In this document: positions 1-64,000 of the stretch, in pieces | How positions within the stretch are numbered: the stretch's first letter is position 1 | How the letters are laid out: each line of letters opens with the position of its first letter | IMG/VR virus record: IMGVR_UViG_3300009093_000034 | Coordinates: 124,001 to 188,000 of that record | Reading direction: 5' to 3' (one strand) | DNA length: 64,000 nt | Made by a program: the position numbers and the translations under genes | The notes under the pieces: model-generated | Told to the model about the DNA's origin: nothing | The model's input: only the letters and a program-made list of their open reading frames with translations | The model's database searches: none

Positions 1-19
1 CTTGGACCCTCTACTATGA
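1..19 (+). CDS. C-terminal tail of an upstream gene (...LDPLL*), probable third paralog of the GT array
   Basis: ttg gac cct cta cta tga overlaps the ATG at 16 (ATGA), same DPLL* ending as the next two genes. Confidence 0.55.
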
Positions 20-1227
20 ATCTAAAAGATTACTTGATCAAGAACCAAGAGTTGGGTCTTCCTTACGCCAACTACTACAGAAAAGACTTTGATGAGGTTC
101 CTCTTCCAGAGGATATCAAACTTCAGATGGACTCCCAACTAAGAGACCAAAAACATATCATGAACCTTCTAGCTCCCGAGGCTTTCATCTGGATTGTCTA
201 CTCAGGAGTTGAGGACATCACTGAGTTCTTATCTTACTATTCTAGAGTTCTCCCAAAGAACACTCGAGCCATTGTTCTGTTGGATCGATTGTCTCCTAAG
301 CCAGCTAAAGAAGTCAAAGATCTTTTTGAAGCTGTTTGGACCACTTTATTTCTTGAGATCCCTGAGAACTGTACTTACAGTTTTGTCAGGGTCCAACTCT
401 ATTACTTCTCCTATCTCTTCAACAGGCTAGGAAAGTGGACTTGGAACTTGTTCGTGGACGTGGATGAGTTTCTACCTTTACCTAAAGAACATCCAACTTT
501 CTCTAGTTTGTTTCAACTACTGGACTCTAAGAACATCACTCAGCTTTGTACCACCCTGTTGGATACTTGGGAGCTTAGAAAAAATGGGATCTCAGATATG
601 TACTTTGATTCCATGGAGGAAGAGGAGTTACAGAACAACTTAGACCTTCATCTCTCAAAGGGATGGTGGCTAACAGATAACCAAGATCTTCCTTTCTTAG
701 AAACTGATGGAAAGAGACGTGTGTTTTACAACTTCTTCAGAAACAAGGTTCTTGGGATCACTAGTTACGATGACATCCTTCAGAAGACTGTCTTGGTCAA
801 AAGAACAGACAACAACTACTTGTACTCATTGAGCAACCATGAACCTTTCTCTTTCTATCGTTCTGAGAATGAGTTTCTTGTTCGATATCCTTTGATCCAC
901 AAGAAGTTCTTGAGAGACATTTATCCAAAAGCTCTTGCTTCTGTCTTCAAGAAAGAAAAACAGATCAAAGAACTTGGAAGAAACACCAACGCCTGGGCCG
1001 ATCACTTTTACTGGGTGGATGCTCTTGAAGAGCTCAATAAACAAGTAGGTGAAGGTTTCGGACCTTACAAGGTGTTAGGAGATCACGATGACGACTCTCT
1101 TTTTAGAGCTCATGGCTTTCACTTGTCCAAGTTGAGTGAACTAGTAGACAACGATCTTACGTTCTCTCTTAAAGATTTTCCTTACCAATCAATGTATCCG
1201 TTTCTCAATGTGGATCCTCTACTATGA
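16..1227 (+). CDS. Glycosyltransferase family 2-like (Glyco_tranf_2_4 type) protein, paralog A
   Basis: WNLFVDVDEFL DxDE motif; aligns along its length with 1224..2474. Confidence 0.65.
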   Translation: MNLKDYLIKNQELGLPYANYYRKDFDEVPLPEDIKLQMDSQLRDQKHIMNLLAPEAFIWIVYSGVEDITEFLSYYSRVLPKNTRAIVLLDRLSPKPAKEVKDLFEAVWTTLFLEIPENCTYSFVRVQLYYFSYLFNRLGKWTWNLFVDVDEFLPLPKEHPTFSSLFQLLDSKNITQLCTTLLDTWELRKNGISDMYFDSMEEEELQNNLDLHLSKGWWLTDNQDLPFLETDGKRRVFYNFFRNKVLGITSYDDILQKTVLVKRTDNNYLYSLSNHEPFSFYRSENEFLVRYPLIHKKFLRDIYPKALASVFKKEKQIKELGRNTNAWADHFYWVDALEELNKQVGEGFGPYKVLGDHDDDSLFRAHGFHLSKLSELVDNDLTFSLKDFPYQSMYPFLNVDPLL

Positions 1228-2474
1228 CCATAGATCTTGATGCTATTCAACGAAGGCTCAGACAAAATCAAGATAGGTTGGAGTTTCCTTACGATAGCAT
1301 TCATCCATGGAATCAGGCTTACTCGATCATAGATGAACTCAAAGTTGAACTAGACAAGCAGTTAAAAGGACAGCAAGACTTCTTCAAACGACTAAAACCG
1401 AAGATGTATCTTTGGGTGGTGATTGGAGAGAACGATGATCACAAGAAGTTCATTTCTTACTATTCCAAGATCCTTCCTAGAGATACCGAAGCCATCTTGT
1501 TGTTTGACCATGTGAGTGAGGCAACTAAGAAACAGTTTCTAAAAGCGTGGCCTAACTCTCTTATCTTGAACGTTCCTGATTTTAATTATCACTATGATAA
1601 GGTCAGGTTCACTTTTTTCTCGTCTCTCTATCCTAAGTTAGGTGAGGACGTTTGGAACTTGTTTCTAGATCTAGATGAGTTCTTACCTTTGTTCTCAGAT
1701 CACTATGACATTGAAGGTCTTTGCGAGTTGTTGGAGAGAAAGAAGATCACCCAACTCACTTCGATCATGCTAGATGTTTGGGAGCTCCAAAAATGTGGAC
1801 AAAGAGATTTGTACTTTGATTCCTTTGGAGACAAAGGTCATCAGATTGCCAGAGAGAACTATTACTTGAATCATCGATACGACCCTGTGGTTCAGTACGA
1901 GAAAGACGTCTTGTTCGGGGTAGATCTCAACAAAGGCGAGAACTTCTTCATCAAAGAGAACGGATTTAGAGTAATGAACTTTCAACATCTAAGAGGAAAG
2001 TTGCTTGGTTACAATGAACCAAATAGCGCTCAAAAGGTTGTGTTGGTCAAACCTACTTCAAAATACTCGTATTCAGGTTCTAGCCATGAACCTCATTATG
2101 CTTACCAATCCACTAGTGAGATCCTTACTAGGTATCCTTTGATCCATATGAAGTTCATCAGAGAGACTCACTTTGGAAAGATGAAAGAATACTCTGACAA
2201 AGAGACTAAGATCGTAGATTCTCAGAAAGAGATCATGGGTTGGAGAAACGATCCTCTCTATAAGAAGCCAAAGAAGTTGTTATATGAGTCTGGAATTGGA
2301 CCTTACCAACTTCTTGGAGACCACGATGATGATAAGGTATTTGAGATGTTCGGGGATAGGTTGACTCTTCTTTCTGGCGTGTTCACCAAGAACTTCAAGT
2401 TCAACTCTCTTAAGTGTTTCTTTGGTCAAACTGGACCCATGTTTCCAACACTTTTTGTTGATCCTTTACTCTAA
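1224..2474 (+). CDS. Glycosyltransferase family 2-like protein, paralog B
   Basis: WNLFLDLDEFL motif; ATGA coupling; ends VDPLL. Confidence 0.65.
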   Translation: MTIDLDAIQRRLRQNQDRLEFPYDSIHPWNQAYSIIDELKVELDKQLKGQQDFFKRLKPKMYLWVVIGENDDHKKFISYYSKILPRDTEAILLFDHVSEATKKQFLKAWPNSLILNVPDFNYHYDKVRFTFFSSLYPKLGEDVWNLFLDLDEFLPLFSDHYDIEGLCELLERKKITQLTSIMLDVWELQKCGQRDLYFDSFGDKGHQIARENYYLNHRYDPVVQYEKDVLFGVDLNKGENFFIKENGFRVMNFQHLRGKLLGYNEPNSAQKVVLVKPTSKYSYSGSSHEPHYAYQSTSEILTRYPLIHMKFIRETHFGKMKEYSDKETKIVDSQKEIMGWRNDPLYKKPKKLLYESGIGPYQLLGDHDDDKVFEMFGDRLTLLSGVFTKNFKFNSLKCFFGQTGPMFPTLFVDPLL

Positions 2475-2601
2475 GACTAAGATATTGATCTTCGAGATCA
2501 AACATGTATGATGGTTTCCCCTAGGAGACTAGGGTGTTTCTTAGGGGAAACCCTCTCTTTTTATAAAGATTTTTTCAAAAAGTTTCTCTTTTTTCCTGAG
2601 A

Positions 2602-2614
2602 CTGAGATATTGTA
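2602..2614 (+). promoter_or_regulatory. Class A promoter-like motif CTGAGATATTGTA (representative copy)
   Basis: Near-identical copies at 3850, 14944, 20569, 26141, 31378, 31918, 34695, 37683, 39335 and 43071, all on + just upstream of gene or RNA starts. Confidence 0.75.
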
Positions 2615-2725
2615 ACCGTCAGCACTAACTGTGCAAAGTTCTTTCAGAATAGAAGTAAAATTAAAAATATATGTTCCGACCGTTGGTTGGAACTTCCGAA
2701 AATCTATTCTGTAAAGAGGTTCTTT

Positions 2726-3772
2726 ATGAACAAGCTTTTTACGATTCTTTCTGTGGTTCTCCTGGCTGCTTTTGCCAGTTGTACCATGCCTGGTTCGTCC
2801 ACCAAGACTTACCAGAAGATCCCTGTGATCGCCGGAGCTAAGGCCCCCACCCACACTTCTCGTAACATCTCTCTTGGAGATGGAGAAGCCGTAGCTCCTG
2901 AGCTGTTCTCGATCTCACCAGTAGTGACTGGTTGGGTTGGAAGCTCCACTCCCGTCACCGATGGTGAAGTCTTGACTTACACTTACTTTGGTGCTACGTT
3001 GAAGATGGTCGTTCACATGGACGTCCCGGTTGTAGGTGCCATCACCTATACTACTGACACTTTGGATGTCAGCGGAAATCCCACAGGTGTCTATGATACT
3101 ACTGTTGGGGCAGGCTTTGATGCTAACGCGTCCTTCTCCGAAGATGGTACCACCTACCCTGGTTCTGTAGGAGTAACCACGCTGAATAGCGTGTGGAATG
3201 CTTCTAACACCAGTCATGTGACTGCTGTTCTTAACGTGGGAGGAACTAGTTTCTCAATCGATCAGAAACTTTACATGAGTTTCTGGAACACGTCGACAAG
3301 TCCTGCTAAGCTGTATTGGGTGTACTACATCCACATGGTTATTCCTTCAGGAACCATCGATGGTAACGGCGGATTTACTGCGGCTGGTGCTGAATACGTT
3401 GATGAGAATGCTTACAACGTCAGCACTGAACCTGGAGTTTCTGGTCCGTTTGATTCTAGCTTGCTTTCCGCTCAGCTTTCCTACTCGAATAGTGTCTTCC
3501 TTATTAAGGCTACTCCTAATAAGGTTGGTGTACTCTTCAAGTACGGAACTCAGACTCCGGTTTCGCCTCCTACTTCCTCCATCATTACAGATGGTGTAGC
3601 TGGAGATCCTACGAGTGCTACCTTGGCATCTGCTGCTCCTACCTATACTCCTACAGATTCCTCTTGGGGATCTGGAACCTTGTACTACTACAGCACTCCG
3701 TATAAGTGGATCAAGGGTAGTTCGGATGGTCAGCCTGGTACCGATCAGGATAAGTTCAACGGTCTTCAGTAA
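2726..3772 (+). CDS. Ser/Thr-rich lipoprotein
   Basis: MNKLFTILSVVLLAAFASC signal peptide plus lipobox Cys; RBS AAGAGG. Confidence 0.75.
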   Translation: MNKLFTILSVVLLAAFASCTMPGSSTKTYQKIPVIAGAKAPTHTSRNISLGDGEAVAPELFSISPVVTGWVGSSTPVTDGEVLTYTYFGATLKMVVHMDVPVVGAITYTTDTLDVSGNPTGVYDTTVGAGFDANASFSEDGTTYPGSVGVTTLNSVWNASNTSHVTAVLNVGGTSFSIDQKLYMSFWNTSTSPAKLYWVYYIHMVIPSGTIDGNGGFTAAGAEYVDENAYNVSTEPGVSGPFDSSLLSAQLSYSNSVFLIKATPNKVGVLFKYGTQTPVSPPTSSIITDGVAGDPTSATLASAAPTYTPTDSSWGSGTLYYYSTPYKWIKGSSDGQPGTDQDKFNGLQ

Positions 3773-3791
3773 GACTCAAGTTTGATCTACG

Positions 3792-3821
3792 AAATCCGGC
3801 CTTCGGGCCGGATTTTTTTTT
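3792..3821 (+). terminator. Rho-independent terminator
   Basis: AAATCCGGCC-TTCG-GGCCGGATTT followed by T run. Confidence 0.9.
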
Positions 3822-3871
3822 GACAAAAAGTTTCTATTTGACTAATTACTTGAGATATTGATATTACACAA

Positions 3872-4022
3872 CAAATCGCGGTGGTTGTAACTCATACTTC
3901 GAACAAACTGTAAATTTGTCTATTGTAGGTGAGAATCCTACCGTCCCCACCAAACTTATTGTATACTACAGTCAGCTTGGTGGGGATGATGAAAAATCAG
4001 AGTTCCTAAATATTCCCGATTT
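3872..4022 (+). ncRNA. Circularly permuted tRNA-mimic RNA 1 (YrlA/Y-RNA-like) carrying a GUA anticodon-like arm
   Basis: T arm 3925-3941; acceptor 3942-3953 pairs with downstream 3977-3988; ends pair (AAATCG..GG / CC.CGATTT). Confidence 0.6.
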
Positions 4023-4027
4023 TATAC

Positions 4028-4101
4028 GCTACGTTAGCTCATGTAGGTAGAGCAGCTGATTTGTAACCAGCAGGCGAAGGGTGCAAGTCCTTTACGTAGC
4101 A
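4028..4101 (+). tRNA. tRNA-Thr(TGT)
   Basis: Cloverleaf, acceptor GCTACGT/ACGTAGC, loop TT-TGT-AA; no CCA. Confidence 0.85.
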
Positions 4102-4104
4102 TCA

Positions 4105-4460
4105 TTCTTTCTCTTTACCCGAAAGAGACTGGACCGAAAGGGTAGTTGGATAGCGGCGGTAGTTTTGAGGAGTTTCTTACTTCTCTGAAAGAACAATCCG
4201 TCCTTGAACAGCCTCCAACGAAGTAAGAAAGGGTCACGTTCGACTTATCCGGAGCGTGAATCTAAATGGTCTATGACCAGGGGATTAAAAGCACCGGAGG
4301 TTGGGAAGCAGCCAAGAATCAGTACTCGGTGGGCGGGAGTGGCCAAAACTGATTCATTCGTAGCGACGGGAAGATCGATTTCATCTTCTCCACCACAAGG
4401 CATCTTGATGAGATCTCTTGTGGGGGAAAATAAAGATCGAGACTCATTAGTTTCCTACAA
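4105..4460 (+). ncRNA. Large orphan structured RNA
   Basis: Helices 4173-4183/4220-4230, 4212-4216/4296-4300 (pseudoknot), 4316-4323/4348-4355, 4393-4399/4417-4423; no credible ORF. Confidence 0.55.
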
Positions 4461-4463
4461 CAT

Positions 4464-4548
4464 GGATAGGTACGTTAGCGGCTATACAGGCGGTCTTGAA
4501 AACCGTTCGCTCCGCAAGGAGCCGTGAGTTCGAGTCTCACCCTATCCG
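4464..4548 (+). tRNA. tRNA-Ser(TGA)
   Basis: GGATAGG/CCTATCC, loop CT-TGA-AA, long variable arm, G73. Confidence 0.9.
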
Positions 4549-4551
4549 GAA

Positions 4552-4890
4552 AAATCCAACCGATACAGGTCGATCGGAAATGGTGTACGTACCTAGTTTG
4601 CGCTAGGATCGCAATGCGGGACTTCAAACCTGTTTGAGTGGTGAATCATAACCCTCAAGTTGGAATTCATTTTCCTTCTTCGAAGATTCACGCCGAAAGG
4701 TAAAACCGCTCAATTTTTTGAAATAAGGACAATTCCTATGCTAACCCCTTAGATAAGGGAAGGCAGAAAGAATCGGTGAGGTGTTTTGATAGTACTCTTG
4801 GGACCACGGGTGTTCACTCAAAAGAGGCTAACAATGGGAAAAGAACAATTGTCATCTAACATCTACTAGATGAGTTCTTAGTACCAATGT
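4552..4890 (+). ncRNA. Large orphan structured RNA
   Basis: 4555-4560/4659-4664 crossing 4641-4647/4685-4691; 4841-4858/4867-4879; no ORF. Confidence 0.5.
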
Positions 4891-4896
4891 TTTAAC

Positions 4897-4979
4897 GGGT
4901 AGGTGTCTCGAGCGGCAAAGAGGGCGGACTGTAAATCCGTTGCGTTAACGCTTCGTGGGTTCGAGTCCCACCCTGCCCA
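4897..4979 (+). tRNA. tRNA-Tyr(GTA)
   Basis: Canonical type II cloverleaf, loop CT-GTA-AA. Confidence 0.9.
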
Positions 4980-5089
4980 TAAACACGGGCCGAAAGGCGG
5001 TCAAGCTCAAGCGTGTCTAAAAATCTTGAGTAGCAGGTTGGCTATGCTTCGTAAGGAACCAACTAGGGCAGACGCCGAAAAGGTCGAAC

Positions 5090-5176
5090 GGGAGTTGTCT
5101 CCGTCACCTGACTGTAAATCAGGCGTGACAAAACGGACGGAATAGATCACAAGTGGAGCATTACCACCAACTCTCA
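5090..5176 (+). ncRNA. D-armless tRNA-like RNA with GUA anticodon arm
   Basis: 8-bp acceptor GGGAGTTG/CAACTCTC, CCTGA-CTGTAAA-TCAGG arm, T-like arm GTGG-AGCATTA-CCAC. Confidence 0.55.
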
Positions 5177-5339
5177 TAAATCTTTTCTGTTAGCGCGCGT
5201 GTTGATGGAAGAGTCGCTTTTGATGTGTAGGCATAGGTTCACCCTCTGTGCCATGCAGAAAGAGAAATGAAATTCTGTTATTGGAGCCGAGATTTACCGG
5301 TGAGCTTTGGTAACGCTGGATGGAGTAACCAGCAAACAT

Positions 5340-5421
5340 GGTGGTCGTGGAGAAATGGTAGCCTCGCTAGATTGTGGATCTGGTGCTTAATCGCGTGCGG
5401 GTTCGAGCCCCGTCGACCACC
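5340..5421 (+). tRNA. tRNA-His(GTG), unusually long variable region
   Basis: G-1:C73, loop TT-GTG-GA, 13-nt variable region. Confidence 0.85.
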
Positions 5422-5458
5422 CTTTGATGGAATCACTAATTTGTAAGAGGTGATTGCT

Positions 5459-5749
5459 ATGACCAGTCAAGAAGGCCTTCAGGCTCAAGTAAACGACATC
5501 TTCGAAGAGATTCGACGAGAGGTTGATCCTGACGCAGCTTATGGAAATGAAGACGAAGCTATTGAAGAACTTTTCACAAAGTTTGATCTGAAGCTTTCTG
5601 AAGTCTTCAAGGGCTGGTCCAGATCTCCATCTGGAGATGTCGAACAAGCTCTTAATTGGGCTGTGAGAAACTCTGGAAGCGGAGTTTTTGTCTATGATCC
5701 AACTGACGAAGGATCTGGACAAGTCACAATTTTGAAGATCATCGAGTAA
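5459..5749 (+). CDS. Acidic hypothetical protein
   Basis: RBS AAGAGG, typical codon usage. Confidence 0.65.
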   Translation: MTSQEGLQAQVNDIFEEIRREVDPDAAYGNEDEAIEELFTKFDLKLSEVFKGWSRSPSGDVEQALNWAVRNSGSGVFVYDPTDEGSGQVTILKIIE

Positions 5750-5752
5750 GAA

Positions 5753-6028
5753 ATGTCTAGGTCTAAAGAGTTTAGACGAGAACGTGAAAAGGTCCAAAAG
5801 ACCAAGAGTAGGAAACTACTCAGGCGTTGGTGGAAAGTAGGAACTAAGATCGAAGAACCTTCGGACAGAGCAGTTGGTCATATGACCAGTACTCATCGAA
5901 GACCTTGTTCTTGTGAGATGTGTTGTAACCCACGACGTAGTGTTCTTTCTAGTGGTGAGTCAAAGCTTACCATTCAAGAAAGAAAAGACAAAGACGAGTC
6001 TCTTCATCAACTTAAAGAGGCTGCATAA
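5753..6028 (+). CDS. Basic hypothetical protein with CSCxxCCNPRR motif
   Basis: Cys motif seen in small phage proteins. Confidence 0.7.
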   Translation: MSRSKEFRREREKVQKTKSRKLLRRWWKVGTKIEEPSDRAVGHMTSTHRRPCSCEMCCNPRRSVLSSGESKLTIQERKDKDESLHQLKEAA

Positions 6029-6090
6029 AGGAGTGCTTGATGCACTTGATTAGAAATTGTGTCAATGACACCATTTAAGTTTTGAAAGAA

Positions 6091-6255
6091 AAAGAAAGCG
6101 TCGGTGGTTAGACTTACTTCGGATTATCAACCGCGTGGTGTGGGTTCGATTCCCATAGCTCTCCCTAAAACATCTTTGAGATAGGGTTTTTTAGGGAGAG
6201 CTTAGCTTAATGGATAGAGCACGTAACTTAGTTTGACCGATTATTACCTTTCTTT
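6091..6255 (+). ncRNA. Circularly permuted tRNA-mimic RNA 2 (YrlA/Y-RNA-like)
   Basis: T arm 6140-6156, then 14-bp acceptor 6157-6170/6189-6202 closed by a hairpin, then D arm 6203-6220; 5' and 3' ends pair in place of the anticodon arm. Confidence 0.75.
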
Positions 6256-6259
6256 ATAT

Positions 6260-6330
6260 AGACCCTTAGTGTAACGGAAACATGTGAAGCCTTGAACTTC
6301 ATGTCGCGGGTTCAACTCCTGCAGGGTCTA
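6260..6330 (+). tRNA. tRNA-Gln(TTG)
   Basis: TGAAG-CC-TTG-AA-CTTCA arm, T arm, acceptor AGACCCT/AGGGTCT. Confidence 0.85.
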
Positions 6331-6459
6331 ACCATTAGGTTATATGTCTGTACCGATCTAGGACGTTGCACGACTTCTTTCTTGGGATTAAGAGAAGCCG
6401 TGTCAGGCCTGGGGTAAAAAGCAGATTGGACGCTCAAGACCCAGCGAAGCGTTCATCAT

Positions 6460-6530
6460 AGGTCGTTCGTTCAATGGTAGGACTCTGGTCTCCAAAACCA
6501 AGAATGTGGGTTCAATTCCTACACGGCCTG
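6460..6530 (+). tRNA. tRNA-Trp(CCA)
   Basis: Loop CT-CCA-AA, AGGTCGT/ACGGCCT, G73. Confidence 0.9.
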
Positions 6531-6535
6531 TACAT

Positions 6536-6622
6536 AGAGTAGTACGTTAGCGGCTATACAGCACGCCTGGAAAGTGTGTTTCTCGGGTAACCGAGACGTG
6601 AGTTCGAGTCTCACCTACTCTG
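6536..6622 (+). tRNA. tRNA-Ser(GGA)
   Basis: Loop CT-GGA-AA, long variable arm, G73. Confidence 0.9.
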
Positions 6623-6629
6623 TCATTTT

Positions 6630-6703
6630 GCTTGTATAGCTCAGTTGGTTAGAGCGTTACCTTGACATGGTAAAGGTCCCTGGTTCGAATCCAGGTGCGA
6701 GTA
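6630..6703 (+). tRNA. tRNA-Val(GAC)
   Basis: Canonical D and T arms, loop TT-GAC-AT. Confidence 0.9.
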
Positions 6704-6705
6704 TA

Positions 6706-6850
6706 GAGATCATTGGGGCAAGAGCTCTTCTTAGCTTATCGTCGCCAATCAGAAGACTCCTGTGCCTGCCTAAGGGTCATTCTAGTTGGAATAAAAACGA
6801 TCGTTTGCTTGAGGCAGGATTAAGTTGGCACCTCTTCCTTCAATGATCTC
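6706..6850 (+). ncRNA. Orphan structured RNA
   Basis: 10-bp closing stem GAGATCATTG/CAATGATCTC with internal helices. Confidence 0.45.
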
Positions 6851-6864
6851 ATAAGGAACGAAAA

Positions 6865-7161
6865 ATGCTTCAATTGTCTCCTCTTGCTCTACGATACATC
6901 GAAGTTCTTAATAAAAGAACCAATGATGGCTCAGCAACAGCTCCTCAAGCTTGGGTTGTTGAACTTGATGGTAAGTCTATCTCCAACAGCTCTGGAAAGA
7001 GTGTTTGGGCCAAAAAGGGTTATGCTAGATTATCTATCACCAACATTTTGATGCCTATCAGGGCTCATAATGGAAATCCATGGATTGGACAAAGAGAACG
7101 ATTCAACGCCATTCAAGAGTTGATTGACTCTGGTCGATTGGTGATCAAGAGGATCTCATGA
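6865..7161 (+). CDS. Hypothetical protein
   Basis: RBS AAGGA; ATGA-coupled to next gene. Confidence 0.65.
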   Translation: MLQLSPLALRYIEVLNKRTNDGSATAPQAWVVELDGKSISNSSGKSVWAKKGYARLSITNILMPIRAHNGNPWIGQRERFNAIQELIDSGRLVIKRIS

Positions 7162-7367
7162 GTGATAGATCTAAGATCCTAAAGCAGTTTAGGTCTGAAA
7201 ATAGATCTTTACTTTGGCTCAGGATGAGCATCGCTAACAGCTTTTTTGAAGATGACCACCCATCGGGATGGGGTCGAGATTGGAGTGAGTTGTTGGTTGA
7301 TGAAAAGATTCCTTACGTAGAAAAAGCTGACAGCTACATCAAAAAATACGCAAAACTGCCGGATTAG
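7158..7367 (+). CDS. Hypothetical protein (TAG stop inside tRNA-Thr)
   Basis: Coupled start; ends in TAG. Confidence 0.6.
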   Translation: MSDRSKILKQFRSENRSLLWLRMSIANSFFEDDHPSGWGRDWSELLVDEKIPYVEKADSYIKKYAKLPD

Positions 7368-7428
7368 TTAAACGGTATAACACCTGTTTCGTACTCAGGT
7401 ATTGGGGGTTCAATTCCTCTATTCGGCT
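7358..7428 (+). tRNA. tRNA-Thr(CGT)
   Basis: GCCGGAT/ATTCGGC, loop TT-CGT-AC. Confidence 0.85.
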
Positions 7429-7442
7429 TCATTTGGAGAAAA

Positions 7443-7799
7443 ATGAAAACAATTTCTTTGATTGCTCTAGTTTTTATTATTCTCACAGGATGCACTACTC
7501 TCTCAACGGCTACATTCAGAGATAACGTTGGTGATTTGAAGTTTGAATATCCTGTCCCCAAGTATTGGGGAGCTTCTATGGTTGATGACATCAAGGAAAA
7601 ATTGGTAGAACTTTCCCATAGAAAAGGATATGCTACTTACAAGGTTCTTTCTTGTTCTGAAGGAACTAAGTCAAACATCACAACGTTAGGGCGTCTTGCT
7701 GCTGGAGTAGGCGGAATTAATGAAGGATCTCAAGGTAGAGATCAACCTCGTCCTACTCTAACGAAAGAAGTTATCTATTTGAAAGTAGAATTCAACTAA
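7443..7799 (+). CDS. Lipoprotein
   Basis: MKTISLIALVFIILTGC lipobox; RBS GGAG. Confidence 0.75.
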   Translation: MKTISLIALVFIILTGCTTLSTATFRDNVGDLKFEYPVPKYWGASMVDDIKEKLVELSHRKGYATYKVLSCSEGTKSNITTLGRLAAGVGGINEGSQGRDQPRPTLTKEVIYLKVEFN

Positions 7800-7805
7800 C
7801 TTTGA

Positions 7806-8273
7806 ATGGAACAACTATCAGAATCCTTAGGCGTCGGCTTCTACAGAGTAGGTCGAATCACCATCCCAGTAAGAATGGCATCACATGCCACAGATCGCCT
7901 GGAACAAAGGTTTCCTGGTGTTGAGATCTCCCAAGTTAAAGAGATATTGAATAAGGGTGTTCAGCAGATCGCCCAACCAAGTGGTCACGTTGAACTTGGG
8001 CAATATTTGATCATCGATCAAAATGATGGTGTGATGTTGCCTATCAAGATTCAGAAGAATGATCGACCTGGGTATGAGAGACAAACCATGGGATTCATCC
8101 CAACGGTTATGGATTGGAAACTTCAATCAGACTCTGATTACCCTGAAGATCTCTTAGACAAGTACCACTTCTTGAAGAAGATCTACGTAGAAAGTGCTTC
8201 ACGATGGGAGGTTCCCAATCTGTCGAAGACAGGAACCTTTAATGGAGAACCTTGTACCATCATCTACGTCTAA
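7806..8273 (+). CDS. Hypothetical protein
   Basis: 155-aa ORF in operon. Confidence 0.6.
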   Translation: MEQLSESLGVGFYRVGRITIPVRMASHATDRLEQRFPGVEISQVKEILNKGVQQIAQPSGHVELGQYLIIDQNDGVMLPIKIQKNDRPGYERQTMGFIPTVMDWKLQSDSDYPEDLLDKYHFLKKIYVESASRWEVPNLSKTGTFNGEPCTIIYV

Positions 8274-8284
8274 AGGAATTTGAC

Positions 8285-9196
8285 ATGAGTGACACCTTAA
8301 CACTAGAGATCCTAGTCGGTGCCCCTGCTTCTGGTAAGTCCACTTACGCAGAAGAAAAACTAAAGACTGAGAAGAACTGGGTGAGGATCAACAAAGATAC
8401 CTTGAGAACCCAACTTCGTCAGGCCAAGAAAGATTTTACCGAGCGTGAGCTCAACAGTATTGAAGACATTCACATTGAGGCTGCGCTCAAAGCGGGATCA
8501 AGCGTGATCGTTGACGACACCAACTTGAATCCTTTCCATGTCAAAGATCGTCTACGACCTTTGGGACGGAAGTACGGAGCCAGAGTTCTTGTTAACACTG
8601 AGTTTCTTAAGGTTCCTGTGGAAGAACTGATTTCTCGAGACAAGAGACGAAAGAACTCTGTTGGTGCAGATGTCATCAACGACATGGTCGACAGGTTCTA
8701 TGCTACTTGGCTTAGGAACGCCACTCCTTGGTTGGATACAATCAAGGAAAACAAAGAGAAGACTCCTGTTTATCTCTTTGACTTGGACGGTACCTTGGCC
8801 TTCGCTACAGAGCGAGGTTGGTACGAGGACAAGTTGGCAGGAACGGACACTCCTAACATTCCTGTCATGGGAATCTTGAAGAGTCTTCTTCGCTCTGTGA
8901 GAGTCATCTTTGTTTCTGGTCGAGAAGATAAGTCTTGGCAAGTCACGTGGGATTGGCTCATTAAGCACAGTGAAGTAGGTTTTGACACGTGGGATTCTGG
9001 TCAACCTATGCTCTTGATGAGAAAGACGGGTGACGAGCGTTCTGATGACGTAGTCAAGGCTGAGATCTATAACGAGCAGATCAAGGACAACTTCAATGTT
9101 CTTGGGATCTTCGATGATCGACCTAAGGTCGTTCGAATGTGGAAGTCTCTTGGCTTGTTTGTGTTCGATTGTTACCAATCTGACCAAGAGTTCTAA
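8285..9196 (+). CDS. pseT: Polynucleotide 5'-kinase/3'-phosphatase (T4 PseT-like)
   Basis: P-loop GAPASGKST, RINKDTLR, HAD motif FDLDGT, FDDRPKVV. Confidence 0.93.
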   Translation: MSDTLTLEILVGAPASGKSTYAEEKLKTEKNWVRINKDTLRTQLRQAKKDFTERELNSIEDIHIEAALKAGSSVIVDDTNLNPFHVKDRLRPLGRKYGARVLVNTEFLKVPVEELISRDKRRKNSVGADVINDMVDRFYATWLRNATPWLDTIKENKEKTPVYLFDLDGTLAFATERGWYEDKLAGTDTPNIPVMGILKSLLRSVRVIFVSGREDKSWQVTWDWLIKHSEVGFDTWDSGQPMLLMRKTGDERSDDVVKAEIYNEQIKDNFNVLGIFDDRPKVVRMWKSLGLFVFDCYQSDQEF

Positions 9197-9223
9197 GATC
9201 TACTAATTTCTTAAGAGGTTTTT

Positions 9224-9433
9224 ATGGATGATCTTGTAACAATTTTAGGCGTCTATCTAGGCGAAACAGAAACTGATTCTGACGTGATAGAAGTCGGAAG
9301 AATGGTTGGTCAAGCTTTAGGCGAAGCAGCCAACGATGTTGAAGCTAATGCTACTTGGGCCAAAGTTTTTTCAGCTCTCAAAGATGGTTTTGAAGAAACT
9401 TTCAAGGGAAATACAAGACCTTTACCTTATTAA
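9224..9433 (+). CDS. Hypothetical protein
   Basis: RBS AAGAGG. Confidence 0.6.
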   Translation: MDDLVTILGVYLGETETDSDVIEVGRMVGQALGEAANDVEANATWAKVFSALKDGFEETFKGNTRPLPY

Positions 9434-9514
9434 AATTTATGTAGTGAGATCCGTGAAACACTACGAGAAATAAGAGCACGTGAAGGCTGACTAAGAGAAG
9501 AGATCAGCCAATAT

Positions 9515-9602
9515 AGAGTAGAGAACCCGGATGGTCTGGGGTCTGCCTGCTAAGCAGAACGTACGTGAAACATCGTATGGAATTCGATTTTCCCCTACTC
9601 TG
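9515..9602 (+). tRNA. tRNA-Ser(GCT)
   Basis: Loop CT-GCT-AA, long variable arm, G73. Confidence 0.8.
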
Positions 9603-9721
9603 AAAAGCCCCCGATCAGGGATCGAAGATGTCCTACGCCTCTCGAAGAAGCGCACCAATGGATCTGGAACGTAGGTCAGCGGTTGTCTCACCCCAACAGG
9701 ATATTTGAGAAAGGGTGGTTT

Positions 9722-9806
9722 GGATGAGTATGTTAGCGGCAATACGACCTGTTTCGAAAGCAGGCTCTTCCGAAAGGAAGCGTGAGTTCGAGTCTCACCT
9801 CATCCG
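9722..9806 (+). tRNA. tRNA-Ser(CGA)
   Basis: Loop TT-CGA-AA, long variable arm, G73. Confidence 0.9.
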
Positions 9807-9823
9807 TCCTTTACTAATTGTTC

Positions 9824-10228
9824 ATGAAGATCATCAACTACGTTATCATCGCAGCTGACCAGGACTTTCCTTTCGGTCAGGAACAACTCGATTGGGTTAC
9901 CCTACAGATCAAAGAGATGAAGGCCAAGAGCATCGTTTCTGTCACTGAGGTTGGTGAAGATGACGTGGCTACTTACGTAGCACAAAAACTTGGAATGGGA
10001 TGCCTTAAGATTCCTCCTCAACCTTATCACCCTGATGAAGGTTACTATGAGGATGCTAACCAGCCAACTCAAGAACAGTTGATTGCTAAGACTGCTCAAG
10101 CAGTCATCACTCTTGGTCAAGGCGAACTTGTTCAAGAGATGAAGAGAATCGCTGGAAACCAGTGGTTGACTCTCGTAGAGTTCAGAAACGCTCTTCTTGA
10201 TGCTTTCGATGCAGGGTTTGATATCTAA
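9824..10228 (+). CDS. Hypothetical protein (possibly SLOG-like)
   Basis: ATG 4 nt after ACTAATT motif; family guess weak. Confidence 0.55.
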   Translation: MKIINYVIIAADQDFPFGQEQLDWVTLQIKEMKAKSIVSVTEVGEDDVATYVAQKLGMGCLKIPPQPYHPDEGYYEDANQPTQEQLIAKTAQAVITLGQGELVQEMKRIAGNQWLTLVEFRNALLDAFDAGFDI

Positions 10229-10237
10229 GTAAATTTT

Positions 10238-10338
10238 GGCTCGGGTGCCTTGACGGTGCAGGGAGATCGCGTGAAAACGATCTGCGGCTGACAAATGGTA
10301 GGCCCGTTTAGACGTTCGACTCGTTCACCGAGCCTCCA
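10238..10338 (+). tRNA. Atypical tRNA with tRNA-Sec/allo-tRNA-like fold; anticodon loop CGTGAAAA
   Basis: Extended acceptor, 5-bp D stem around ACGGTG, 6-bp anticodon stem, long variable arm, 4-bp T stem, encoded CCA. Confidence 0.6.
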
Positions 10339-10350
10339 TTTCTCTCTTCC

Positions 10351-10358
10351 ACTAATTA
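10351..10358 (+). promoter_or_regulatory. Class B (late-like) promoter motif ACTAAWT (representative copy)
   Basis: Copies at 3841, 5435, 9202, 9813, 17506, 25809, 27284, 34723, 60014 (+) and 51775, 54319 (-, heading structural genes). Confidence 0.6.
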
Positions 10359-10373
10359 AGAAAGAGGAAGAGA

Positions 10374-10823
10374 ATGCTTTTCAAAAACCCTGATTTTGGT
10401 CATGATACCAGAGTAACCTTCAACCCAACAACGTTGCTGGGTTCTGCTATCACAGCTCAAAAGGCTATCTTTACAGCTTACTACAACGCAACTGTATCTT
10501 GGTTAGGTTTGTCCTCTCCTCCTGCTTCAACTGTGTTCTTTCCTGGTGGCGGTCAAGTTCTTGGAGATTTCATCCAAGCTACTAACAGCCCTGGAAATTG
10601 GAACCCAGCCTTGGGTCCTCAGGGTGCTTTCACTAAGTACCAAGCTGCCTTGTTGACCAACATCTTGGAGATCATCAACAACTTGACTAGCATGCTAGCC
10701 TTTGTAACGTTGGCTCCAACCACGGCTTCCTTTAGGTACGATACTTGGTTAGTTTGGAACACCTATGCTAACCAGTCTGTACCTTCAGCTGGAGATCTTC
10801 TAACCATCAAGGACCCTACTTAA
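10374..10823 (+). CDS. Hypothetical protein, possibly virion-associated
   Basis: Class B motif plus RBS; N/T/A/G-rich like the fibre genes. Confidence 0.6.
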   Translation: MLFKNPDFGHDTRVTFNPTTLLGSAITAQKAIFTAYYNATVSWLGLSSPPASTVFFPGGGQVLGDFIQATNSPGNWNPALGPQGAFTKYQAALLTNILEIINNLTSMLAFVTLAPTTASFRYDTWLVWNTYANQSVPSAGDLLTIKDPT

Positions 10824-10835
10824 CAGTAGGATGAT

Positions 10836-11129
10836 ATGGTGAAACTAAAAGATCTCGAGCCTAGATACTTTGGCTTAGATGACACAGGACGAACGGTAGG
10901 TTTGACCTTTCTTTGTCCACATTGTCTTAAAGAACGATTGGGCGTGTTCTTTCATGAGAGAGGACAAGAAGCTGTACAGGACAGCTACATCAAGGCCCAT
11001 TCTCCTGGAACAAACCATATCTGGACAAAAACAGGTATGAGCTTTGACAACCTAACGTTGGAACCTTCCATTGACGCAAGCGCTACAGGTCATTGGCATG
11101 GTTTTATACTAAATGGTGAGATCAAGTAA
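10836..11129 (+). CDS. DUF6527-like protein
   Basis: FLCPHC...WTKTGMSFDNLTLEPSI...HWHGFILNGEI pattern. Confidence 0.7.
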   Translation: MVKLKDLEPRYFGLDDTGRTVGLTFLCPHCLKERLGVFFHERGQEAVQDSYIKAHSPGTNHIWTKTGMSFDNLTLEPSIDASATGHWHGFILNGEIK

Positions 11130-11131
11130 AC

Positions 11132-11203
11132 GATCGTGTAGTGTAACGGATAGCACAAGACCCTGCGAAGGTCTTAATCCCGGTTCGAATCCGGGCATGA
11201 TCA
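11132..11203 (+). tRNA. tRNA-Arg(GCG)
   Basis: AGACC-CT-GCG-AA-GGTCT. Confidence 0.88.
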
Positions 11204-11330
11204 TATTGACGCGTCGGTGATAGGGAATACATCGGATAACTTTCTGCTTTCGGGCAGGAATATAAGGTTCAAACCCTTAAAGCCATCGAAAGGTGGTTAC
11301 AATTCCCTCCAAGTAAAACCGTCAATTCAT

Positions 11331-11402
11331 GCGATAGTAGTTCAACGGTGGAACACCTCATTGCCAATGAGGAGGCCGCGGGATCATCACCCGCCTATCG
11401 CT
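11331..11402 (+). tRNA. tRNA-Gly(GCC), atypical T loop ATCATCA
   Basis: GCGATAG/CTATCGC, loop TT-GCC-AA, U73. Confidence 0.85.
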
Positions 11403-11416
11403 TTGTCGTTAGGAAA

Positions 11417-11830
11417 ATGCAACACCTTACAAACGTTCCCTCACACGGTTCTCTTAAAGAGCTCGCCAAAGCTGTTGGCGATTTACGTTACGATGCTCTA
11501 GAGGACTTTCTCTACGAACTCCAGCAAAAACTTTATAATGACTCACGCGCTGACCAACTACGAGGCCGTTCAAAGTTGTCTCAAAGTTTGGCTAACTCTG
11601 CCGATATGCTTGCGTACGTGAGAACTCATGTCTCCACAGCTTGGAAGATCTCAGCTCCCTTTATGAATGAAAAAGTCTCTAAGAAAGAAAGAGAGACAGA
11701 CCAACTTTTTGAAAAGTTGGGTGAGCTTCTTGAACAGGCTAAAGAAGTCCAACTTTCAGAGTCCTTCTGGAAGAAGCTCTGGAAAGATAGAAGGAAAGAG
11801 GCAAAAGAACATGCCAGAAAACATCTCTAA
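11417..11830 (+). CDS. Hypothetical protein
   Basis: ATG after AGGA; the longer track start lies inside tRNA-Gly. Confidence 0.6.
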   Translation: MQHLTNVPSHGSLKELAKAVGDLRYDALEDFLYELQQKLYNDSRADQLRGRSKLSQSLANSADMLAYVRTHVSTAWKISAPFMNEKVSKKERETDQLFEKLGELLEQAKEVQLSESFWKKLWKDRRKEAKEHARKHL

Positions 11831-12032
11831 AGATCTGTTGGTCATAGCTAAGGCTTGTAGATTGGCCAACGAGTTTGACTCAGTTCCAAGTCTTGAAGAC
11901 TACGAGGAATCTTCATCGTATGATCCTCAAGACGAACTAGCCAAGTTAGCTATTGAGAAGTACCATTGGTACAGTTACTCGGACATGCCTGGTATATTAT
12001 TACATTACATCGAGACAAACATCCATGAGTGA
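11811..12032 (+). CDS. Hypothetical protein
   Basis: Overlap-coupled ORF. Confidence 0.55.
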   Translation: MPENISKDLLVIAKACRLANEFDSVPSLEDYEESSSYDPQDELAKLAIEKYHWYSYSDMPGILLHYIETNIHE

Positions 12033-12261
12033 CGAAATTAAAGTGATCAAGAAGATCGAACCAAACAGAACAACACCTCCTAGGTTTTGGAACAAGATCG
12101 CTGCGTCTGTGGCTTTAACAGTGATTGGCGTGATCGAGTTGATCTTCTCAACAAAGTTGGGTTGGTTGGCATTGGTATTAGGTTTGACTAACATCGCAGT
12201 TGCCTTAGTGGTTTTAACCTTGGGAATACTGGAGAATAATAGAAATGTCAAGAAGCACTGA
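12025..12261 (+). CDS. Small two-TM membrane protein
   Basis: Two hydrophobic segments. Confidence 0.6.
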   Translation: MSDEIKVIKKIEPNRTTPPRFWNKIAASVALTVIGVIELIFSTKLGWLALVLGLTNIAVALVVLTLGILENNRNVKKH

Positions 12262-12718
12262 ACGATTTGTGTTCGTCATTGATACGGACAAGTACGCAGG
12301 TAACTTTGAACGAGAGACCTGTGCTTTTGTCACTGGTCAAGTAGGTGAGTGTGGAGTGGGAGATGAAGAAGCAGATCTCTTTGAGCAAGCTGCTTCTCTC
12401 GGCATGGTTTCAGAAGATATTCAAGAAGAGATCGAAGACAAGATACTTCAAGTAGATGACGAAGGAACTTTCAGACCTACTCAGATCTGGTCAACTCCTT
12501 CTGCTCATGTTGATGAGTCTGGAGCTCCCTACAACTCTGTGGGTATCTTCTTTGAAGAACAGCCTTCTCCAAAACTCGTTGGATTTATGAAGAAAAGAGC
12601 TCAAGAGTATTGTAACCCAGGATCTTCTTATCTTTCTGACTATCAAAAGTATGAGATCACAGGTTTTAGACTCTTAAGAGAAGTCACGACTGTGACAGAA
12701 GAAGAACTCAGCATCTAA
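12245..12718 (+). CDS. Hypothetical protein
   Basis: 157-aa ORF in operon. Confidence 0.65.
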   Translation: MSRSTERFVFVIDTDKYAGNFERETCAFVTGQVGECGVGDEEADLFEQAASLGMVSEDIQEEIEDKILQVDDEGTFRPTQIWSTPSAHVDESGAPYNSVGIFFEEQPSPKLVGFMKKRAQEYCNPGSSYLSDYQKYEITGFRLLREVTTVTEEELSI

Positions 12719-12719
12719 C

Positions 12720-12902
12720 ATGGAAAAGATCACTATTAAAGTAAATCTCGATGAAGAGATGATGTTCATTCACAGACAGAATGGAGCATCTCTATTTTAT
12801 GGAAATTTCTGGGATGTAGGAAAAAATCCTCAATTCTTCAAAGAGTTATTTGAAGATCTGGATTTTTCTGTAGAAGTTATCGAAACAAAGGAATCAATCT
12901 AA
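12720..12902 (+). CDS. Hypothetical protein
   Basis: Tightly packed ORF. Confidence 0.55.
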   Translation: MEKITIKVNLDEEMMFIHRQNGASLFYGNFWDVGKNPQFFKELFEDLDFSVEVIETKESI

Positions 12903-12903
12903 A

Positions 12904-13923
12904 ATGGATATCAAGATCATCGGTTGTGGCGGAGCTTTCTCCGAAGACGGTTATTTATTTCACCAGTCTTTTTTGATCAGTGAAGGTGGAGAGAACCTTC
13001 TATTTGATATGGGCAAGGACGTTTGGCCTTGGGCTATGAAGAAGCAAGGCTTGGGTGTTAATGACATCCATCAGGTCTTGATCACTCACCGTCATGACGA
13101 TCACATCGGTTCATTGGGAACTTTTGGTCTCAAGAGATACAATTGGTTTGAGAAACCTATTCACTGGAAAGACTCAAAGAGAGATTACGCTCCTACCCTG
13201 ATTTACTCCATGGACCTTCAAGATGGTCTTTGGGAGTCTCTTAGAGGTAACCTTGAAACCAATGAAGGTTTCGTAGGTTCTTTGGAAACGTTCTTCAAGT
13301 TGAAGCCTATCAAGGAAAACGAGCACTGGGATTTCCACGGTTGGGATCTTCAATTGGTTCGCCAAGTCCATGTCATGGCCGGAAACTCTTTGATGAGTAC
13401 TCATGGTTTGTTCCTGGAGAAGGGTGATCACAGAATCTTCCTGACCGGTGACTGTCAGTTCTTCCAGCCCAAACAGGTTATCTGGTTCTACAACCGAGCT
13501 ACCTTCATCATCACAGACAACGAAACTGTAGGATCCAACTTCCTTTTCCAAGAAGGAACTGAAGTCTACGACGTAACCATCGATGGAAAGAAGGTTACCA
13601 AGCTTTGGCCTACTCTTCTTGAAGACCCTGATGGAATGAAGGTCATGGAACTAATGGCCCAGGATTTCACTCCCTACAAGTGGGAAGTCTTGAAATTCTC
13701 TTCAGGTGTTCACTCGACCTATCCTGAATTGGCAGGTTATCCTTCCGCCAATGCTACAAGGCTTGCTCCTGAGATCAAGAAAAAGATGCACCTTTCTCAC
13801 TATGGTGACCACGTTCCTCAGAACAAGGATGCCTTTGGCAATGATCTTGACTGGGAAGCTCAAGCTAAGAAAGACGGCTTTGCTGGATTCGTCAAGCCTG
13901 GACAGGTCTTTCATTTCGAGTAA
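12904..13923 (+). CDS. MBL-fold metallohydrolase, Apyc1-like cyclic-nucleotide phosphodiesterase (alternative: RNase Z-like)
   Basis: IGCGGAFS, ITHRHDDHIG (HxHxDH), TGDCQF, SGVH, HYGD. Confidence 0.8.
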   Translation: MDIKIIGCGGAFSEDGYLFHQSFLISEGGENLLFDMGKDVWPWAMKKQGLGVNDIHQVLITHRHDDHIGSLGTFGLKRYNWFEKPIHWKDSKRDYAPTLIYSMDLQDGLWESLRGNLETNEGFVGSLETFFKLKPIKENEHWDFHGWDLQLVRQVHVMAGNSLMSTHGLFLEKGDHRIFLTGDCQFFQPKQVIWFYNRATFIITDNETVGSNFLFQEGTEVYDVTIDGKKVTKLWPTLLEDPDGMKVMELMAQDFTPYKWEVLKFSSGVHSTYPELAGYPSANATRLAPEIKKKMHLSHYGDHVPQNKDAFGNDLDWEAQAKKDGFAGFVKPGQVFHFE

Positions 13924-13926
13924 GCT

Positions 13927-14166
13927 ATGAAGTTCTTAGAGTTTACGGATGAACAAAAGAAATTACTGAATCTTCCTTCTTACATTCCTGAAATTTATGG
14001 AAGAAGAACAATCAAACTTCCAAAAAATCAGACAATTCTATATTGTGATGATTGTAATGAACTAGCTGAAGGTTTTGAACTCTATGGAGAAGAGAGTTAC
14101 GTTTTTCCATGGTGTTCATATCATGACCCTGATTGGGATAACAATGGGAGTGCTTGTGGTGGATAA
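13927..14166 (+). CDS. Hypothetical protein with Cys pairs
   Basis: CDDC and CSYH. Confidence 0.5.
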   Translation: MKFLEFTDEQKKLLNLPSYIPEIYGRRTIKLPKNQTILYCDDCNELAEGFELYGEESYVFPWCSYHDPDWDNNGSACGG

Positions 14167-14947
14167 GAAACTTAAGATCCAAAAGATCTCAACCAGAGTT
14201 CAAATGACTAGTTTAGTTGCTATTCTTGGAGAACCTCCAGTTTCTTTTGGAAACTATTGTTCTGTCAAAGAAGGCTATCTAGTCAACATGTGGGCCGAGA
14301 ATCTTGAAGCTCTTCAAGAACAACTTGGAGACAAGATGGAAGCCTACAAGATTGGCAATAACTACTATTGGGTGATGGATCCAAGAATTCCAAAAGACTA
14401 TCTTCATGAGAAACCTTGCTTTACTGGAAGTGGTTACTCTATCACTAAGAAACTACGAACCTTAGCTGCTAAGCTTTCGTGGGAACATAACCATGGACCT
14501 TGGCCTGAGGACTATTGTGGTTGTAAAGATGATCGAGAGTTTTTTGAGAAAGACCCTGAAGTTAATGTCACCTTTCCTCCTTACATGATCGAGATCTCTT
14601 GTCCAATTTGTGGAGAAGTTTGGGCCAAAGGTGAGATTGGAAAACCTCTTCCTTGGAAAGACAAGGAGTACTTTGCCGGACTTCCTGATGATTCAGAACC
14701 TCCTATCATCATGGTTGGTTACAAGTTCAATCACAAACCAGAGTCTCTTGGAGTTACCTTCTCTAATGTAGAAGAAGATGATTTGGAAGTTGAGTATAGT
14801 TCAGAGACTGAGATGCTTATTGCTCCACAATTTTTGTCTACGGAACCTTTGGATTTAAGTTTAATAGGAACACAAAATCCAAATTTAACCCCAGGAACAC
14901 ACAGGTTAAAGTTTACTACAACAGATTCCAAAGAAGAAAAGATCTGA
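14144..14947 (+). CDS. Hypothetical protein (start uncertain)
   Basis: Long ORF with CPIC. Confidence 0.6.
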   Translation: MGVLVVDKKLKIQKISTRVQMTSLVAILGEPPVSFGNYCSVKEGYLVNMWAENLEALQEQLGDKMEAYKIGNNYYWVMDPRIPKDYLHEKPCFTGSGYSITKKLRTLAAKLSWEHNHGPWPEDYCGCKDDREFFEKDPEVNVTFPPYMIEISCPICGEVWAKGEIGKPLPWKDKEYFAGLPDDSEPPIIMVGYKFNHKPESLGVTFSNVEEDDLEVEYSSETEMLIAPQFLSTEPLDLSLIGTQNPNLTPGTHRLKFTTTDSKEEKI

Positions 14948-14975
14948 GATATTGTATCTTGTAAAGAGGTACAAG

Positions 14976-15677
14976 ATGTCCGTCATTGAGAAGACCAAAA
15001 GAGCCAACTCATTGCCCTACAACCTTATCCCGTTGACGGATGTGGTTCTCGGTGGCGGAAAAGGTTGGAACCACCAGAAGTTTTGCGTATTCTGCGGTGG
15101 AACCATTCAGTTCCCTCGTGGTGGAGAACCCTTGGGTTTTTGTTGCAGGGCTAGTCGAACTCTCGGAGAGATGAGAGCTAATCTGAAGGTGAACAAGAAC
15201 TTCGACGACATCAAGACCTTCGTTGAAGCTAATCGGAAGTTCTACATTGTCTTCACAGGGAAGAAGAACCACACGATTGTTCATACCCCTGAAGAACTCG
15301 CCGCTCTGATCGCCAACAAAGAAGCTTTGCAGGCAGAACGTGCTCGCCTCGACAAGATCGAAGCTGAAAAGCGTGCCGCTGAACGTAAAGTTTGGGAAGA
15401 AGAATGGCGTCTCAAGAAGATCGAGATGGATCGTTTGGAAAAACTTCGTCTCGGGAAGTCTGGAGAAACCTTGGGGAACTCTTCTCTGAGGGAGATGGTC
15501 GATCACTTGATCTATCTGGCCAACTACACTCCGGAGTACTACGAAGATTATCCGGAAACGACTTGGAAAGAAGTTGTTCAACTGAAGGAGCTCACCAGCT
15601 ACATTCAGAACAACTACGAGACCTTGATAGAGAAAGAGATTCGTAACAGAGAGTATCAAGCTTCTCTGGACGAGTAA
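14976..15677 (+). CDS. Hypothetical protein with coiled coil
   Basis: Class A motif and GAGGT RBS upstream; CVFC..CCR. Confidence 0.7.
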   Translation: MSVIEKTKRANSLPYNLIPLTDVVLGGGKGWNHQKFCVFCGGTIQFPRGGEPLGFCCRASRTLGEMRANLKVNKNFDDIKTFVEANRKFYIVFTGKKNHTIVHTPEELAALIANKEALQAERARLDKIEAEKRAAERKVWEEEWRLKKIEMDRLEKLRLGKSGETLGNSSLREMVDHLIYLANYTPEYYEDYPETTWKEVVQLKELTSYIQNNYETLIEKEIRNREYQASLDE

Positions 15678-15688
15678 GGAATTACTGA

Positions 15689-15931
15689 ATGAAAGGTCTG
15701 ATTGCTTTCTACGCAGCTCTTGGCACCATGATTGCTGTAGCAGCAGTCGCCTATGGCGGAATGGCTTTCACTCTTTGGGAGTTAAACCCGGAGAAGTGGT
15801 TTGATTTCCAGAGAGCCATAGTTGCAGCGTTCGTCATCATTGGTGCTTTGGTTGGTAGCATCATGATTGGTCCTATGTGCTACATGTATTTGAAGGACAA
15901 AAACAGATCAACCAAGTCTAAGACTAACTGA
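15689..15931 (+). CDS. Two-TM membrane protein
   Basis: Two hydrophobic helices; RBS AAGGA. Confidence 0.65.
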   Translation: MKGLIAFYAALGTMIAVAAVAYGGMAFTLWELNPEKWFDFQRAIVAAFVIIGALVGSIMIGPMCYMYLKDKNRSTKSKTN

Positions 15932-15938
15932 GTTAAGA

Positions 15939-16105
15939 AAGATTCGTTGGTCGTGGGTGTAAGAGAGTATCCTCTGGGTGAATAACCGTCTAAGGAAGGA
16001 CGACACAGTAATCCGGGATGGGACCTTTCGAGGGGTAATTCCTGCCCCAGTTCTGGTGGCTTTCGCGGGAGCCAAAATTTCCAGACCCCATGACCAACGA
16101 ATCTT
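15939..16105 (+). ncRNA. Orphan structured RNA with 19-bp closing stem
   Basis: 15939-15957 pairs with 16087-16105. Confidence 0.6.
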
Positions 16106-16110
16106 AAAAC

Positions 16111-16183
16111 GCTCCTGTGGTGCAAGGTAGACACGCCATCCTCAGAAGATGGAGACAGTGTGGGGTCGAACCCACCAGGAGTA
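16111..16183 (+). tRNA. tRNA-Leu(CAG) with short variable region
   Basis: CCATC-CT-CAG-AA-GATGG; 7-nt variable region; T loop GTCGAAC. Confidence 0.75.
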
Positions 16184-16202
16184 TTAGAGAGAATGTTCGA
16201 AA

Positions 16203-16325
16203 GTTCTCTTGAACAGCGGAACGGCACCTGCAGAAGGCTGGTACGATGTCGGATAGTACCTAAGTGTTGCTGGACTGGCACGCGGCTCGCAAGCCGAGGA
16301 AGAGGTTCGAGTCCTCTAGGGAACA
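16203..16325 (+). ncRNA. tRNA-shelled RNA with expanded D arm
   Basis: Acceptor GTTCTCT/AGGGAAC, perfect T arm, ~60-nt branched D region. Confidence 0.6.
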
Positions 16326-16329
16326 TAGA

Positions 16330-16745
16330 AAAGAAACCGCTAGATAGTTCAGCGAGGAACTTTGCGTGTTCTTTTTTAACTGAGAAGAAGCACCACTCAA
16401 GTTGAGTTTGGGAGCAGGCCGACATAGCATCGGTGATGGTGCAGTTGAGAGGAAAGACCACCCAGAGTACCTCTCTACAGTTTTAGGAGAGAACAGTTTC
16501 AGAAACTGATACAATGTGAGAACATTGTGTGCAGGGAGTAAGGCACAGAAGACCCTTCAACAAGGCAGTGCTTGAGGCGAGTTGTTGCCGCCGGTCCAAT
16601 TCAGTTTGGATCCCTGCACAGAGTGCTCTCTGAGTACTTTTTATTGGTGGGTAATCTTCATTTCCTGGTTGACCCTAGGACGAAGATCAATCACCCCTCT
16701 GAAGTCGAAGGGTTAATACCCTGTCCTGAGCTGGTCAAAGCGAAG
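16330..16745 (+). ncRNA. Large orphan structured RNA
   Basis: 16447-52/16470-75, hairpins 16494-16508 and 16511-16528, 16529-37/16611-19. Confidence 0.55.
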
Positions 16746-16758
16746 GGTAGTAAGAGGA

Positions 16759-16830
16759 CTTCCTATAGCACAGCGGCTAGTGCCCTCGGTTTATACCTTG
16801 GAGACCTTGGTTCGAGTCCAAGTAGGAGTA
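16759..16830 (+). tRNA. tRNA-Ile(TAT), weak anticodon stem
   Basis: Good D and T arms, loop TT-TAT-AC, mismatched anticodon stem. Confidence 0.65.
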
Positions 16831-17022
16831 TTGATTCGGAATCTTGAGATGAGAGCAGCGGTCAAGATCGCAACTTGACTCCAAGCCGCCAAGACAGATT
16901 CCCTAATCGAAGGAGAAGCTCAACCTTTAAGAGCGAGGGTGTCGTAACCCAGGCACCATCCAAGGAACCACCAGCCCTTTAAGCTGGAGGAGAGGTATCG
17001 GGGTAACCGAAGGTTCCAACAT

Positions 17023-17094
17023 GCTGGCATCGTCTACAGGAAGGATGCAACGTTCTCAACGTTGTCGACGACGGTTCGAATCCGTCTGCCAGTA
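17023..17094 (+). tRNA. tRNA-Glu(CTC)
   Basis: CAACG-TT-CTC-AA-CGTTG. Confidence 0.85.
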
Positions 17095-17096
17095 GC

Positions 17097-17495
17097 GCCA
17101 ATCACGAGCCCATCCTCGTGTGAGGTAACTATTTGATATAACTGAGTGTCTGGTGGGAGAACTAGGGAGTAACTGTGTCAGTTGTGGTAAAACCTAGAGG
17201 ACGCCTTCGCTGTTGATTTAAGCGAAGATTTTCGACGACAATAGTGTGGAGTGGCTCGGACCCGTTGAAGCGCTGTCAGGTAGAGAACAGTTCTGCTCAA
17301 AATAATATGTCGCAACTGTGGCCGAACGCCTGGGTACCATTGGTTTACATGCAGTAAGGTGCTGACCCGTTCCCGATAATGTAGTAGGGATCGAAAAAAG
17401 TGGGATAGGGGTGAATAGGACGTCTCGTCATGACTGAGACGGGGATCGCAATACGGAGGAAGTTTTTGGCCCGGGCCGACAGCCGTGCGATCCTT
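17097..17495 (+). ncRNA. Large orphan structured RNA
   Basis: Hairpins CACGAG/CTCGTG, CTTCGCT/AGCGAAG, CGTCTC/GAGACG, GGATCGCA/TGCGATCC; no ORF on +. Confidence 0.5.
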
Positions 17496-17517
17496 TCTTT
17501 TCTCAACTAACTTTATC

Positions 17518-17982
17518 ATGAATGACGAACTTGACATCCCAGACATTGCACTAAAGATGAGTGGAAGCCTTAGGCTCTTCCTTAAGAAGAACCTTAATGG
17601 ACCAGTGTACACTCAGGCCCTTCAAAATCCTATCATCAGGAACTTGCTCTCCCCAGAAGCTCTGGCGTTTGCTTTGGCAGATGCTCTTGAGTCAATGAAA
17701 GAATCGGTAGAACCTTCTAAACATTGGTTGTCTCTTCAGGAGCACGAAGAGAAGGTCGAGCCTTATCAAGACAAGTTCATGAGTGAGTTCATCTCTCTTC
17801 CAAACGGAGAGTATGAAGGTGAGATGTCCGGTCACACCATCACTCTTTTTCAAACCAATCAAACGATTCACTCTGATATCGGAATCAGATGTATGCACTG
17901 TCCTATTTTGATCGTCGTAGAAGATGGTCAAGTTATCGGTTGGTGCCAAGCAAGAGAAGGTTCTTGCTCAGATCCAGAATAA
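17518..17982 (+). CDS. Hypothetical protein
   Basis: ATG 5 nt after ACTAACT. Confidence 0.6.
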   Translation: MNDELDIPDIALKMSGSLRLFLKKNLNGPVYTQALQNPIIRNLLSPEALAFALADALESMKESVEPSKHWLSLQEHEEKVEPYQDKFMSEFISLPNGEYEGEMSGHTITLFQTNQTIHSDIGIRCMHCPILIVVEDGQVIGWCQAREGSCSDPE

Positions 17983-17990
17983 GGAAAAAC

Positions 17991-18458
17991 ATGACAACCC
18001 CTCTTCCTCCAGTCAATCCTATGGTTGACACCCCTGTGAAAGACCAGATTCAAGCTCTTGAGTTGCTCTTGAGAGGTTACGGACCTCTGAAGCGTAATCT
18101 CAGTCTTCACTTGTCTACTCCTGAGAAGATCCTTAGTCATCTTCATCAGCACATCTCAACCCACAAGTGGTTGATCAATGAGAAGATCCCTTTCGAGATC
18201 ACTCTTGAGCAGGCCTTGTTCTCTTGGTATGAGAACGTTTATCTTCCCATGGATGCTGCTATCCTTAAGGCTCGTGCTTACAGCAAGATGCCTAGCTGGT
18301 CAGGTTTGGCCATCTTCAATGCCGTGAGCGATGAGTATTGGTGGAGATCATCTGGACGAACCATTTACATCGACCCTGTTTACGCCGTTTATGGCGTGTT
18401 GAAGAACAAGGCTAAGCATTGGTGGGACCGAGCTTGGGCCTCTGTTCTAGATCGTTAA
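17991..18458 (+). CDS. DUF4032-like protein
   Basis: HKWLINEKIPFEITLEQALFSWYENVYLPM resembles the DUF4032 core as recalled from spirochaete proteins. Confidence 0.55.
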   Translation: MTTPLPPVNPMVDTPVKDQIQALELLLRGYGPLKRNLSLHLSTPEKILSHLHQHISTHKWLINEKIPFEITLEQALFSWYENVYLPMDAAILKARAYSKMPSWSGLAIFNAVSDEYWWRSSGRTIYIDPVYAVYGVLKNKAKHWWDRAWASVLDR

Positions 18459-18477
18459 GATCTAAGGAAGGTCTAAA

Positions 18478-18765
18478 ATGAATGACCGAATCAGACAACT
18501 ACAAGAACAAATCGAGTTTGAAAAACGACAGATCCAGAACTGCAAACATGAGTTTGGAGATGCCTATAGCAACCCAGAGATCGTCAGCGAACCTACCGGT
18601 TTTAGAACTGTAGTTCAAGGTTCGGACATCTGGTCGGAAGCTACAGACTATCGAGATGTTCAGAAACCTAGATGGACTAGAAAGTGCAAAAAGTGTGGTT
18701 TTGAACAACACACTAAAACCACAAAACCTGTGATCAAAGAATACGTTCCTGACTTTAGGGACTAA
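18478..18765 (+). CDS. Hypothetical protein (CKHEF..CKKC)
   Basis: RBS AAGGAAGG. Confidence 0.65.
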   Translation: MNDRIRQLQEQIEFEKRQIQNCKHEFGDAYSNPEIVSEPTGFRTVVQGSDIWSEATDYRDVQKPRWTRKCKKCGFEQHTKTTKPVIKEYVPDFRD

Positions 18766-18775
18766 GTGTTATACT

Positions 18776-19060
18776 ATGGATGAGTTAGAGTCTGTTGATG
18801 GCATCGTTCGTTTCCACGAAATGATGTTCATTCAACGAGGACCAGACGGAAAGATTGAAAAACTCTTTGACTATCAGAAGAATGAGATCCCGGTCTCGAC
18901 TCTGTTCAAGTCCTATCTATCTGTCTCGTCTGAGAACGGCCTAACTTACAAGGGAGAGTTCATTCCCTTGGAGAATGCCATTGACCTTGGAAAGAAGAGA
19001 GCGCTTGGTTATCAAAGGCGAACGAATCTGAAAGGGCACAAACGTGAGGAATATCTTTGA
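18776..19060 (+). CDS. Hypothetical protein
   Basis: Packed ORF. Confidence 0.55.
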   Translation: MDELESVDGIVRFHEMMFIQRGPDGKIEKLFDYQKNEIPVSTLFKSYLSVSSENGLTYKGEFIPLENAIDLGKKRALGYQRRTNLKGHKREEYL

Positions 19061-19398
19061 TCAACGCGAGAGAAGCACGAAAGATCGTAGACGACAGCAT
19101 GTCTGTTGTCAAACCTGTCTTGGACGAGTTAGATCTAGCCATCCAAAACCAAGCCGAAGCCGGAGCTACAGAACTCATCTGTACCCAAGAAGGTCTCTTC
19201 GAGACCATTCCTGTTGGGGAAGAGAGTGGCTATCCAATCCCAGAACTTGTTGAAAAGATTGGTTCTGTTCTTGGAAGTTTTGGCTACAAGACCGTTTATA
19301 AGGCTGTAGGAAAACCTTACACACTCCCCAGTGAGAGAAACGAAGATGGCACAGGCGGTACTGAGTATCGTCGTTGGGCTCTCGTTATTAACTGGTAA
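19057..19398 (+). CDS. Hypothetical protein
   Basis: RBS GAGGA. Confidence 0.6.
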   Translation: MINAREARKIVDDSMSVVKPVLDELDLAIQNQAEAGATELICTQEGLFETIPVGEESGYPIPELVEKIGSVLGSFGYKTVYKAVGKPYTLPSERNEDGTGGTEYRRWALVINW

Positions 19399-19421
19399 AA
19401 ATTTACTTAAAAGGATCTCCT

Positions 19422-20558
19422 GTGAAGATCATCAAGACTAGCAACACCTATAGCATCTTCTCAGGCGAGAGCCTTGAAGTCCATGACACAGTTCCGGTGG
19501 GAACTTATCAAGTAGACTACAACCTCTTGAAGGGTCTTCATCTTAAGAAGATCCAAGATCTTGTAGCAGGCGAAGAAAAGGTCTATGGAGAAAGTACCAA
19601 GAAGGTTGACAAGATCATGGCGGCTTGGCCTCTCATGAACAGGAATCTTGGTATTTTATTGTCTGGTGGAAAGGGCCATGGAAAGTCTTTGATGATGCGA
19701 CAGCTCTCTGAAAGAGCTAGAGCCATTGGTCTCCCTATCATCTTGATCAACACTCCATACAACGGACTTGTTGATTTTCTCAATAGCATCGAACAAGAAG
19801 TTGTTTTTGCCTTTGATGAGTTTGAGAAGGTTTTCCCAAAGAACTTAGATGAGAAAGATTCTGGAGATGATACGGCTCAAGCGCAATCTCCTCTTCTTAG
19901 CTTGTTTGATGGAACTTCTTCTAACAAAAGAATGTTCATCGCTACGATTAACGATCTTTGGGATCTCAGCTCGTTCTTCAAGAACAGACCTGGTAGATTC
20001 CACTATCACATAAGATTCACCAGTCCTAAGTTCGACGAGATTAAAGAGTATCTTCAGGACAACATGGTCCAAAGACAGGATGAGATCGACGTCATTGCTG
20101 ACTTCTTGAGCACCATCTCAAGTTCTTTTGACATCCTTAGAGCTATTGTCTTTGAACTTAATCTTCGAGATGATTCCTTTGAAGAGATCCTCAAGGACTT
20201 GAACATCATGAGTTCTGAGACTCCTATGTTCGAGGTACTTTTCTACTTCAAGGACAACAAGACTGGTCACTCCTTTGTCAAGGAACAACATCTTCAACTT
20301 GCTTTGTGGAGAAATCTTCCTTCTATCTCTGTGAACTTGAACTTCAAAGAAGAATCCATGAGCAATGTCAACGATTGGGTTTATCTTGATGTTGACTTTA
20401 ACAAAAAGACCAGAGCAAAGAATGGAGCGTTTGAGATCCCTGGTTCTGCTGCATCCATCTTAGATGATGATGACAAGAAGAGATACTCTGTCGAGAAGAT
20501 CACTGTTCTTCCTCAAGACAACTCTCATTCCTTCTTTTTTCACAAAGATGCTCTCTGA
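19422..20558 (+). CDS. AAA+ ATPase
   Basis: Walker A GGKGHGKS, Walker B FAFDEFEK, NRPGRFHY. Confidence 0.9.
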   Translation: MKIIKTSNTYSIFSGESLEVHDTVPVGTYQVDYNLLKGLHLKKIQDLVAGEEKVYGESTKKVDKIMAAWPLMNRNLGILLSGGKGHGKSLMMRQLSERARAIGLPIILINTPYNGLVDFLNSIEQEVVFAFDEFEKVFPKNLDEKDSGDDTAQAQSPLLSLFDGTSSNKRMFIATINDLWDLSSFFKNRPGRFHYHIRFTSPKFDEIKEYLQDNMVQRQDEIDVIADFLSTISSSFDILRAIVFELNLRDDSFEEILKDLNIMSSETPMFEVLFYFKDNKTGHSFVKEQHLQLALWRNLPSISVNLNFKEESMSNVNDWVYLDVDFNKKTRAKNGAFEIPGSAASILDDDDKKRYSVEKITVLPQDNSHSFFFHKDAL

Positions 20559-20640
20559 TCAATAACTTTTGAGATATTATATCTGCCAAGATTGAAGCGC
20601 CAAACACTTCGGAAGAGAACTTAGCGCTTCTTTGGCATAT

Positions 20641-20714
20641 GGGTCGTTAAGCCAGTGGACTAGACGTTCTCGCTTCGAACGAGAAAGACGGGGGTTCGAA
20701 TCCCTCACGACTCA
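20641..20714 (+). tRNA. tRNA-Arg(TCG)
   Basis: TCTCG-CT-TCG-AA-CGAGA. Confidence 0.88.
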
Positions 20715-20715
20715 G

Positions 20716-20787
20716 AACAGGATAGTGTTTAACGGTAGCGCGGCGGCCTTCGGGACGAAAGTAGTGGTTCGAATCCACTTCCTGGGC
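20716..20787 (+). pseudogene. Degenerate tRNA-Pro(CGG)-like
   Basis: Intact T arm and D loop, 5-bp acceptor, broken anticodon stem around TT-CGG-GA. Confidence 0.5.
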
Positions 20788-20994
20788 AGAAAAGATAGTT
20801 CGGTTAACGGTGTTGGTCTTTACTACTGTCGGGATCCTCTCCCTTATGAGTGTAAAGAGCTGATCCGACCAGGCGAGCAGTGCGAGAAGGAAAAACAGGC
20901 GTTACAGAGATGGATGTGACGTCAATGCCTGATCATCGCGTCGCGTACTTGAGGGACAATAACCTGACAAAACCCTCAGGATCTACTTTTTCAC

Positions 20995-21068
20995 AGGTCA
21001 ATCGTCTAAGTTAGGACGCAGGAGCTTCCGTGCCACCCTGAGTATGGGTTCAAGTCCCATGAGACCTA
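20995..21068 (+). pseudogene. Degenerate tRNA (Gly-TCC-like) with 14-nt anticodon loop
   Basis: D arm TCGTCTAAGTTAGGAC, perfect T arm, CAGG/CCTG stem. Confidence 0.5.
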
Positions 21069-21226
21069 AACGGAACAGGTCGGTTAATAACGACGTTGAA
21101 GAATAGTCCTTCACGCCAGCTTGCTGGAAGGGTATTAAGGGCGAGTAAGCAACGGAGTAGGCCAGCGGACGAATATCCGCCAATGGAGGTAATCAACCCT
21201 CCCCTATAAGTTCCACTTTTTATATT

Positions 21227-21375
21227 GGATATGTGGCGAAACTAGTAACCGCGCTGGCCTGGAGGGGAACTTGATTACACACCCTCGGAATCTGGCGCTC
21301 GGTCGGTGAGCGAAATCAAGTAGCAAGATCCGTAAATAGACTCCGAGCTTGTAGGTGCGACTCCTATCATATTCA
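21227..21375 (+). ncRNA. tRNA-Leu-like shell with ~90-nt pseudoknotted insertion
   Basis: GGATATG/CATATTC-A, Leu/Ser-type D arm, T arm; ACTTGATT pairs with downstream AATCAAGT. Confidence 0.65.
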
Positions 21376-21486
21376 AAAGAGGAAGCAATTCCTGACTTCT
21401 ACGGAACGTCAGGTGGAAAACTCTTTGCTATACACCCAGCTAATAACTGGCACGCGGATGGTTCACTGAAGTTTCAGTCCGCACAT

Positions 21487-21558
21487 GCCTCTGTCGTCTA
21501 CAGGAAGGATCCCTGGTTTTCACCCAGGCGGACGTCGGTTCGAATCCGGCCAGAGGTA
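21487..21558 (+). tRNA. tRNA-Glu(TTC)
   Basis: CCTGG-TT-TTC-AC-CCAGG. Confidence 0.9.
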
Positions 21559-21631
21559 TAATTGGTCATTCGATCAAAACAAGGATCTTTTTGCTACCTT
21601 AGGACCGTTTGGTACGCAAAAGGAGAATTTT

Positions 21632-22273
21632 ATGATAGAGTATCCATCAATCATCAACAGCTCAAAAGCACCTCGTCAATCGATGATTGCGTTTGAGAAG
21701 TTGGACGGGAGTAACATCCGAGTCAAGTACACAGCTAAGAGAGGATTTGATCTCTTCGGAAGTCGAACTCAACTATTGGATGAAACTCATCCGATTCTTG
21801 GTGGTGTAGTCAAAGTCTTCAACGAGACCTGTAAGGAAGCGTTGGAAGAGTACTTCAGGAAGTACTACTCAAAGGAACGAGAGATCGAAGTCTTCGGAGA
21901 GTACGTCGGGCCTAACTCGTTTGCAGGCTTCCACTCGGATCCTGTTGACAAGATGAAGTTCGTGCTGTTTGACGTTATGATGATCCGTAAGGGTTATAAT
22001 GAGTTCTTGCTTCCGCAGGAGTTCATCAAGCTAGCGGAGCGTAACGCATCAGTTCCAGTCCCTAGAGTGATCTACGAAGGTAATCTTACCGACGATTTCA
22101 TCTCAAGAGTCCGTGCTGACGAGTTTGGAACATTCGAAGGTGTGGTCTGTAAGGGAAAGCAAGGACTCGGTTCTTTCCGAGGGAAAGTTTGGATGTGCAA
22201 GATCAAAACGAATGCATATCTAGAACTTCTCAAAGAAAAGAAAGGCGCAGACTGGGTTAAGTTTGCAGAGTAA
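21632..22273 (+). CDS. RNA ligase (Rnl2-like nucleotidyltransferase)
   Basis: Motif I EKLDGSNIR, FGE, FDV, EGVVCK, CKIK; RBS AAGGAG. Confidence 0.85.
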   Translation: MIEYPSIINSSKAPRQSMIAFEKLDGSNIRVKYTAKRGFDLFGSRTQLLDETHPILGGVVKVFNETCKEALEEYFRKYYSKEREIEVFGEYVGPNSFAGFHSDPVDKMKFVLFDVMMIRKGYNEFLLPQEFIKLAERNASVPVPRVIYEGNLTDDFISRVRADEFGTFEGVVCKGKQGLGSFRGKVWMCKIKTNAYLELLKEKKGADWVKFAE

Positions 22274-22279
22274 GACACG

Positions 22280-22431
22280 AACAGACTTAGTGATTTGACG
22301 ACGAGTCCGGTGGAGTTGCGCCGGTATCACGCAGGACGGAAAAGGTCACCAGGGCTAGTGCTGATCTCCTAAGCTATACTAGGCACCGAATCGCTCCAAG
22401 CCACGCAATTGGCGAAGCCTGTAAGTCTGTT
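22280..22431 (+). ncRNA. Orphan structured RNA
   Basis: 10-bp closing stem AACAGACTTA/TAAGTCTGTT. Confidence 0.5.
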
Positions 22432-22451
22432 TATTTTCAAAGAGGTCCAAA

Positions 22452-22670
22452 ATGACTACCATGGTTGTACATGTTTCTACCCGATCAGGGTTTAACATTG
22501 ATCATGAGATCTGTGTTCGTGACTTTGATGAAACAAAAGAGAAAGTTTCTGACATGCTCTCTAGAGAGTTCCCTTCTAAAAAGAACGTGACAATCCAGAG
22601 TTTCTCTTTAGACTATCTTAGAAAGAATCAACCTACTCTCGCGGTAGAGGATCTGTATCCTACAGCATAA
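22452..22670 (+). CDS. Hypothetical protein
   Basis: RBS AGAGGT. Confidence 0.6.
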   Translation: MTTMVVHVSTRSGFNIDHEICVRDFDETKEKVSDMLSREFPSKKNVTIQSFSLDYLRKNQPTLAVEDLYPTA

Positions 22671-22677
22671 ATTTCAT

Positions 22678-22748
22678 TCCTGCTCTTCAAGGGAAGGTTC
22701 ACCTTAAGTGCACTTAGGTGATGGCCGGTTCGATTCCGGAGGCGGGAG
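22678..22748 (+). pseudogene. Atypical tRNA-like element with extended anticodon stem (TGCA loop)
   Basis: TCCTGCT/GGCGGGA, T arm, CACCT..AGGTG enclosing 11 nt. Confidence 0.5.
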
Positions 22749-22753
22749 TCTTT

Positions 22754-22842
22754 TGGGGTGCTTTTGGGAGGGAAACACGGTTCGAGTCCGTGGATGCTGG
22801 GTGCGGCGACGGCCACCGGGGGTTCGATTCCCCTCACCTCAA
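22754..22842 (+). tRNA. Atypical tRNA (Ser-CGA-like) whose anticodon loop is T-loop-like
   Basis: TGGGGTG/CACCTCA, CACGG-TTCGAGT-CCGTG, 25-nt variable arm, T arm. Confidence 0.5.
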
Positions 22843-22930
22843 TACAAAATACTCTAGTTTTCTTACCTGTTAAATCTTAAACTAATCTCCGTTAGGAGAA
22901 AAATTAGGAATTACCAGGAGGTAATGATAT

Positions 22931-23926
22931 ATGCAAGATACTAGAGGCAACAAGAATCCTCTCGTAGGCTGGATCACACTAGGAGTAATTGCTCTCCTTG
23001 CTGTAACAGTCGTGTTTTCTTCTTTCTCTGTGATTGGTTCTACCGATCGTGGTGTAAAGATCCGATTGGGTGCTATTCAAACTGACCAAGGAGTTCTTCC
23101 TTCAGGTCTCGTCTGGAAGATCCCTTTCATCGAAGACGTAAGAACGATTTCGATGTTGCCTCAAGAGATCGATGTCTCGATCAAGGTCGATGATGATGGT
23201 GCAATCACTAAGGATAACCAGACCATCGGCATGGGATTGACAGTGTTCTATACTTACAAGCCTGAAGGGGTCGTTCAGATCCTGAAAGATTTGTCAGTAG
23301 AAAAAGTTGCCAGCTTGGTACAGTCAGGTATGGTTCAGGACGTTAAGCAGGTTCATGGTGGGTACTCGATCTACGATATCGCCCAGAACCAAGCAAAGCT
23401 CCAACAGGAATCCATGGCTTCACTTAAGCAGACGATGTCCGCCTACCCTATCAACGTGACTGAGCTTCGTATCAAGAACTACGATTGGGGAAAAGAGTTT
23501 GACGAGCAGATCAAGACTACGATGTCTAAGGCCCAACAGGTTCTTCAGGCAAAGCAAGACTTGGATCGAAGAACTATCGAACTCCAGAAAGACGTTGCTG
23601 AATCAAGTGCTAAGAAGCAACAAACTGTGTTGGACGCAGAAGCTGCTGCTCAACAGGTTACCATCGCTGCTACTGCAGAGAAGGACGCCGCAAGAGCTAG
23701 AGCTGAAGCTAAGACCATTGAGGGTGAGGCCATACGAAAGTACAACGCCTCTATCGCCCAGAACCTTGATGTTCAACTTGCTTTGAAGAAGTTGGATATC
23801 GAAGCGACCAAAGCTGCTAGATGGGACGGACATAACGTTCCTACGAACAACTACGGTCCAATTCCTGTCCAAACCAACGCTGGCCTTGCTGGTGTGAAAG
23901 TGGACGACGTTTCGAGTCAGAAGTAA
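22931..23926 (+). CDS. SPFH/band-7 (prohibitin-like) membrane protein
   Basis: N-terminal TM, GVKIRLGAI..GLVWKIPFIEDV, C-terminal coiled coil. Confidence 0.88.
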   Translation: MQDTRGNKNPLVGWITLGVIALLAVTVVFSSFSVIGSTDRGVKIRLGAIQTDQGVLPSGLVWKIPFIEDVRTISMLPQEIDVSIKVDDDGAITKDNQTIGMGLTVFYTYKPEGVVQILKDLSVEKVASLVQSGMVQDVKQVHGGYSIYDIAQNQAKLQQESMASLKQTMSAYPINVTELRIKNYDWGKEFDEQIKTTMSKAQQVLQAKQDLDRRTIELQKDVAESSAKKQQTVLDAEAAAQQVTIAATAEKDAARARAEAKTIEGEAIRKYNASIAQNLDVQLALKKLDIEATKAARWDGHNVPTNNYGPIPVQTNAGLAGVKVDDVSSQK

Positions 23927-23966
23927 GAGTTTGGGGGGCTTCGGCCCCCAAATTCAAATTCAACAT

Positions 23967-24129
23967 GGAGTCCGAACCCCAACAAATCAGAGCAAGGGTG
24001 AAGGATCGTTGACCTTATCGTGGAACGTAACGGTGAACAGGGCTTCCCAGGCTGGCCAGTAATGGGAATACAACTAACGTAACTAAGTAAGCGCACGAGG
24101 CGTGTGGGTGCAACTCCCACTGGACTCCC
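23967..24129 (+). ncRNA. tRNA-shelled RNA (8/5 acceptor-T geometry) with ~130-nt insertion
   Basis: GGAGTCCG/TGGACTCC plus T arm GTGGG-TGCAACT-CCCAC. Confidence 0.6.
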
Positions 24130-24157
24130 TTTTATACTAAAATGTAGTAGGTAATTC

Positions 24158-24625
24158 ATGGATCATCCTTACGGCTTCTATATCACAGAAGAAAATGAGA
24201 TATTAAGCTTTGATGAGGAAGACTACAAGTTTCCCATCTCCAGAGTAGACAAAATGTCTCACCCTGGAAGAATCTATACAGGAGAGAACATGCACAGTGC
24301 TGTTTATTGCCCTTCGTGTAATCGAAGGCACACCAAGGCCGATGCTCGTCGAGCCCGCGGAACGATTTTTGTTCCTTGCTCTTGCGGAAGTCACTTCGAC
24401 TTCTACAATCAGAACCTGATCAACACGGTGCTTGCCGTCGAGTTGATGCAGCTGGCTATGGACACGAGTCCTTTCACGGATTTCTCGACTCCTAGCTTCG
24501 ACCCCAGTCCCAGCTACGATTCTTCGCCGAGCTATGACTCGTCACCGAGTTTCGATAGCTCTCCCAGCTTTGATTCGAGTCCTTCGTTCGACTCGAGTTC
24601 GAGCTTCGATTCCAGTTCTTTTTGA
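24158..24625 (+). CDS. Zn-finger-like protein with C-terminal PS(Y/F)DSS hexapeptide repeats
   Basis: CPSC..CSCG; 6-7 repeats encoded by varied codons. Confidence 0.7.
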   Translation: MDHPYGFYITEENEILSFDEEDYKFPISRVDKMSHPGRIYTGENMHSAVYCPSCNRRHTKADARRARGTIFVPCSCGSHFDFYNQNLINTVLAVELMQLAMDTSPFTDFSTPSFDPSPSYDSSPSYDSSPSFDSSPSFDSSPSFDSSSSFDSSSF

Positions 24626-24630
24626 TCAAT

Positions 24631-24880
24631 AAGACTTAGTTCGCCCTGTCGCTGGAGCCTGCAGGTCAGTGCCTCCAGAGGAAGTTCGCGGCGCCAAAAC
24701 CTACCGTGGGAGACCTAATCCGTCGTTATCACCACGTAAGGCGCAACCTAAACAGCTTGAGGGTGTCGGTTTCCCTTTGAGAGCGGGTTAGGGCAGCCAG
24801 AGAAGGCCATGGACACGAAAGTGTCTGTGAGATAAATGACGATGGGTAGAAACAGAACCGCGGCTATGAGACTAAGTCTT
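24631..24880 (+). ncRNA. rnpB: RNase P RNA (compact bacterial type)
   Basis: P1 AAGACTTAGT/ACTAAGTCTT, P3 CTGGAG/CTCCAG, CR-I GAGGAAGTTCGCGGC, GCGCAAC, P18 GACAC-GAAA-GTGTC, AGATAAATGA, CR-V AAACAGAACCGCGGCTA. Confidence 0.85.
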
Positions 24881-24898
24881 TCTTTTAAGGAAAAGAAA

Positions 24899-25228
24899 AT
24901 GAAATTGTTTGCTATCTTAGCTTTTGCTTTGGCATTGGTGTCGTGCTCTCCTGACAATGATCTGTCTCACGCCACGTATCCTGTTCGAGTTCTTTCAGTG
25001 TTCACTAACACCACAGAAGAAGTCGGATTCAACGGTACCAAGTTTACCAAAACAAACGGTTTTTCTACAGTGATCTATGTGGATGCCACTGGACGATCTT
25101 TCACTATCCAGGACTTTGGCATCCCTCAAGTGACCCCTGGTCAGCAGATCGAACTTCCTAAGGCCGAAAATCAACTTGGCCCAGAACTTCCTCCCCCTGC
25201 CAGTCCTGTTCCTACGAGTCAACCATGA
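24899..25228 (+). CDS. Lipoprotein
   Basis: MKLFAILAFALALVSC lipobox. Confidence 0.75.
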   Translation: MKLFAILAFALALVSCSPDNDLSHATYPVRVLSVFTNTTEEVGFNGTKFTKTNGFSTVIYVDATGRSFTIQDFGIPQVTPGQQIELPKAENQLGPELPPPASPVPTSQP

Positions 25229-25569
25229 CTCCAAGGAGAAACTGCGTAGCCGTCATCCAGGTGATGATGGACATGATCCCAAAAGATCAAACTGAGTTTC
25301 TCAAGGCTCTTCAATGGAACCTTGAAGACGCAGCTTACAAACCTCCTGAAGAGACTCTTCAATGGGAACGAACTGCGTACACTCTTAGCAAGTACATACC
25401 AATCCCTGAACAAGATTGGGAGCTTCAGGTGGTGAGCATCTTTACCACTGAACCTGTCGAAGCTATCAAAGCTAAGGTAGCCGAGTTCTTGAAACTCCAA
25501 CAACAAGGTTGGAAAGAACTCGAAGATGACATCGGAGACAAAATTTCTGATGCAAAGTTACTATTGTAA
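25225..25569 (+). CDS. Hypothetical protein
   Basis: ATGA-coupled. Confidence 0.65.
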   Translation: MTPRRNCVAVIQVMMDMIPKDQTEFLKALQWNLEDAAYKPPEETLQWERTAYTLSKYIPIPEQDWELQVVSIFTTEPVEAIKAKVAEFLKLQQQGWKELEDDIGDKISDAKLLL

Positions 25570-25578
25570 GGAAAGAAA

Positions 25579-25809
25579 ATGAAAGTTTTGGTAAGAAAAA
25601 TTGACGATGAAGAAAACTGGACATCGTCTCTAAGCATTGAGATCAATGGAGAAGAGAAGTTCAGCGTTCACGATGGTGAACCTGAAGACAATAGTCTCGG
25701 ACGAAACTTCTCCAGTTGTTATGGAATTCCTAGCCTTTTGAAAGCTGCTTATGAAGCAGGAAAGGCTGGAGAAGACTTTATCGTCGAAGAGACTAACGAA
25801 GAAGAGTAA
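25579..25809 (+). CDS. Hypothetical protein
   Basis: RBS AAGGA. Confidence 0.65.
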   Translation: MKVLVRKIDDEENWTSSLSIEINGEEKFSVHDGEPEDNSLGRNFSSCYGIPSLLKAAYEAGKAGEDFIVEETNEEE

Positions 25810-25815
25810 CTAAAT

Positions 25816-26032
25816 AAAGGTGTGGTGGAAGTCCGCTAGTAGATTGCTACTAGGCCCATGTGAATGGCCATTTGTATGGGATTGGGAAACAAAGACACAA
25901 GCTAGGTCGGGGCAAGACGGCCCATGTCAGAGGTTAAACTCTCTATCAACGGAGAGATCCTAGCTGCTACCTTGGTACGAGTATATCTTGGCGGGAAGTC
26001 ATAGCGTTCAGGTTCGAGACCTGACACCTTTT
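25816..26032 (+). ncRNA. tRNA-shelled RNA with tmRNA-like topology but non-Ala acceptor
   Basis: AAAGGTG/CACCTTT, T arm TCAGG-TTCGAGA-CCTGA, CCGC/GCGG helix enclosing ~155 structured nt. Confidence 0.6.
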
Positions 26033-26035
26033 TAC

Positions 26036-26107
26036 GGGCGGTTCGTTCAACGGATAGGACAGAAGTTTCCTAAACTTCCAATGTGGGTTCGATTCCCGCA
26101 CTGCTCA
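26036..26107 (+). tRNA. tRNA-Arg(CCT)
   Basis: GAAGT-TT-CCT-AA-ACTTC. Confidence 0.88.
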
Positions 26108-26176
26108 TTTCATTCAAAATTTTTCAAAACCTCCTTGATCGTGAGATATTGTATATGTCACAAAGGAGGCCATAAT

Positions 26177-26371
26177 TTGGCTAGTGGAAAATCGTGCAGT
26201 GCCCAGAATCCTGAAGGAGTTCGTCGGACGGTCGGTGGTCACACCCTCGCCCCTCGGTCTCAGCGGAAGACCGAAACCATCGTTGACAAGGTCATGCGGT
26301 GGGATCCCTTCCACAAGGAAACTCGGCTGATGCCCGTGGAGCGGAAGGTTAGCAAGGTCTTCATCGACTAA
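26177..26371 (+). CDS. Small basic hypothetical protein
   Basis: Class A motif, AAGGAGG RBS, TTG start, terminator after. Confidence 0.6.
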   Translation: MASGKSCSAQNPEGVRRTVGGHTLAPRSQRKTETIVDKVMRWDPFHKETRLMPVERKVSKVFID

Positions 26372-26405
26372 GTTCCTTCTCTCAAGTTTTTCTTTCTCCC
26401 TATTT

Positions 26406-26445
26406 CCCCTGGTCCTTCATAGTTGGACCAGGGGATTCCTTTTTT
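26406..26445 (+). terminator. Rho-independent terminator
   Basis: CCCCTGGTCC/GGACCAGGGG plus T run. Confidence 0.8.
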
Positions 26446-26456
26446 AAGAGACCATC

Positions 26457-27278
26457 ATGCAAGAACCTAAGATCACCTTTCTAGAAGTCGGGGAAGATAT
26501 TCAAGTCATGCCCGAAGTACATTATAAATTCCTCTACAACGTAGAAGACCTTCGTAGATTCCATACCTTCATCACTCAAGATGGACTCAAGGCTGACGAG
26601 GTTCTCTTTGTCTCTTTGAGTGCTCGTAACAAGTACTTGACCGATGAAGAGCGTAAGGCTCTTGACCTTGGCCGAACTGAGATGTTCCGCCGAGAGTTGA
26701 TCAAAGACACAGACTTCAAAGCTTACCTTAGAACCATTCTCTGTTATGATACTCCCATCCCTGGAAGCATCATCTCCAGAAGTGGAGCAGACCTTCCTGA
26801 GAAGTGTTTGGTGTTGTACGCCAACATCAACCCACTCTCTGGAAAAAAAGCTCTTCAACTCTTCTTTGAAGATGTGACCAAGAGACTCTTCAACTTGGGA
26901 ACTAACCAAGAAGAGCTTGGAAACTTGAAGAACATGGACACGATCTTGAAGAACAGCTTTCAAAAGGCTAGAGCTTCTAAGAACGTGATTGATATCGACT
27001 TTGACGTTCCTGAAGAAGGAACCGACTTGGTTCTTACCTTCTTGGATCACATCAAAGAAAAAGGTGTTGAGTACATGGTCATCAAGACCAAAGGTGGCTA
27101 CCACGTCATGCTTCGTCGAGAGACTCTGAAGTTCAACTACCCTGCTTTGCTTGGTCCTTTGAACGAACAGGCCAAGGCTCGTTTTGGCCACGCTGAAGTC
27201 ATCATCAACGAGAACGCCATGGTTCCGATCCCTGGAACTCAACAAGCTGGTGAGATCGTCAGGATCGTCGATCTCTAA
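26457..27278 (+). CDS. Hypothetical protein
   Basis: 273 aa; IDIDFD and TKGGYHVM suggest a primase-like fold (weak). Confidence 0.65.
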   Translation: MQEPKITFLEVGEDIQVMPEVHYKFLYNVEDLRRFHTFITQDGLKADEVLFVSLSARNKYLTDEERKALDLGRTEMFRRELIKDTDFKAYLRTILCYDTPIPGSIISRSGADLPEKCLVLYANINPLSGKKALQLFFEDVTKRLFNLGTNQEELGNLKNMDTILKNSFQKARASKNVIDIDFDVPEEGTDLVLTFLDHIKEKGVEYMVIKTKGGYHVMLRRETLKFNYPALLGPLNEQAKARFGHAEVIINENAMVPIPGTQQAGEIVRIVDL

Positions 27279-27294
27279 CCCTCACTAAATTATC

Positions 27295-28011
27295 ATGAAG
27301 AAATCTCAGAAAGACGAGAGAGATAAGTACCTTCTCTCACGAGATAAGCATCTCCGTGACCTTTACGAGAGATCGCGTCAGACTACCAAGATCATTCCTC
27401 TCGATCCTCCTGTCAGAAACGGCTGGAAGAAGAACCTCGTTCTTAGGGAGGACATCTCCAAGTCTCCCTACGCTGCTATCGTAGGACCCTTGATTCAGTA
27501 TGTCCAGCAAACCTGGCCTTGCGATGCTCATGGTAAAGTTTGGTGGACTAAAAGAGTCAAGGATCCTTCTACCCGAAAGTGGAAAGATGAGATCGAAGAG
27601 ATCGTCTGCAAACCTAAGTACATTGAACTCAGAGATTGGCCTGAGATTGAGAAGAAGTTGACCTTGAAACAGAAAGGTTACTTCTCCAAAGAGTTTGTCA
27701 AGATGACCTCTTGGTATGGTGATTACTTCAAAGAGGTGATGGCTTTCAACACTCCTTGGATGATGGTTGAGAAGGTCTCTCCTAACTACGAGTACTTCAG
27801 ATATGAGAGAGACGAAGAGTTGGAGAGGAAGATCGAGGTTCTTGAGAGAGAACTTCGTTGGAACTATACTAACTCTATGAGACTCGATCACCTTGTTGGC
27901 CGTCGTCGTAGAAGAGATCACAGAGAGTGGAATGCTTTTGGCAGAATTACCGTCGAGAAAGACGACAAGTTGATCTTGACTCTTGATCTTGAAGATTTTC
28001 TAGCTTCCTAA
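27295..28011 (+). CDS. Basic hypothetical protein upstream of the TROVE gene
   Basis: PLDPPVRNGWKKNLVLREDI; ATG 4 nt after ACTAAATT. Confidence 0.65.
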   Translation: MKKSQKDERDKYLLSRDKHLRDLYERSRQTTKIIPLDPPVRNGWKKNLVLREDISKSPYAAIVGPLIQYVQQTWPCDAHGKVWWTKRVKDPSTRKWKDEIEEIVCKPKYIELRDWPEIEKKLTLKQKGYFSKEFVKMTSWYGDYFKEVMAFNTPWMMVEKVSPNYEYFRYERDEELERKIEVLERELRWNYTNSMRLDHLVGRRRRRDHREWNAFGRITVEKDDKLILTLDLEDFLAS

Positions 28012-28051
28012 ACATCTTTGCTTTATACTTATCTCTGAAGGAGACTATTAA

Positions 28052-28198
28052 ATGTCTGAAGATACTGCAACGACTAATCTTACTTGGGATGAAATTCTCC
28101 CAGAGTTTGATCCTCACTACATGTTGAACGTCTTGAATGAGATGAGAGCTGAGCGCGGACTCGGCCCTGTCATTCAGATGAAGAACTTGATCAACTAA
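28052..28198 (+). CDS. 48-aa small protein (not in ORF track)
   Basis: TATACT then AAGGAG RBS; MSEDTATTNLTWDEILPEF... Confidence 0.5.
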   Translation: MSEDTATTNLTWDEILPEFDPHYMLNVLNEMRAERGLGPVIQMKNLIN

Positions 28199-28216
28199 CA
28201 ATCCACCACTTTGGTA

Positions 28217-28314
28217 AGGCGTCTTCTGGACTGATTGGAAACGGGTTCGATTCCCGTTGCGCCTAAAAACTTTCCCTCACTCGTACGAGATGAGGCGACC
28301 TCAATTTAAGGAGG
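28217..28314 (+). ncRNA. tRNA/Y-RNA-like element in the TROVE leader
   Basis: Perfect T arm 28241-28257; CGCCT can pair with 28218 or 28293 AGGCG; CCTC/GAGG hairpin covers the RBS. Confidence 0.45.
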
Positions 28315-28320
28315 TTGTCT

Positions 28321-29889
28321 ATGTCTAGAATGGCAAACAACCCCAAGGCTGCTACTGCAGCTAAGACCATGAGGAACATTCCTCAGGCAGATACTTTCAA
28401 CAAGGCAGGAGGACGAGCATATTCCAAGTCGGCTAAGGTCGAGCTTGCGGATCTCTTGTTCTCAAACTTCTTGTCCGGAGACACTTACCGAAAGGAAAGT
28501 GAAGTCTCCAAGAGGATCGAGGAGCTTGCTTCTCAGATCGAAGACAAGGAGTTCTTGGCCAAGGCCGCTCTTTACACTCGTAATGAGCTTGGCATGAGGA
28601 CCATGAGCCATCTGTTGGCAGGTGAGATCGCTTCCAAGAACTACGCTTCTGGCTCCGGCTGGGGACGTACCTTCTTCGATGCAATCGTCTACCGTGTCGA
28701 CGACATGGCTGAGATCCTTGGTTACTTCCTCGGAAAGGACCACAAAGCAATCCCTAACTCCCTAAAGTCTGGCTTCTCGTAAGCCTTCGATCGTTTCGAC
28801 GCCTACCAGTTGGCCAAGTATCGTGGTGACAGCAACGCTGTAAAGCTTGTTGACATTGTTCGACTTGTCCACCCGAAGGGAAACGAAAAGAACAAGACTG
28901 CTCTTGAGCAACTTGTTAAGGGAACCCTAAGAAACACCAAGACTTGGGAGGCTAAGGTCTCCGCAGCAGGTCAGAAGGCAACTTCCAAGGAAGCTGTCGC
29001 TGCTACCGCTGAGGCTTGGGAAGACCTTCTTAAGGAGAACAAGCTTGGTTACCTTGCTTTGATTCGTAACTTGACGAACATCGCCAACTCTGTTGATGAT
29101 GCTACGTTTGAGACGGCTCTGGCTCAGGTGATCGATGAGAAGTCTGTAAAGACCTCTCTAGTTCTTCCTTTCCAACTCTACATCGCTGCAAAGCAAGTAG
29201 AGAACGAGGGAAGGATCAAGAATCACAGCAGAATGTCAAAGGTGATCGACGCGCTGACCGCAGCCATCGACGTTTCTTTGTCCAACGTTCCTAAGCTCGA
29301 GGGCAAGACTCTCGTTGCAGTGGACATCTCTGGATCAATGGACTCTCGTCTATCAGCCATGGGTCAAGCTCGTGTTGTTGACGTAGCAACTCTCTTCGGT
29401 GTTGTCTTGGCTAAGGCTAACGATGCTGATTTGGTTCGCTTCAACACCAGTGCTTCCTACTCTGTTGTTCCTAAGTCTAGGTCTACTCTTGACTCTGTCA
29501 AGAGCTTGGCACAGACCGGTGGTGGTACTGCCTTCGAGTCCATCATGTACTTGATCAACCAGTCACAGACTGTCTACGATAGGATCTTGGTTCTATCTGA
29601 CATGCAGTCTTGGTCAGGAAAGACCGGAGGAGACTTCGCTCGCCTTGTCCAAGAGTACAGAAACAACAAGAAGCGTCCTAACATGACCTTCCTTTCGTGG
29701 GACCTCCACGGAGGAACCTCTCACCAGGTTCCTGAGTCTGATCCTCGTTCCATCGTCCTAGGAGGATGGAGTGACAAGATCTTCGACATCTTGGCAGAGA
29801 CCGAGACCGATCGAAACGCTCTAGTGAAGACCATCGAAGAGTACGAGATCAAGGTTCCTACCAAGGAACGAGCTCGTAAGACTGCGTAA
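28321..29889 (+). CDS. rsr: Ro60/TROVE-vWA RNA-binding protein interrupted by one in-frame TAA (28780-28782)
   Basis: NKAGGRAY, YTRNELGMRT, *AFDRFDAYQLAKYR continues in frame, LVHPK, TWE, ALIRNL, vWA VDISGSM and GGT..SDMQ. Confidence 0.88.
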
Positions 29890-29900
29890 GTAGAATAAGA

Positions 29901-29930
29901 AAGGAGGGAAGAGATTCCCTCCTTCTTTTT
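29901..29930 (+). terminator. Rho-independent terminator
   Basis: AAGGAGGGAA/TTCCCTCCTT plus T run. Confidence 0.85.
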
Positions 29931-29943
29931 ATGGAGGCCAAAA

Positions 29944-30129
29944 ATGCCAGAGGTTTTGTTTTCTTTTGAGATAAAAGAAAATGGGAGCATTATCTGTATC
30001 ACAGGAGAATCCTGTGAGAAGATATCAGACTACGAGTTTCTTATCGATGGTAAGAACAAGATCTCTTTTGGAAGAGAAGTCCATCAACTTCGTTCTTTCT
30101 TAGTAGAGGATCATCAAGATGAAAAGTGA
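29944..30129 (+). CDS. Hypothetical protein
   Basis: RBS GGAGG. Confidence 0.6.
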   Translation: MPEVLFSFEIKENGSIICITGESCEKISDYEFLIDGKNKISFGREVHQLRSFLVEDHQDEK

Positions 30130-30358
30130 TGATGACTTGATCAATCCTGATCTACTTGCTCCGTATCAGTGTAAAGATCAAAACACTGCTAATCAACTTC
30201 AGTATCAAGGTATAGGGTTCAATGATGACCATATCTCGGTCAAACCCTCTATCGTAGAGCTCACCATAGGAGCTTCAACCTTGAGGATCCCGATGTACTT
30301 ATTTGAAAGGTTCGCACGTTGGTACTTAGAACCTCAAGAACGTAAGAAGGAGTGGTAA
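30119..30358 (+). CDS. Hypothetical protein
   Basis: RBS GAGGA. Confidence 0.6.
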   Translation: MKSDDDLINPDLLAPYQCKDQNTANQLQYQGIGFNDDHISVKPSIVELTIGASTLRIPMYLFERFARWYLEPQERKKEW

Positions 30359-30359
30359 G

Positions 30360-30665
30360 ATGGACATGCCCATTGATTCTGAGTTGATCTTGAAGAACGC
30401 ACTTTCTGAAGTCATCAGGAAGGACGATTACATCTCTAGTATCGTAGACTGTTGTCTCACAATGGCTAGTCAAACTCCTGTTGAAGGTCTTGAGTTCTTC
30501 AAGGGAAAAGACTCTAGAGACATCGCTTGGGAGGCCATGCAATCTCCTTCTGTCAAAAACATGTTGATGTCTTTGATCAATGACGTTGCTAGAGTGGTTA
30601 TTGAAACCGCAGAGTCAGACGATGCAGCTGAAGAAGCTGTAGATTCTATCCGAGATTGGGATTAA
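30360..30665 (+). CDS. Hypothetical protein
   Basis: RBS AAGGAG. Confidence 0.6.
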   Translation: MDMPIDSELILKNALSEVIRKDDYISSIVDCCLTMASQTPVEGLEFFKGKDSRDIAWEAMQSPSVKNMLMSLINDVARVVIETAESDDAAEEAVDSIRDWD

Positions 30666-31067
30666 ATGGAACCTTTTACTGACTCAGTAATCAAATATGT
30701 AGTGTATCACGGGTCTACTGATTCAATAAAAAAGTTTGATTCTACGTTCCCAGATCAAGCATTTCCTGCTCTTTATTTTTCTAGAACATTCGAAAAAGCT
30801 GAAGAATATACTCGTTCAGCTAAGAATCAATTAAAGTCTCATAAGACATTACCTCATTATGTCTATGCTTGTTTCATAGATATGAGAGAACCTCTTGAGC
30901 TTCCATCAAGACAAACGTATTTTATTGATCAAAAAAGAGTAGACCTTATTACAAGTCTTGGATTTGATGGGCTTATTGGGAAAGATGAAAAAAATGAAAT
31001 TGAAGAATTTGTTTTGTTCGATCCCTCAAAAGTAAAAATTCTAAATAGAACATTAATAAAAGGTTAA
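30666..31067 (+). CDS. ADP-ribosyltransferase-fold protein (PolyVal-ART-like)
   Basis: VYHGS..F..ALYFS..AEEY..GFDGLI..EFVLFDPSKVKI; AT-rich codons. Confidence 0.6.
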   Translation: MEPFTDSVIKYVVYHGSTDSIKKFDSTFPDQAFPALYFSRTFEKAEEYTRSAKNQLKSHKTLPHYVYACFIDMREPLELPSRQTYFIDQKRVDLITSLGFDGLIGKDEKNEIEEFVLFDPSKVKILNRTLIKG

Positions 31068-31069
31068 AC

Positions 31070-31381
31070 ATGGACAACATCACTCTTAACTTGTGGGATG
31101 ATTACTTTGACGATTCTACAGGTAAACCACAAAACACCCATCTCTATGTAGAGGAAAGTTCTTTGTCCTCTGCAGTAAAGCAACAGATCATCAACCAAGT
31201 CTATGACTGGTTGGATAGATATGTTCCTGGACAATTCAACTTCTTCTTAGAAGAAGGCGACAACCCTAAGATCCATTTGGAAAACTTGACTCACAAGAGA
31301 AGAGTTCCTTTGGTCGAAGAGTTGAACGCTGCTAAGTTGAAATATAACTCGATTCCTCTTCGCTTCATCACAGAATCTTGA
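31070..31381 (+). CDS. Hypothetical protein
   Basis: Packed ORF. Confidence 0.6.
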   Translation: MDNITLNLWDDYFDDSTGKPQNTHLYVEESSLSSAVKQQIINQVYDWLDRYVPGQFNFFLEEGDNPKIHLENLTHKRRVPLVEELNAAKLKYNSIPLRFITES

Positions 31382-31393
31382 GATATTTCATGC

Positions 31394-31921
31394 ATGAGAT
31401 CGAAATACATTGGAACAGACGATGTCTCCAAAATTGGTAAGAACGTTCATCCATTCACCGTAGCTGGTTTGGGAGAAGGTCCTTTCACCTGTGTCGGTTT
31501 CATGGCTTATGGTGGAGGTGGATATGTCGTTGAGAACGGCATCGCCAACTTCGAGACTTGTAAGTGCTGTGGAGCAGCTATCAAGAATGTGTTCTACGTT
31601 GAGAACGAGACCGGTCGTACCTTTCCGGTTGGCTCCACTTGTGTTTTGAAAACTCCCAAGACTGGACAGATGTATCAGTACGCTTCTAACAAGATGTTGG
31701 AAGAGCAGAGAAAGAAGACTGAGATCAAGCGGAAAGCTAAGATCGATGAAGTCGACGATTTCATGACCAATCCTAATGTCATTGCTAAGGGAGATTCTCT
31801 TCCCCATCCCAAGATCTCCAGTTTGACCTACTACGACTACATGTGCTACATTTTGAAGCAGTGTGGTCACTCAGGCCGAACCAAGTACCTGAAGATCTTC
31901 AAGAACGAACTCCAACTCTGA
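31394..31921 (+). CDS. Zn-binding hypothetical protein
   Basis: TCKCCGAAIKNVFYV..VGSTCV; class A motif 6 nt upstream. Confidence 0.65.
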   Translation: MRSKYIGTDDVSKIGKNVHPFTVAGLGEGPFTCVGFMAYGGGGYVVENGIANFETCKCCGAAIKNVFYVENETGRTFPVGSTCVLKTPKTGQMYQYASNKMLEEQRKKTEIKRKAKIDEVDDFMTNPNVIAKGDSLPHPKISSLTYYDYMCYILKQCGHSGRTKYLKIFKNELQL

Positions 31922-31936
31922 GATATTAACTACATC

Positions 31937-32881
31937 ATGCGTAAAGACGTCCTCTTGTCTCGCGACGCCTTCCGCAAGGCTGTCTTTGATCGAGACCACA
32001 ACACATGCGTATTCTGTTCTCTTCCTGCAGTAGATGCTCACCACATCATGGAGCGAAAGCTCTGGCCTGATGGTGGCTACTATTTGAACAATGGTGCCTC
32101 CGTCTGCGAACAGCATCACTGGGATTGTGAGAACTCCATCATCTCTGTTGAACAAGTCAGAAAGGCTTGTAACATCATCGACATCATTCTTCCTCCTTAC
32201 TTTTCTGAGAATCAAATCTACGATAAGTGGGGAAATCAGAAGCTCACGACTGAAGAAGCCGGAGCTATCAAGTACCCTAGAACTTATCACTTCCCTTGGT
32301 CCCAAAATCTCATCAACGACGATCGAATGTTGGAGTCTACTTCTCAGTTCGAACTCAACCACGTGATCGCTACGGTCAAGATGGATGGTGAAAACACGAC
32401 CATGACTAGAGATGCTTGTCACGCAAGGTCTCTTGATAGTGGAGCTCATCCTTCTAGAACTTGGGTCAGATCTTTTTGGGGTTCTCTCAAACACAACATT
32501 CCAGAAGGTTGGAGAGTTTGTGGAGAAAATCTTTACGCAAAACACTCAATCCTTTATACTGATCTCACCAGCTATTTCCAAGGCTTATCAATCTGGAATG
32601 ACAAGAACATTTGTCTGTCCTGGAAAGAGACCAAAGAATGGTTTGAACTTCTTGGCATTCAACCTGTCCAAGAGATCTACGATGGCATGTACTACGAAAA
32701 AGGCATCAAGGATCTTTGGGACCCAACAAAAGGTTGGGAAGGCTACGTAGTTCGGTTCGCAGAGGAATTTCCTATGAGAGATTTCAATCTCAAGGTAGGA
32801 AAGTTTGTTAGAAAAGGCCATGTTCAAACTGATGAACATTGGATGCAACAAGCTCTGACACCTAATAAACTCCAGGCCTAA
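31937..32881 (+). CDS. HNH endonuclease-RNA ligase fusion
   Basis: N-term CVFC..DAHHI..LCxxHH; C-term KYPRTYHFPWS, VKMDGENTT, CGENLY, EGYVVR, KFVR. Confidence 0.85.
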   Translation: MRKDVLLSRDAFRKAVFDRDHNTCVFCSLPAVDAHHIMERKLWPDGGYYLNNGASVCEQHHWDCENSIISVEQVRKACNIIDIILPPYFSENQIYDKWGNQKLTTEEAGAIKYPRTYHFPWSQNLINDDRMLESTSQFELNHVIATVKMDGENTTMTRDACHARSLDSGAHPSRTWVRSFWGSLKHNIPEGWRVCGENLYAKHSILYTDLTSYFQGLSIWNDKNICLSWKETKEWFELLGIQPVQEIYDGMYYEKGIKDLWDPTKGWEGYVVRFAEEFPMRDFNLKVGKFVRKGHVQTDEHWMQQALTPNKLQA

Positions 32882-32883
32882 TC

Positions 32884-33321
32884 ATGACTCATCGCATGGA
32901 GCGATGCAAACACTGCAAGATCACCTACGCTTACCAAACATCAGGATGGGGATGTCACGACAAAGAAAACGATGATATCTACTGTCCTGAGTGTATGAGA
33001 AAGATCCTCAAAGCTCTAGAAGAAACTCCTGTTCGTATGGAACCTGTTTGGCTTCCTCTTTCTTATCCGTCTAAGAATCCAATGACGATTGAGAAGTTTG
33101 AAGCTATCAAAGCTGAACAGGAAAAAGATAATCCTTTTTTCTTAAAACTCTATTATCTCACTGGTTATAAAAATATCCGATGGGACTTTCTAAATGATAA
33201 GTCTCCTTTTGGACGACCGTTAAAATACAAACTCTCCACAAACACAGACACCAATGAAAAACTTTTAGAGATAGAAGTTGAACAAGACACAGAGTCTGGT
33301 GAGATTGGAGGGCCTTGGTAA
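32884..33321 (+). CDS. Hypothetical protein (two CxxC)
   Basis: CKHC, CPEC. Confidence 0.6.
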   Translation: MTHRMERCKHCKITYAYQTSGWGCHDKENDDIYCPECMRKILKALEETPVRMEPVWLPLSYPSKNPMTIEKFEAIKAEQEKDNPFFLKLYYLTGYKNIRWDFLNDKSPFGRPLKYKLSTNTDTNEKLLEIEVEQDTESGEIGGPW

Positions 33322-33587
33322 TGTACTTTTCAGAAGAACAAATCAAAAAAGCACAGCAAGATCACAAGGATTTCTTTGATAAAGCAATACGACCTGACAC
33401 GCATCTTAGAGTAAATTGGAGTCTTTACAACGACCTTGTTGAAGAACGGCCTATGGTTAGTGCTGCCGATGAGATCATTCGATATCTTAAACCTGTTTAC
33501 GACTCTAAACCTAAAAATGAAACGGATGAAAAAGTTTCTAGAAAACCAAAAACAAGCACTAAAAAAGGAAAAGGCAAGAGTGAGTAG
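33315..33587 (+). CDS. Hypothetical protein
   Basis: Packed ORF, TAG stop. Confidence 0.55.
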   Translation: MVMYFSEEQIKKAQQDHKDFFDKAIRPDTHLRVNWSLYNDLVEERPMVSAADEIIRYLKPVYDSKPKNETDEKVSRKPKTSTKKGKGKSE

Positions 33588-34533
33588 CGCAGCTAGCATT
33601 CCACGACAGCACATCTTTCATTCCTCTGAACTACAACTCAGAGATGACAAAAAAAATCCAATTCTGCTAGACAGATGGGTAGAGATTGGTCACAACGTTT
33701 ACCAGAAAAGTCCTGAGTCTATCAATAGTCTTCCAGCTGGAATTTATCAACTCAAGGTTGATGATGGACGACTTCTTTTTGAGCGTCAGTTTCCTCAAAC
33801 AGATGAGCTCTTAAGCCTTGAAGGTTCTCAAGAACATCAGGTCTTTGAGGAGATTCAAAAGTTTTGGGAGTCAGGAGATAACTACCATGAGTGGGGTTTT
33901 CTTCACAGACGCGGTATCATCTTGTACGGGCCACAAGGTTGTGGTAAAACAGGGATCGTAACTAGACTTGGTTACCAGCTTGTTGAAGACCATGAAGGCA
34001 TCATCCTGATTGGAAACAATGCTTCTCCAGACTTGATCACCAACGGAATCAAGGCTATCAGAGCTGTAGAAAAAGATCGGCCCATCATCGTTCAGATCGA
34101 AGACATCGATGCTTACATCCAACGTACCGACGAAGCTGACGTTCTTTCTATGTTGGACGGTCAAGATAGCTGCGACAACATCTTGTTCATCGCTACAACA
34201 AACTACATGGGACGCCTTGATCCTCGTATCACTCAAAGGCCCCGGCGCTTCGACGTCCGTGTAGAGATTCTTCCTCCTTCTAAGGAAACTAGAAAGGACT
34301 ACTTCATCAAGAAGTTGAGTGTTCCTCCTGAAGACGCAGAAGCTTTGGCAAAGAAGACTGATCGTTTCACCTTCGCAGGTCTTAGTGATCTTGTTCTTAG
34401 AACTCGAGTTTTGATGCAAGACGAAGACGAGTCTATCTCTAAGGTTCGTGAAGTTATGGAAATGAAGGTTGACAACTCTAAGCCGCTAGGTCCTGAAAGG
34501 GAGATGGGTTTTGGAGCCAGAGCGCTTAGATAA
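33580..34533 (+). CDS. AAA+ ATPase
   Basis: GPQGCGKT, IEDID, RPRRFD. Confidence 0.9.
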   Translation: MSSAASIPRQHIFHSSELQLRDDKKNPILLDRWVEIGHNVYQKSPESINSLPAGIYQLKVDDGRLLFERQFPQTDELLSLEGSQEHQVFEEIQKFWESGDNYHEWGFLHRRGIILYGPQGCGKTGIVTRLGYQLVEDHEGIILIGNNASPDLITNGIKAIRAVEKDRPIIVQIEDIDAYIQRTDEADVLSMLDGQDSCDNILFIATTNYMGRLDPRITQRPRRFDVRVEILPPSKETRKDYFIKKLSVPPEDAEALAKKTDRFTFAGLSDLVLRTRVLMQDEDESISKVREVMEMKVDNSKPLGPEREMGFGARALR

Positions 34534-34537
34534 ATTT

Positions 34538-34708
34538 ATGTTTCCTTCTGCTACATGGATGGCTACTATTGGTCTTGATAGGTTAGAGGAAATGAAGGAA
34601 GAAATCTTTGAACAGTATGACCTTCTCTATTTTGAACCAGGCTTTGATGAATTCAAAGAAAATTTAAGAAAAGAACTTCAATACAGAAAGTCCACTGAGA
34701 TATTGTAA
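34538..34708 (+). CDS. Small hypothetical protein
   Basis: Packed ORF. Confidence 0.4.
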   Translation: MFPSATWMATIGLDRLEEMKEEIFEQYDLLYFEPGFDEFKENLRKELQYRKSTEIL

Positions 34709-34861
34709 GACGTATTGCATTCACTAATTTTCTAGGTTCTAAACTTTTCAATAAGGAGATGCCACGATGAAGAAGTAGACTCGCGCCACTCAGCCGCCCT
34801 AATTGCCTGTTGTGCCTTTGTAGACCAAAATCTATCAAATCCATAACAAGGAGAAACAATT

Positions 34862-44281: not shown

Positions 44282-44653
44282 ATGAACGTCAAGATTGAGA
44301 TTGAAGGTTGGCTTAAGGCTTTTGCTTGGTACGGTTTGATTCTAGGAATTCTTGGTTGTGCTGCCATTGGGTTTGTCCCGTACCTTCGTGGAATTGACAT
44401 TTTCTTTTTCTTTTGGGGAATCGCTCAGATTGCTGTGATGATCATCCTCATCAGGAACCCAATTCTTGGTATCAAGTTGAGCCGAATCTTTCTCTGGTGT
44501 TCCATCATCATCGGCATCTTCCAGCTATTGACTAACTATCAAGCAGATGGTCAAGTTGTCCGTCTCATCGTTGAAGGAGCCTTTTTGGTTTACTTCTACG
44601 ACTCCGACCAAGTGAAGGGTATCCTTAGCTTGGAGAACAAAAAAGAAGAGTAA
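44282..44653 (+). CDS. Multi-pass membrane protein
   Basis: 3-4 TM segments. Confidence 0.65.
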   Translation: MNVKIEIEGWLKAFAWYGLILGILGCAAIGFVPYLRGIDIFFFFWGIAQIAVMIILIRNPILGIKLSRIFLWCSIIIGIFQLLTNYQADGQVVRLIVEGAFLVYFYDSDQVKGILSLENKKEE

Positions 44654-44655
44654 TC

Positions 44656-45381
44656 ATGTCCATTGTCATCTCAGGGGATCTTCACGGAACCCACGACTAT
44701 CATACCATCACTAACAAGAATGTGAAGAAACAGCTCAGCCAACAAAACAAGGACTATCCTCCTAACTACCACATCGTAGCAGGAGACTGGGGTGCCATCT
44801 GGAACGACTCTCATGAATCTCTGAAAAGAGAGAACCATCTCATCAGATGGTACAATGAGAAACCTTGGGAGACCTTGGTTGTTCTTGGTAACCATGAAGG
44901 CTACTCTAGAATCTATCGTCTTCCGATCATAGAAAAGTTTGGAGGACCTATTTGGAAAGTTTCTGACAGGATTCACATCCTCCAAAATGGGCATGTTTAT
45001 GAGATTGAAGGGAAGAAGTTCTTAGTTTATGGTGGAGGCGACTCCATTGATAAAGCTAGCAGACAACCTTTTGTCTCTTGGTGGCCTGAAGAGATTCCTA
45101 CCTATCGTCATTTCATGCAAGCCATGGAGTCCATCGATCAAGTCTCTGGAAAGGTTGACTATGTCATCACCCACACGTGTCCTAACAACGTTCTTGATCA
45201 TATGGTAGAGAACAAACTTCTCTACTCAGGTCAAAAGTTATCAGACCCTACGGTTCCTCAGTTAGATGGAGTTCAAGCTGCTTTGGTTGACTACAAGAAG
45301 TGGTTCTTCGGACACTTCCATGTTGATTTTGAGTTTGAAAAATATCAGTGCCTTTACAAAAAGTTGGTTGTGATAAACTAA
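44656..45381 (+). CDS. Calcineurin-like metallophosphoesterase
   Basis: GDLHG, GDWG, GNHE, THTCP, FGHFH. Confidence 0.92.
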   Translation: MSIVISGDLHGTHDYHTITNKNVKKQLSQQNKDYPPNYHIVAGDWGAIWNDSHESLKRENHLIRWYNEKPWETLVVLGNHEGYSRIYRLPIIEKFGGPIWKVSDRIHILQNGHVYEIEGKKFLVYGGGDSIDKASRQPFVSWWPEEIPTYRHFMQAMESIDQVSGKVDYVITHTCPNNVLDHMVENKLLYSGQKLSDPTVPQLDGVQAALVDYKKWFFGHFHVDFEFEKYQCLYKKLVVIN

Positions 45382-45393
45382 CTCAGTAACAGC

Positions 45394-46257
45394 ATGTCTA
45401 TCTTCAAATTTTTCACCGTAGCTGACAACAATCTTTTTCTAGAGCTTGCAGTTTCATGCGCTGAGACCTTTTTGTCTGGAACCTCGTTACCTTTTTCTAT
45501 CTACTTCTATGGTCAAGTACCACAGAGTGATCGATTGAACTCTCTTCAGAAAGCCTATCCTGATAGATTCAACTTGATCACAAGGAAGCTTGAAAAGCCT
45601 CTAGACCAGAAGATAAGTTACAAGTGGAGTCCGGTGATCCTAGAAAGGTACTCAATCCTGGACGAGTTAGGTGTAGGATCAATTTACGTTGACTGCGATG
45701 TGTTTCTTTTAAGAAAGATCTCACAAGAGGTATTGGACAAACTTGAGAAAAGAGTTTTGTCTAGTACCTCTTCTTTTTTTGCCTTCTTAGACAATCCAAT
45801 CCACGTAGAAAAGTTCATGCCAGGTTATATTGGGATGATCAAGAACTACGTTTGTTCTGGGTTCTTGATCAAAGGCAATGGATCAATTGACAATAGAATG
45901 ATTCGTCAAATCTTGATCAACCACTACAACTTCCACAAAATACCTATGGTGAATGGCGATCAAGATGCTTTGAATGCCTACAACTCAAGAACCAATTTCA
46001 TCTCTGTTTTAACTGACGATGACTTAGTGTATTGGTCCCCTGACCGATATTTCCATGAAAAAAGTCCAGATTGGGCCACAAAAACAGGAAAGTACTGGGC
46101 AGATCCTTTGAGACGAATGTTTTTAGAGCCATCTTTTTTGGAGAGTGATCAAAATAAAGAGTTCATCTTTCACTTCTTTGGAAAGAAAGATCCTGACTAC
46201 ATCTCATACATCTTGAGAGAAGTGGGAAGATTTAAAGCAACTCAATCTTCTTCTTGA
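45394..46257 (+). CDS. GT8-like glycosyltransferase
   Basis: YVDCDVF, CSGF, NGDQDALN, IFHFFG. Confidence 0.65.
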   Translation: MSIFKFFTVADNNLFLELAVSCAETFLSGTSLPFSIYFYGQVPQSDRLNSLQKAYPDRFNLITRKLEKPLDQKISYKWSPVILERYSILDELGVGSIYVDCDVFLLRKISQEVLDKLEKRVLSSTSSFFAFLDNPIHVEKFMPGYIGMIKNYVCSGFLIKGNGSIDNRMIRQILINHYNFHKIPMVNGDQDALNAYNSRTNFISVLTDDDLVYWSPDRYFHEKSPDWATKTGKYWADPLRRMFLEPSFLESDQNKEFIFHFFGKKDPDYISYILREVGRFKATQSSS

Positions 46258-46984
46258 TGTCTTTCCAATCTGGCTTAGACCCTTCTCTGAAATGAAGTAA
46301 GCCACCATCTTTGACGGTGTTCTTAGTCAGATAAGTGTTCTTCAAAAAGGTGATGTTGTACTTTCTATCTAGCTCTGTCACAAGGTCATCTCCATATCTC
46401 TCTTTGAAAGAAATGAAGAAGTAGTTCAAGAGACCTTGATCATTGTTGAAGTTCTTAAAGAAGCTCTCGTAGTAATTCTTGGTCAAGACCTTAACAAGAA
46501 ATTTCTTGTAGTAAGTGATCTCACTCTCTGACCACTTTGACAAGTCCCAATAAATCACACCACTATTGAATCTCTCAACTCCAGAGAACTCCTCACTCAC
46601 CATAGCCAGCTTTTCATTTACATTGAAAAAGCTAGAGTTTGTGTTGGGGAGAACATATAGATCTGAGTCTAGGTACCAAAATGGTACTTTATTGAAGAAT
46701 AGAGGAAAAAAGATCTTCACAAAAGGAAGACCTGTAAAATGATAGTTATGGAACTGAGTCTTAGCAAGTTCTAGGCCATCTAGAACAGAGATGTCAAGTT
46801 GATCTTGAACCGATAGCTCAAGATCAGTCAAGGTAAAGACTTTGAATTTAGAAAGTTCTTTTGGTGGCTTAGTTCTTTCGGCCCAGAAGACTGCTATCTC
46901 TTGACTAAGAGATTTTACTTGTCCTATGAGATGGTAAAGATTTTTCAGATACCATTTGTTGTTATCAACTAAGAAAACAATCAT
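46232..46984 (-). CDS. GT8 glycosyltransferase
   Basis: WYLDSDL, FNSGV, NDQGLLN, KYN, LLHF..KP. Confidence 0.8.
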   Translation of the reverse strand: MIVFLVDNNKWYLKNLYHLIGQVKSLSQEIAVFWAERTKPPKELSKFKVFTLTDLELSVQDQLDISVLDGLELAKTQFHNYHFTGLPFVKIFFPLFFNKVPFWYLDSDLYVLPNTNSSFFNVNEKLAMVSEEFSGVERFNSGVIYWDLSKWSESEITYYKKFLVKVLTKNYYESFFKNFNNDQGLLNYFFISFKERYGDDLVTELDRKYNITFLKNTYLTKNTVKDGGLLHFREGSKPDWKDIKKKIELL

Positions 46985-46987
46985 TCT

Positions 46988-47773
46988 TTAGTTCAGAAGG
47001 CACTTCTCATAAGGAAGATAGGCAAACCATAGACCGTTGTAACTTTTAACTGGAAGTCCAAACAACGGAGCTATCTTATCTAATGATGCCTCTGGTCCTC
47101 CTAGTAAAACTTTCTTAGCAACATAATGAGCTGCTAGTGAGATGTAGTATATAGCGCGAATCTTAGGATCAGGCTCTGGAACGTAATCTGTGTTGTTTCT
47201 AGTAAAGAACTCTTCTAGAAGAAAGTCGAACAAGATCTGTTTTGAAGAACACACAAAGGAGTTTGCTCTATTGTTAGGATCGAACATCTTTGCAGTGTAA
47301 ACGTTTTGAAGACCATTCAAAACAAAGAACCCAATCTTACTCATAGCGGTTTCAGAGTAATCTCTTTTGACATCAAGAAGAATAGATAAAAGTTGATTTT
47401 TATCGATCTTAACCACAATCAAGTTGTTAACGTCTTCAGGCTTTGGCTCTGTTCCAAAAAATCCTTTAACAAAGAAACTCGAGTCAATGGCGATGTAGTT
47501 AAACTCCACGTTCTCAACTGGAAGATCATCAAAGTTACTCTCCATATACAAGAAGTCTTTAAGATCTTGATCTGTTGAATTGATGTCTAGTAATCTCCAA
47601 GACTGAAGAACAAGGTTTCCTAAGTGTTCGTGAGGAGCTGTTGAAGGAATAGAATCTGGAACATCTTCATAGATAAACTCAGAGACTTGAGGTTTTAAGG
47701 TGTGTCTTGGATTTGGAAACGTAATTCTTCTCATGTTAGAAAATACCACCGTATGAAACAGAAAGATCTGCAT
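46988..47773 (-). CDS. Hypothetical protein between fibre and GT8 genes
   Basis: Coupled on the minus strand. Confidence 0.6.
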   Translation of the reverse strand: MQIFLFHTVVFSNMRRITFPNPRHTLKPQVSEFIYEDVPDSIPSTAPHEHLGNLVLQSWRLLDINSTDQDLKDFLYMESNFDDLPVENVEFNYIAIDSSFFVKGFFGTEPKPEDVNNLIVVKIDKNQLLSILLDVKRDYSETAMSKIGFFVLNGLQNVYTAKMFDPNNRANSFVCSSKQILFDFLLEEFFTRNNTDYVPEPDPKIRAIYYISLAAHYVAKKVLLGGPEASLDKIAPLFGLPVKSYNGLWFAYLPYEKCLLN

Positions 47774-50700
47774 AACTTAGGCTGAGGAACACAATGTTGT
47801 TAATAGTTTGGTTAGCAGCCAAAGACATTCCAGCTGGACCACCATAGTTAACCCATGTTTGATTGGACGTGGTTAAAACAATAGAAGAGGTATTTTGGTT
47901 GAACGGCGATGCAGTTAGGTTTGTTGTACCTCCAGCGTTGTACTGAACTTGAATACCGCCGCCGCTGCTTATTGATGGAATGGTAGGAGAGAATGGAGGT
48001 GCTGACGTTGCTCTAACTTGAGCCGTGAACAATCCAGCGTCTGTTCCATAAATTCCTGTTCCTCCCGTGTTAACGTCCCAAGTAACTAGAACACCAAGAG
48101 CAGAAGGACTTACTGTTCCAGCAAAAGTTGGAGGAGTGAAGGCTAGGAAGTCTGTGTTTCCAGCCGTTGCAGCCCAAGTCCAAGTGGTTCTGTTTCCTGC
48201 GTTGTACTCAGTGACCAAGATGTTAGCAGTGTTTCCAGATCCAGTTCTTCCTGAACCAGAGTTGGCCCACGTTGGAGTTCCTGGGCTGATACCAGAGTTA
48301 AGAGTTGCATTGTTGACAGAGACTGTCCAAGCTCCTGCACCACCGTTAGAAGCTGCAGCTGTGACTGTATCATTCAACTTGTTTGGAGCAACTAGAGCCG
48401 TGTTAGCAGTGTAGGACAACAGAGGGTTCATGGCTGTGTAGTCTGTGTTTCCTGCTGTGGTGAACACAAACACAAGAGGGAAGTTTGCAGCATACTCAGA
48501 AGGTTTGATGGTTCCTGTTAGTCCAGATCCTGAGTGAACTGTGACTGCACTCAAGTTCTTGGTGGTCCATGTCACACTAGGTGTGAGACCAGATGCTAGA
48601 ACGATGCTAGAGATGTTGTTAGAGTTGATGATCAACGTCCAACCAGTTGCTCCTGCTGCACCAGCAGAAACAGAAAATGGGAAACCAGAAACTATGGAAT
48701 CAGCTTTAGTTCCAGGAGCTTGTGAAGCTGTAAAGGTGTAAGCTGGGTTGGTGTCAGAGTAAGCACCATTGGTATAGGTCTGTCCAAAACCAATGTAGTC
48801 AGTTGATGTAGCAGTTGTCCAAGTCCATCTCAATCTATAACCAGTAGCGTACACACTAGGAGGTAAGGTGTTGGTGACTGTTAGTCCTGTACCATGACCA
48901 GAAGCTCCACTGGTTGGAACCGTGGCAACTGGAGTAGACGTGTTGTCCAACACATCCCATGAAGGGGTTCCTGGAGAGGTAAGGGAAGTAAAGGTAGGCT
49001 GTACAGCTGTGTTTCCCCATTGTCCAGCTGAGGATGTAGCCGGAGATGAGACTGTGTCATGCTTAGGATAAGGCGTGGCAGACACCGTGACAGTATAGCT
49101 AGGGAAGTAAGAAGATCCTCCCGTGAATGGAGTTACAGCAGCACTGTTAGAAATCGATCCTGAAGATGGAGCGTTGTTGTTATGAGTATGGTCTGAGAGA
49201 GTTCCAACCAAACCATACACAGGAGTTGTGATAGAACCATCAAAAAAGACTCCCCAAGGTTGAGGCGTGGCTGTTTTGGTTCCAGTTACTCCTGGAACTG
49301 CTAATGTTAGGGGTAGAGGTACGTAACTAGACCAAGCTCCTGCTGTGGTGTAAGGTGTAGCTCGGTAACGTACAGCGATCTGATAGACAAATTGTCCAGA
49401 GTATCCACCATGAGTGGCTACTTGTGGAACAGAGAGTCCAGTTGTTCCTGCACTAAAGAAGTTTGAAGGTAGGTCTCCAACCAAGGAAACCCAAGTAATT
49501 CCACCGGTGGTATCGAAGATTTGGATTCCGCTTAGAGATCCCAGGTAAAGTTTAGTTCCTGATAAGAACGGCGCAACCATTAATATAGTTCCTACTTGAC
49601 TCCAAGTAGTTCCTCCGTCCGAGGAAGCAAAGGTCTTAGCATTTACCGTATTAATGTAAACCGTGTTAGATCCAGTTGCTACTACTATCTGAATTTGATT
49701 GGCATCAAATCCACTAGAAGATGTTATGGTGGTAAAGGATCCACTTCCGTCCATGGTGGTGGACTTCATCAATCCTACGTTGGCACCAATGTAGATTGCA
49801 CCACTTGTAGCAGAGACTGATCTCATTACGTTGGTAGAACCAACCTGATATGAGTTCCATGTTGTTCCACCGTTTGTAGAAACTAGAAGTCCCGTGGTGG
49901 TGCTATCAATACCAATGGTGTAAATGGTTGAGCCATTTACAAATAGGTCTCTAGCTCCAAAGAAAGTTCCCCAACCTGAAGTTCCTGTTCCATAGTTTGT
50001 CCAAGAAGTTCCGCCGTTAGACGATACAGAGATTCCCGCTGATGCCATAGCAACATAGATCTTTCCTCCTGATACAACCGTCTTTTGAACAGATGCGTTG
50101 GGAATTCCGCTGTTTCCGTTGTTGAAAACGGACCAGCTAACACCATTGGTGGTTGAAACTGCAAGTCCTCCCGTGTTTGTACCAACGTAGATGGTCGTAC
50201 CAAAGATAGCCACAGATACGATGGTGTTGCTTGGGAGTCCGTTCGCTGTGGTGTAGGTGTTCCAAGTAACTCCTCCGTCTGTGGAGACGAAGAGTCCTGC
50301 AGAGCCAGTAGCGTCGAAACATGCCATCAACAATCCGTTGACTGCTACTGTTGAGATGATCGTGTTAGAAGGTAAACCGTTGGACGTAGTGATACTAGAG
50401 TTGTAGTTAGGTCCACCAACAGACCATGCATTGTTAGGACCATACCCTAACATGTATTGAATGTCAAACTCAACGAGACCAGTGTAACCAGCAGCATCTG
50501 TGTAAGGGTAAGTAAGAAAGCCTCCACCGTTAACACCAAGAGTTCCTAGAATAGGGACTCGGGTCTGAGAGGCTTGTGTTCCGTTAACTCCTGTTTGAAA
50601 CAGAGTTCCTAGGTCGACACCATTGATCTTAAAACCTGTGGTTATGGGTGAGTTGGCTCCAGGAGTTTGTAGGTTAGCTGCTAGAAACTCAGTCTCGGCA

Positions 50701-50843
50701 TCTTTAGGAGTTCCAGGGAAGGCTGTGTCAAAAAAATAGCCTGGAACGTCGGTTCTCTTGTATGAGACACCTGCTAAAACGTTGTCAGTTCTGAGTAGAT
50801 TATTATCTAGTGAAACGCCACCTGATTTGAGATTAGACGCCAT
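47736..50843 (-). CDS. Long tail fibre / receptor-binding protein with Asp-box beta-propeller
   Basis: Repeated SxDGGxTW/STNGGTTW boxes; T/S/G-rich C-terminal repeats. Confidence 0.8.
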   Translation of the reverse strand: MASNLKSGGVSLDNNLLRTDNVLAGVSYKRTDVPGYFFDTAFPGTPKDAETEFLAANLQTPGANSPITTGFKINGVDLGTLFQTGVNGTQASQTRVPILGTLGVNGGGFLTYPYTDAAGYTGLVEFDIQYMLGYGPNNAWSVGGPNYNSSITTSNGLPSNTIISTVAVNGLLMACFDATGSAGLFVSTDGGVTWNTYTTANGLPSNTIVSVAIFGTTIYVGTNTGGLAVSTTNGVSWSVFNNGNSGIPNASVQKTVVSGGKIYVAMASAGISVSSNGGTSWTNYGTGTSGWGTFFGARDLFVNGSTIYTIGIDSTTTGLLVSTNGGTTWNSYQVGSTNVMRSVSATSGAIYIGANVGLMKSTTMDGSGSFTTITSSSGFDANQIQIVVATGSNTVYINTVNAKTFASSDGGTTWSQVGTILMVAPFLSGTKLYLGSLSGIQIFDTTGGITWVSLVGDLPSNFFSAGTTGLSVPQVATHGGYSGQFVYQIAVRYRATPYTTAGAWSSYVPLPLTLAVPGVTGTKTATPQPWGVFFDGSITTPVYGLVGTLSDHTHNNNAPSSGSISNSAAVTPFTGGSSYFPSYTVTVSATPYPKHDTVSSPATSSAGQWGNTAVQPTFTSLTSPGTPSWDVLDNTSTPVATVPTSGASGHGTGLTVTNTLPPSVYATGYRLRWTWTTATSTDYIGFGQTYTNGAYSDTNPAYTFTASQAPGTKADSIVSGFPFSVSAGAAGATGWTLIINSNNISSIVLASGLTPSVTWTTKNLSAVTVHSGSGLTGTIKPSEYAANFPLVFVFTTAGNTDYTAMNPLLSYTANTALVAPNKLNDTVTAAASNGGAGAWTVSVNNATLNSGISPGTPTWANSGSGRTGSGNTANILVTEYNAGNRTTWTWAATAGNTDFLAFTPPTFAGTVSPSALGVLVTWDVNTGGTGIYGTDAGLFTAQVRATSAPPFSPTIPSISSGGGIQVQYNAGGTTNLTASPFNQNTSSIVLTTSNQTWVNYGGPAGMSLAANQTINNIVFLSLSYADLSVSYGGIF

Positions 50844-51753
50844 GAGCCGATCTTACCTCTCCTGCAAGCTCTTGAACGGCCTTTAAGAGAAGACCGATGG
50901 TAGTGTTGATGTCAAAGTGCTTTTGATCTGGTCCTGAGATAAGAGGATCGGTGTCCTCAGCGATGAAACCAACCATCTCCTTGGCATCAGCACCTTGGTT
51001 CTTGTACTTGTAGGATACAATGTCGATGCCATTGATGATATCAATGGCGGATTGCTTGAACTTCTTAATAGCTCTCTTTGCAGTTCTTGATGATGTTGCG
51101 TTGAAAGAAGGAGCATTGATCTGAGCGTTGGCTGTGATCTGTCCTGTTCCTTTGGAGTTCAAGAGAAGAGCTGCATTGGAAACAGTACTTACCACACTGA
51201 CACTTGCTTGAGCAACATCACGAGAGAACTGAAGCCAACTGTTAGAGCTGGCAACTGCGATCAAGTCAATGATGGGGTTTCCAGATGCATCGTTGACAAA
51301 GGTTGCTGTGGTGTTGTTCTCTGCTACGTTAGAGAACTTGATGTTGTTTCCTGCGGCTGCATCAAAGGTGAGACCAGTTGCAACGATCTCAATACCATTG
51401 TTGAACTTAACGGAACCAGAGACAGCTTGGAATGGGTCGTTAACTAGAATGTAAGCAGCAGTGTTTTTCTTTAAGGTATCAACTTGAATGTTGGTGGCGA
51501 TGAGAGTAGGAACAGTAAGACTATTTCCTCCACCAGAGAAGGAAACGTTTCCACTAACACTGATTGAAGTTGCTTGAAGAACTAGGTTGGCAGTGTTTCC
51601 TGCACCAATTTGGATCGTGTCTGTTCTAGGAGTGACTGCATCAATGATGAGTTTGCTAGTTGAACTATCATAGTTGATAGCGATGGTTCCGTTAACTGGA
51701 ACGATATCGGTACCAAAAAGAATTTTACTTGTAGTAAATGCAGATGAACCCAT
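50833..51753 (-). CDS. Tail fibre protein with C-terminal intramolecular chaperone (peptidase S74)
   Basis: TSSRTAKRAI..IVSYKYK..VGFIAED..LLKAVQEL. Confidence 0.88.
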   Translation of the reverse strand: MGSSAFTTSKILFGTDIVPVNGTIAINYDSSTSKLIIDAVTPRTDTIQIGAGNTANLVLQATSISVSGNVSFSGGGNSLTVPTLIATNIQVDTLKKNTAAYILVNDPFQAVSGSVKFNNGIEIVATGLTFDAAAGNNIKFSNVAENNTTATFVNDASGNPIIDLIAVASSNSWLQFSRDVAQASVSVVSTVSNAALLLNSKGTGQITANAQINAPSFNATSSRTAKRAIKKFKQSAIDIINGIDIVSYKYKNQGADAKEMVGFIAEDTDPLISGPDQKHFDINTTIGLLLKAVQELAGEVRSAHGV

Positions 51754-51785
51754 TTAACACCACTCCTATTTTCTAATTAGTGGTG

Positions 51786-54071
51786 TTACTCTTCCTCGAA
51801 AAGCTCTCCAAAGTAATCTGGGCTATCAAGATGCTCTCTAAGCTTTGAGAAGTTCAACTCTCCCTGAGGAATTCTGTCTTCCTTAGCCATCTTCTCGAGC
51901 TCTTCACGAAGAGTGAGTCTCTTCTCAAATGGGTTATGACCAGACTTGTCAGCTTCTCTCCACTTGATCATGGTGTCAAAGTAAGTCTCGTCTTCCACTC
52001 GTGGCTTATCGGAGATCAACTTTCTGTAGTATCCACCACCAGTAGACTCTGTGATCCTGTTCTTGGTAAGAAGTTCAAAGTAGGTCTCGTAGAACTTTTG
52101 CTTGTTCTTGTTATATCTCTCTGTGAGCTCTTGTTCTCTCATTCTAGCAAGATACTGCTTTCGTTGTTCAGCAAGTCTCTTGATGGTTCCTTGAGAGATA
52201 GCAGATTCTTCAGTTGGAGCAGCCGTTTCAGCGCCGCCCTCTTCTGGAGTAGGAGCTTCTCCACCTTCAGATCCTTCTTCTTCAGGTGCTGCTTCTCCAC
52301 CGCCACCTTCTCCAAATCCACCAAAGTCAAGGTCAAGAGTTTCTCCACCCTTAGCAGCTGCTGAACCCTGTTCAGCAGAGCCTTCATCCGAGGTGGCCTT
52401 TGCCTTTTGTGCCAGGACGCTCATGGAGACCTTTTGGGTCCACTTGAGAACGTCAGTAGGGTTCAAGAAGGTGTATTTAGCGAGAATGTCCTTAACAACG
52501 TCAGGAGGTAGAGGTTCTCCCTCTTCAACTCCCATGGAAGTTCCGATGACGTCGATGATCTTTTGAGCCATGTCCAAGGTAGCAGATCTAGCTTGTTGTT
52601 TTTCATCAGAAGCTTCTTCTGCTGGGAACCTCATGGCCAAGGAGAATGGAGTGGTGAAGTCAAACTCACCGGTGATGGCCATGTGAAGACGAATCAAGCT
52701 TCCAAGACCGTCAAGGAAGTTGGATTGCAATGTGTGAACGTGAGTAGCAAAAGGCTTCCATTGTTCAACAAGAGAAACGGCTGAGTTACCAAAACCACCC
52801 CACTCTTGAACTAGGTAACCTTTAGGGATACCAGAAGCGATAGCGATTCTGTCGATGTACATCTCAAGGTCTGCCACGAAGTCAATGTCTGCTTCTGACT
52901 TTGCGATCTCCACCTCAAGAAGACCATCTGGCAACCACATTTTAGTGTTGACAGAGAAGGCTTCACCTGAACCTGCTGTAGGTGAGACGCCGATGTTGTC
53001 ATACTGTTCACGAGTCTTGTTAACGTGAGACCAAACCTCAGCCTCAGATTGACCAGGAGCTGTTTTGACCTTATACAAGGTGACAGGGAAGCTCAAGATA
53101 CGAGCAATGGACTGAAGAGTCATAGTAGAAGCAGCTTGCTTGAACGGAGCCAAACAAGCTAGAAGGTGAGGTCTTCCGTATGGATAAAATTCTGAGTGGT
53201 CAGCATCATTTCTGAAGTGAGTAACGGCCCAAGGAGGAATGACCGTATCGTTATCAACAACAAAACCAAAGAGCTTAGTCTCAAACATCTCAGCGAAGTC
53301 TTCTGCATTGTTGATGGCCTCGAATTGGTCAAGTAGAAGAGCCATCTTCTGGTCTCTGTTGATGGCGTTCATCACAGAACCTTGTCTAAGTCTGATGATC
53401 TCTGCGACCTTGGTCGGGTTGAACTCAAGTCTTTCTAAGATCTGGTTGACTTGAAGAGGGATGATCTTCTCAACACCTCTAGAAGTAACTTTCTGAGCCC
53501 AGAAGGCTTCACCGAATAGTTCTAGATCAAAGAAGGCTCCGTGAACTCTAGATTGAGTGATTCCCCAAAGATCAAAGAGCTCGTAGATCCTATCAACAAA
53601 AACAGGGTTTGGAGACTCAACAGAGATGAGTCTGTCTTGAATAGTAAGTTGAGTAGCTTCGTCTGGAGCTAATTGTGTGACTCTAGAGATGAATGGATCG
53701 TTGTAGTACATGAACTTGAGTTCATTGATTCTCTTTTGTCGATCGCGTAGGTCATCGTAACCATTTGTGCTGTCTCGAAGCCAAGCGTCAAAGAGTTTTC
53801 CTAACTTATCACTGAATGGACTCTTACTGAAGAGCTCGCCTAATCTGGCGTCAGATCCACGTTGAGACATGTTATCGAGGTCAACTCGAACCATGTCAAT
53901 ACCATACTTTCCAGCGATGCTGTTGCTAGACTTTCCCTTTTCAGAGTTTGGTCTCCAACCCCACCATGACGTGAGACGTGAAAGGAACCCAGTTCTAGCT
54001 ATGGAAGACTGGTTTCCCTTTCCTGTGATGTAGGTTGTAAAGTTATTCTCTCTGAGTCTTTCTTTTGCCAA
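51786..54071 (-). CDS. Portal protein, T4 gp20-like
   Basis: LFGEAFW, PPWAVTHFR, YGRPHL, RILSFPVTLYKV, IAIASGIPKGYL. Confidence 0.8.
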   Translation of the reverse strand: MAKERLRENNFTTYITGKGNQSSIARTGFLSRLTSWWGWRPNSEKGKSSNSIAGKYGIDMVRVDLDNMSQRGSDARLGELFSKSPFSDKLGKLFDAWLRDSTNGYDDLRDRQKRINELKFMYYNDPFISRVTQLAPDEATQLTIQDRLISVESPNPVFVDRIYELFDLWGITQSRVHGAFFDLELFGEAFWAQKVTSRGVEKIIPLQVNQILERLEFNPTKVAEIIRLRQGSVMNAINRDQKMALLLDQFEAINNAEDFAEMFETKLFGFVVDNDTVIPPWAVTHFRNDADHSEFYPYGRPHLLACLAPFKQAASTMTLQSIARILSFPVTLYKVKTAPGQSEAEVWSHVNKTREQYDNIGVSPTAGSGEAFSVNTKMWLPDGLLEVEIAKSEADIDFVADLEMYIDRIAIASGIPKGYLVQEWGGFGNSAVSLVEQWKPFATHVHTLQSNFLDGLGSLIRLHMAITGEFDFTTPFSLAMRFPAEEASDEKQQARSATLDMAQKIIDVIGTSMGVEEGEPLPPDVVKDILAKYTFLNPTDVLKWTQKVSMSVLAQKAKATSDEGSAEQGSAAAKGGETLDLDFGGFGEGGGGEAAPEEEGSEGGEAPTPEEGGAETAAPTEESAISQGTIKRLAEQRKQYLARMREQELTERYNKNKQKFYETYFELLTKNRITESTGGGYYRKLISDKPRVEDETYFDTMIKWREADKSGHNPFEKRLTLREELEKMAKEDRIPQGELNFSKLREHLDSPDYFGELFEEE

Positions 54072-54305
54072 TTAGAACACCAACTTTTGTCGACCAGAAG
54101 GTCTAGGTGCATTCTTCATGTGAGTTACCATTGCTGTAAAATCATTGTCGGCAAAGTAGTCAGGAACGTGGACAGATGGTTTCTTCATCACCCTTTTCAT
54201 CTTGTGATCGTGATCACAAAGGACTTCCTTTGGAGGTCCATCTTGGATGGCGTAGGAAACTGTCTTAGTCTGATTGCACTCTTCGCATGTAAAATCTACT
54301 CGCAT
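54072..54305 (-). CDS. FmdB-like Zn ribbon
   Basis: DFTCEEC..VLCDHDHKMKRV. Confidence 0.75.
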   Translation of the reverse strand: MRVDFTCEECNQTKTVSYAIQDGPPKEVLCDHDHKMKRVMKKPSVHVPDYFADNDFTAMVTHMKNAPRPSGRQKLVF

Positions 54306-54338
54306 AAAACGCCTTTATCAATTAGTTACTTATTGTCT

Positions 54339-54716
54339 ATGGATGCACTAATCGCTGAACAGAAAACCAGATTTAGAACTCTAAAGATCTGGAAAGAATT
54401 TAGACAACATCTGATTGAGGTCAGAGGTCCTAGTTGTGAGTGTTGTGGAACAACCTACTCAGGTAAAAGAAAAAAGCAACTCCAGATCCACCATTTGTAC
54501 CCATCTCAGTACGAACTTCTTGAGGAGTTCAGATTCAAGATTCTTTGTAGCAGATGTCACGACGCTGTTGAAACAATTAACATAAAACTCAAATCTAAGA
54601 ACCAAACGTTGATCAGAAGAGATTTATTTCTTGCTCTATATGGTGAATTTCTTCCACGCGAAGAGCCCTTAAGATCTAAGTATAACCTTGAACAGTTCGA
54701 AAAGGATCAAAATTAA
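54339..54716 (+). CDS. HNH endonuclease
   Basis: CECCG..QIHHL..LCSRCH. Confidence 0.8.
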   Translation: MDALIAEQKTRFRTLKIWKEFRQHLIEVRGPSCECCGTTYSGKRKKQLQIHHLYPSQYELLEEFRFKILCSRCHDAVETINIKLKSKNQTLIRRDLFLALYGEFLPREEPLRSKYNLEQFEKDQN

Positions 54717-54887
54717 TCTACCTCTTGTTGATCTGGGCCGTGCCCTAAGTACTAAGATTCTTATAGTTAAATGATTCTTATATATGCTACTCGATGTGCA
54801 CACTATTCAAAATGAACAATCTAGGAATCCATATTAACTTATTGAAAAGATGACAAGTTTCAATAATCTGGTATATTACAGGTACGA

Positions 54888-64000: not shown

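What the first reader, a model, noticed from the sequence alone, without database searches (positions are those of the whole stretch)
3872..4022. Second permuted Y-like RNA that retains a Tyr(GUA) anticodon arm
It shares the 5' signature of 6091-6255 (CGGTGGTT...TACTTCG) and a similar 3' ATT(A/C)CC, has a T arm followed by an acceptor pairing downstream (3942-3953/3977-3988), but keeps ACAAA-CTGTAAA-TTTGT and has only a vestigial D arm. Both promoter-like motifs sit immediately upstream (3841, 3850), which fits a 5' end near 3870. It could be a Y RNA presenting an anticodon as bait for nucleases.
Basis: partly seen in the sequence, partly recalled or inferred. Interest (0 to 1): 0.75.

Follow-up and report, generated by a model that had tools for sequence, protein, structure and literature searches.

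The report
Phage Y-like RNA mimicking tRNA-Tyr
A 306-kb soil phage encodes a conserved ~150-nt structured RNA that joins a Ro60-type bulged stem to a rearranged tRNA-Tyr body with an intact anticodon arm, so it looks like a new variant of the Y RNAs that partner the Ro60/Rsr RNA-quality-control protein.

Summary
Window 3873-4022 (+) folds into a terminal stem closing a junction of three hairpins: an anticodon arm with loop CUGUAAA (Tyr, GUA), a T arm, and a long closed acceptor-like hairpin that abuts the T arm. No D arm is supported.

I found orthologs in three related jumbo phages. One is a Logan contig from a mine metagenome; the others are L185:1874-2028 and L186:6802-6959. Every helix shows compensatory changes, and the anticodon loop is invariant.

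The shared "5' signature" is one strand of a cassette. It consists of a 6-bp helix, one bulged C, two more pairs and an asymmetric loop. At least 13 RNAs in this phage group carry it, with covariation. This is the published layout of the vertebrate Ro60 binding site.

All these phages encode Rsr/Ro60. In three relatives a cassette RNA lies immediately 3' of rsr.

Best reading: a Y RNA paralog whose effector module mimics tRNA-Tyr. Binding to Rsr is inferred, not shown. The "bait for anticodon nucleases" idea remains untested. I rate it a new variant of a known kind.

The parts
3791..3816 (+). Intrinsic terminator of the upstream gene (2687-3772). It marks the end of the preceding transcription unit.
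   Evidence: 11-bp stem with 6 G-C pairs, followed by a T run.
3838..3865 (+). Sigma-70-like promoter: TTGACT, 16-nt spacer, GATATT. The predicted start is about 3872-3873.
   Evidence: the only such site in 3600-6500; homology with the mine-metagenome relative begins exactly at 3866.
3873..4022 (+). The whole RNA ('RNA1'), a Y-like RNA with a tRNA-Tyr-derived module.
   Evidence: model R1 matches end to end here and in L185 and L186; covariation counts.
3873..3881 (+). 5' strand of the lower terminal stem P1a. AAAUCG pairs with 4017-4022, C3879 is bulged, and GG 3880-3881 pairs with CC 4015-4016.
   Evidence: 8 pairs, 100% paired, 3 with changes on both sides; the same bulged-C helix appears in at least 13 family members.
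3882..3888 (+). 5' side of the internal loop (UGGUUGU). The UG(G/A) start is conserved across the family. It is a candidate protein-contact surface.
   Evidence: sequence table; 3866-3901 is invariant in the relative.
3889..3893 (+). 5' strand of the upper terminal stem P1b (AACUC). It pairs with GAGUU at 4000-4004.
   Evidence: 3 of 5 pairs change on both sides; orthologs carry ACACU/AGUGU and GGG/CCC.
3894..3902 (+). Junction strand AUACUUCGA. The core UACUUC is conserved in all orthologs and in most of the paralogs.
3903..3919 (+). Anticodon arm: a 5-bp stem and the 7-nt loop CUGUAAA (3908-3914). The anticodon GUA (Tyr) is at 3910-3912.
   Evidence: the loop is identical in all four orthologs; 4 of the 5 stem pairs vary, 3 of them on both sides.
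3925..3941 (+). T arm: GUAGG, loop UGAGAAU, CCUAC. Loop positions 1 (U) and 5 (A), the pair that defines the T-loop fold, are kept. The usual UUC is missing.
   Evidence: in the relative 3927/3939 changes A-U to U-A and 3926/3940 changes U-A to U-G.
3942..3988 (+). Closed acceptor-like hairpin directly abutting the T arm: 12 bp (3942-3953 with 3977-3988) plus a distal stem. The core CCCCAC/GUGGGG is invariant.
   Evidence: 3952/3978 and 3953/3977 are compensatory; 2 pairs change on both sides.
3989..3999 (+). A-rich junction strand (AUGAAAAAUCA) between the acceptor hairpin and P1b.
   Evidence: AUGA is kept in the orthologs.
4000..4022 (+). 3' strand of the terminal stem: GAGUU (P1b), loop CCUAAAUAUU, CC and CGAUUU (P1a).
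4028..4101 (+). tRNA-Thr(UGU), 5 nt downstream of the RNA. RNase P cleavage here would set the maximal 3' end of RNA1 (inference).
6093..6253 (+). Paralog 'RNA2'. It has the same cassette (AAAG[C]GU with AC-CUUU), then a T arm, a closed acceptor and a D arm, which is the YrlA order.
   Evidence: YrlA 21.7 bits. R1 32.7 bits, E = 1e-6; ortholog in L172.
28321..29889 (+). rsr (Ro60/TROVE + vWA) gene, the presumed protein partner. It is interrupted by an in-frame TAA at 28780-28782 in this assembly.
   Evidence: the near-identical variant P0025 is intact (522 aa) with Ser at that codon.

Best explanation
Window 3873-4022 encodes a non-coding RNA of about 150 nt. It belongs to a family of Ro60/Rsr-associated Y-like RNAs found in a group of soil jumbo phages.

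[quoted passage not shown] An asymmetric internal loop follows, then a short upper stem. I infer that this module is the docking site for the phage's Rsr ring.

The stem closes a four-way junction that carries a rearranged tRNA-Tyr body. That body has a complete anticodon arm with the canonical loop CUGUAAA, a T arm, and an acceptor-like helix stacked on the T arm but closed by a long hairpin. Because the acceptor is closed, the RNA cannot be aminoacylated. The terminal stem occupies the place of the D arm.

I infer that the RNA is transcribed from its own promoter at the head of a tRNA cluster, and that its 3' end is set by processing of the adjacent tRNA-Thr.

Proposed mechanism (inferred): as with YrlA and other Y RNAs, the lower stem holds Rsr while the tRNA-like module brings in, or occupies, a factor that reads the tRNA-Tyr anticodon loop. 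That factor could be a host anticodon nuclease, a modification enzyme or a repair enzyme. This would be part of the phage's tRNA protection and repair programme, which also includes 50 tRNAs and three Rnl2-type RNA ligases.

Shown: the structure, its conservation, the family, and the genomic link to rsr. Inferred: Rsr binding, expression and ends, and the identity of the anticodon-loop partner.
For: Structure and conservation:
- Orthologs exist in a mine-metagenome relative, in L185:1874-2028 and in L186:6802-6959. Model R1 scores 174, 173 and 91 bits.
- On the three-sequence alignment, 95.2% of cells are paired. 11 of 35 pairs change on both sides, and 0 of 500 shuffles reach that. Slid controls give at most 3.
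- The T stem adds a compensatory A-U to U-A change in the fourth sequence.
- The anticodon loop is identical in all four orthologs, although 4 of the 5 stem pairs vary.

The cassette:
- The same helix with a bulged C occurs in at least 13 RNAs. The two pairs after the bulge covary: GG/CC, AG/CU and GU/AC.
- R1 also detects paralogs RNA2 (32.7 bits) and RNA3 (26.5 bits) end to end.

Link to Rsr:
- The window phage encodes Rsr.
- Relatives L183, L185 and G001 each have a cassette RNA directly 3' of rsr on the same strand.
- G001 was found through the RNA pattern alone, and its 35-kb fragment still encodes an intact TROVE protein.
- The L186 ortholog of RNA1 lies 3.0 kb upstream of rsr.

Other support:
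- Paralog RNA2 has YrlA architecture and a weak RF02553 match.
- Paralog RNA3 carries GUCGAAAG, which fits the published Rsr motif GNCGAAN0-1G.
- Context: RNA ligases at 21485-22273 and 31937-32881.
Against: - No experiment and no usable transcript data.
- In this phage the RNA lies 24.3 kb from rsr, not within the 4 kb used to define YrlA.
- The window's rsr carries an in-frame TAA.
- RNA1 gives no RF02553 match.
- The CGAA at 3900-3903 is not conserved: it is CGUG, CGAG and CAAA in the orthologs.
- Some cassettes enclose what look like ordinary tRNAs (tRNA-Gly UCC in L186). A leader-trailer processing stem would also explain that.
- Most relatives were found through Rsr, so co-occurrence is partly by construction.
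- The covariation alignment was fitted to the model.
Confidence: 0.6

Rival explanations
1. The bulged-C stem is a processing or maturation cassette for tRNA-type genes and has nothing to do with Rsr. It would be a site for host RNase III or a phage endonuclease or ligase. RNA1 would then be a tRNA-Tyr derivative released by that processing and acting on its own, for example as a free decoy or competitor for an enzyme that binds the tRNA-Tyr anticodon loop.
For: - Some cassettes enclose near-canonical tRNAs. L186:6359-6495 encloses an ARAGORN tRNA-Gly(UCC). Genome 115249-115382 encloses a tRNA-like body with a 7-bp acceptor and ACCA.
- The cassettes sit inside tRNA clusters.
- The phage has three RNA ligases.
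- Individual cassettes are gained and lost as modules between relatives (joints).
Against: - Invariant sequence features point to a sequence-specific partner rather than a generic double-strand nuclease: a single C bulge, UG after the two pairs, and (U)AUU opposite.
- Cassette RNAs without any tRNA-like body lie directly 3' of rsr in three phages.
- The layout matches the Ro60 site described in PMC4726728.
Confidence: 0.2
2. It is a cis-acting leader of the tRNA operon. A structured 5' element between the promoter and tRNA-Thr would control transcription or processing of the downstream cluster, possibly by switching between two pairings of CCCCACC. One partner is GGUGG at 3880-3884 and the other is GGUGGGG at 3979-3985.
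For: - Its position immediately after the only promoter and 5 nt before tRNA-Thr.
- The two alternative partners for 3944-3950 are visible in the sequence.
- The Rfam tRNA model aligns the 'linear' pairing at 28 bits.
Against: - The linear pairing has 2 mismatches in 7 pairs, against 12 perfect pairs for the hairpin.
- Covariation supports the hairpin.
- Orthologs are not always followed by a tRNA. In L186 the next feature is a protein gene.
- Paralogs with the same cassette occur in the middle of clusters.
Confidence: 0.07
3. It is a circularly permuted or split tRNA-Tyr gene. Its transcript would be cut in the acceptor loop, and perhaps ligated at the terminal stem, to give a chargeable tRNA-Tyr.
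For: - In the window the 3' acceptor strand reads CGUCCCC-A-CCA, which is seven bases, a discriminator A and CCA.
- From memory, GGUGGGG/CCCCACC resembles a bacterial tRNA-Tyr acceptor stem.
- RNA ligases are encoded.
Against: - CCA is not conserved. The orthologs read CCC, CUG and CCC at that place.
- There is no D arm.
- The connectors are 9 and 11 nt, where tRNA has 1 and 2.
- The T loop lacks the UUC needed for the elbow.
- The phage already has a normal tRNA-Tyr at 4897-4979.
- No RtcB is encoded.
- No bacterial pathway for permuted tRNAs is known (my own knowledge).
Confidence: 0.05
4. It is a decaying tRNA-Tyr pseudogene followed by a chance hairpin, with no function.
For: - The tRNA model falls just under threshold (28.0 against 29 bits).
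- The T loop is aberrant and the D arm is missing.
Against: - It is conserved across four phages whose Rsr proteins are only 50-56% identical.
- Compensatory changes occur in every helix, and the loop and junction motifs are invariant.
Confidence: 0.03

Closest known systems
YrlA (Rfam RF02553), the tRNA-mimicking bacterial and phage Y RNA (Chen et al. 2014, PMC4201824)
   Same: - A terminal stem formed by the 5' and 3' ends.
- A T arm followed directly by an acceptor-like helix closed by a loop, so the order is permuted relative to tRNA.
- Encoded by genomes that carry rsr, including phages.
- The paralog at 6093-6253 has the full YrlA order (T, acceptor, D).
   Different: - RNA1 has no D arm and keeps a complete anticodon arm.
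- The terminal stem enters the junction at the D-arm position, not in place of the anticodon arm.
- There is no RF02553 match and no conserved GNCGAAN0-1G motif.
- It lies 24 kb from rsr in this phage.
- The T loop is non-canonical.
Vertebrate Y RNA lower stem, the Ro60 binding site (PMC4726728)
   Same: - A helix of 6-7 bp, one bulged cytidine on the 5' strand, a few more pairs, then extra bases on the opposite strand and an upper stem.
- Conserved sequence in the stems and a variable interior.
   Different: - The sequences differ: (N)6-C-GG-UG here, against GGUCCGA-type there (the latter from the literature).
- Binding to Rsr is not shown.
- The interior is a tRNA-derived junction, not a loose loop.
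Deinococcus radiodurans Yrn1 (as described in PMC4201824)
   Same: A Y RNA whose tRNA-like part can be drawn with an 'anticodon arm' that has a 5-bp stem.
   Different: The Yrn1 loop has 6 nt and no recognisable anticodon identity. RNA1 has the exact 7-nt tRNA-Tyr loop, and it is invariant among orthologs. The order of the arms also differs.
Thermus phage phiLo Yrl1/Yrl2 with phage Ro60 (PMC12135203)
   Same: - Phage-encoded Ro60 plus phage-encoded Y-like RNAs with a stem, internal loop and stem layout.
- The window's Rsr is closest by sequence to phiLo Ro60 among solved structures (9KOP).
   Different: The phiLo RNAs lie just upstream of the gene, carry a CGAA motif, and are not described as tRNA-like.
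Phage tRNAs that counter tRNA-targeting defences, such as T5 tRNA-Tyr against retron Eco7 PtuAB (PMC11555353)
   Same: A phage-encoded RNA that displays a tRNA-Tyr anticodon loop, in a genome rich in tRNAs and RNA-repair genes.
   Different: Those are functional, chargeable tRNAs that replace the cleaved host tRNA. RNA1 cannot be charged and would have to act as a decoy or an adaptor.

Membership tests
YrlA (RF02553) | Match to the Rfam covariance model at or above the gathering score (69 bits). | tested here: not met
   no YrlA match with E up to 10 on 3860-4027. Paralog RNA2 reaches only 21.7 bits.
YrlA (RF02553) | Encoded within about 4 kb of rsr on the same strand (the criterion of Chen et al. 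2014). | tested here: not met
   The RNA is on the same strand but 24.3 kb upstream of rsr (28321) in the window. The L186 ortholog is 3.0 kb upstream of rsr and the L185 ortholog is 8 kb upstream.
YrlA (RF02553) | GNCGAAN0-1G motif near the 5' end. | tested here: not met
   The window has UUCGAAC at 3898-3904. The flanking G residues are absent, and the CGAA changes in all three orthologs. Paralog RNA3 does carry GUCGAAAG.
YrlA (RF02553) | A tRNA-like domain with a T arm, a closed acceptor-like stem and a D arm. | tested here: inconclusive
   The T arm and closed acceptor are present and covary. The D arm is absent, and the candidate GAA/UUC is broken by C4005G in the relative.
Y RNA in the broad sense (Ro60 partner) | 5' and 3' ends pair into a lower stem with a single bulged C, followed by an internal loop and an upper stem. 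| tested here: met
   P1a is 3873-3881 with 4015-4022, and C3879 is bulged. It is conserved with covariation in orthologs and in at least 13 paralogs. The definition comes from PMC4726728.
Y RNA in the broad sense (Ro60 partner) | The genome encodes a Ro60/Rsr protein. | tested here: met
   TROVE matches of 41.8 and 36.8 bits and PDB matches to Ro60 proteins. The gene has an in-frame TAA here, but a near-identical variant is intact.
Y RNA in the broad sense (Ro60 partner) | Physical binding to Ro60/Rsr. | not testable with these tools
   The complex prediction was not folded for a protein-RNA job. It counts neither for nor against.
tRNA (RF00005) | A cloverleaf scoring at or above the gathering score, with an open acceptor end and a D arm. 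| tested here: not met
   28.0 bits against 29. ARAGORN makes no call. The 'linear' acceptor has 2 mismatches in 7 pairs, there is no D arm, and the true partner of 3942-3953 is 3977-3988.
Permuted tRNA genes or two-piece (permuted) tmRNA | A conserved CCA or processing site at the acceptor. For tmRNA, also a G3-U70 pair and a tag reading frame. | tested here: not met
   CCA is present only in the window and not in the orthologs. The acceptor has G3-C70. ARAGORN finds no tmRNA here. RF04321 scores only 15.5 bits.

The most novel reading that the evidence does not exclude
These jumbo phages carry a whole set of Ro60-docking RNAs. Their interchangeable tRNA-derived modules each display a specific anticodon loop: Tyr GUA in RNA1, and Gly UCC, Gln UUG and Phe-like GAA in paralogs. 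Some modules are still complete tRNAs. Rsr would use them as anticodon-specific adaptors or decoys. They would either soak up host anticodon nucleases or deliver Rsr, together with nucleases or ligases, to particular damaged tRNAs. That would amount to a programmable tRNA-surveillance and counter-defence system, and a living intermediate in the evolution of Y RNAs from tRNAs.
Probability: 0.25. Interest if true: 0.85.

Novelty: new variant of a known kind. Interest (0 to 1): 0.7.

Why it matters
The role of the tRNA-like half of bacterial Y RNAs is still unknown. This RNA keeps an exact tRNA-Tyr anticodon loop that stays invariant while its stem covaries. That points to a partner reading the anticodon loop, which gives a concrete and testable handle on what Y-RNA tRNA mimicry is for.

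The family also shows the same Ro60-type stem attached to tRNA bodies at three different entry points: the D-arm position, the anticodon-arm position and the acceptor side. Some members enclose intact tRNAs. Together they read like an evolutionary series from tRNA to Y RNA.

tRNA-Tyr is a known target of anti-phage nucleases (PMC11555353). A non-chargeable Tyr mimic tied to Rsr would therefore be a new kind of counter-defence.

Tried and rejected
- IMG/VR scans for the 5' signature gave only unrelated coding hits.
- A scan for the RNA2 core gave nothing.
- The metagenome scan for the exact 22-mer returned only the source contig and a 99.99% identical one.
- The protein upstream of the RNA has no relatives in IMG/VR.
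- Relatives of the 58-aa protein next to RNA3 are cellular genes, Spirochaeta-like, and did not lead to RNA3 orthologs.
- The complex prediction of Rsr halves with RNA1 was counted but not folded, so it is no evidence either way.
- The RtcB family is absent from the genome.
- The TAA in rsr is not evidence of a changed code. Pairs of long same-frame ORFs separated by a single stop occur with all three stop codons, and a variant has TCA at that site. No alternative code was assumed.
- A loose descriptor for the cassette gives many chance hits in 306 kb. Only hits that also carry the junction motif were counted.
- A unique palindrome upstream of RNA2 has no other copy in the genome.
- The claim that GGUGGGG/CCCCACC equals a bacterial tRNA-Tyr acceptor stem rests on memory and was not checked.

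Full report
**Setting.** The window is bases 124001-188000 of a 305,833-bp phage record with terminal repeats, from a rhizosphere metagenome. The genome carries 50 tRNA genes and three Rnl2-type RNA ligases. It also has a Ro60/Rsr gene at window 28321-29889. The finding lies at the head of one tRNA cluster. The order is terminator 3791-3816, the only sigma-70-like promoter in 3600-6500 (3838-3865), the element, and then tRNA-Thr from 4028.

- The motif CGGTGGTT...TACTTCG occurs at 3879-3901 and 6102-6121. A one-mismatch copy lies at genome 118243.
- The arm ACAAA-CTGTAAA-TTTGT is at 3903-3919 and the T hairpin at 3925-3941.
- There are 12 uninterrupted pairs between 3942-3953 and 3977-3988 (-45.1 kcal/mol, z = -3.99).
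- The Rfam tRNA model scores 28.0 bits, one bit under threshold, by forcing a poor 'linear' acceptor with 2 mismatches in 7. ARAGORN makes no call.
- A genome-wide scan for a T hairpin directly abutted by a hairpin of at least 9 bp gave this locus (12 bp) and 6140 (14 bp) as the strongest hits. Six weaker hits also appeared.

**Orthologs and covariation.** Logan contigs of a mine metagenome contain a relative with about 40 differences over 3866-4334. Its homology starts exactly at 3866, and 3866-3901 is identical. Its differences include:
- A-U to U-A at 3927/3939 in the T stem;
- A-U to C-G at 3952/3978 and A-U to G-C at 3953/3977 in the acceptor hairpin;
- A-U to G-U at 3903/3919;
- one broken pair, 3951/3979.

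Searching with Rsr gave related jumbo-phage contigs whose Rsr proteins are 50-56% identical. L185:1874-2028 is a clear ortholog. A covariance model built from the two sequences then found L186:6802-6959 at 91.4 bits.

On the three aligned orthologs, 95.2% of cells pair and 11 of 35 pairs change on both sides. That splits as lower stem 3, upper stem 3, anticodon stem 3 and acceptor 2. No shuffle out of 500 reaches this, and slid controls give at most 3. One caveat is that this alignment was fitted to the model. The two-sequence MAFFT alignment already shows 4 double changes.

The loop CUGUAAA is identical in all four sequences, while four of the five stem pairs vary. L185 and L186 also carry a small variable-arm hairpin (GCC-UUCG-GGC and GCC-GAAA-GGC), which fits descent from a long-arm tRNA-Tyr. 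The window lineage has lost that hairpin.

**Anatomy.**
- P1a: 3873-3878 pairs with 4017-4022, C3879 is bulged, and 3880-3881 pairs with 4015-4016.
- Internal loop: 3882-3888 opposite 4005-4014.
- P1b: 3889-3893 pairs with 4000-4004.
- Junction strand AUACUUCGA: 3894-3902.
- Anticodon arm: 3903-3919.
- T arm: 3925-3941.
- Closed acceptor-like hairpin: 3942-3988.
- A-rich strand: 3989-3999.

Going round the junction, the order is P1, anticodon arm, T arm, acceptor. This is a tRNA cloverleaf with the terminal stem in the D-arm position and the acceptor closed. The T loop (UGAGAAU, or UGCAAAU in relatives) keeps U at position 1 and A at position 5. It lacks the UUC that would contact a D loop, which fits the absence of a D arm.

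**The '5' signature' is a cassette.** Aligning the ends of all related RNAs shows a common module. On the 5' strand it is six pairing bases, C, two pairing bases and UG(A/G). On the 3' strand it is (U)AUU, two pairing bases and six pairing bases. The six-pair helix differs freely between members but always pairs. The two pairs after the bulge covary as GG/CC, AG/CU and GU/AC. Minimum-energy folds recover the bulged helix independently in each of the seven members folded that way.

Members in this genome are:
- RNA1;
- RNA2 at window 6093-6253, which has the YrlA order T, acceptor, D (21.7 bits to RF02553; ortholog in L172);
- RNA3 at genome 118237-118364, with the order D, anticodon arm, T, short hairpin (40.5 bits local to the tRNA model);
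- genome 115249-115382.

L186 alone has at least six members within 2 kb. One of them encloses an ordinary-looking tRNA-Gly(UCC). Model R1 detects RNA2 and RNA3 over its full length at E of about 1e-6 and 7e-5.

[quoted passage not shown] Removing either bulge abolishes binding (PMC4726728). The cassette has this layout.

In L183 and L185, an RNA starting with the cassette (GGUG[C]GG-UGGU... and GGCG[C]GG-UGGU...) lies directly after the rsr terminator on the same strand. Its interior is not tRNA-like.

A scan of IMG/VR with a cassette-only pattern gave seven hits, of which one is a true member. It lies in a 35-kb fragment. That fragment encodes an intact 531-aa TROVE protein, and it too has a cassette RNA directly 3' of rsr.

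RNA3 carries GUCGAAAG, which fits the Rsr-associated motif GNCGAAN0-1G of Chen et al..

The window's own rsr has an in-frame TAA at 28780-28782. A near-identical variant in another assembly has Ser there and is full length. I therefore treat this as an allele or an error, not a lineage-wide loss and not a code change.

**Interpretation.** The best-supported reading is a Y RNA paralog. The bulged lower stem would dock Rsr, and the tRNA-Tyr-like module would engage something that reads the anticodon loop.

What that partner is cannot be decided here. The exact loop CUGUAAA contains the U-G-U that several Tyr- or GUN-directed enzymes and nucleases recognise (established knowledge, not tested here). 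tRNA-Tyr is a documented target of anti-phage nucleases (PMC11555353). The window holds two further Tyr-loop hairpins within 1.3 kb: the real tRNA-Tyr, and a tRNA-like element at 5090-5175.

The main rival is that the cassette is a processing stem for tRNA-type genes, because some cassettes enclose real tRNAs. The pseudogene, permuted-tRNA and operon-leader readings fit the conservation pattern poorly.

**Novelty.** Phage Ro60 genes and Y-like RNAs are known (PMC4201824, PMC12135203, PMC7824862), and so is tRNA mimicry by YrlA. In the literature I searched I did not find three things:
- a Y-like RNA with a complete, sequence-invariant anticodon arm and the terminal stem at the D-arm position;
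- one Ro60-type cassette attached to tRNA bodies at different entry points within one genome;
- a vertebrate-like bulged-C lower stem in phage Y RNAs.

I therefore rate it a new variant of a known kind.

Noticed in passing
window 28780-28782 (within rsr, 28321-29889): In-frame TAA in the middle of the TROVE domain of the phage Ro60/Rsr gene. A near-identical variant protein from another assembly (P0025, 522 aa) has Ser there (I infer a TCA codon), and more distant homologs have Glu. This could be a nonsense allele, an assembly error or read-through; it was not resolved.
   Followed up: partly
window 28217-28264: A tRNA-like element without a D arm, directly upstream of rsr on the same strand. 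It has a 6-bp acceptor, a short arm and a canonical T arm ACGGG-UUCGAUU-CCCGU. It lacks the cassette. Its weak best Rfam match is mascRNA (14.9 bits).
   Followed up: partly
window 5090-5175: A third Tyr anticodon-loop hairpin (CCUGA-CUGUAAA-UCAGG, 5107-5123) inside a tRNA-like fold with an 8-bp acceptor and a non-canonical T hairpin. Neither ARAGORN nor Rfam calls it. The block 5087-5334 is missing at this place in a relative but present elsewhere in that metagenome.
   Followed up: partly
window 6093-6253: The paralog 'RNA2' has YrlA architecture and the same bulged-C cassette. It is preceded by a unique palindrome, GTGTCAATGACAC (6059-6071). The surrounding 40 nt are almost identical in the relative L172, although the flanks are only 73% identical.
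   Followed up: partly
genome 115249-115382 and 118237-118364 (upstream of the window); L186:4945-6959: Further cassette RNAs. One in this genome encloses a tRNA-like body with a 6-nt anticodon loop and an encoded ACCA. In relative L186 at least six cassettes lie in tandem; one encloses an ARAGORN tRNA-Gly(UCC), and others display Gln(UUG)-like loops.
   Followed up: partly
window 4102-4462, 4550-4896 and 4980-5340: Spacers of about 350 nt between tRNA genes. They are rich in GAAA-capped hairpins and have no convincing ORFs. They differ between relatives as whole modules, and the relative L172 has a gene of 167 aa inserted in this region whose product looked HNH-endonuclease-like by eye (no domain hit on record).
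   Followed up: no
window 35775-35849: tRNA with anticodon CUA (an amber-suppressor type; ARAGORN labels it Pyl), scoring 68.6 bits on the tRNA model. I did not examine whether TAG is read through anywhere in this phage.
   Followed up: no
window 16260-16375, 20720-20790 and 22690-22750: Canonical T loops (GGTTCGA.TCC) outside any called tRNA, in tRNA-like contexts with odd anticodon regions. One has a UUCG tetraloop and one an 8-nt loop. They do not carry the cassette.
   Followed up: no
window 21485-22273, 30666-31067 and 31937-32881: Two Rnl2-family RNA ligases and an ART-PolyVal ADP-ribosyltransferase flank rsr, interleaved with tRNAs. A third ligase lies at genome 222952. No RtcB is present.
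   Followed up: partly
L004:2905-3081 (genome 118384-118560): A 58-aa basic protein next to RNA3. Its close homologs (67-81% identical) are chromosomal bacterial genes, and the named ones come from Spirochaeta. This may be a hint about the host lineage.
   Followed up: partly

What the first reader, a model, noticed from the sequence alone, without database searches (positions are those of the whole stretch)
4105..4890. Two ~350-nt pseudoknotted domains flanking tRNA-Ser: possibly one ~790-nt ornate RNA
Both flanks lack credible ORFs and show many complementary pairs, including crossing helices (4173-83/4220-30 with 4212-16/4296-4300; 4555-60/4659-64 with 4641-47/4685-91). Large ornate phage RNAs such as GOLLD and ROOL occur in tRNA clusters, and GOLLD can carry embedded tRNAs. 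I cannot assign a family by eye.
Basis: partly seen in the sequence, partly recalled or inferred. Interest (0 to 1): 0.68.

Follow-up and report, generated by a model that had tools for sequence, protein, structure and literature searches.

The report
Conserved non-coding spacers between phage tRNAs
The two stretches around tRNA-Ser are not one giant GOLLD/ROOL-like RNA. They are two separate non-coding spacers in the tRNA array of a 306-kb soil phage, and their tRNA-adjacent cores are nearly identical in a related phage, so they are probably small processed RNAs of unknown function.

Summary
The window lies in a 305,833-bp terminally repeated soil/rhizosphere jumbo phage with 50 tRNA genes. 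The finding covers two tRNA spacers, sp1 (4102-4462) and sp2 (4550-4896), around tRNA-Ser(TGA).

Both spacers are non-coding, and the helices it cites exist. But 5-8-bp complementary pairs are no more frequent than in shuffled sequence. Only the 11-bp helix 4173-83/4220-30 beats chance. Folding z-scores are ordinary.

**Known families.** GOLLD, ROOL and every other Rfam family fail to match, even at E<=10.

**Comparison with a related phage.** A mine-metagenome relative (contig L002 plus laid contigs) shows each spacer has two parts:
- a conserved core abutting the upstream tRNA: sp1 core 4102-~4358 (about 96% identical) and sp2 core 4549-4717 (98.2%);
- a window-specific 3' filler (4359-4462 and 4718-4896) that the relative lacks.

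The tRNA-Ser between the cores is only 62% identical, and the nearby 91-aa ORF is 68% identical.

**Structure.** Covariation exists only for the neighbouring sp3 core (4980-5089), not for sp1 or sp2.

**Best reading.** These are separate conserved spacer RNAs, co-transcribed with the tRNAs and released by tRNA processing. Their function is unknown, and expression is untested because no RNA runs exist.

The parts
3838..3865 (+). Sigma-70-like promoter candidate (TTGACT-16-GATATT) just after the terminator of the upstream gene. It is the likely start of the polycistronic tRNA/spacer transcript.
   Evidence: promoter scan; terminator at 3791-3816. This is a consensus match only.
4028..4101 (+). 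tRNA-Thr(TGT), the upstream boundary of spacer 1.
   Evidence: No substitution is listed within it on the relative's contig (X3 record 8).
4102..4358 (+). Spacer-1 core (~257 nt). It is non-coding and conserved, and it starts at the first base after tRNA-Thr. In the relative it runs directly into tRNA-Ser.
   Evidence: only 7 substitutions in 4102-4297, against about 23 listed substitutions plus indels in 3866-4027. L002 1-29 matches about 4333-4358 and tRNA-Ser follows at once. There is no Rfam match and no paralog in the genome.
4173..4230 (+). Perfect 11-bp helix (4173-4183 with 4220-4230) enclosing a 36-nt loop.
   Evidence: 1.5% of shuffles reach 11 bp. It is invariant in the X3 and X4 contigs. 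The relative's variant folds with this helix, and its substitutions break the competing local hairpin 4162-4194.
4359..4462 (+). Window-specific 104-nt filler between the sp1 core and tRNA-Ser. It contains a T-arm-like hairpin (4369-4391) and a 10/11-bp hairpin (4388-4427).
   Evidence: It is absent from L002, where the core abuts tRNA-Ser. The hairpins were read.
4463..4549 (+). tRNA-Ser(TGA) between the two spacers.
   Evidence: The tRNA-Ser(TGA) at the same place in L002 is only 62% identical.
4549..4717 (+). Spacer-2 core (~169 nt), non-coding. It is the most conserved segment of the whole comparison. Its predicted fold is three 5' hairpins plus a 3' multibranch domain closed by a 9-bp stem, followed by a T-run.
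   Evidence: 165/168 bases are identical to L002 117-285. All 3 substitutions fall in unpaired positions (P=0.16, uninformative). There is no paralog by covariance model R2 in the whole genome.
4718..4896 (+). Window-specific 179-nt filler between the sp2 core and tRNA-Tyr.
   Evidence: L002 has a tRNA-Tyr-like element and an HNH endonuclease gene here instead. No HNH remnant is present in the window.
4897..4979 (+). tRNA-Tyr(GTA), the downstream boundary of spacer 2.
4980..5089 (+). Spacer-3 core (110 nt), outside the finding. It is the same kind of element and the only one with covariation support.
   Evidence: It is 90.9% identical to L002 878-987. Two compensatory pairs occur (5006/5030 and 5007/5029), and only 1 pair is broken by 10 substitutions on the window-only MFE (P=0.02).

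Best explanation
The region is a stretch of a long phage tRNA operon. Two independent non-coding modules sit directly 3' of tRNA genes: the sp1 core (4102-~4358) and the sp2 core (4549-4717). A third, the sp3 core (4980-5089), lies next door.

The proposed mechanism has these steps:
1. The modules are transcribed on the + strand together with the tRNAs, probably from the promoter-like site near 3838 (inferred).
2. The nucleases that mature the flanking tRNAs cut them out: RNase P at the 5' end of the next tRNA, and 3'-end processing of the previous one (inferred). In the related phage each core is bounded exactly by two tRNA genes (shown). Processing would therefore release RNAs of about 257, 170 and 110 nt (inferred).
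3. The released RNAs act as small stable structured RNAs whose sequence, not only fold, is constrained (inferred from conservation). Their target is unknown.

Some of it looks like decayed tRNA or hairpin debris.
For: - The region is non-coding.
- It is on the same strand as 20 tRNAs, with a promoter-like site and an upstream terminator.
- Core boundaries coincide exactly with tRNA ends in L002.
- Identity by segment between window and relative: sp2 core 98.2%, sp1 core about 96%, sp3 core 90.9%. By comparison, tRNA-His is 92.7%, tRNA-Val 86.8%, tRNA-Ser(GGA) 76.6%, the 91-aa ORF 68.2% and tRNA-Ser(TGA) 62.1%.
- The sp3 core has two compensatory pairs, and its substitutions avoid the stems.
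- Other hairpins in the same non-coding tract keep pairing through multiple double changes (3944-3986; 6157-6202 against L002). RNA-level selection therefore acts in this tract.
- The sp1 core folds better on the + strand than on the - strand (-75.2 against -60.4 kcal/mol).
Against: - No RNA data exist. No listed run that holds the DNA is an RNA run.
- sp1 and sp2 themselves have too few substitutions to show covariation. The sp1 substitutions do not fit its MFE (P=0.28), and sp2 gives P=0.16.
- Thermodynamic z-scores are ordinary.
- Only two lineages are known, so high identity could reflect recent recombination rather than selection.
- No homologs were found in IMG/VR, GTDB genomes, GenBank phages, or two other phage tRNA arrays.
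Confidence: 0.5

Rival explanations
1. The spacers are neutral filler: remnants of decayed tRNA genes and insertion/deletion debris in a fast-turnover tRNA array. The near-identity of the cores between the two phages reflects recent recombinational exchange of cassettes, not function.
For: - The array is mosaic. Modules are reshuffled relative to the tRNAs, with an HNH homing endonuclease gene and 104-248-nt indels between relatives.
- tRNA-like fragments occur in the fillers (5090-5177; T-arm-like hairpins).
- Folding energies are ordinary.
- There is no covariation in sp1 or sp2.
Against: - Homology starts at the first base after the upstream tRNA. For sp1 and sp2 the adjoining tRNA-Ser is only 62% identical, and sp2 ends exactly at the next tRNA-like gene. 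This is not expected of random recombination breakpoints.
- Three separate patches would each need their own exchange.
- The sp3 core shows compensatory changes.
Confidence: 0.3
2. One reading: sp1, tRNA-Ser and sp2 form one large ornate RNA (GOLLD/ROOL-like) with the tRNA embedded in a linker.
For: - The setting is a phage tRNA island. GOLLD and ROOL occur there, and GOLLD linkers can carry tRNAs (PMC12286853).
- The sp1 core, a tRNA-Ser and the sp2 core keep the same order in both phages.
- Several GAAA-capped hairpins are present, and CCGAAAGG is locally enriched.
Against: - GOLLD, ROOL and all other Rfam models give no hit at E<=10.
- 283 of the 786 nt are absent in the relative.
- sp1-sp2 complementarity is not above shuffles.
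- The claimed pseudoknots are chance-level, and one is weakened in the relative.
- z-scores are ordinary.
Confidence: 0.06
3. The cores act at the DNA level, for example as promoters or operator sites for phage or host factors, or as recombination cassettes like the promoter-stem-loop cassettes of T4-type phages.
For: - Sequence rather than structure is conserved in sp1 and sp2.
- sp2 folds equally well on both strands.
- Modules are reshuffled between relatives.
Against: - No sigma-70-like promoter lies inside the spacers on the + strand.
- 170-257 nt is long for a binding site.
- The cores are single copy in the genome, unlike repeated cassettes.
- The predicted sp3 stems contain G-U pairs that work only on the + strand RNA.
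Confidence: 0.1
4. The cores begin with self-cleaving ribozymes (HDV-like 'theta' type) that trim the 3' trailer of the upstream tRNA.
For: - The cores start exactly at tRNA 3' ends.
- Theta ribozymes sit within 5 nt of phage tRNAs (PMC10879173).
Against: - No ribozyme family is hit at E<=10.
- My own nested double-pseudoknot descriptor finds nothing after tRNA-Ser or tRNA-Tyr. After tRNA-Thr it finds only chance-level hits, and over the whole region it gives 13 starts against 2-22 in shuffles.
- The cores are 110-257 nt and unrelated to one another.
Confidence: 0.03

Closest known systems
Small stable RNAs of the phage T4 tRNA gene cluster (species 1 and 2, RNA C and D; from my own knowledge of the T4 literature, not retrievable in the paper library)
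   Same: They are non-coding RNAs of roughly 100-150 nt encoded among phage tRNA genes, co-transcribed with them and released by tRNA-processing nucleases. Their function is still unknown.
   Different: No sequence relation was tested or expected. The cores here are up to 257 nt. Expression and processing are not shown. The host and phage lineage are unrelated (a soil jumbo phage).
GOLLD (RF02032) and ROOL (RF03087) large ornate RNAs
   Same: They are found in phages and prophages near tRNA islands. GOLLD may carry tRNAs in its linker (PMC12286853). They are non-coding and rich in hairpins.
   Different: There is no covariance-model match. The region has no conserved domain of 400 nt or more. 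The conserved pieces are 170-257 nt, separable, and show no supported pseudoknots or long-range pairing.
Theta (minimal HDV-like) ribozymes next to phage tRNAs (PMC10879173)
   Same: They sit immediately 3' of phage tRNA genes, in phages that may carry suppressor tRNAs. This phage has a tRNA(CTA).
   Different: No nested double pseudoknot is found. The cores are larger and have dissimilar sequences. Theta ribozymes are known from gut Caudoviricetes, not soil phages.
tRNA-like processing elements (for example plant mitochondrial t-elements; from my own knowledge)
   Same: Neighbouring elements (3926-3986, 6138-6222) combine a T-arm with an acceptor-like hairpin. They could recruit RNase P or RNase Z to cut the polycistronic transcript.
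   Different: The sp1 and sp2 cores themselves give no tRNA-model hit. The tRNA-like features lie in the fillers and in flanking spacers.

Membership tests
GOLLD (Rfam RF02032) | Match to the covariance model of the universally conserved 3' domain (416 positions, gathering score 150 bits). | tested here: not met
   No match at E<=10 in the whole 305,833-bp genome. Nothing in the region with permissive filters.
GOLLD (Rfam RF02032) | Total size often above 800 nt, with a conserved multi-pseudoknot 3' region and a variable 5' region (PMC12286853). | tested here: not met
   The conserved pieces are 257 and 169 nt. 283 nt of the proposed 786 are missing in the relative. The pseudoknot helices are at chance level.
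GOLLD (Rfam RF02032) | Encoded in a phage or prophage near a tRNA island, sometimes with a tRNA in the linker. | tested here: met
   Jumbo phage with 50 tRNAs, and tRNA-Ser lies between the two cores. This is context only and not diagnostic.
ROOL (Rfam RF03087) | Match to the 574-position covariance model (gathering score 99.1 bits). | tested here: not met
   No match at E<=10 in the whole genome. The control genomes also gave no match, so the run has no positive control. Full-library cmscan searches were also negative.
HDV-like / theta ribozyme | Nested double pseudoknot (P1, P1.1, P2, P3, P4) with a catalytic C, starting within about 5 nt of the tRNA 3' end. | tested here: not met
   My descriptor scan found none after tRNA-Ser or tRNA-Tyr, and the region-wide count is within the shuffle range. 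No Rfam ribozyme family is hit. The descriptor is my own approximation, not the published RNArobo file.
tRNA / tRNA-like (Rfam RF00005) | Cloverleaf model match. | tested here: not met
   No RF00005 hit inside 4102-4462 or 4550-4896 at E<=10. ARAGORN at relaxed thresholds finds nothing on the + strand there.
Phage tRNA-operon small stable RNAs (T4 species 1/2 type) | Encoded between tRNA genes on the same strand and non-coding. | tested here: met
   The cores are bounded by tRNA genes in the relative.
Phage tRNA-operon small stable RNAs (T4 species 1/2 type) | Accumulates as a discrete processed RNA during infection. | not testable with these tools
   No run holding the sequence is on record as RNA. 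The host is unknown.

The most novel reading that the evidence does not exclude
The spacer cores (sp1, sp2, sp3) are new families of sequence-constrained structured RNAs that jumbo phages embed in tRNA operons and release by tRNA processing. Together with the neighbouring permuted tRNA-like hairpin elements, they may form an RNA toolkit that acts on host translation or on tRNA-targeting defence. A polynucleotide kinase of the tRNA-repair type lies 3.5 kb downstream.
Probability: 0.3. Interest if true: 0.7.

Novelty: new member of a known kind. Interest (0 to 1): 0.4.

Why it matters
Phage tRNA islands are where GOLLD and ROOL were found, and the small stable RNAs of the T4 tRNA cluster have, to my knowledge, no known function. 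This soil jumbo phage has about 1.35 kb of non-coding, non-tRNA sequence between 3773 and 5449. Parts of it are better conserved than the adjacent tRNAs and proteins. If these cores are processed RNAs, they add new families to a poorly understood class. They also give defined 110-257-nt candidates for expression, structure probing and deletion. If they are only recombination debris, the case is a caution: complementary pairs picked by eye in a 350-nt spacer are expected by chance.

Tried and rejected
- **Rfam.** Gathering and E<=10 scans of the window, of 4095-5345 alone and of the first 124 kb of the genome found only tRNAs. GOLLD and ROOL were searched genome-wide with no hit. My first guess at the GOLLD accession (RF01998) was wrong; it is a group II intron domain.\n- **Alternative genetic codes.** TAG=Q and table 4 open no convincing frame. 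The genome shows no recoding signal.\n- **Paralogs.** blastn of the spacers against the genome, and covariance models R1 and R2 over all 306 kb plus L002, L005 and L006, found none.\n- **Relatives.**\n - GenBank phages: tRNA hits only.\n - IMG/VR, by two flanking proteins, an alignment of the 91-aa ORF and four DNA patterns: none.\n - GTDB genomes, two patterns: none.\n - JGI metagenomes, sp2 20-mer: only the same phage again (L003, L004).\n - Word search with the upstream 361-aa protein: self only.\n - Homologs of the L002 HNH gene led to two other phage tRNA arrays without the modules.\n- **HNH remnants in the window spacers:** none.\n- **HDV-like descriptor:** chance level.\n- **sp1-sp2 inter-domain pairing:** not above shuffles.\n- **Loose 'T-arm plus long hairpin' descriptor over the genome:** about 200 hits per strand, so uninformative.\n- **Relaxed ARAGORN for pseudo-tRNAs in the spacers:** nothing credible.\n- **Long-range inverted repeats from the spacers into the 91-aa ORF (I3, I4, I6):** I judged these chance-level by a back-of-envelope count and did not pursue them.

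Full report
**Context.** The window is bases 124,001-188,000 of a 305,833-bp virus record with direct terminal repeats. The runs that hold the sequence are rhizosphere, soil, mine and groundwater metagenomes, and none is on record as RNA. ARAGORN finds 50 tRNA genes in the genome, all on the + strand. Twenty of them lie in the window. The finding spans two spacers: sp1 (4102-4462, 361 nt) between tRNA-Thr(TGT) and tRNA-Ser(TGA), and sp2 (4550-4896, 347 nt) between tRNA-Ser and tRNA-Tyr(GTA). A third spacer of 361 nt (sp3, 4980-5340) follows before tRNA-His. A terminator (3791-3816) and a sigma-70-like promoter candidate (3838-3865) precede the array. No + strand promoter or canonical terminator is predicted inside the spacers. 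A polynucleotide kinase gene (8252-9196, phrog_505) lies just downstream.

**Checking the observation.** The spacers are non-coding.
- The only + strand ORF of 50 aa or more (4204-4527) runs through the tRNA.
- Alternative codes do not help.
- None of the candidate ORFs is a called gene in the large protein collection, whereas the real neighbouring 91-aa ORF (5753-6028) is.
- However, any 350-nt sequence of this composition contains about 50 complementary pairs of 5 bp or more. The observed counts (50 for sp1, 56 for sp2) equal those of dinucleotide shuffles.
- Only the perfect 11-bp helix 4173-83/4220-30 is unusual (1.5% of shuffles).
- MFE z-scores are -1.96 for sp1 and -0.95 for sp2, and -1.4 to -1.6 for the cores alone.

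**Known families.** Full-library cmscan at gathering threshold, and at E<=10 on 8.3 kb and on 1.25 kb, reports nothing in the spacers except noise far below threshold. GOLLD (RF02032) and ROOL (RF03087) give no match at E<=10 anywhere in the genome. The first 124 kb holds only tRNAs. An HDV-like nested-pseudoknot descriptor, motivated by the theta ribozymes found within 5 nt of phage tRNAs (PMC10879173), finds nothing after tRNA-Ser or tRNA-Tyr. Elsewhere it gives only chance-level hits.

**Comparative evidence.** Close relatives are scarce. Searches of GenBank phages, IMG/VR, GTDB genomes and JGI metagenomes returned only tRNA hits or the same phage again. Two sources were informative.

1. 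Laying Logan contigs of four metagenomes on 3800-6300 revealed a related phage in a mine metagenome (X3).
   - One contig covers 3866-4334. It has no listed change in tRNA-Thr and 7 substitutions in 4102-4297.
   - The same contig has 23 listed substitutions plus indels in the 162 nt upstream of the tRNA.
2. The 91-aa ORF has one relative, 73% identical, on a 2,728-nt contig of the same sample (L002). Its layout is:
   - the end of the sp1 core (matching about 4333-4358), directly followed by a tRNA-Ser(TGA);
   - the sp2 core (L002 117-285 = window 4549-4717), directly followed by an uncalled tRNA-Tyr-like sequence and an HNH endonuclease gene;
   - the sp3 core (878-987 = window 4980-5089), directly followed by tRNA-His.

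Window bases 4359-4462, 4718-4896 and 5090-5334 have no counterpart in L002.

| Segment | Identity, window vs L002 |
|---|---|
| sp2 core | 98.2% |
| tRNA-Trp | 94.5% |
| tRNA-His | 92.7% |
| sp3 core | 90.9% |
| tRNA-Val | 86.8% |
| tRNA-Ser(GGA) | 76.6% |
| 91-aa ORF | 68.2% |
| tRNA-Ser(TGA) | 62.1% |

The cores are therefore as conserved as, or more conserved than, the tRNAs. Their boundaries coincide with tRNA gene ends.

**Structure.**
- **sp3 core.** RNAalifold finds 31 pairs with two compensatory double changes (5006/5030 and 5007/5029). On the MFE of the window sequence alone, the relative's 10 substitutions break only one pair (P=0.02 by permutation).
- **sp2 core.** All three substitutions are unpaired, which is uninformative (P=0.16).
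- **sp1 core.** The seven substitutions do not fit the window MFE (P=0.28). They break the local hairpin 4162-4194, and the relative's own MFE uses the 11-bp helix instead.
- **Elsewhere in the same non-coding tract.** Hairpins are kept through many double changes (3944-3986; 6157-6202 against L002 1752-1793). RNA-level selection does act here.

**One RNA or several.** Several results argue against a single 790-nt unit.
- 283 nt of the proposed element are dispensable.
- The intervening tRNA-Ser is essentially a different gene in the relative.
- In another sample (X4) the sp3 core is followed by a different neighbour.
- sp1-sp2 duplex potential equals that of shuffles.
- Covariance models of the cores find no second copy in the genome or in two other phage tRNA arrays.

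A two-domain RNA with an exchangeable tRNA linker cannot be formally excluded, but nothing supports it.

**Most likely mechanism.**
- Shown: the region is non-coding, the modules are conserved and bounded by tRNAs, they are on the same strand as the tRNAs, and the sister module sp3 shows covariation.
- Inferred: the modules are co-transcribed from the promoter near 3838, excised by RNase P and tRNA 3'-end processing, and accumulate as small RNAs of about 257 and 170 nt.
- Unknown: what they do.

The closest precedent I know is the pair of small stable RNAs in the T4 tRNA cluster. I cite this from memory, because the paper library returned nothing. The main rival (0.3) is neutral filler whose identity reflects recent cassette exchange in a highly mosaic array.

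**Limits.** Only two lineages are available. There are no RNA data. The sp1 comparison rests on differences listed by read laying, which hides changes within about 35 nt of the ends of an aligned piece, not on a retrieved sequence.

Noticed in passing
window 6138-6245 (+); L002 1735-1815: This is a permuted tRNA-like element. A canonical T-arm (6140-6156, TTCGATT loop) is followed by a perfect 14-bp hairpin (6157-6170/6189-6202) and then a D-arm-like segment. L002 has the same layout, with a 13-bp hairpin that differs at 10 of 13 positions, all compensated. ARAGORN calls a tRNA when the two halves are re-joined in silico. The anticodon arm is unresolved, so a true permuted tRNA gene is not established.
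   Followed up: partly
window 3881-3986 (+): A sub-threshold tRNA-like hit (3881-3949, 28 bits against a cut-off of 29) has a GTA anticodon loop and an encoded ...CCACCA end. That 3' end forms the 5' arm of a 20-bp hairpin (3944-3963/3967-3986), 41 nt upstream of tRNA-Thr. The X3 contig shows four compensatory pairs in this hairpin: 3952/3978, 3953/3977, 3955/3975 and 3956/3974. A similar hairpin (4388-4427) sits 35 nt upstream of tRNA-Ser, inside the window-only filler.
   Followed up: partly
window 6259-6334; L002 1849-1922: tRNA-Gln(TTG) in the window corresponds to a tRNA-Trp(CCA) at the same position in the relative. They are 82% identical, and the changes are concentrated in the anticodon loop. 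This is an apparent anticodon switch between closely related tRNA genes.
   Followed up: partly
window 5090-5177; L002 286-376: These are uncalled tRNA-Tyr-like sequences, with a GGGAGTT 5' end, a CTGTAAA anticodon loop and a pairing 3' strand. In the window the element follows the sp3 core. In L002 it follows the sp2 core and precedes an HNH endonuclease gene (377-880). The two are only about 55% identical, so homology is uncertain.
   Followed up: partly
window 35775-35849: This tRNA has anticodon CTA, making it an amber suppressor type (ARAGORN labels it Pyl; 68.6 bits in Rfam). TAG is the rarest stop of long ORFs (34 of 293), but I saw no evidence that the phage recodes TAG.
   Followed up: partly
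window 8252-9196 (+): A polynucleotide kinase gene (phrog_505, E=8e-72) is embedded in the tRNA region. It is the type used by T4-like phages to repair tRNAs cut by host anticodon nucleases (the function is inferred from the family name).
   Followed up: no
window 4134, 4693, 4990 (and 5075): The motif CCGAAAGG (a GAAA loop closed by C-G pairs) occurs 3 times within 1 kb of the spacers, out of 13 + strand copies in the 306-kb genome. A fourth, CCGAAAAGG, is at 5075. This is a local enrichment of GNRA-type hairpins. Its significance was not tested further.
   Followed up: no
L002 2093-2304: The relative has a 212-nt non-coding insert between tRNA-Ser(GGA) and tRNA-Val, which are only 4 nt apart in the window (6624/6629). 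Presence or absence of 100-250-nt non-coding modules between tRNAs is therefore a general feature of this phage group.
   Followed up: no
genome 89383-89456 and 115277-115352 (outside the window): ARAGORN reports two tRNA-like genes with irregular (2-nt) anticodon assignments. An HNH endonuclease homolog also lies between tRNA-Thr and tRNA-Ala at genome 108228-108557.
   Followed up: no

Follow-up and report, generated by a model that had tools for sequence, protein, structure and literature searches.

Is the 87-base sequence at positions 5090–5176 (+) of this phage DNA a genuine tRNA-like gene, and if so, what kind of RNA does it encode? The window analysed is a stretch of 64,000 nucleotides, bases 124,001–188,000 of a 305,833-bp IMG/VR virus record with direct terminal repeats, that is, a complete jumbo phage, probably from a rhizosphere metagenome. 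A preliminary description, made from the sequence alone, had proposed that the element is a D-armless tRNA-like RNA carrying the third GUA anticodon loop within 1.3 kb, and that the presence of the same CUGUAAA loop on three different scaffolds suggests selection for the loop itself, for example as a decoy. The observation was confirmed by the present analysis, and the interpretation was only partly supported. The element belongs to a large, apparently undescribed family of predicted phage tyrosine tRNAs that have no D-arm and that, in most of the large tRNA arrays that carry them, are the only tRNA-Tyr candidate.

Genomic setting

ARAGORN finds 50 tRNA genes in the genome (G000), all on the + strand and all between about 89 and 160 kb; 20 of them lie in the window. 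The element lies on the same strand between a canonical tRNA-Tyr and a tRNA-His(GUG). The tRNA island also encodes a T4-type polynucleotide kinase (PNK) at 8252–9196 (+) (phrog_505, E 8e-72). There are three ORFs with an RNA_ligase domain (PF09414) in the genome, two of them in the window at about 21683–22174 and 32360–32806 (+), and the third at G000:222952–223494. Together with PNK, the two in the island look like a tRNA-repair toolkit. A search for RtcB in this genome found none. A search for Rnl1 also returned nothing, though the control was silent as well.

Structure of the element

The sequence reads as had been described, with an 8-bp acceptor (one G-U pair), an elongated helix (helix X), an anticodon hairpin and a 4-bp T-like arm. 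The RNAfold minimum free energy structure reproduces these helices (−28.3 kcal/mol, z = −2.83; 3 of 200 shuffled sequences fold as well). A fifth helix, V, had been missed. The parts of the element and its surroundings are as follows.

5090–5097 (+): acceptor stem, 5' strand (GGGAGUUG), 8 bp with 5168–5175
5098–5099 (+): two-nucleotide connector (UC here; UU in 64 of 70 relatives)
5100–5105 (+): helix X, 5' strand (UCCGUC), in the place of the D-arm, pairing with 5136–5141
5107–5123 (+): anticodon arm CCUGA-CUGUAAA-UCAGG, with the anticodon GUA at 5114–5116
5125–5128 (+): helix V, 5' strand (GUGA), at the position of a class II variable arm, pairing with 5147–5150
5129–5135 (+): A-rich connector (CAAAACG) between the 5' strand of V and the 3' strand of X
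5136–5141 (+): helix X, 3' strand (GACGGA), inside the loop of helix V
5142–5146 (+): linker AUAGA between the 3' strands of X and V, lacking the GG found in relatives with a canonical T loop
5147–5150 (+): helix V, 3' strand (UCAC)
5153–5167 (+): T-like arm GUGG-AGCAUUA-CCAC, with a 4-bp stem and a non-canonical 7-nt loop
5168–5176 (+): acceptor stem, 3' strand (CAACUCUC), plus the discriminator A at 5176; no CCA is encoded (UAA follows)
4897–4979 (+): canonical class II tRNA-Tyr(GUA), 111 nt upstream (ARAGORN; Rfam 48.6 bits), a partner gene and not part of the element
5087–5334 (+): 248-nt segment, the element plus 158 nt downstream, absent at this locus in a related phage

The element does not fit the canonical cloverleaf. 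ARAGORN makes no call, and the Rfam tRNA model RF00005 gives no hit even at E ≤ 10 on a 151-nt slice. Only 9 nt separate the acceptor from the anticodon stem, leaving no D-arm hairpin, and the acceptor is 8 bp rather than 7, the T stem 4 bp rather than 5, and the T loop AGCAUUA rather than UUCRANY. The element does have a 5-bp anticodon stem, a 7-nt loop with U33 and a purine at 37, and a discriminator base. The tRNA-Sec model (RF01852; 13-bp branch, 6-bp D stem, UCA anticodon) gives no hit to it. Rfam hits to human lncRNA families at E of about 1–4 are chance matches. The possibility of an intron-containing or permuted canonical tRNA was considered by eye, and no excision or permutation restores a cloverleaf.

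CTGTAAA occurs at 3908, 4929 and 5112 on the + strand, each in a hairpin loop. However, the bare heptamer is not enriched in the window (12 matches against 9.4 expected), and the case therefore rests on structure and conservation and not on heptamer count.

A family of relatives in phage and metagenome contigs

A scan of IMG/VR for the 17-nt anticodon arm returned mostly ordinary tRNA-Tyr genes, but two loci (L072 and L113; L numbers denote loci found in these scans) had the same unusual layout with entirely different, yet complementary, helix X sequences. A more specific pattern found further members in viral contigs, 19 metagenome stretches and two contigs of metagenome-assembled genomes (MAGs). 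Relaxing the anticodon stem gave at least 113 matches, of which 86 showed both 8-bp acceptor closure and a 5-bp anticodon stem. Altogether, 70 distinct sequences were collected. A covariance model (R2) scores 68 of these matches at 49–100 bits, including the window's copy at 75.1 bits (E 8e-17); the other two matches are paralogues without a GUA anticodon (42.0 and 38.6 bits). All segments of the window's copy – acceptor, 2-nt connector, helix X, anticodon arm, helix V, A/U-rich connector, 4-bp T stem and A73 – align in that order with the 70 members. The family was found with patterns that contain CTGTAAA, so its restriction to tyrosine is partly a search bias, although the other tRNAs in the same arrays are canonical.

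Standard tools miss the family. ARAGORN called one member out of 118 loci, and a typical member, in L180, receives only a sub-threshold tRNA-Sec hit (25.8 bits against a gathering score of 47). Within the window's genome, R2 and a second model of the family (R1) find one copy only, the other hits being ordinary tRNAs at E of about 0.1 or more.

The specific pattern hit only 2 of 185,579 species genomes, which does not favour a bacterial origin. Both hits are MAG contigs carrying a sequence identical to L140, and R2 found nothing in 150 other genomes of the phylum of one of those MAGs. One of the contigs, the 53-kb G008:C47, looks phage-like: it has a tail protein, 15 tRNAs and an RtcB-type tRNA ligase (phrog_1075, E 5e-57; L164:9304–10830, − strand) between two tRNA clusters. 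This contig is binned in a "Bifidobacterium" MAG while an identical element sits in a "Verrucomicrobia" MAG, so at least one of the two binnings is doubtful. Searches for related phages anchored on the 361-aa neighbouring protein and on PNK found no relatives. BLAST of the 1.8-kb region against isolate phages matched only through the canonical tRNA-Tyr, and a common family member gave no match at all; no cultured phage with the fold was identified, though BLAST is weak for an 86-nt query.

Covariation and architecture

On the 70-row alignment, 93.2% of pair cells are standard pairs, against 70.5% after shuffling. Twenty-three of 28 pairs show double (compensatory) changes. None of 500 shuffles reaches any observed measure, and sliding the 3' partners by 1–3 columns drops pairing to 41–52%; chance structure was rejected on this basis and on a smaller set. 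All five helices covary. The acceptor is 99.1% paired, with double changes in 6 of 8 pairs, and all 6 pairs of helix X and all 5 pairs of the anticodon stem covary.

Helix V forms between the nucleotides just 3' of the anticodon stem and those just 5' of the T stem. It is GUGA/UCAC in the window and GUCGC/GCGAC, GUCU/AGAC, GACA/UGUC, GAGUA/UACUC or GCC/GGC elsewhere, and RNAalifold predicts it on a MAFFT alignment that was not fitted to any structure. V sits exactly where a class II variable arm sits. Its loop holds an A/U-rich run (mostly 7–9 nt, 88% A+U) followed by the 3' strand of helix X, so X and V cross as a pseudoknot in the predicted structure. The two cannot both stack coaxially with the short connectors seen, and they could be alternative conformations.

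The topology proposed here is inferred. X would replace the D stem in the stack on the anticodon stem, but with swapped strand connectivity: the acceptor enters the strand equivalent to positions 22–25 through two nucleotides, and the partner strand comes from the variable region. X (6 bp) plus the anticodon stem (5 bp) roughly matches the D stem plus the 26–44 layer plus the anticodon stem of a normal tRNA, and the 8-bp acceptor stacked on the 4-bp T stem would keep the usual 12-bp branch that EF-Tu reads. A further correlation supports a tRNA-like elbow. GG in the short linker between the 3' strands of X and V goes with a canonical UUC T loop (55 members with both, 11 with neither, 4 discordant), as expected if the GG stands in for G18G19 docking on the T loop. 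This correlation is partly phylogenetic, but at least three non-UUC lineages are involved: the AGCRUUA subtype, L219 and L183.

Genomic context of the family

In the 118 loci holding a member, the nearest ARAGORN tRNA is a median 13 nt away (64 within 20 nt), and it is on the same strand in 104 of the 104 cases that have a neighbouring tRNA. In the 43 loci with at least ten tRNAs, a separate canonical tRNA-Tyr is present in only 3, while every other amino acid is represented in 20–35 of them; some of these loci are duplicates of one contig. In L180 and L275 the element sits between tRNA-Asn and tRNA-Trp with spacers under 10 nt. In G008:C47 it heads an array, 11 nt from tRNA-Asp, and none of the 15 tRNAs is a tRNA-Tyr. 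The roughly 90%-complete 62-kb phage G002 has the element as its only tRNA-like gene. No associated protein gene is shared between the neighbourhoods examined.

The 8/4 division of the acceptor branch is found throughout the family, the discriminator is A73 in 69 of 70 members, and CCA is encoded in 47 of 70. No TyrRS was found in the four phage records searched, so charging would rely on the host enzyme. A73, the G34/U35 anticodon and the long variable arm are the TyrRS determinants of bacterial tRNA-Tyr, and all three, or a surrogate, are kept here.

The fold is not tied to GUA. A search for it with other anticodons, which had been proposed as a check, came back positive: L132:7970–8054 (+), about 380 nt from that phage's Tyr-type copy, has the same acceptor, X, V and T layout with the anticodon UCU (Arg) and discriminator G, on a contig with no canonical tRNA-Arg(UCU). 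The other paralogue, L205:727–826 (−), has a 19-nt loop where the 7-nt anticodon loop should be and sits directly next to that phage's Tyr-type copy. Further odd tRNA-like stretches lie next to family members at L132:7660–7790 (+) and L205 ~640–700 (−), with an acceptor-like closure and a canonical T arm but an over-long or missing middle part.

The copy in the window

The window's copy belongs to a rarer subtype with a CUGG/GUGG-AGCRUUA-CCAG/CCAC T arm, whose AGCRUUA loop is conserved in L134, L135, L140–L142, L144, L150 and L152. The first T-stem pair is itself compensated (G-C here, C-G in the others), and the linker lacks GG. This subtype is the only Tyr candidate in its own arrays (L140, L144/L149 and G008:C47), so the T loop is a conserved variant and not decay. 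The window's copy is unusual in that CCA is not encoded, position 10 is C, and a canonical tRNA-Tyr lies upstream. Both kinds also occur together in a minority of other loci: L072, L212, L238 and L252, and L226 and L239, which carry the same element as L212.

Contigs from other metagenomes independently confirm the gene boundaries. In a mine metagenome (run X3), one contig matches only 5090–5178, with 10 substitutions and 1 insertion, and has unrelated flanks, while another joins 5086 directly to 5335. The element is therefore a discrete unit, kept at about 88% identity over 89 nt where its surroundings are unalignable, and gained or lost as part of the 248-nt segment. One substitution in this relative (C5138>U) keeps a G-U pair in X. 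Two substitutions in the 5' strand of V (5126 and 5128) have no visible compensating change among those of its differences that were compared. A contig of a relative in run X4 follows the window up to 5093 and then continues from 5094 with different sequence containing GGGAGU-CUGUAAA-ACUCU, another CUGUAAA hairpin at the same locus, which suggests turnover of Tyr-type genes here. The same phage occurs in a second sample (L145) at 99.99% identity (1 mismatch in 7,050 nt), with an identical element, and is uninformative for covariation. The one metatranscriptome run with a small share of the region gave contigs covering only 3990–4159 and foreign tRNA-Tyr fragments, and so no evidence either way for the element.

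A predicted non-canonical tyrosine tRNA

The best reading, held with moderate confidence, is that 5090–5176 is a gene for a structurally non-canonical but functional tyrosine tRNA. The analysis itself establishes the presence and predicted stability of the fold, its 70 distinct relatives, the covariation of its helices, the tRNA-like sequence constraints and the position in tRNA arrays. The function – expression, processing, charging with tyrosine and decoding – is inferred from this comparative evidence, which strongly implies it. In this view the RNA would be transcribed with the phage tRNA array, trimmed by host RNase P and 3' processing enzymes, given CCA by the host enzyme in the case of this copy, charged by host TyrRS through A73, the GUA anticodon and the variable-arm helix, and used to read UAY codons. 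[quoted passage not shown] In this phage, given its atypical T loop and linker, the lack of encoded CCA and the neighbouring canonical gene, the copy could be redundant or specialised.

The description of the element as a D-armless tRNA-like RNA was right, but selection for the loop itself, for example as a decoy, is not what the comparative data show, since the whole tRNA body is preserved. A decoy or sponge would present a tRNA-Tyr anticodon arm, and perhaps a variable-arm mimic, to a host nuclease or sensor and titrate it without taking part in translation. This fits the targeting of tRNA-Tyr by Septu and retron-Eco7, the partial protection of host tRNA-Tyr by overexpressed phage tRNA-Tyr, the occurrence of a canonical tRNA-Tyr and two odd GUA-loop RNAs within 1.3 kb, and the lack of a canonical T loop and CCA in the window's copy. 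A decoy cannot be excluded for this copy but is unlikely, as it has no need for A73, a 12-bp branch or an encoded CCA, does not explain why the family member is the only tRNA-Tyr candidate in 40 of 43 large arrays, and does not fit the UCU form.

It is also doubtful that the window's copy is a decaying duplicate that lost its function after the phage acquired a canonical tRNA-Tyr. The nearby canonical gene, the missing CCA, the non-canonical T loop and the absence of the element at this locus in a relative are consistent with such a history, but all 27 base pairs of the five helices are intact, the T loop is conserved in a subtype that is the sole Tyr candidate in its arrays, and the element is conserved in run X3 despite unalignable flanks and is identical in a second sample. 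Least likely is a tRNA-shaped RNA with another job, such as a primer, a regulatory ligand, or a processing or punctuation signal in the array. The pseudoknotted core is unlike any characterised cytosolic tRNA and a terminator-like hairpin follows at 5182–5213, but the anticodon loop, A73 and CCA are conserved, the family fills the Tyr slot, and no protein gene is shared between neighbourhoods.

Why only tyrosine should be rebuilt is a matter of inference. In the arrays examined, ARAGORN calls ordinary tRNAs for the other amino acids, including the other class II species Ser and Leu. Septu PtuAB and retron-Eco7 abort phage infection by cutting tRNA-Tyr in the variable arm (C48/A49), depleting it, and phage tRNA-Tyr rescues infection; the tRNA-Tyr of T5 is described as resistant because of its variable loop (PMC13096335, PMC11555353). 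A tRNA-Tyr whose variable-arm loop is buried in helix X and whose D region is gone could escape such enzymes, and a role in conflict with these nucleases remains plausible, more likely as a cleavage-resistant tRNA than as a decoy. The repair enzymes in islands carrying the element (PNK and RNA-ligase ORFs here, RtcB in G008:C47) fit an arms race over tRNAs but do not prove it. A tentative further possibility, which the data do not exclude, is that phages have re-engineered the core of tRNA-Tyr, deleting the D-arm and pairing the variable-arm loop into a surrogate D stem, so that the tRNA still works with host TyrRS, EF-Tu and the ribosome while nucleases that recognise or cut the variable arm can no longer act on it. 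This would be counter-defence by tRNA re-architecture, and the first natural non-cloverleaf tRNA class used by bacterial translation.

Relation to known tRNAs

Literature searches found 8/4 tRNAs for Ser and His in phages (PMC5389517), mitochondrial D-armless tRNAs and engineered ones, but no natural D-armless or pseudoknotted tRNA, and no D-armless tRNA-Tyr, in bacteria or phages; most subscription journals were outside the search, and prior description remains possible. The mitochondrial D-armless tRNA-Ser(AGY/N) of mammals and nematodes also lack a D-arm hairpin, have a lengthened anticodon-side helix and often a non-canonical T loop, and still work as adaptors (PMC7609411, PMC4013460). They are organellar, have co-evolved factors, a 7-bp acceptor and an unpaired D-replacement loop, whereas here the D-replacement strand pairs with the variable-arm loop, the branch is 8/4 and the genes lie in phages of bacteria. 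The (8/4) irregular tRNAs and allo-tRNAs of bacteria and phages (Mukai et al. 2017, PMC5389517) share the 12-bp branch, split 8/4, and the occurrence in phage tRNA clusters, but they keep a D-arm and an ordinary, free long V-arm hairpin and have Ser, His, Cys or Sec identity, with no Tyr and no D-armless form described there. The tRNA-Tyr of phages T5 and T6, which act as counter-defence to retron-Eco7 and Septu PtuAB, are likewise phage-encoded in a tRNA-rich region, and variable-loop differences are reported to give resistance (PMC13096335, PMC11555353), but they are canonical cloverleaves, and any resistance of the present fold is hypothetical. The engineered D-armless "mini HisT" shows that bacterial EF-Tu, ribosome and a synthetase accept a D-armless adaptor, but it is artificial and has no X/V pseudoknot (PMC11551756).

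That study states that all known bacterial tRNAs are canonical. A common natural family of D-armless, pseudoknotted tRNAs that bacterial ribosomes must use during phage infection would overturn a statement of this kind. It would also explain apparently missing tRNA-Tyr genes in phage tRNA arrays, expose a blind spot in tRNAscan-type annotation, offer a naturally orthogonal-looking scaffold for genetic-code engineering, and give a concrete link between tRNA architecture and anti-phage tRNA nucleases.

Other unusual tRNA genes

A second aberrant GUA-anticodon tRNA-like gene, Y-like RNA 1 of the preliminary description, lies at 3881–3949 (+). The Rfam tRNA model scores it 28.0 bits (gathering score 29) with the D-arm region skipped. 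It has a short class I-type variable loop, a T arm GUAGG-UGAGAAU-CCUAC and two mismatches in the acceptor. A relative in run X3 carries a compensatory pair change in the T stem (3927 A>T with 3939 T>A), and a promoter-like site (3838–3865) lies just upstream.

What looks like another non-canonical tRNA-Tyr class was found at L079:3080–3172 (+) and in the match in L050 (reverse strand, near 1200–1216). It has an 8-bp acceptor, a 6-bp D stem with a 4-nt loop (Sec-like) and a GUA anticodon, and it lies in the tRNA-rich stretch of two complete ~100-kb phages (28 and 19 tRNAs called there) where ARAGORN calls no tRNA-Tyr.

In the window, tRNA-Thr, -Ser, -Tyr and -His start at 4028, 4463, 4897 and 5341, about 435 nt apart. 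The spacers of about 350 nt (4102–4462, 4550–4896 and 4980–5340) contain no convincing ORF and several GAAA-capped hairpins (ccGAAAgg). In the run X3 relative they differ by large indels: 4717 to 4979 is replaced by 591 other letters, and 5087–5334 is absent. The tRNA-His(GUG) at 5341–5422 (+) is 82 nt long with a roughly 10-nt insertion in the variable region, which is unusual for tRNA-His; a second tRNA-His, of normal length, lies at G000:109942–110015. A well-formed tRNA with the anticodon CUA lies at 35775–35849 (+) (Rfam 68.6 bits; labelled "Pyl" by ARAGORN) and is a candidate amber suppressor.

What the first reader, a model, noticed from the sequence alone, without database searches (positions are those of the whole stretch)
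6091..6255. Circularly permuted tRNA mimic (T arm, closed acceptor, D arm): YrlA-type Y RNA far from the Ro60 gene
The order is reversed relative to tRNA: a perfect T arm (6140-6156) precedes a 14-bp acceptor closed by a hairpin (6157-6202), then a canonical D arm (6203-6220). The two ends pair (GGTTAGAC/GTTTGACC, AAAGAAA/TTTCTTT) in place of the anticodon arm. This matches the described architecture of bacterial YrlA Y RNAs, and a Ro60 gene lies 22 kb away. A permuted pre-tRNA is the alternative reading.
Basis: partly seen in the sequence, partly recalled or inferred. Interest (0 to 1): 0.82.

Follow-up and report, generated by a model that had tools for sequence, protein, structure and literature searches.

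The report
Phage YrlA-type tRNA-like Y RNA
The flagged 165-base stretch is a real tRNA-shaped non-coding RNA gene of the known YrlA/Y RNA kind, the RNA partner of Ro60 proteins, carried by a 306-kb phage; it is unusual only in lying inside a tRNA gene array 22 kb from the phage's Ro60 gene.

Summary

Rfam's YrlA model gives only 21.7 bits against a cut-off of 69.

The support comes from relatives:
- A pattern scan found about 100 viral and 70 bacterial elements with the same permuted layout.
- Where a Ro60 gene lies in the same fetched locus (47 viral, 43 bacterial elements), it is always on the same strand. It is usually within about 1 kb downstream of the RNA.
- A covariance model built only from 38 Ro60-linked phage elements, with the window left out, hits window 6083-6262 at 82 bits (E 1e-16). 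This is the sole strong hit in 64 kb.
- The window forms 27 of the 28 consensus base pairs.
- The family structure covaries strongly: 92% of cells are paired, and the covariation score is 0.72 against 0.19 for shuffles.

The window's Ro60 gene (28321-29889) is real but carries an in-frame TAA stop. The element directly abuts tRNA-Gln.

A permuted pre-tRNA is very unlikely.

This is a new member of a known kind and of moderate interest. No expression data were available.

The parts
6091..6098 (+). Outer helix, 5' strand (AAAGAAAG); pairs with 6248-6255.
   Evidence: Minimum-energy fold. The flank duplex has z = -2.4 against shuffles. An outer helix is present in 27 of 39 family members at z < -2.
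6100..6107 (+). GUCGGUGG, a degenerate version of the GNCGAAN0-1G motif thought to bind Ro60. C6102-G6104 lie in an internal loop.
   Evidence: Sequence and fold. It aligns with G[CU]G-NAG or GCCG[AG]AG of Ro60-linked relatives. The motif is defined in PMC4201824.
6105..6114 (+). Closing helix (equivalent to the anticodon stem), 5' strand; pairs with 6230-6239.
   Evidence: Six modelled pairs are all standard in the window. This helix covaries in the family.
6114..6117 (+). UUAC, the conserved YUAY motif that precedes the V arm in YrlA RNAs.
   Evidence: It is conserved as (G)UUAY in the family. Described in PMC4201824; the conserved UA forms a kink in the crystal structure (10.1101/312249).
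6118..6135 (+). V arm: UUCGG, an 8-nt loop, then CCGCG. Four of its five pairs are standard; U6119-C6134 is a mismatch.
   Evidence: The V stem covaries in the family.
6136..6139 (+). Variable-loop-like UGGU. U6139 takes the place of residue 48, the Levitt partner of A15 (6210).
   Evidence: The family consensus is AGGUU. The A15:U48 or G15:C48 covariation is noted in PMC4201824.
6140..6156 (+). T arm: 5 bp and the loop UUCGAUU.
6157..6202 (+). Closed acceptor stem: 14 perfect base pairs capped by a small hairpin. There is no free CCA end.
   Evidence: Long acceptor variants recur in the family (L014, L204, L168, L179) and are mentioned in 10.1101/312249.
6203..6220 (+). U8-A9 linker and D arm (GCUU-AAUGGAUA-GAGC), with A14, A15, G18 and G19 present.
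6221..6229 (+). Linker ACGUAACUU. Relatives have RCGUAAAA here. GUAA (6223-6226) could pair with UUAC (6114-6117).
   Evidence: The GUAA-UUAC pairing is an inference and could not be tested by covariation, because both sides are conserved.
6230..6239 (+). Closing helix, 3' strand.
6240..6247 (+). 3' side of the internal loop (AUUAUU) followed by AC. It matches the CG-NUUAUUC motif of the Ro60-adjacent relatives L157, L223, L094 and L219.
6248..6255 (+). Outer helix, 3' strand (CUUUCUUU).
6260..6330 (+). tRNA-Gln(UUG), starting 4 nt after the element. RNase P cleavage at its 5' end would create the Y RNA 3' end (an inference).
   Evidence: A tRNA also follows within 0-13 nt in L070 (two copies), L062 and L014.
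28321..29889 (+). Ro60 (TROVE plus vWA) gene, same strand, 22.1 kb downstream. It is interrupted by an in-frame TAA at 28780-28782.
28218..28263 (+). A possible second Ro60-associated RNA: a tRNA-like minihelix 58 nt upstream of the Ro60 start codon. It has a 5-bp acceptor-like stem, a stem-loop and a perfect T arm, but no D arm.
   Evidence: This is weak: 15 bits, and the fold z-score is only -1.1.

Best explanation
The element is a phage-encoded YrlA-type Y RNA of roughly 165-175 nt.

Its centre is a tRNA-like module in circularly permuted order: V arm, variable loop, T arm, an acceptor stem closed into a hairpin, U8-A9 and D arm. Its two ends pair to form the stem that takes the place of the anticodon stem. 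Further out lies an internal loop (5' GUCGG, 3' AUUAUU) flanked by a second helix. In Y RNAs this stem-loop-stem is the Ro60-binding module.

Shown here:
- the anatomy of the element;
- membership of a large covarying family;
- that family's tight, same-strand linkage to Ro60 genes.

Inferred:
- The RNA is transcribed with the surrounding tRNA array. Its 3' end is released when RNase P cuts the 5' end of tRNA-Gln at 6259/6260.
- It binds the phage Ro60 (28321-29889) through the internal-loop stem.
- Its tRNA-like elbow recruits or gates a partner. In characterised systems this partner is the host exoribonuclease PNPase.
- It therefore contributes to RNA surveillance or repair during infection, alongside the phage's polynucleotide kinase-phosphatase, RNA ligase and CCA-adding enzyme.
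For: - Anatomy and fold stability.
- Rfam YrlA is the best non-tRNA match and aligns over the full model length in the same module order.
- About 100 viral elements share the layout. Ro60 is in the same locus for 47 of them, always on the same strand, and the RNA is mostly 70-1000 nt upstream.
- Among window-type elements with at least 3 kb of sequence on each side, 18 of 24 have a Ro60 gene in the locus.
- In bacterial genomes, 43 of 70 such elements have Ro60 within a locus of 8 kb or less, all on the same strand.
- Ro60-adjacent relatives match Rfam YrlA at E 4e-6 to 3e-3.
- Family structure: 89-92% of cells are paired, and the covariation score is 0.64-0.72 against 0.19 for shuffles and at most 0.16 for slid controls.
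- Model R1, built without the window, scores it at 82 bits, E 1e-16, over the full length. This lies within the 57-134 bit range of the family's full-length matches and above hits that lie on ordinary tRNA genes (about 44 bits or less).
- The window forms 27 of 28 consensus pairs.
- Its nearest full-length relatives (L137, L219, L094) are all Ro60-adjacent, and they share its internal-loop motifs.
- Ro60 is confirmed in the window.
- The RNA-repair gene context is confirmed.
- Published precedent exists for phage Ro60 and Y RNA, including in jumbo phages (PMC4201824, PMC12135203, PMC7824862).
Against: - The Rfam gathering score is not reached: 21.7 against 69.
- The 5' motif is GUCGGUGG rather than GNCGAA(N)G.
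- The element is 22.1 kb from Ro60, whereas published YrlA genes are nearly all within 4 kb.
- The window's Ro60 reading frame carries an in-frame TAA, and TAA is this phage's commonest stop codon. The partner protein may therefore be truncated or inactive.
- No RNA-seq run could be listed, so expression, RNA ends and Ro60 binding are all untested.
Confidence: 0.8

Rival explanations
1. The element is a tRNA mimic that works without Ro60. It would be kept in the tRNA operon for another purpose: as a decoy or sponge for host tRNA-targeting nucleases or tRNA-binding enzymes, or as a processing or stability element for the polycistronic tRNA transcript. The Ro60 link would be ancestral only.
For: - The element sits in a tRNA array 22 kb from Ro60.
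- The Ro60 gene has an in-frame stop.
- 6 of 24 window-type relatives with at least 3 kb of flank on each side have no Ro60 in the locus. A sister subfamily with a CAGCAA motif never does (0 of 19).
- The D and T stems of YrlA RNAs are unusually conserved, which has been read as a binding site for an unknown tRNA-binding factor (10.1101/312249).
Against: - The window element keeps the stem-internal loop-stem module and the loop motifs of its Ro60-adjacent relatives.
- It belongs to the Ro60-linked subfamily, not the CAGCAA one.
- A Ro60 gene is present on the same strand of the same genome.
Confidence: 0.12
2. The element is a permuted pre-tRNA gene. The transcript would be cut at the acceptor by RNase P and RNase Z, and its ends joined, to give a normal decoding tRNA.
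For: - The 3' half precedes the 5' half, and the first 7 bp of the acceptor are tRNA-like.
- The phage encodes an RNA ligase, a kinase-phosphatase and a CCA-adding enzyme.
Against: - There is no anticodon loop at the junction. The ends form at least 18 bp of helix with a conserved internal loop.
- There is no bulge-helix-bulge motif.
- The acceptor helix runs straight through the would-be RNase P site for 7 more base pairs, and residues 73-76 read CCUA.
- The V loop is 8 nt.
- The family is linked to Ro60 and has closed 8-bp acceptors.
- ARAGORN and the tRNA model do not call it.
Confidence: 0.02
3. The element is a non-functional relic of two adjacent tRNA genes: the 3' part of one fused to the 5' part of the next.
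For: - It lies in a tRNA array.
- The V arm, variable loop and T arm score against the anticodon arm, variable loop and T arm of ordinary tRNAs.
- A dimeric-tRNA origin of YrlA has been proposed (10.1101/312249).
Against: - 27 of 28 family pairs are intact.
- The 14-bp acceptor is perfect.
- The flanking helices and loop motifs are conserved with distant relatives.
- Covariation across the family is strong.
- The sequence is identical in a second sample.
Confidence: 0.03

Closest known systems
YrlA (Y RNA-like A) of bacteria and phages: Chen et al. 2014 (PMC4201824), Wang et al. 2018 (10.1101/312249), Rfam RF02553
   Same: - Same module order: V, T arm, closed acceptor, U-A, D arm.
- The 5' and 3' ends pair in place of the anticodon stem.
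- The YUAY motif is present.
- The tRNA tertiary-contact residues are present.
- It is on the same strand as a Ro60 gene.
- The variable, sometimes long, acceptor hairpin is a known feature.
   Different: - It is below Rfam's cut-off. That model is narrower than the published family: bacterial relatives in Streptosporangium, Nonomuraea, Dokdonia and others also miss it.
- The motif is GUCGGUGG instead of GNCGAA(N)G.
- It is 22 kb from Ro60 rather than within 4 kb, and it is embedded in a tRNA array.
- The T loop is fully canonical (UUCGAUU).
Mycobacterium smegmatis YrlA (PMC4201824)
   Same: A tRNA-like module whose first 7 acceptor pairs look like a tRNA acceptor. The genome also encodes, or has access to, a CCA-adding activity.
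   Different: - The M. smegmatis RNA has a 7-bp acceptor. It is cut by RNase P and gains a CCA tail.
- Here the helix continues for 14 bp across the would-be cleavage site, so cleavage is doubtful and untested.
Thermus phage phiLo Yrl1/Yrl2 with phiRo60 (PMC12135203; PDB 9KOP, 9L5Y)
   Same: A phage-encoded Ro60 together with stem-internal loop-stem Y RNA-like RNAs. phiLo Ro60 is the closest solved structure to the window's Ro60 (E 2.6e-14).
   Different: The phiLo Yrls lie directly upstream of Ro60, carry a CGAA loop motif and are not described as tRNA-like.
Deinococcus radiodurans Yrn1/Yrn2
   Same: Ro60-bound Y RNAs with a T-arm-like module. They are made from a polycistronic precursor that includes a tRNA.
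   Different: Yrn1 lacks a full D arm, and both genes lie next to rsr.
Permuted tRNA genes (Cyanidioschyzon merolae type) and two-piece (permuted) tmRNA genes
   Same: The T arm and the 3' acceptor strand precede the 5' acceptor strand in the gene.
   Different: - Those RNAs are cut at the acceptor and end up with a free CCA.
- Permuted tRNAs also regain an anticodon loop through a bulge-helix-bulge junction.
- tmRNA has a tag reading frame and a degenerate D region.
- None of these features is present here.

Membership tests
YrlA-type tRNA-like Y RNA | Module order T arm, closed acceptor-like hairpin, U-A, D arm, with the 5' and 3' ends paired in place of the anticodon arm | tested here: met
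   The Rfam YrlA alignment covers model positions 1-114 in this order. R1 gives a full-length match.
YrlA-type tRNA-like Y RNA | tRNA tertiary-contact residues conserved: U8, A14, the 15:48 Levitt pair, G18, G19, U54, U55, C56, A58, G53-C61 | tested here: met
   Read: U6203, A6209, A6210 with U6139, G6212, G6213, and the T loop UUCGAUU with G6144-C6152.
YrlA-type tRNA-like Y RNA | Conserved YUAY before the V region | tested here: met
   UUAC at 6114-6117; it aligns with the family's (G)UUAY.
YrlA-type tRNA-like Y RNA | GNCGAAN0-1G motif near the 5' end (the putative Ro60 contact) | tested here: inconclusive
   The window has GUCGGUGG at 6100-6107. G-N-C-G is present, but AA is replaced by GU. 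Ro60-linked relatives also vary at these positions (GCCGGAG, GUCGGAC, GCGUAG).
YrlA-type tRNA-like Y RNA | Encoded on the same strand as a Ro60/TROVE gene and within about 4 kb of it | tested here: not met
   The strand is the same, but the distance is 22.1 kb. No R1-type element lies nearer to Ro60. There is only a weak tRNA-like minihelix at 28218-28263.
YrlA-type tRNA-like Y RNA | Reaches the Rfam RF02553 gathering score | tested here: not met
   21.7 bits against 69. Ro60-adjacent phage and bacterial relatives also fail it, so the threshold is narrower than the published family.
YrlA-type tRNA-like Y RNA | Homology to elements shown to be genomically linked to Ro60 | tested here: met
   Model R1, built from 38 Ro60-linked elements with the window excluded, gives 82 bits, E 1e-16. 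The window forms 27 of 28 pairs.
YrlA-type tRNA-like Y RNA | Bound by Ro60/Rsr in vivo or in vitro; modified by TruB or DusA | not testable with these tools
   This needs biochemistry. No RNA run was listed.
Permuted tRNA gene | After processing the ends give a complete 7-nt anticodon loop; a bulge-helix-bulge or equivalent junction at the termini | tested here: not met
   The ends form a 10-bp helix, an internal loop and then a further 10 bp (GU/AC plus an 8-bp outer helix). There is no anticodon loop and no bulge-helix-bulge.
Permuted tRNA gene | A single-stranded linker between acceptor 3' end (discriminator, then CCA or a trailer) and 5' end that RNase P and RNase Z can remove | tested here: not met
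   The acceptor helix continues uninterrupted for 14 bp, and residues 73-76 read CCUA.
Two-piece (permuted) tmRNA | A tag reading frame and pseudoknots after a degenerate D region; a match to tmRNA models | tested here: not met
   Only the T arm matches tmRNA (12 bits). The tmRNA_permuted model gives no hit. The D arm is canonical, and tRNA-Gln follows 40 nt later.
Canonical tRNA | Detected by ARAGORN or by the Rfam tRNA model | tested here: not met
   Neither calls 6091-6255.

The most novel reading that the evidence does not exclude
In this jumbo phage the YrlA RNA has been uncoupled from Ro60. Three things point that way: the Ro60 gene carries a stop codon, the RNA lies in the tRNA operon, and its acceptor is a long hairpin.

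On this reading the RNA is matured like a tRNA. It might be cut within the extended acceptor and given a CCA tail by the phage's own nucleotidyltransferase. The product would be a two-piece tRNA-like molecule. Its role would be as a decoy or sensor in the conflict between host tRNA-cleaving defences and the phage's RNA-repair enzymes (kinase-phosphatase and RNA ligase).
Probability: 0.08. Interest if true: 0.65.

Novelty: new member of a known kind. Interest (0 to 1): 0.36.

Why it matters
Ro60/Y RNA particles are conserved from bacteria to humans, and their function is still debated. Phage versions are only beginning to be studied.

This element adds a jumbo-phage YrlA that is embedded in, and probably matured with, a tRNA array next to RNA-repair genes. 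That arrangement fits the proposal that YrlA arose from dimeric tRNA transcripts.

The more practical result is that Rfam's curated YrlA threshold misses this element. It also misses the Ro60-linked relatives that were checked (phage loci, bacterial loci), out of roughly 170 such elements found here in phages and bacteria. Y RNAs are therefore probably under-annotated, and a broader model would change that.

Tried and rejected
- **Rfam at gathering threshold, whole window:** only tRNAs.
- **Close DNA relatives:** megablast and blastn of the region against GenBank phages found nothing.
- **Nearest Ro60 homologues in IMG/VR (L003-L006):** no YrlA at E ≤ 0.1. Model R1 gave only a 37-bit hit in L004, on an odd tRNA-like gene.
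- **Closest GenBank phage Ro60 (LR745206.1, 43.5% identity):** no R1 hit and no tRNA within ±20 kb. The rest of that 635-kb record was not scanned.
- **MAFFT alignment of five relatives:** too poor in the flanks to model. It was replaced by a 38-sequence alignment.
- **Expression:** no RNA run was listed. Laying DNA contigs of four other runs gave no coverage of 6070-6203 and no useful variants.
- **Covariation in the long acceptor:** the metagenome scan for variants found only the source contig and one identical copy.
- **Independent check of the Ro60 stop:** an exact-product look-up of the N-terminal Ro60 piece found nothing on record.
- **Stop-codon recoding as the explanation for the Ro60 stop:** rejected. 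TAA ends 38 of 62 long reading frames, and the only suppressor tRNA found reads TAG.
- **Conserved protein neighbour of the CAGCAA subfamily:** none found.

Full report
**Source and setting.** The window is part of IMG/VR contig IMGVR_UViG_3300009093_000034, a 305,833-bp phage contig from a rhizosphere metagenome. It carries 20 tRNA genes by ARAGORN, 16 of them confirmed by Rfam, all on the + strand. It also encodes a CCA-adding enzyme (39354-40742), a polynucleotide kinase-phosphatase (8252-9196), an RNA ligase (31937-32881) and a Ro60 homologue.

**The observation.**
- GUGGG-UUCGAUU-CCCAU (6140-6156) is a canonical T arm.
- AGCUCUCCCUAAAA (6157-6170) pairs perfectly with UUUUAGGGAGAGCU (6189-6202), closed by an 18-nt cap.
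- U6203-A6204 and GCUU-AAUGGAUA-GAGC (6205-6220) are a canonical 8-9 linker and D arm.
- The flanks pair as a 10-bp helix (6105-6114 with 6230-6239).
- Beyond an internal loop (CGG opposite AUUAUU) comes GU/AC plus AAAGAAAG/CUUUCUUU (6091-6098 with 6248-6255).

The fold is -57.2 kcal/mol with z = -3.97. The residues that make tRNA tertiary contacts are all in place: U8, A14, A15 with U48, G18, G19, U54, U55, C56 and A58. Neither tRNA finder calls the region.

Rfam's YrlA model (RF02553) is the best non-tRNA match. It aligns over its whole length in the same module order, but scores only 21.7 bits against a gathering score of 69. E is 0.024 for the 341 bases searched, which would not be significant over the whole window. 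Taken alone, this test neither confirms nor refutes the assignment.

**Relatives.** I scanned IMG/VR with two patterns that encode a T loop, a 20-50 nt spacer and a D arm. I kept hits in which the 7 nt after the T stem pair with the 7 nt before U8.
- Fifteen of the first 126 hits had 7 of 7 pairs, against about 0.1 expected by chance.
- In total about 100 viral elements share the layout.
- tblastn with Ro60 queries found a Ro60 gene in the same fetched locus for 47 of them, always on the same strand. The RNA usually lies 70-1000 nt upstream, and in a few cases just 3' of the gene.
- The same pattern in one-genome-per-species bacterial and archaeal contigs gave 70 closed-acceptor elements. Forty-three have Ro60 within a locus of 8 kb or less, again all on the same strand.
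- The taxa include Streptosporangium, a genus whose YrlA was described by Chen et al..
- The Ro60-adjacent phage elements match Rfam YrlA at 32-42 bits, E 4e-6 to 3e-3, still below the cut-off.
- The bacterial relatives score 70-107 bits with my model but also miss Rfam's cut-off.

Rfam's family is therefore narrower than the YrlA of the literature.

**An independent model.**
- I aligned 38 non-redundant Ro60-linked phage elements, leaving the window out (A3).
- RNAalifold recovered the closing helix, T, acceptor and D stems.
- With the V stem added, 89% of cells pair. The covariation score is 0.64, against 0.19 for shuffles and at most 0.16 for slid partners.
- One caveat applies: the first 7 acceptor pairs were a selection criterion, but the other helices were not.
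- Covariance model R1, built from this alignment, finds window 6083-6262 (+) at 82 bits, E 1e-16, over the full length. It is the only strong hit in 64 kb; the next full-length hit scores 18 bits.
- Family members not used in training score 57-117 bits over the full model length. Hits that lie on ordinary tRNA genes score about 44 bits or less.
- In the 93-sequence model alignment, 92% of cells pair and the covariation score is 0.72. The window forms 27 of 28 consensus pairs; only U6119-C6134 fails, and the family median is 25.
- Its nearest full-length relatives are L137, L219 and L094 (56-60% identity). All three are Ro60-adjacent.

**The Ro60-binding module.**
- Published YrlA RNAs have GNCGAAN0-1G near the 5' end, and YUAY before the V region.
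- Phage phiLo Yrls have a CGAA motif in an internal bulge between two stems.
- The window has UUAC at 6114-6117.
- It has GUCGGUGG at 6100-6107, with CGG lying in the internal loop.
- Ro60-linked relatives show GCCGAAG, GCCGGAG, GUCGGAC, GCGUAG and similar at the aligned place.
- One subclade shares the 3' loop strand CG-NUUAUUC, which in the window is CGAUUAUUAC.
- An outer helix beyond the loop is present in 27 of 39 members at z < -2, including the window.

The stem-loop-stem module is therefore conserved, but the exact published motif is not. Binding is inferred, not shown.

**The partner protein.**
- 28321-29889 encodes a Ro60.
- The C-terminal 368 residues hit TROVE (2.4e-14) and vWA_Ro60.
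- Both pieces match Thermus phage phiLo Ro60 (9KOP) collinearly.
- The frame is broken by TAA at 28780-28782.
- The stop aligns with a variable residue, Glu in L003, inside a conserved block, and homology continues after it.
- TAA is the commonest stop codon in the window, and the only suppressor tRNA reads TAG. Recoding is therefore not an explanation.
- The stop could be a recent nonsense mutation, an assembly error or a split gene. I could not check the reads.

**Genomic context and maturation (inferred).**
- A strong terminator (3791-3816) and a promoter-like site (3838-3865) precede the tRNA array. No terminator separates the element from tRNA-Gln, which starts at 6260, 4 nt after the outer helix.
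- In L070 (two copies), L062 and L014, family members inside tRNA arrays are likewise followed by a tRNA within 0-13 nt.
- This suggests that RNase P cleavage of the downstream tRNA forms the 3' end. It parallels the Yrn2-tRNA-Yrn1 precursor of D. radiodurans.
- Whether the long acceptor is itself cut, as in M. smegmatis YrlA, is doubtful, because the helix runs 14 bp across the would-be site.

**Rivals.**
- *Permuted pre-tRNA.* This fails on anatomy. There is no anticodon loop, no bulge-helix-bulge, no single-stranded linker and no CCA. The family also has closed 8-bp acceptors and a Ro60 linkage.
- *Dead tandem-tRNA relic.* This is contradicted by the intact pairs, the conserved flanks and an identical copy in a second sample.
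- *Ro60-independent role.* This cannot be excluded, given the distance, the stop codon and the Ro60-less relatives.

**Comparison with what is known.**
- Phage Ro60 genes and Y RNA-like RNAs are already described. Examples are mycobacteriophages, Caulobacter phage CcrColossus, Bacillus phage G and Thermus phage phiLo. A TROVE protein with a tRNA-like partner is also noted in jumbo phages.
- Variable and long acceptor hairpins are known.
- The element is therefore a new, divergent member of a known kind.
- What is new is mostly context: placement in a tRNA array 22 kb from Ro60, next to RNA-repair genes.
- The V arm, variable loop and T arm also score against the anticodon arm, variable loop and T arm of ordinary tRNAs. 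This fits the proposed dimeric-tRNA origin of YrlA.

**Verdict.** Confidence that this is a YrlA-family RNA is about 0.9. Confidence that it works with the phage Ro60 as described is about 0.8, falling towards 0.6 if the stop codon is real. Interest is moderate.

Noticed in passing
window 28780-28782: The Ro60 gene is interrupted by an in-frame TAA, with homology to other Ro60 proteins on both sides. TAA is the commonest stop codon in this phage, so this is a nonsense mutation, an assembly error or a split gene rather than recoding.
   Followed up: partly
window 28218-28263 (+): A tRNA-like minihelix lies 58 nt upstream of the Ro60 start codon. It has a 5-bp acceptor-like stem (GGCGU/GCGCC), a stem-loop and a perfect T arm (ACGGG-UUCGAUU-CCCGU), but no D arm. 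It may be a second, YrlB-like Ro60 RNA. A stable hairpin follows at about 28273-28296.
   Followed up: partly
window 35775-35849 (+): An amber-suppressor-type tRNA with anticodon CUA, which ARAGORN labels 'Pyl'; it scores 68.6 bits with the tRNA model. TAG ends only 5 of 62 long reading frames.
   Followed up: no
window 8252-9196, 31937-32881, 39354-40742, 30666-31067, 12904-13923: An RNA-repair and conflict gene set: polynucleotide kinase-phosphatase, RNA ligase, CCA-adding enzyme, an ADP-ribosyltransferase (ART-PolyVal) and a metallo-beta-lactamase-fold protein. The last resembles the anti-Pycsar protein Apyc1 but scores below the Pfam cut-off.
   Followed up: partly
window about 20990-21070 and 22680-22750; also 16301-16317, 20762-20779, 26007-26024: T-arm-like sequences lie outside any called tRNA. 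Some sit within degenerate cloverleaf-like folds. They may be pseudo-tRNAs or further non-canonical tRNA-like RNAs.
   Followed up: no
L041 6310-6468 and 6763-6916; L128 5364-5447; L131 10471-10554; L062, L133, L145, L156, L175, L201, L210, L212, L213: A sister subfamily of permuted tRNA-like elements. Members carry a conserved (A)CAGCAA motif in a 5'-strand bulge in place of the GNCG-type loop. None of 19 has a Ro60 gene in its locus (0 of 11 with at least 3 kb on both sides). No shared protein neighbour was found. Their partner and function are unknown.
   Followed up: partly
L088 1388-1560 (-): A T arm and 3' acceptor strand are followed by a 4-nt cap, then a 5' acceptor strand, a D arm and a complete anticodon arm (anticodon UAU). 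The ends pair as CCAUAG/CUAUGG. This looks more like a true permuted tRNA than like a Y RNA.
   Followed up: no
L004 9230-9302 (+): Directly upstream of a Ro60 gene lies a non-permuted tRNA-like gene. Its anticodon arm is a 7-bp stem with a GUAA tetraloop, and ARAGORN calls it 'tRNA-???'. It appears to be another form of Ro60-linked tRNA mimic.
   Followed up: no
L057, L142, L152, L160, L147, L193, L225, L167, L194, L166; L255 (Dokdonia): Many Ro60 loci carry two or three tandem copies of the YrlA-type element.
   Followed up: no
L238 (Neisseria MAG) 3622-3777, 3894-4008, 4917-5009: One locus holds an Rfam-type YrlA (99 bits) flanked by two elements of the more tRNA-like type modelled here. 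Rfam RF02553 therefore captures only part of the published YrlA family.
   Followed up: partly
L313 3660-3960 (-), metagenome contig Ga0207695_10001581: The element and the adjacent tRNA-Gln are identical over 297 aligned bases in a 37-kb contig from a different sample, so the same phage occurs elsewhere.
   Followed up: yes

What the first reader, a model, noticed from the sequence alone, without database searches (positions are those of the whole stretch)
10238..10338. tRNA-Sec/allo-tRNA-like cloverleaf; the only encoded CCA end I found
It has a long D stem with a CGGT loop, 6-bp anticodon stem, long variable arm and roughly 9/4 acceptor-T geometry. The loop is CGTGAAAA (TGA, Ser-reading, G at position 33) rather than Sec CTTCAAA. 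It resembles the described allo-tRNA/selC* classes; no Sec machinery is visible in the window.
Basis: partly seen in the sequence, partly recalled or inferred. Interest (0 to 1): 0.6.

Follow-up and report, generated by a model that had tools for sequence, protein, structure and literature searches.

The report
Sec-shaped odd tRNA in jumbo phage
A soil jumbo phage carries a real, evolutionarily maintained gene for a very unusual transfer RNA that is built like a selenocysteine tRNA but has a different, eight-base anticodon loop, so it is not a selenocysteine tRNA and what it decodes (if anything) is still open.

Summary
The cloverleaf at 10238-10338 is real. It lies in the tRNA island of a 305,833-bp soil/rhizosphere jumbo phage. 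ARAGORN and the general Rfam tRNA model miss it. One diverged homologue (77% identical, syntenic) keeps the fold. Four base pairs changed on both sides, two on one side, and only one of 28 pairs was lost (P about 7e-4 by simulation). The loop core GUGAAA is unchanged.

The layout is 8+2+6+4+6+0+6, the published bacterial tRNA-Sec (8/5) pattern. It has a long variable arm and 13 nucleotides 3' of the T loop. Only 7+4 of those 13 layers are standard pairs, so "9/4" is only approximate. The two junction layers are G.A/A.G and A.C.

It fails both tRNA-Sec and allo-tRNA membership: no UCA anticodon, U73 instead of G73, and 29.4 bits against a cut-off of 47. Ordinary tRNAs of the same genome score 25-41 on that model. 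The phage has no SelA, SelB, SerRS or CysRS. The CCA is not conserved.

Best guess, at low confidence: a serine-type special-purpose decoder. Rivals are a Phe-codon or frameshift reader, a cysteine acceptor, and a non-decoding tRNA mimic. It is a new variant of the allo-tRNA/selC* kind, known from only two distinct sequences and with no RNA data.

The parts
10238..10338 (+). The whole non-canonical tRNA-like gene (101 nt including CCA)
   Evidence: The homologue is L002:3186-3286. Identical copies occur in a second metagenome contig (L004).
10238..10245 (+). Acceptor 5' strand: G1-G7 plus purine 8
   Evidence: Seven invariant Watson-Crick pairs with 10328-10334. Position 8 is G here and A in L002, lying opposite A/G at position 90.
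10248..10263 (+). D arm: 6-layer stem (C11-G26 to A16.G21) with the 4-nt loop CGGU
   Evidence: Pair 14-23 changes from U-A to A-U in L002. Each homologue has one non-standard layer. The loop is YGGU. A third variant also has U17.
10264..10283 (+). Anticodon arm: 6-bp stem with an 8-nt loop at 10270-10277 (CGUGAAAA)
   Evidence: Pairs 27-46, 28-45 and 32-41 changed on both sides, and pair 29-44 on one side. The loop core GUGAAA is invariant. The loop ends are C/A here and U/G in L002.
10284..10309 (+). Long variable region: an interrupted 6-bp stem (10286-10304) with a 5-nt loop, followed by a 5-nt linker (CGUUU)
   Evidence: Pair 52-64 changes from U.G to C-G in L002.
10310..10326 (+). T arm: A.C layer plus 4 pairs (G.U, A-U, C-G, G-C), with loop UUCGACU at 10315-10321
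   Evidence: It is invariant apart from one loop base.
10327..10334 (+). Acceptor 3' strand: purine 90 plus C91-C97
   Evidence: There are 13 nt between the T loop and the discriminator, as in tRNA-Sec (PMC5330540).
10335..10338 (+). Discriminator U73 followed by the encoded CCA
   Evidence: The U is conserved, but L002 has UCU in place of CCA.

Best explanation
It is a genuine gene, kept by selection, for a non-canonical class-II tRNA in the phage's tRNA island.

Shown:
- A full L-shape-compatible cloverleaf with G18G19 in the D loop and UUCGA in the T loop.
- A tRNA-Sec-type scaffold: 8+2 nt, then a 6-layer D stem with a tetraloop, no nucleotide 26, a 6-bp anticodon stem, a long V arm, and a 13-layer acceptor/T branch.
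- The two junction layers of that branch are non-standard.
- U73 as discriminator and a conserved 8-nt anticodon loop YGUGAAAR.

Inferred:
- It is cut out of the transcript by RNase P and 3' nucleases. Where CCA is not encoded, the phage's own CCA-adding enzyme completes it.
- It is charged by a host synthetase, most likely SerRS through the long variable arm.
- It serves the phage as a special-purpose serine tRNA that reads UCN codons through the UGA triplet of its enlarged loop. Its abnormal loop and scaffold may make it a poor substrate for host tRNA-cutting defences.

It is not a selenocysteine tRNA. The entity and its architecture are well supported (about 0.85). Serine charging (about 0.4) and the decoding register (about 0.3) are guesses.
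For: Structure under selection:
- The syntenic homologue L002:3186-3286 differs at 23 of 101 positions but keeps 27 of 28 standard pairs. Four pairs changed on both sides and two on one side.
- In my simulation P is about 7e-4. Slid-register controls collapse.
- The loop core GUGAAA, the T arm and the acceptor stem are invariant.
- The 8-nt loop appears in independent assemblies.

Scaffold: the 8+2+6+4+6+0+6 layout and the 13 nt 3' of the T loop match the published bacterial tRNA-Sec description (PMC5330540; PMC5389517).

Serine leaning:
- The long V arm is the SerRS determinant, and allo-tRNAs with G73 or U73 are taken as Ser acceptors (PMC5389517).
- The gene sits in a run of Ser genes in both phages: a Ser(GCU)-type, then Ser(CGA), then this gene. 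Isoacceptors cluster in this genome.
- The best linear match among the phage's own class-II tRNAs is tRNA-Ser(UGA), score 11 against -4.7 +/- 3.5 for shuffles.
- In the UGA register, the loop positions equivalent to 32 and 38 are C.A here and U.A in L002, and A36A37A38 is present.

A harmless reading is also favoured by codon counts. There are 766 in-frame UUC-A sites, and Phe makes up about 5% of codons in 210 long ORFs. Efficient Phe-codon misreading or UUCA frameshifting would therefore damage the phage's own proteins.

The phage encodes a CCA-adding enzyme and Pnkp, that is, tRNA maturation and repair functions.
Against: - There are no RNA data, because no RNA run holds the locus.
- Only two distinct sequences exist, so loop registers and the 8/5, 7/6 and 9/4 registers cannot be separated.
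- The UGA register puts G at position 33, where U is almost universal. The only register with a conserved U before the triplet and a purine after it gives GAA (Phe).
- U73 is not the usual Ser discriminator. The phage's canonical Ser tRNAs all have G73.
- The acceptor 5' strand plus U73 are identical to those of the phage's tRNA-Cys(GCA).
- In this phage clade a long V arm is not specific to Ser. Long-V-arm Lys, Phe, Gln, Thr, Cys and His tRNAs occur.
- The V arm has an internal G.A mismatch and an unusually long 5-nt 3' linker. Bulges in the V arm can block SerRS (PMC7590224).
- With filters off, the model built from this gene gives no clear nearest relative. Tyr, Ser and Arg tRNAs all score about 17 bits.
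Confidence: 0.35

Rival explanations
1. It is a recoding tRNA. The loop is read in the register Y32-(extra G)-U33-G34A35A36-A37-R38, so the anticodon GAA reads Phe codons UUY. The tRNA carries Ser or Cys, which gives missense. Alternatively, like frameshift-suppressor tRNAs with 8-nt loops, it promotes +1 shifts or reads UUCA as a quadruplet at particular phage sites.
For: - This is the only register with a conserved U just 5' of the triplet and an A just 3' of it.
- CGUGAAAA equals the standard Phe loop CUGAAAA of the phage's and its kin's Phe tRNAs plus one inserted G.
- The 8-nt loop is conserved while the stem beneath it turned over.
- Allo-tRNAs with non-Ser anticodons insert Ser at sense codons (PMC5389517).
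- From my own knowledge, not tested here: SufJ-type suppressors carry the extra base on the 5' side of the loop.
Against: - UUY makes up about 5% of codons, and there are 766 in-frame UUC-A sites in 210 long ORFs. Efficient action would damage the phage's own proteins.
- No candidate frameshift site was identified.
- In L002 this register gives a U32.G38 combination, which would tend to close the loop to 6 nt.
- The yeast mitochondrial tRNA-Thr shows that an 8-nt loop can read ordinary triplets (PMC7609411).
Confidence: 0.15
2. It is a tRNA-shaped RNA that does not decode. It could be a decoy or inhibitor for host tRNA-targeting nucleases or tRNA-binding enzymes, or a processing or regulatory element of the surrounding operon. 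The 'anticodon' arm would then be a 7-layer stem closed by a C.A/U.G wobble, with a 6-nt loop or a GUGA tetraloop.
For: - The loop ends change from C/A to U/G, which are isosteric wobble pairs. The L002 minimum-energy fold has a 7-bp stem and a 6-nt loop.
- There is no U at position 33 in the simplest register.
- The junction layers (R.R, A.C, G.U) lie where, from my own knowledge, EF-Tu reads the T stem and where the tRNA-Sec anti-determinants sit.
- Many natural allo-tRNA(UAU) species were inactive in translation (PMC5389517).
- Phage tRNA genes are proposed as counter-measures to anticodon nucleases (PMC10264068). Pnkp lies 1 kb upstream.
- A conserved hairpin over the next gene's RBS follows directly.
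Against: - All elements needed for the tRNA elbow and for aminoacylation are kept unchanged: G18G19, UUCGA, a perfect 7-bp acceptor stem, and the discriminator. A pure decoy of an anticodon nuclease would not need these.
- No partner protein is identified. The neighbours are a SLOG-family protein and an unknown protein.
Confidence: 0.25
3. It is a cysteine acceptor of the selC* kind, that is, a Sec-shaped tRNA charged by CysRS through U73 and the acceptor stem.
For: - It has U73.
- Its acceptor 5' strand GGCUCGG is identical to that of the phage's long-V-arm tRNA-Cys(GCA). This is one of only two such identities among 52 tRNA-like genes. The other pair, Ser(GGA) and the 9515-9602 element, carry serine anticodons (GGA and GCU).
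- SelC* tRNA-Cys species have a Sec-like shape and U73 (PMC5389517).
Against: - The loop contains neither a GCA nor a UCA triplet, and the anticodon is a major CysRS determinant (PMC5389517).
- The phage encodes no CysRS.
- There is no overall similarity to the Cys gene beyond the acceptor.
- A shared 7-mer may be chance (my rough estimate: P about 0.04).
Confidence: 0.1
4. It is a decaying tRNA pseudogene, or a chance fold in an intergenic spacer.
For: - Standard tools do not call it.
- The fold energy is not better than shuffles.
- It has an abnormal loop and non-standard junction layers.
- Phage tRNA arrays do hold degenerate copies.
Against: - Four compensatory double changes, only one lost pair in 23 substitutions, and unchanged loops.
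- The spacer is filled almost exactly by the element in both phages.
Confidence: 0.05
5. It is a true selenocysteine tRNA, or alternatively a standard 7/5 tRNA-Ser.
For: - Sec-type scaffold. RF01852 is the only tRNA-clan family listed for it (29.4 bits).
Against: - No UCA anticodon, U73 instead of G73, a score below the cut-off of 47, and no score at all for the homologue.
- No SelA, SelB or EF-Tu-like GTPase in the phage.
- For 7/5 Ser: there is one extra nucleotide on each strand at the junction, a 6-layer D stem with a tetraloop, a 6-bp anticodon stem and an 8-nt loop, and RF00005 gives no hit.
Confidence: 0.02

Closest known systems
Bacterial tRNA-Sec (selC, 8/5 fold; Rfam RF01852)
   Same: Length about 98-101 nt. 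Eight nt plus 2 linkers before a 6-layer D stem with a 4-nt loop (CGGU). No nucleotide between the D and anticodon stems. A 6-bp anticodon stem, a long variable arm, and 13 nucleotides between the T loop and the discriminator.
   Different: Loop of 8 nt without UCA. U73 instead of G73. The 8th and 9th layers of the acceptor/T branch are G.A/A.G and A.C, not standard pairs. A 5-nt linker lies between the V arm and the T stem. It scores below the family cut-off, and the phage has no Sec machinery.
Allo-tRNAs, including the phage (8/4) tRNA-Ser (Mukai et al. 2017, PMC5389517)
   Same: Found in Sec-tRNA-like searches. Long D stem with a tetraloop, a longer anticodon stem, a long V arm and G73/U73. 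They come from soil metagenomes and phage tRNA clusters that hold other irregular tRNAs, and their anticodon meaning is often at odds with their presumed Ser identity.
   Different: Allo-tRNAs are defined by a 12-bp acceptor branch split 8/4 or 9/3, with a 7-nt anticodon loop. Here there are 13 layers (7 standard + 2 non-standard + 4) and an 8-nt loop.
selC* tRNA-Cys (PMC5389517)
   Same: Sec-like shape, U73, G1:C72, and sometimes a bulged nucleotide in the acceptor/T branch.
   Different: selC* carries a GCA or UCA anticodon and occurs in genomes with Sec genes (selA, selB, selC, selD), in some with a selB*/cysS* partner. None of that is present here.
tRNAs with 8-nt anticodon loops: frameshift suppressors (SufB2, PMC7803779; SufJ from my own knowledge) and yeast mitochondrial tRNA-Thr(UAG) (PMC7609411)
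   Same: One extra nucleotide in the anticodon loop, kept as a heritable feature.
   Different: Those are ordinary 7/5 class-I tRNAs. The suppressors are laboratory mutants. None has a Sec-type scaffold or comes from a phage.

Membership tests
tRNA-Sec (bacterial 8/5) | UCA anticodon in a 7-nt loop | tested here: not met
   The loop is CGUGAAAA here and UGUGAAAG in L002. Neither contains UCA.
tRNA-Sec (bacterial 8/5) | G73 discriminator (PMC5330540) | tested here: not met
   U in both homologues.
tRNA-Sec (bacterial 8/5) | 13-bp acceptor + T branch | tested here: inconclusive
   There are 13 nucleotides 3' of the T loop and matching 5' spacing. However, layers 8:90 (G.A/A.G) and 73:89 (A.C) are not standard pairs.
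tRNA-Sec (bacterial 8/5) | 6-bp D stem with a 4-nt D loop, and a 6-bp anticodon stem | tested here: met
   The D stem has 5 standard layers and 1 non-standard layer in each homologue, with one compensatory pair. The anticodon stem has 6 of 6 pairs, three of them compensatory.
tRNA-Sec (bacterial 8/5) | Score at or above the Rfam RF01852 gathering cut-off (47 bits) | tested here: not met
   29.4 bits in a 221-nt search. It is not reported in larger searches. The homologue gets no hit. Ordinary tRNAs of the genome score 25-41 bits.
tRNA-Sec (bacterial 8/5) | SelA and SelB available | tested here: not met
   No SelA, SelB wing domain or EF-Tu-type GTPase in the 305,833-bp phage genome. The host is unknown, so host genes could not be tested.
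allo-tRNA (8/4 or 9/3) | 12-bp acceptor branch composed as 8/4 or 9/3 | tested here: not met
   Thirteen nt on the 3' strand. Seven standard acceptor pairs and 4 T-stem pairs. The 8/4-plus-bulge register (G8-C89) is broken in L002, where it becomes A8.C89.
allo-tRNA (8/4 or 9/3) | Long D stem with a tetraloop, long anticodon stem, long V arm, and G73 or U73 | tested here: met
   U73 is conserved.
allo-tRNA (8/4 or 9/3) | Serylation by SerRS and activity in translation | not testable with these tools
   No RNA runs hold the locus, and biochemistry is needed.
selC* tRNA-Cys | U73 with a GCA or UCA anticodon | tested here: not met
   U73 is present, but no GCA or UCA is in the loop.
selC* tRNA-Cys | Sec genes (selA, selB, selC, selD) or a selB*/cysS* partner in the same genome or contig (PMC5389517) | tested here: not met
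   No SelA, SelB wing or CysRS core in the phage. The neighbours are a SLOG-family protein and an unknown protein.
canonical class-II tRNA-Ser (7/5) | 7/5 branch, 3-4-bp D stem with a large D loop, 5-bp anticodon stem, 7-nt loop with U33, and G73 | tested here: not met
   One extra nucleotide on each strand at the junction, a 6-layer D stem with a tetraloop, a 6-bp stem, an 8-nt loop and U73. No RF00005 hit and no default ARAGORN call in either phage.

The most novel reading that the evidence does not exclude
A phage-encoded natural tRNA with a Sec-type 13-layer scaffold and a heritable 8-nt anticodon loop that the phage uses for deliberate recoding during infection. That recoding could be +1 frameshifting or quadruplet (UUCA) reading at specific sites, or Ser/Cys insertion at Phe codons. 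It may bypass EF-Tu rules through its non-standard junction layers.
Probability: 0.12. Interest if true: 0.85.

Novelty: new variant of a known kind. Interest (0 to 1): 0.55.

Why it matters
Natural tRNAs that break the 7/5 cloverleaf rule are rare. They have already served as chassis for genetic-code engineering (allo-tRNAs). This gene joins two rare departures that, in what I read, were described only separately: a Sec-type 13-layer acceptor/T branch with purine-purine and A.C junction layers, and an enlarged 8-nt anticodon loop. Both have been kept by selection in a soil jumbo phage with more than 50 tRNA genes.

If the RNA is charged and used, it would test how far SerRS (or CysRS), EF-Tu and the ribosome tolerate such shapes. 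It could also reveal a phage strategy, either escape from tRNA-cutting defences or programmed recoding.

It also shows that standard tRNA finders miss functional-looking genes in phage tRNA islands. A second uncalled one lies 640 nt upstream.

Tried and rejected
Searches for more homologues all led nowhere beyond L002 and near-identical copies:
- Exact or degenerate DNA patterns in viral contigs, metagenome contigs (which returned only this phage itself and an identical copy) and genome contigs.
- blastn against cultured phages.
- A covariance model R1 built from the two sequences, run on the phage's own genome and on 39 viral records related by their portal protein, three of them complete jumbo genomes.
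- R1 with filters off, run on contigs carrying distant homologues of the downstream ORF and on the window's tRNA island.
- The closest portal relative with a long contig (G021) has no tRNAs at all.

Other checks:
- Neighbour-protein searches found only one relative of the downstream ORF.
- ARAGORN at relaxed thresholds forces implausible folds (Val, or Phe with a 3-nt 'intron'). I disregarded these.
- The nearest-neighbour energy model cannot rank the 8/5, 9/4, 7/6 and 8/4-with-bulge registers, because the deciding layers are non-standard.
- I considered stop-codon recoding of the phage because of the CUA suppressor-type tRNA. All three stops are used (TAA 148, TGA 50, TAG 12), and the longest ORFs do not change.
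- A phage-encoded SerRS-type core, CysRS, SelA, SelB or EF-Tu-like factor: none found.
- Expression: no RNA run holds the locus.
- I did not attempt a genome-wide search for +1 frameshift sites at UUY-N. Without annotated close relatives it would be dominated by chance overlaps.

Full report
WHERE IT LIES. The window is bases 124001-188000 of a 305,833-bp virus record with direct terminal repeats. It is rated complete and comes from a rhizosphere metagenome. ARAGORN finds 50 tRNA genes in the genome, 20 of them in the window. The Rfam tRNA model reports 56 matches. The phage also encodes a T4-type polynucleotide kinase/phosphatase at 8252-9196 and a CCA-adding enzyme at 39354-40742. No close cultured relative exists. 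The element fills the spacer between ORF 9818-10228 (a SLOG/YAcAr-like protein, a lead only) and ORF 10374-10823 (unknown).

THE OBSERVATION. Numbering the 101 nt from 10238, the sequence reads as follows:
- G1-G7 pair with C91-C97.
- G8, then linkers U9 and G10.
- D stem C11-A16 with G21-G26, loop C17GGU20.
- Directly after it, anticodon stem A27-G32 with C41-U46, loop C33GUGAAAA40.
- G47, C48.
- Variable stem 49-52/64-67 and 54-55/61-62 around a G53.A63 mismatch.
- Linker C68-U72.
- T stem A73.C89, G74.U88, A75-U87, C76-G86, G77-C85, with loop UUCGACU.
- A90, discriminator U98, and C99C100A101.

The fold energy of the single sequence is unremarkable (z = -0.92). Default ARAGORN and Rfam at gathering thresholds do not call it.

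IS IT MORE THAN CHANCE? The Pnkp gene led to a 9,743-bp contig from another assembly (L002), with 80% identity at protein level and the same gene order. Its spacer holds a homologue at L002:3186-3286.
- The two RNAs differ at 23 of 101 positions. Of the 28 standard pairs, 27 are kept.
- Pairs 14-23, 27-46, 28-45 and 32-41 changed on both sides. Pairs 29-44 and 52-64 changed on one side compatibly. Pair 15-22 is lost, while 16-21 is gained.
- Sliding the 3' partners by 1-3 columns drops pairing from 90% to 31-57% and removes nearly all double changes.
- In 200,000 simulations of 23 random substitutions, at least 27 pairs survive in 0.07% of trials. Conditioning on 11 hits in paired positions gives 0.09%.
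- The acceptor stem, T arm, G18G19 and the loop core GUGAAA are invariant.
- An identical copy occurs in a second metagenome contig (L004). A further soil run carries a variant with C17>U and the same 8-nt loop. The loop length is therefore not an assembly error.

I conclude that this is a functional RNA gene under selection for this fold.

ARCHITECTURE.
- The counts 8+2+6+4+6+0+6 on the 5' side, and 13 nucleotides between the T loop and the discriminator, are those published for bacterial tRNA-Sec. That description is an 8/5 fold, a 13-bp AT stem, a 6-bp D stem, a 4-nt D loop and a length of 90-101 nt (PMC5330540), with longer anticodon and acceptor stems (PMC5389517).
- Only 7+4 of the 13 layers are standard pairs. 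Layer 8:90 is G.A in the window and A.G in L002, so both sides changed. Layer 73:89 is A.C in both.
- The alternatives do not do better. The 9/4 register needs U9.C89 and leaves a single linker. The 8/4-plus-bulge register used in the Rfam alignment (G8-C89) is broken in L002. A 7/6 register (U72-A90, or U72.G90 in L002) is also possible. Energy rules cannot rank these registers.
- I therefore describe it as a 13-layer, 8/5-type branch with two non-standard junction layers.
- From my own knowledge, not tested here: these junction layers coincide with the T-stem pairs that tune EF-Tu affinity, and with the EF-Tu anti-determinant region of E. coli tRNA-Sec.

- In a 221-nt search, RF01852 (tRNA-Sec) is the only tRNA-clan family listed. 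It scores 29.4 bits against a cut-off of 47.
- In larger searches the hit is not reported. The L002 copy matches neither tRNA nor tRNA-Sec even at E <= 10.
- Ordinary tRNAs of this genome score 25-41 bits on RF01852. The canonical tRNA-Ser(UGA) and the tRNA-Cys reach 41.3. A Sec-model score of 29 therefore says nothing specific.
- RF00005 does not report the element at all.

NOT A SEC tRNA, NOT A STRICT ALLO-tRNA.
- There is no UCA, the discriminator is U rather than G, and the phage has no SelA, SelB wing domain or EF-Tu-like GTPase. It also has no class-IIa synthetase core (SerRS type) and no CysRS.
- Allo-tRNAs are defined by a 12-bp branch split 8/4 or 9/3 (PMC5389517, PMC7590224). This feature is not met.
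- The other allo-tRNA traits are met: a long D stem with a tetraloop, a long anticodon stem, a long V arm, G73/U73, and occurrence in soil and in phage tRNA clusters with irregular neighbours.
- The encoded CCA is not conserved (UCU in L002). It is also not unique, because tRNA-Gln 6259-6334 has one in ARAGORN's register and several tRNAs outside the window do too.

WHAT MIGHT IT DECODE? An 8-nt loop, YGUGAAAR, allows several registers.
This gives ordinary 32.38 combinations (C.A, U.A) and an A36A37A38 motif, but puts G where U33 is nearly universal.
(b) 32=Y, an extra G, U33, anticodon GAA (Phe UUY), A37, 38=R. This is the only register with a conserved U before the triplet. It equals the standard Phe loop CUGAAAA plus one inserted G.
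(c) A four-base anticodon UGAA reading UUCA.
(d) No decoding. The loop ends C/A to U/G are isosteric wobbles, and the L002 minimum-energy fold closes them into a 7-layer stem with a 6-nt loop.

Codon counts argue against an efficient (b) or (c). In 210 long ORFs Phe codons are about 50 per 1000, and there are 766 in-frame UUC-A sites. The phage would be damaging its own proteins.

WHICH AMINO ACID?
- For Ser: the long V arm; the position after a Ser(GCU)-type gene and Ser(CGA) in both phages, in a genome where isoacceptors cluster; and the best linear match to tRNA-Ser(UGA).
- Against Ser: U73, whereas the phage's canonical Ser tRNAs have G73; an interrupted V stem with a long 3' linker; and the fact that long V arms are not Ser-specific in this phage clade. 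The genome has long-V-arm Cys(GCA) and His(GUG) tRNAs. Relatives identified through the portal protein carry long-V-arm Lys, Phe, Gln, Thr, Cys and His tRNAs beside ordinary ones, and the discriminators I inspected fit the anticodon.
- For Cys: U73, and an acceptor 5' strand identical to the phage's tRNA-Cys(GCA). This is one of only two such identities among 52 tRNA-like genes.
- Against Cys: no GCA or UCA in the loop.

VERDICT. The entity is solid. It is a conserved, non-canonical class-II tRNA gene with a Sec-type scaffold, U73 and an 8-nt loop. Its function is inferred only.
- My best single guess is a Ser-type special-purpose decoder in the UGA register, possibly less vulnerable to host tRNA-targeting nucleases. 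That idea comes from PMC10264068, and the nearby Pnkp fits a tRNA-damage setting. Confidence is about 0.35.
- A non-decoding tRNA mimic: about 0.25.
- A Phe-codon or frameshift reader: about 0.15.
- A Cys acceptor: about 0.1.

The main limits are that only two distinct sequences exist despite extensive searches and that no RNA data are available. I rate it a new variant of the allo-tRNA/selC*/tRNA-Sec-like kind, of moderate interest.

Noticed in passing
window 9515-9602 (+): A second uncalled cloverleaf lies 640 nt upstream. It has a 7-bp acceptor stem AGAGUAG/CUACUCU, identical to that of tRNA-Ser(GGA) at 6535-6624. It also has G73, a 6-bp D stem with a UGG loop, a 5-bp anticodon stem with loop CUGCUAA (Ser GCU), a long V arm and a 4-bp T stem plus a U.C layer. 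ARAGORN, RF00005 and RF01852 all miss it. L002 has a more ordinary Ser(GCU) between the same neighbours.
   Followed up: partly
window 5341-5422; G000:C1:111974-112061; kin loci L063, L065-L067, L070, L079, L082, L083, L086: This jumbo-phage clade carries class-II-shaped tRNAs (82-89 nt, long variable arm) for amino acids that normally use class-I tRNAs: His, Cys, Lys, Phe, Gln and Thr. They sit beside ordinary copies, and the discriminators I inspected fit the anticodon. I found no description of this in the paper library that I searched.
   Followed up: partly
window 35775-35849 (+): A high-scoring tRNA (68.6 bits) with anticodon CUA, the amber-suppressor type. TAG ends only 12 of 210 long ORFs, but ORF lengths give no clear sign that TAG is recoded. 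One roughly 1277-codon open frame appears only when TAG is read through.
   Followed up: partly
window 22636-22748 and 22753-22843 (+): Two adjacent irregular tRNA-like elements. The second one, called tRNA-Ser(cga) by ARAGORN with the anticodon at position 31, has two T-arm-like hairpins and a weak tmRNA-model match (21.9 bits, cut-off 47).
   Followed up: no
window 10343-10373 (+): A hairpin directly after the tRNA-like gene. Its 3' arm contains the Shine-Dalgarno-like GAGGAAG of ORF 10374-10823. It is kept with changed pairs in L002, which suggests translational control or a processing signal.
   Followed up: partly
window 8252-9196, 39354-40742, 12904-13923 (+): Three genes: a T4-type polynucleotide kinase/phosphatase (Pnkp), a tRNA nucleotidyltransferase (CCA-adding enzyme), and a metallo-beta-lactamase-fold protein with a sub-threshold match to anti-Pycsar Apyc1 (40.3 bits, cut-off 50). 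The first two point to tRNA repair and maturation, and the third possibly to counter-defence.
   Followed up: no
G000:C1:55611-55721, 111570-111661, 115277-115352, 121512-121580 (outside the window): Further odd tRNA-like genes. One is a 111-nt tRNA with about 35 extra nt in the anticodon region. One is a 91-nt element with weak tRNA scores. One is a tRNA with a 6-nt anticodon loop and an encoded CCA. One is a 69-nt tRNA-like element ending in CCA.
   Followed up: no
window 3881-3949 (+): A weak tRNA-model match (28 bits, just under the cut-off of 29) that ARAGORN does not call.
   Followed up: no

Follow-up and report, generated by a model that had tools for sequence, protein, structure and literature searches.

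A 149-nt tRNA-like gene with insertions in the anticodon loop and variable arm in the tRNA array of a rhizosphere jumbo phage

The tRNA array of a jumbo phage contained a 149-nt tRNA-like gene (positions 21227 to 21375 of the window, plus strand; element positions 1 to 149), and this locus raised the question of whether such a gene yields a decoding tRNA after removal of its extra sequence, is a tRNA gene in decay, or encodes a tRNA-shaped RNA with another job. The window, i.e., the whole 64,000-nt stretch analysed, corresponded to bases 124001 to 188000 of a 305,833-bp virus record (IMGVR_UViG_3300009093_000034) with direct terminal repeats, and the source of this 305.8-kb jumbo phage record was a rhizosphere metagenome assembly. 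A sequence-only reading had described the element as a tRNA-Leu-like body whose anticodon and variable arms were replaced by a pseudoknotted domain.

tRNA frame and genomic setting of the element

The acceptor, Leu/Ser-type D arm, T arm, and A73, which the sequence-only reading had called intact, were all read in the sequence: (i) the 5′ acceptor strand (21227 to 21233) paired with 21368 to 21374 in 7 bp including one G·T (GGATATG/CATATTC), and A73 lay at 21375; (ii) the D arm (21236 to 21252) was of class II type, with a 3-bp stem GCG/CGC and an 11-nt loop containing A14, A15, A18, G19, and A21; and (iii) U47 and U48, the latter pairing with A15, preceded the T arm GTAGG–TGCGACT–CCTAT (21349 to 21367). 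All these features lay on the plus strand, and the core tertiary residues were all in place: U8, A14, A15:U48 (U124 of the element), A21, G19:C56, U54:A58, and G53:C61.

The elbow carried A18:G55 instead of G18:U55, the T loop UGCGACU (with G55) being paired with UAG, not GG, in the D loop. The UAG D loop and the UGCGACU T loop recurred together in many normal-sized phage tRNAs obtained by T-arm pattern retrieval, and the elbow of the element thus represented a known working variant rather than decay; UGCGACU plus an altered D loop suggests an A18:G55 variant of the tRNA elbow. Across the viral contigs L009 to L058, the T loop UGCGACU was common in phage tRNAs, and the D loop usually had UAG, CAG, or AAG for GG.

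The Rfam tRNA model (RF00005) matched 21227 to 21375 end to end (model positions 1 to 71, 26.9 bits, E = 0.0025) with a 61-nt insertion, which fell just below the gathering threshold of 29 bits, and ARAGORN at default settings called the element neither as tRNA nor as tmRNA. The same unit was kept as a block in a rearranged relative (X11; see below). The element is a discrete, real tRNA-derived gene with an intact tRNA core.

The phage genome harbored about 50 tRNA genes, in a long array on one strand. The upstream neighbour of the element was a weak tRNA-like sequence (20995 to 21068; 27.3 bits) with two acceptor mismatches and a 14-nt anticodon loop, and further low-scoring tRNA-like sequences were present in the array. 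Downstream followed tRNA-Glu (21486 to 21559), an RNA ligase gene (PF09414; 21632 to 22273, beginning 257 nt downstream of the element), a gene for a Ro60/TROVE protein with a vWA domain on the strand of the element (28321 to 29889), and a CCA-adding enzyme gene (39354 to 40742). Searches of the phage genome found neither a tRNA-splicing endonuclease (PF01974) nor a class Ia aminoacyl-tRNA synthetase, and no part of the insert had a paralogous copy in the phage's own genome. The sole RNA run with matches covered only the conserved part of tRNA-Glu and a stretch upstream of 20970.

Several other unusual RNAs were observed in this genome. Positions 22753 to 22845 held a tRNA-Ala/tmRNA-like small RNA (weak Rfam tmRNA match, 21.9 bits) in which the acceptor contained G3·U70 and A73, the T arm was normal, and another T-arm-like hairpin (CACGG–UUCGAGU–CCGUG) occupied the place of the D and anticodon arms. 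A tRNA with the amber suppressor-type anticodon CUA was located at 35775 to 35849 (68.6 bits), and a simple comparison of ORF lengths gave no clear sign of TAG reassignment. The CCA end was encoded in a 101-nt class II tRNA-like gene at 10238 to 10338, whose anticodon loop measured 8 nt (CGUGAAAA). The class II shape (3-bp D stem and long variable arm) was also displayed by tRNA-His(GUG) (window 5341 to 5422) and tRNA-Cys(GCA) (111974 to 112061 of the phage's own genome), the discriminators of which were as expected (C73 and U73, respectively).

Interrupted anticodon and variable arms

Folding was performed with only the acceptor (element positions 1–7/142–148), D (10–12/24–26), and T (125–129/137–141) stems enforced. 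The optimum took the shape of a cloverleaf in which two arms were long (−39.0 kcal/mol), while the unconstrained minimum-energy fold reached −40.3 kcal/mol and was not tRNA-like for the window sequence; in the commoner sequence variants (see below), the cloverleaf was also the unconstrained optimum. The anticodon arm was composed of 27–31/66–70, an internal loop, 36–40/56–60, and a 15-nt loop, and the variable arm of 71–76/117–122 (GCUCGG/CCGAGC), 77–78/113–114, 80–81/110–111, 84–86/105–107, and a large apical loop. In stability, the unconstrained fold did not exceed shuffles (z = 0.34), and the observed −39.0 kcal/mol compared with a mean of −38.9 kcal/mol for shuffled inserts. Three alternative pairings were rejected: CUGGCC with a GGUCGG loop was sterically incompatible with the hairpin carrying that loop; a single long hairpin (M2) was optimal for X11 only and had two A·C mismatches in every other variant; and a helix 30–32/121–123 was broken in X11.

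In the constrained fold, 21253 to 21263 (plus strand) contained position 26, the 5′ anticodon-stem strand CTGGC, and the loop start C32 U33 G34 G35 A36, with pair probabilities above 0.93. A 25-nt insertion (insertion 1; 21264 to 21288, plus strand, the junction being ambiguous by 1 nt), which matched no Rfam family, followed inside the anticodon loop, and behind it came A37, A38, the 3′ stem strand TCTGG (21291 to 21295), and position 44 (21289 to 21296 in all, plus strand). The 3′ part of insertion 1, CCCTC, paired back on the anticodon, so that the helix GAGGG/CCCTC (21262–21266/21282–21286), already noted in the sequence-only reading, enclosed a 15-nt loop with ACTTGATT (21269 to 21276). 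That reading had found no complementary anticodon-stem strand; in fact, TCTGG paired with CTGGC behind the insertion, as C-G, U·G, G·U, G-C, and C·U, with G26 pairing with position 44. The stem was weak (two G·U pairs plus one mismatch) and degraded relative to its paralogues.

The variable arm occupied 52 nt (21297 to 21348, plus strand): a base helix GCTCGG/CCGAGC (21297–21302/21343–21348) and a 40-nt extension (insertion 2; 21303 to 21342, plus strand), the apical region of which carried AATCAAGT (21314 to 21321). Both interrupted arms had paralogues in the phage's own class II-shaped tRNAs. TCTGG was identical to the 3′ anticodon-stem strand of tRNA-His; the D arm and the 5′ anticodon-stem strand resembled those of tRNA-Leu(GAG); and when the insertion was ignored, the anticodon loop CUGGAAA was identical to that of tRNA-Ser(GGA) (6535 to 6624), as was the variable stem CUCGG/CCGAG. 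In silico deletion of both insertions produced a 90-nt class II tRNA with the anticodon GGA that ARAGORN accepted at default settings, and recognition needed the joint deletion of insertion 1 and most of insertion 2. The strand match to tRNA-His, the loop and stem matches to tRNA-Ser(GGA), and the ARAGORN call together show that the anticodon and variable arms were not replaced, contrary to the sequence-only reading; both were present, each with an insertion. The element differed from the phage's own class II tRNAs in the 25-nt insertion, the 40-nt extension, A73 together with a Ser anticodon, and the weaker anticodon stem.

As transcribed, the element had no contiguous 5-bp anticodon stem with a 7-nt loop, which was restored only by in silico deletion, and the suggestion that the RNA could be non-decoding held for the transcript as it stands. 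Since codons were unreadable in this form, the element is an unspliced tRNA or else a tRNA-shaped RNA that serves another purpose. Under the former explanation, the 25-nt hairpin, perhaps together with the variable-arm extension, would be excised and the halves sealed, e.g., by the product of the adjacent RNA ligase gene, yielding a decoding class II tRNA(GGA). Removal of the 25 nt would restore the loop of tRNA-Ser(GGA) with U33 and purine 37 correctly placed, and comparable hairpins were present in otherwise good tRNAs of the same and related phages. In the phage's own genome, but outside the window, a class II tRNA of 42 bits (G000:C1:55611-55721) carried a 28-nt hairpin insertion with the loop CUUAU..AA, while well-scoring tRNAs of related huge phages (L004:6174-6276, L096:3549-3651, and L091:251-349, with the anticodons UAU, GGA, and CUU) had hairpin insertions of 24 to 28 nt in the anticodon loop, two of which shared the start AAUGC with the insertion in the own-genome tRNA. 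All four hairpins prolonged the anticodon stem and contained no bulge-helix-bulge motif.

A precedent is provided by Lak megaphages, whose tRNAs contain 'enigmatic', highly conserved introns (Devoto et al. 2019, PMC6784885). To judge from that description, the likeness lies in tRNA genes of huge phages whose length exceeds what bacterial tRNA finders accept, and in conserved insertions, not of group I, that sit in the anticodon region and for which no removal mechanism is known; a conserved anticodon-loop insertion in an otherwise good phage tRNA, as in Lak, was found in the element and in four further examples. The Lak phages, however, infect gut Prevotella and belong to a lineage different from that of this soil/rhizosphere phage, and the second insertion in the variable arm, complementary to the first, was peculiar to the element.

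Against excision stood several observations. No group I or other Rfam intron signature was detected: the group I model (RF00028), which did recognise such introns in tRNAs of a related phage, had no match at E ≤ 10 locally or at E ≤ 1 over 37 kb. A group I remnant, which would also need a P3-P7 core sequence not seen here, was rejected. The insertion site (36/37 or 37/38) would fit an archaeal/eukaryal intron, but the fold contained no 3-4-3 bulge-helix-bulge motif, the 5′ junction lay inside a helix, and the phage had no splicing endonuclease gene. Excision of the 25 nt alone would leave the 52-nt variable arm, and ARAGORN rejected this product at default settings. Moreover, the anticodon stem was weak; bacterial Ser identity calls for G73, with which A73 conflicts; a normal tRNA-Ser(GGA) is already encoded by the phage; and the match between insertions 1 and 2 would be left unexplained. 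An intron-containing decoding tRNA is considered a serious but rather unlikely explanation.

Related huge phages harbored further long tRNA genes. In a related 388-kb phage, a 208-nt group I intron interrupted tRNA-Leu(UAA) (L002:2263-2566), and directly behind this gene lay a 155-nt Leu-type tRNA-like RNA (L002:2570-2724), whose 'anticodon' stem was capped by a tetraloop, so that no decoding is possible there either, and whose variable region measured about 90 nt. A pattern made from this analogue retrieved its own two copies only. A second, weak group I model match of 167 nt (L002:3732-3898; 22.7 bits, below threshold) was located just upstream of the ligase gene.

The two insertions of the element were complementary to each other. 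AATCAAGT matched ACTTGATT perfectly over 8 bp (element positions 88 to 95 with 43 to 50), as the sequence-only reading had noticed; such a match arose anywhere in the insert in 3.6% of shuffled inserts (p 0.036), and between the two apical loops in 0.06% of shuffles (p = 0.00056). The apical loops of both extended arms probably kiss, which would tie the arms into a closed domain. The pseudoknot of the sequence-only reading was thus right about the 8-bp complementarity, although a contact between the apical loops of two extended arms describes it better.

The anatomy originally proposed, in which a pseudoknot of GAGGG/CCCTC and ACTTGATT/AATCAAGT replaces the arms on a leucine-accepting body, was examined as an H-type pseudoknot to which the analysis added an embedded hairpin, CGCTC/GAGCG, and it is very unlikely. 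Both helices of the sequence-only reading were present in the sequence, and in X11 the changes C72U and C85U would turn two pairs of the embedded hairpin into wobble pairs; these would, however, be tandem G·U pairs. The best H-type pseudoknot energy from a crude search was unremarkable against shuffles (p = 0.16), the 3′ strand of the anticodon stem was present, and the embedded hairpin, considered as a third helix, had weaker support than the competing variable-arm helix 71–76/117–122, which was homologous to the variable stem of tRNA-Ser(GGA) and showed a true compensatory change in X11.

The leucine part of this anatomy draws on E. coli LeuRS, which needs A73, A15:U48, and D/T-loop tertiary pairs but neither the anticodon nor the variable arm, minimal tRNA-Leu variants lacking both arms still being charged (PMC9976931). 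A73 and A15:U48 of the element fit these rules, but A18:G55 stands in place of G18:U55, no leucine anticodon (NAG or YAA) was contained in the element, the loop residues of which read GGA, and these residues and the variable stem were those of the phage's tRNA-Ser(GGA); the label Leu is uncertain accordingly. Ser-type features were the long variable arm and the loop CUGGA..AA, but the discriminator was A73 rather than G73, the arm measured 52 nt, and the anticodon was interrupted or buried. To judge from these residues, leucylation of the element is possible, and so is serylation.

The kissing match also allows a bolder reading, in which the two insertions would form one functional bipartite module, either as a new phage RNA domain on a tRNA scaffold or as the recognition structure for a new way of removing insertions, neither group I nor bulge-helix-bulge, linked to the adjacent RNA ligase. 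Such a module is improbable. Its insertion-removal version, if true, would also account for the hairpins of 24 to 28 nt in other tRNAs of this group and for the Lak 'enigmatic introns'.

Natural variants and distribution

Contigs from five other metagenome runs (X3, X5, X8, X10, and X11; mine and soil) spanned the element and were approximately 95 to 97% identical to it. Ten element positions varied among these relatives: (i) position 2, G to A in X5, turned a G·U of the acceptor stem into A-U; (ii) position 125, G to A in X3 and X11, did the same in the T stem; (iii) position 111, U to C, turned G·U into G-C; (iv) position 85, C to U in X11, turned C-G into U·G; (v) X11 combined C to U at position 72 with G to A at position 121, which turned C-G into U-A as a compensatory change; (vi) positions 23, 54, and 123 showed various changes at unpaired sites; and (vii) position 101, G to A, hit only the weak apical pair 91:101, which was peculiar to the window sequence. 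Pairing was thereby kept in six of the seven substitutions at paired positions, including the double change C72-G121 to U-A, and the kissing strands had no substitution. The fold had been derived from the window sequence alone, and none of its pairs except 91:101 was broken in any compared variant. The chance that two of the four private changes of X11 would strike and compensate one predicted pair was estimated at about 0.01. The support for the predicted fold consists of this one compensatory pair plus a few wobble changes.

X11 kept a block from 21225 to 21392 with different flanks on both sides. Upstream, it joined at 21225 directly behind a hairpin (window 20963 to 20990), so that 20999 to 21224, comprising the weak tRNA unit of 20995 to 21068 and its spacer, were absent; downstream, it diverged past 21392 into sequence absent from the window's phage genome. 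Because conservation in X11 extended only across 21225 to 21392, the conserved block coincided with the tRNA-like unit. In X3, the closest relative, 82 other bases stood in for most of tRNA-Glu together with its 3′ flank (window 21505 to 21595). The tRNA array is undergoing remodelling between near-identical phages.

Beyond these relatives, megablast and blastn against 50,697 phage records matched the neighbouring tRNA-Glu only. A protein search with the RNA ligase gave seven related huge-phage loci (47 to 73% identity), in which nhmmer found no match to the element, and a protein search with the upstream AAA ATPase gave no related loci. In IMG/VR, the T-arm 15-mer retrieved only ordinary tRNAs and chance matches; the helix pattern retrieved nothing in IMG/VR and, in JGI metagenomes, only two copies of the same phage; and five related phage records contained no match to a covariance model built on the 98-nt insert. 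The homologue search proposed with the sequence-only reading hence gave five near-identical relatives and no distant homologue.

These data bear on the explanation that the element is a young tRNA pseudogene, i.e., a class II gene disabled by two insertions and now drifting, in which the residual pairing is a leftover. Relative to X3, the element had five changes in 149 nt and the adjacent spacers had four in 158 and three in 110, i.e., about equal divergence. This similarity to the flanking spacers fits a pseudogene, as do the folding energy equal to that of shuffles, the anticodon stem degraded relative to paralogues, the other low-scoring tRNA-like sequences in the array, the neighbouring unit gained or lost between relatives, and the distant homologues not found in the above searches. 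It is countered by the three frame stems and all core tertiary positions being intact, by the pairing kept in six of seven paired-position substitutions with one compensatory pair in an arm, by the 8-bp match between two independent insertions, which is improbable by chance, and by the retention of a unit with tRNA-like boundaries in the rearranged context of X11. Unconstrained decay among homologues, which the sequence-only reading had named as evidence against its own view, accordingly received a divided answer: the pairs of the fold were kept in relatives, but the divergence from X3 was spacer-like. A pseudogene is judged unlikely.

Known RNA classes and the role of the element

The Rfam 15 search of 20900 to 21600 at E ≤ 10 matched only tRNA and none of the ribozyme, riboswitch, group I intron, tmRNA, and YrlA models. 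The topologies of HDV, pistol, twister, and hatchet were rejected, since the helix order compared by hand fitted none of them and Rfam gave no match; a mini-tmRNA or short tag frame had no support. The element resembled tmRNA in having a tRNA-like domain plus a pseudoknotted extra domain, but it had a full D arm, A-U rather than G3·U70 at pair 3:70, no tag reading frame, and a much smaller size. It shared with T4 stable RNAs C and D (species 1 and 2; rnaC and rnaD) a location inside a phage tRNA cluster, since these are likewise unexplained RNAs of about 120 to 140 nt, and with rnaC a tRNA-like T arm and an acceptor-like 3′ part; rnaC, however, had no full cloverleaf frame (17.5 bits, tRNA-Sec only), as opposed to the complete tRNA frame of the element, and no sequence similarity was seen. 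Likenesses were also present within the phage itself: the anticodon-loop residues and variable stem of tRNA-Ser(GGA), and the D arm and anticodon-stem strands of the tRNA-Leu(GAG) and tRNA-His paralogues.

A Y-RNA reading was attractive because the phage has a Ro60-like gene and YrlA RNAs mimic tRNA. [quoted passage not shown] YrlA-type Y RNAs (RF02553; Chen et al. 2014) and the element are alike in tRNA mimicry with T and D arms and a Levitt pair, in processing by tRNA enzymes, which is predicted for the element, and in an RNA-repair context with Ro60 and RNA ligase. The element would then be a partner of the phage Ro60 (TROVE) protein, a YrlA-type mimic in an 'open acceptor' orientation, with the TROVE/Ro60-vWA gene on the same strand. 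In YrlA, though, the Ro60-binding stem is made by the two ends of the RNA and a closed hairpin serves as the 'acceptor', whereas the element had an open acceptor and an internal extra domain. The Rfam YrlA model had no match at E ≤ 10, the motif GNCGAAN0-1G was absent and the nearest string, AGCGAAAT, loses its C in X11, and the distance to the Ro60-like gene was about 6.9 kb, known Y RNAs lying within 4 kb. The Ro60-like reading frame itself contained an in-frame TAA at 28780 (TAA, not TAG). Directly upstream of that gene, a mini tRNA-like hairpin (28219 to 28266) with a canonical T arm (ACGGG–UUCGAUU–CCCGU) was observed; Rfam gave no YrlA there, and this mini RNA is a better candidate Y-RNA-like partner than the element. 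That the element itself serves as a Y RNA has very little probability.

We tentatively prefer to read the element as a stable, non-decoding tRNA-like RNA that is matured like a tRNA, at somewhat less than even confidence. A paralogue of the phage's own class II tRNAs would have gained two expansions, the anticodon-loop hairpin and the variable-arm extension, with the 25-nt hairpin predicted to pair with and bury the anticodon. The transcript would be trimmed by RNase P and 3′ processing and given CCA (the phage encodes a CCA-adding enzyme), and a stable tRNA-shaped RNA may then accumulate with no part in decoding. Through its tRNA-like surface and extra domain, it could act as a ligand or decoy for LeuRS or SerRS, tRNA-targeting nucleases, or repair enzymes, a role that would suit a neighbourhood of tRNA and RNA-repair genes (RNA ligase, Ro60-like protein, and CCA enzyme).

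The usual interpretation of phage tRNA arrays is that they supplement codon reading or provide spares when defences cleave tRNAs. The perfect tRNA core of the element, its buried anticodon, and its apparently tied arms suggest that some array members may have a role outside decoding; or else tRNA insertions may be removed in huge phages by a route not yet described. The element offers a concrete, clonable 149-nt test object for the question of megaphage 'enigmatic introns', and its value for this is raised by the hairpin-bearing tRNAs, RNA ligase, CCA enzyme, and Ro60-like gene in the same or related phages.
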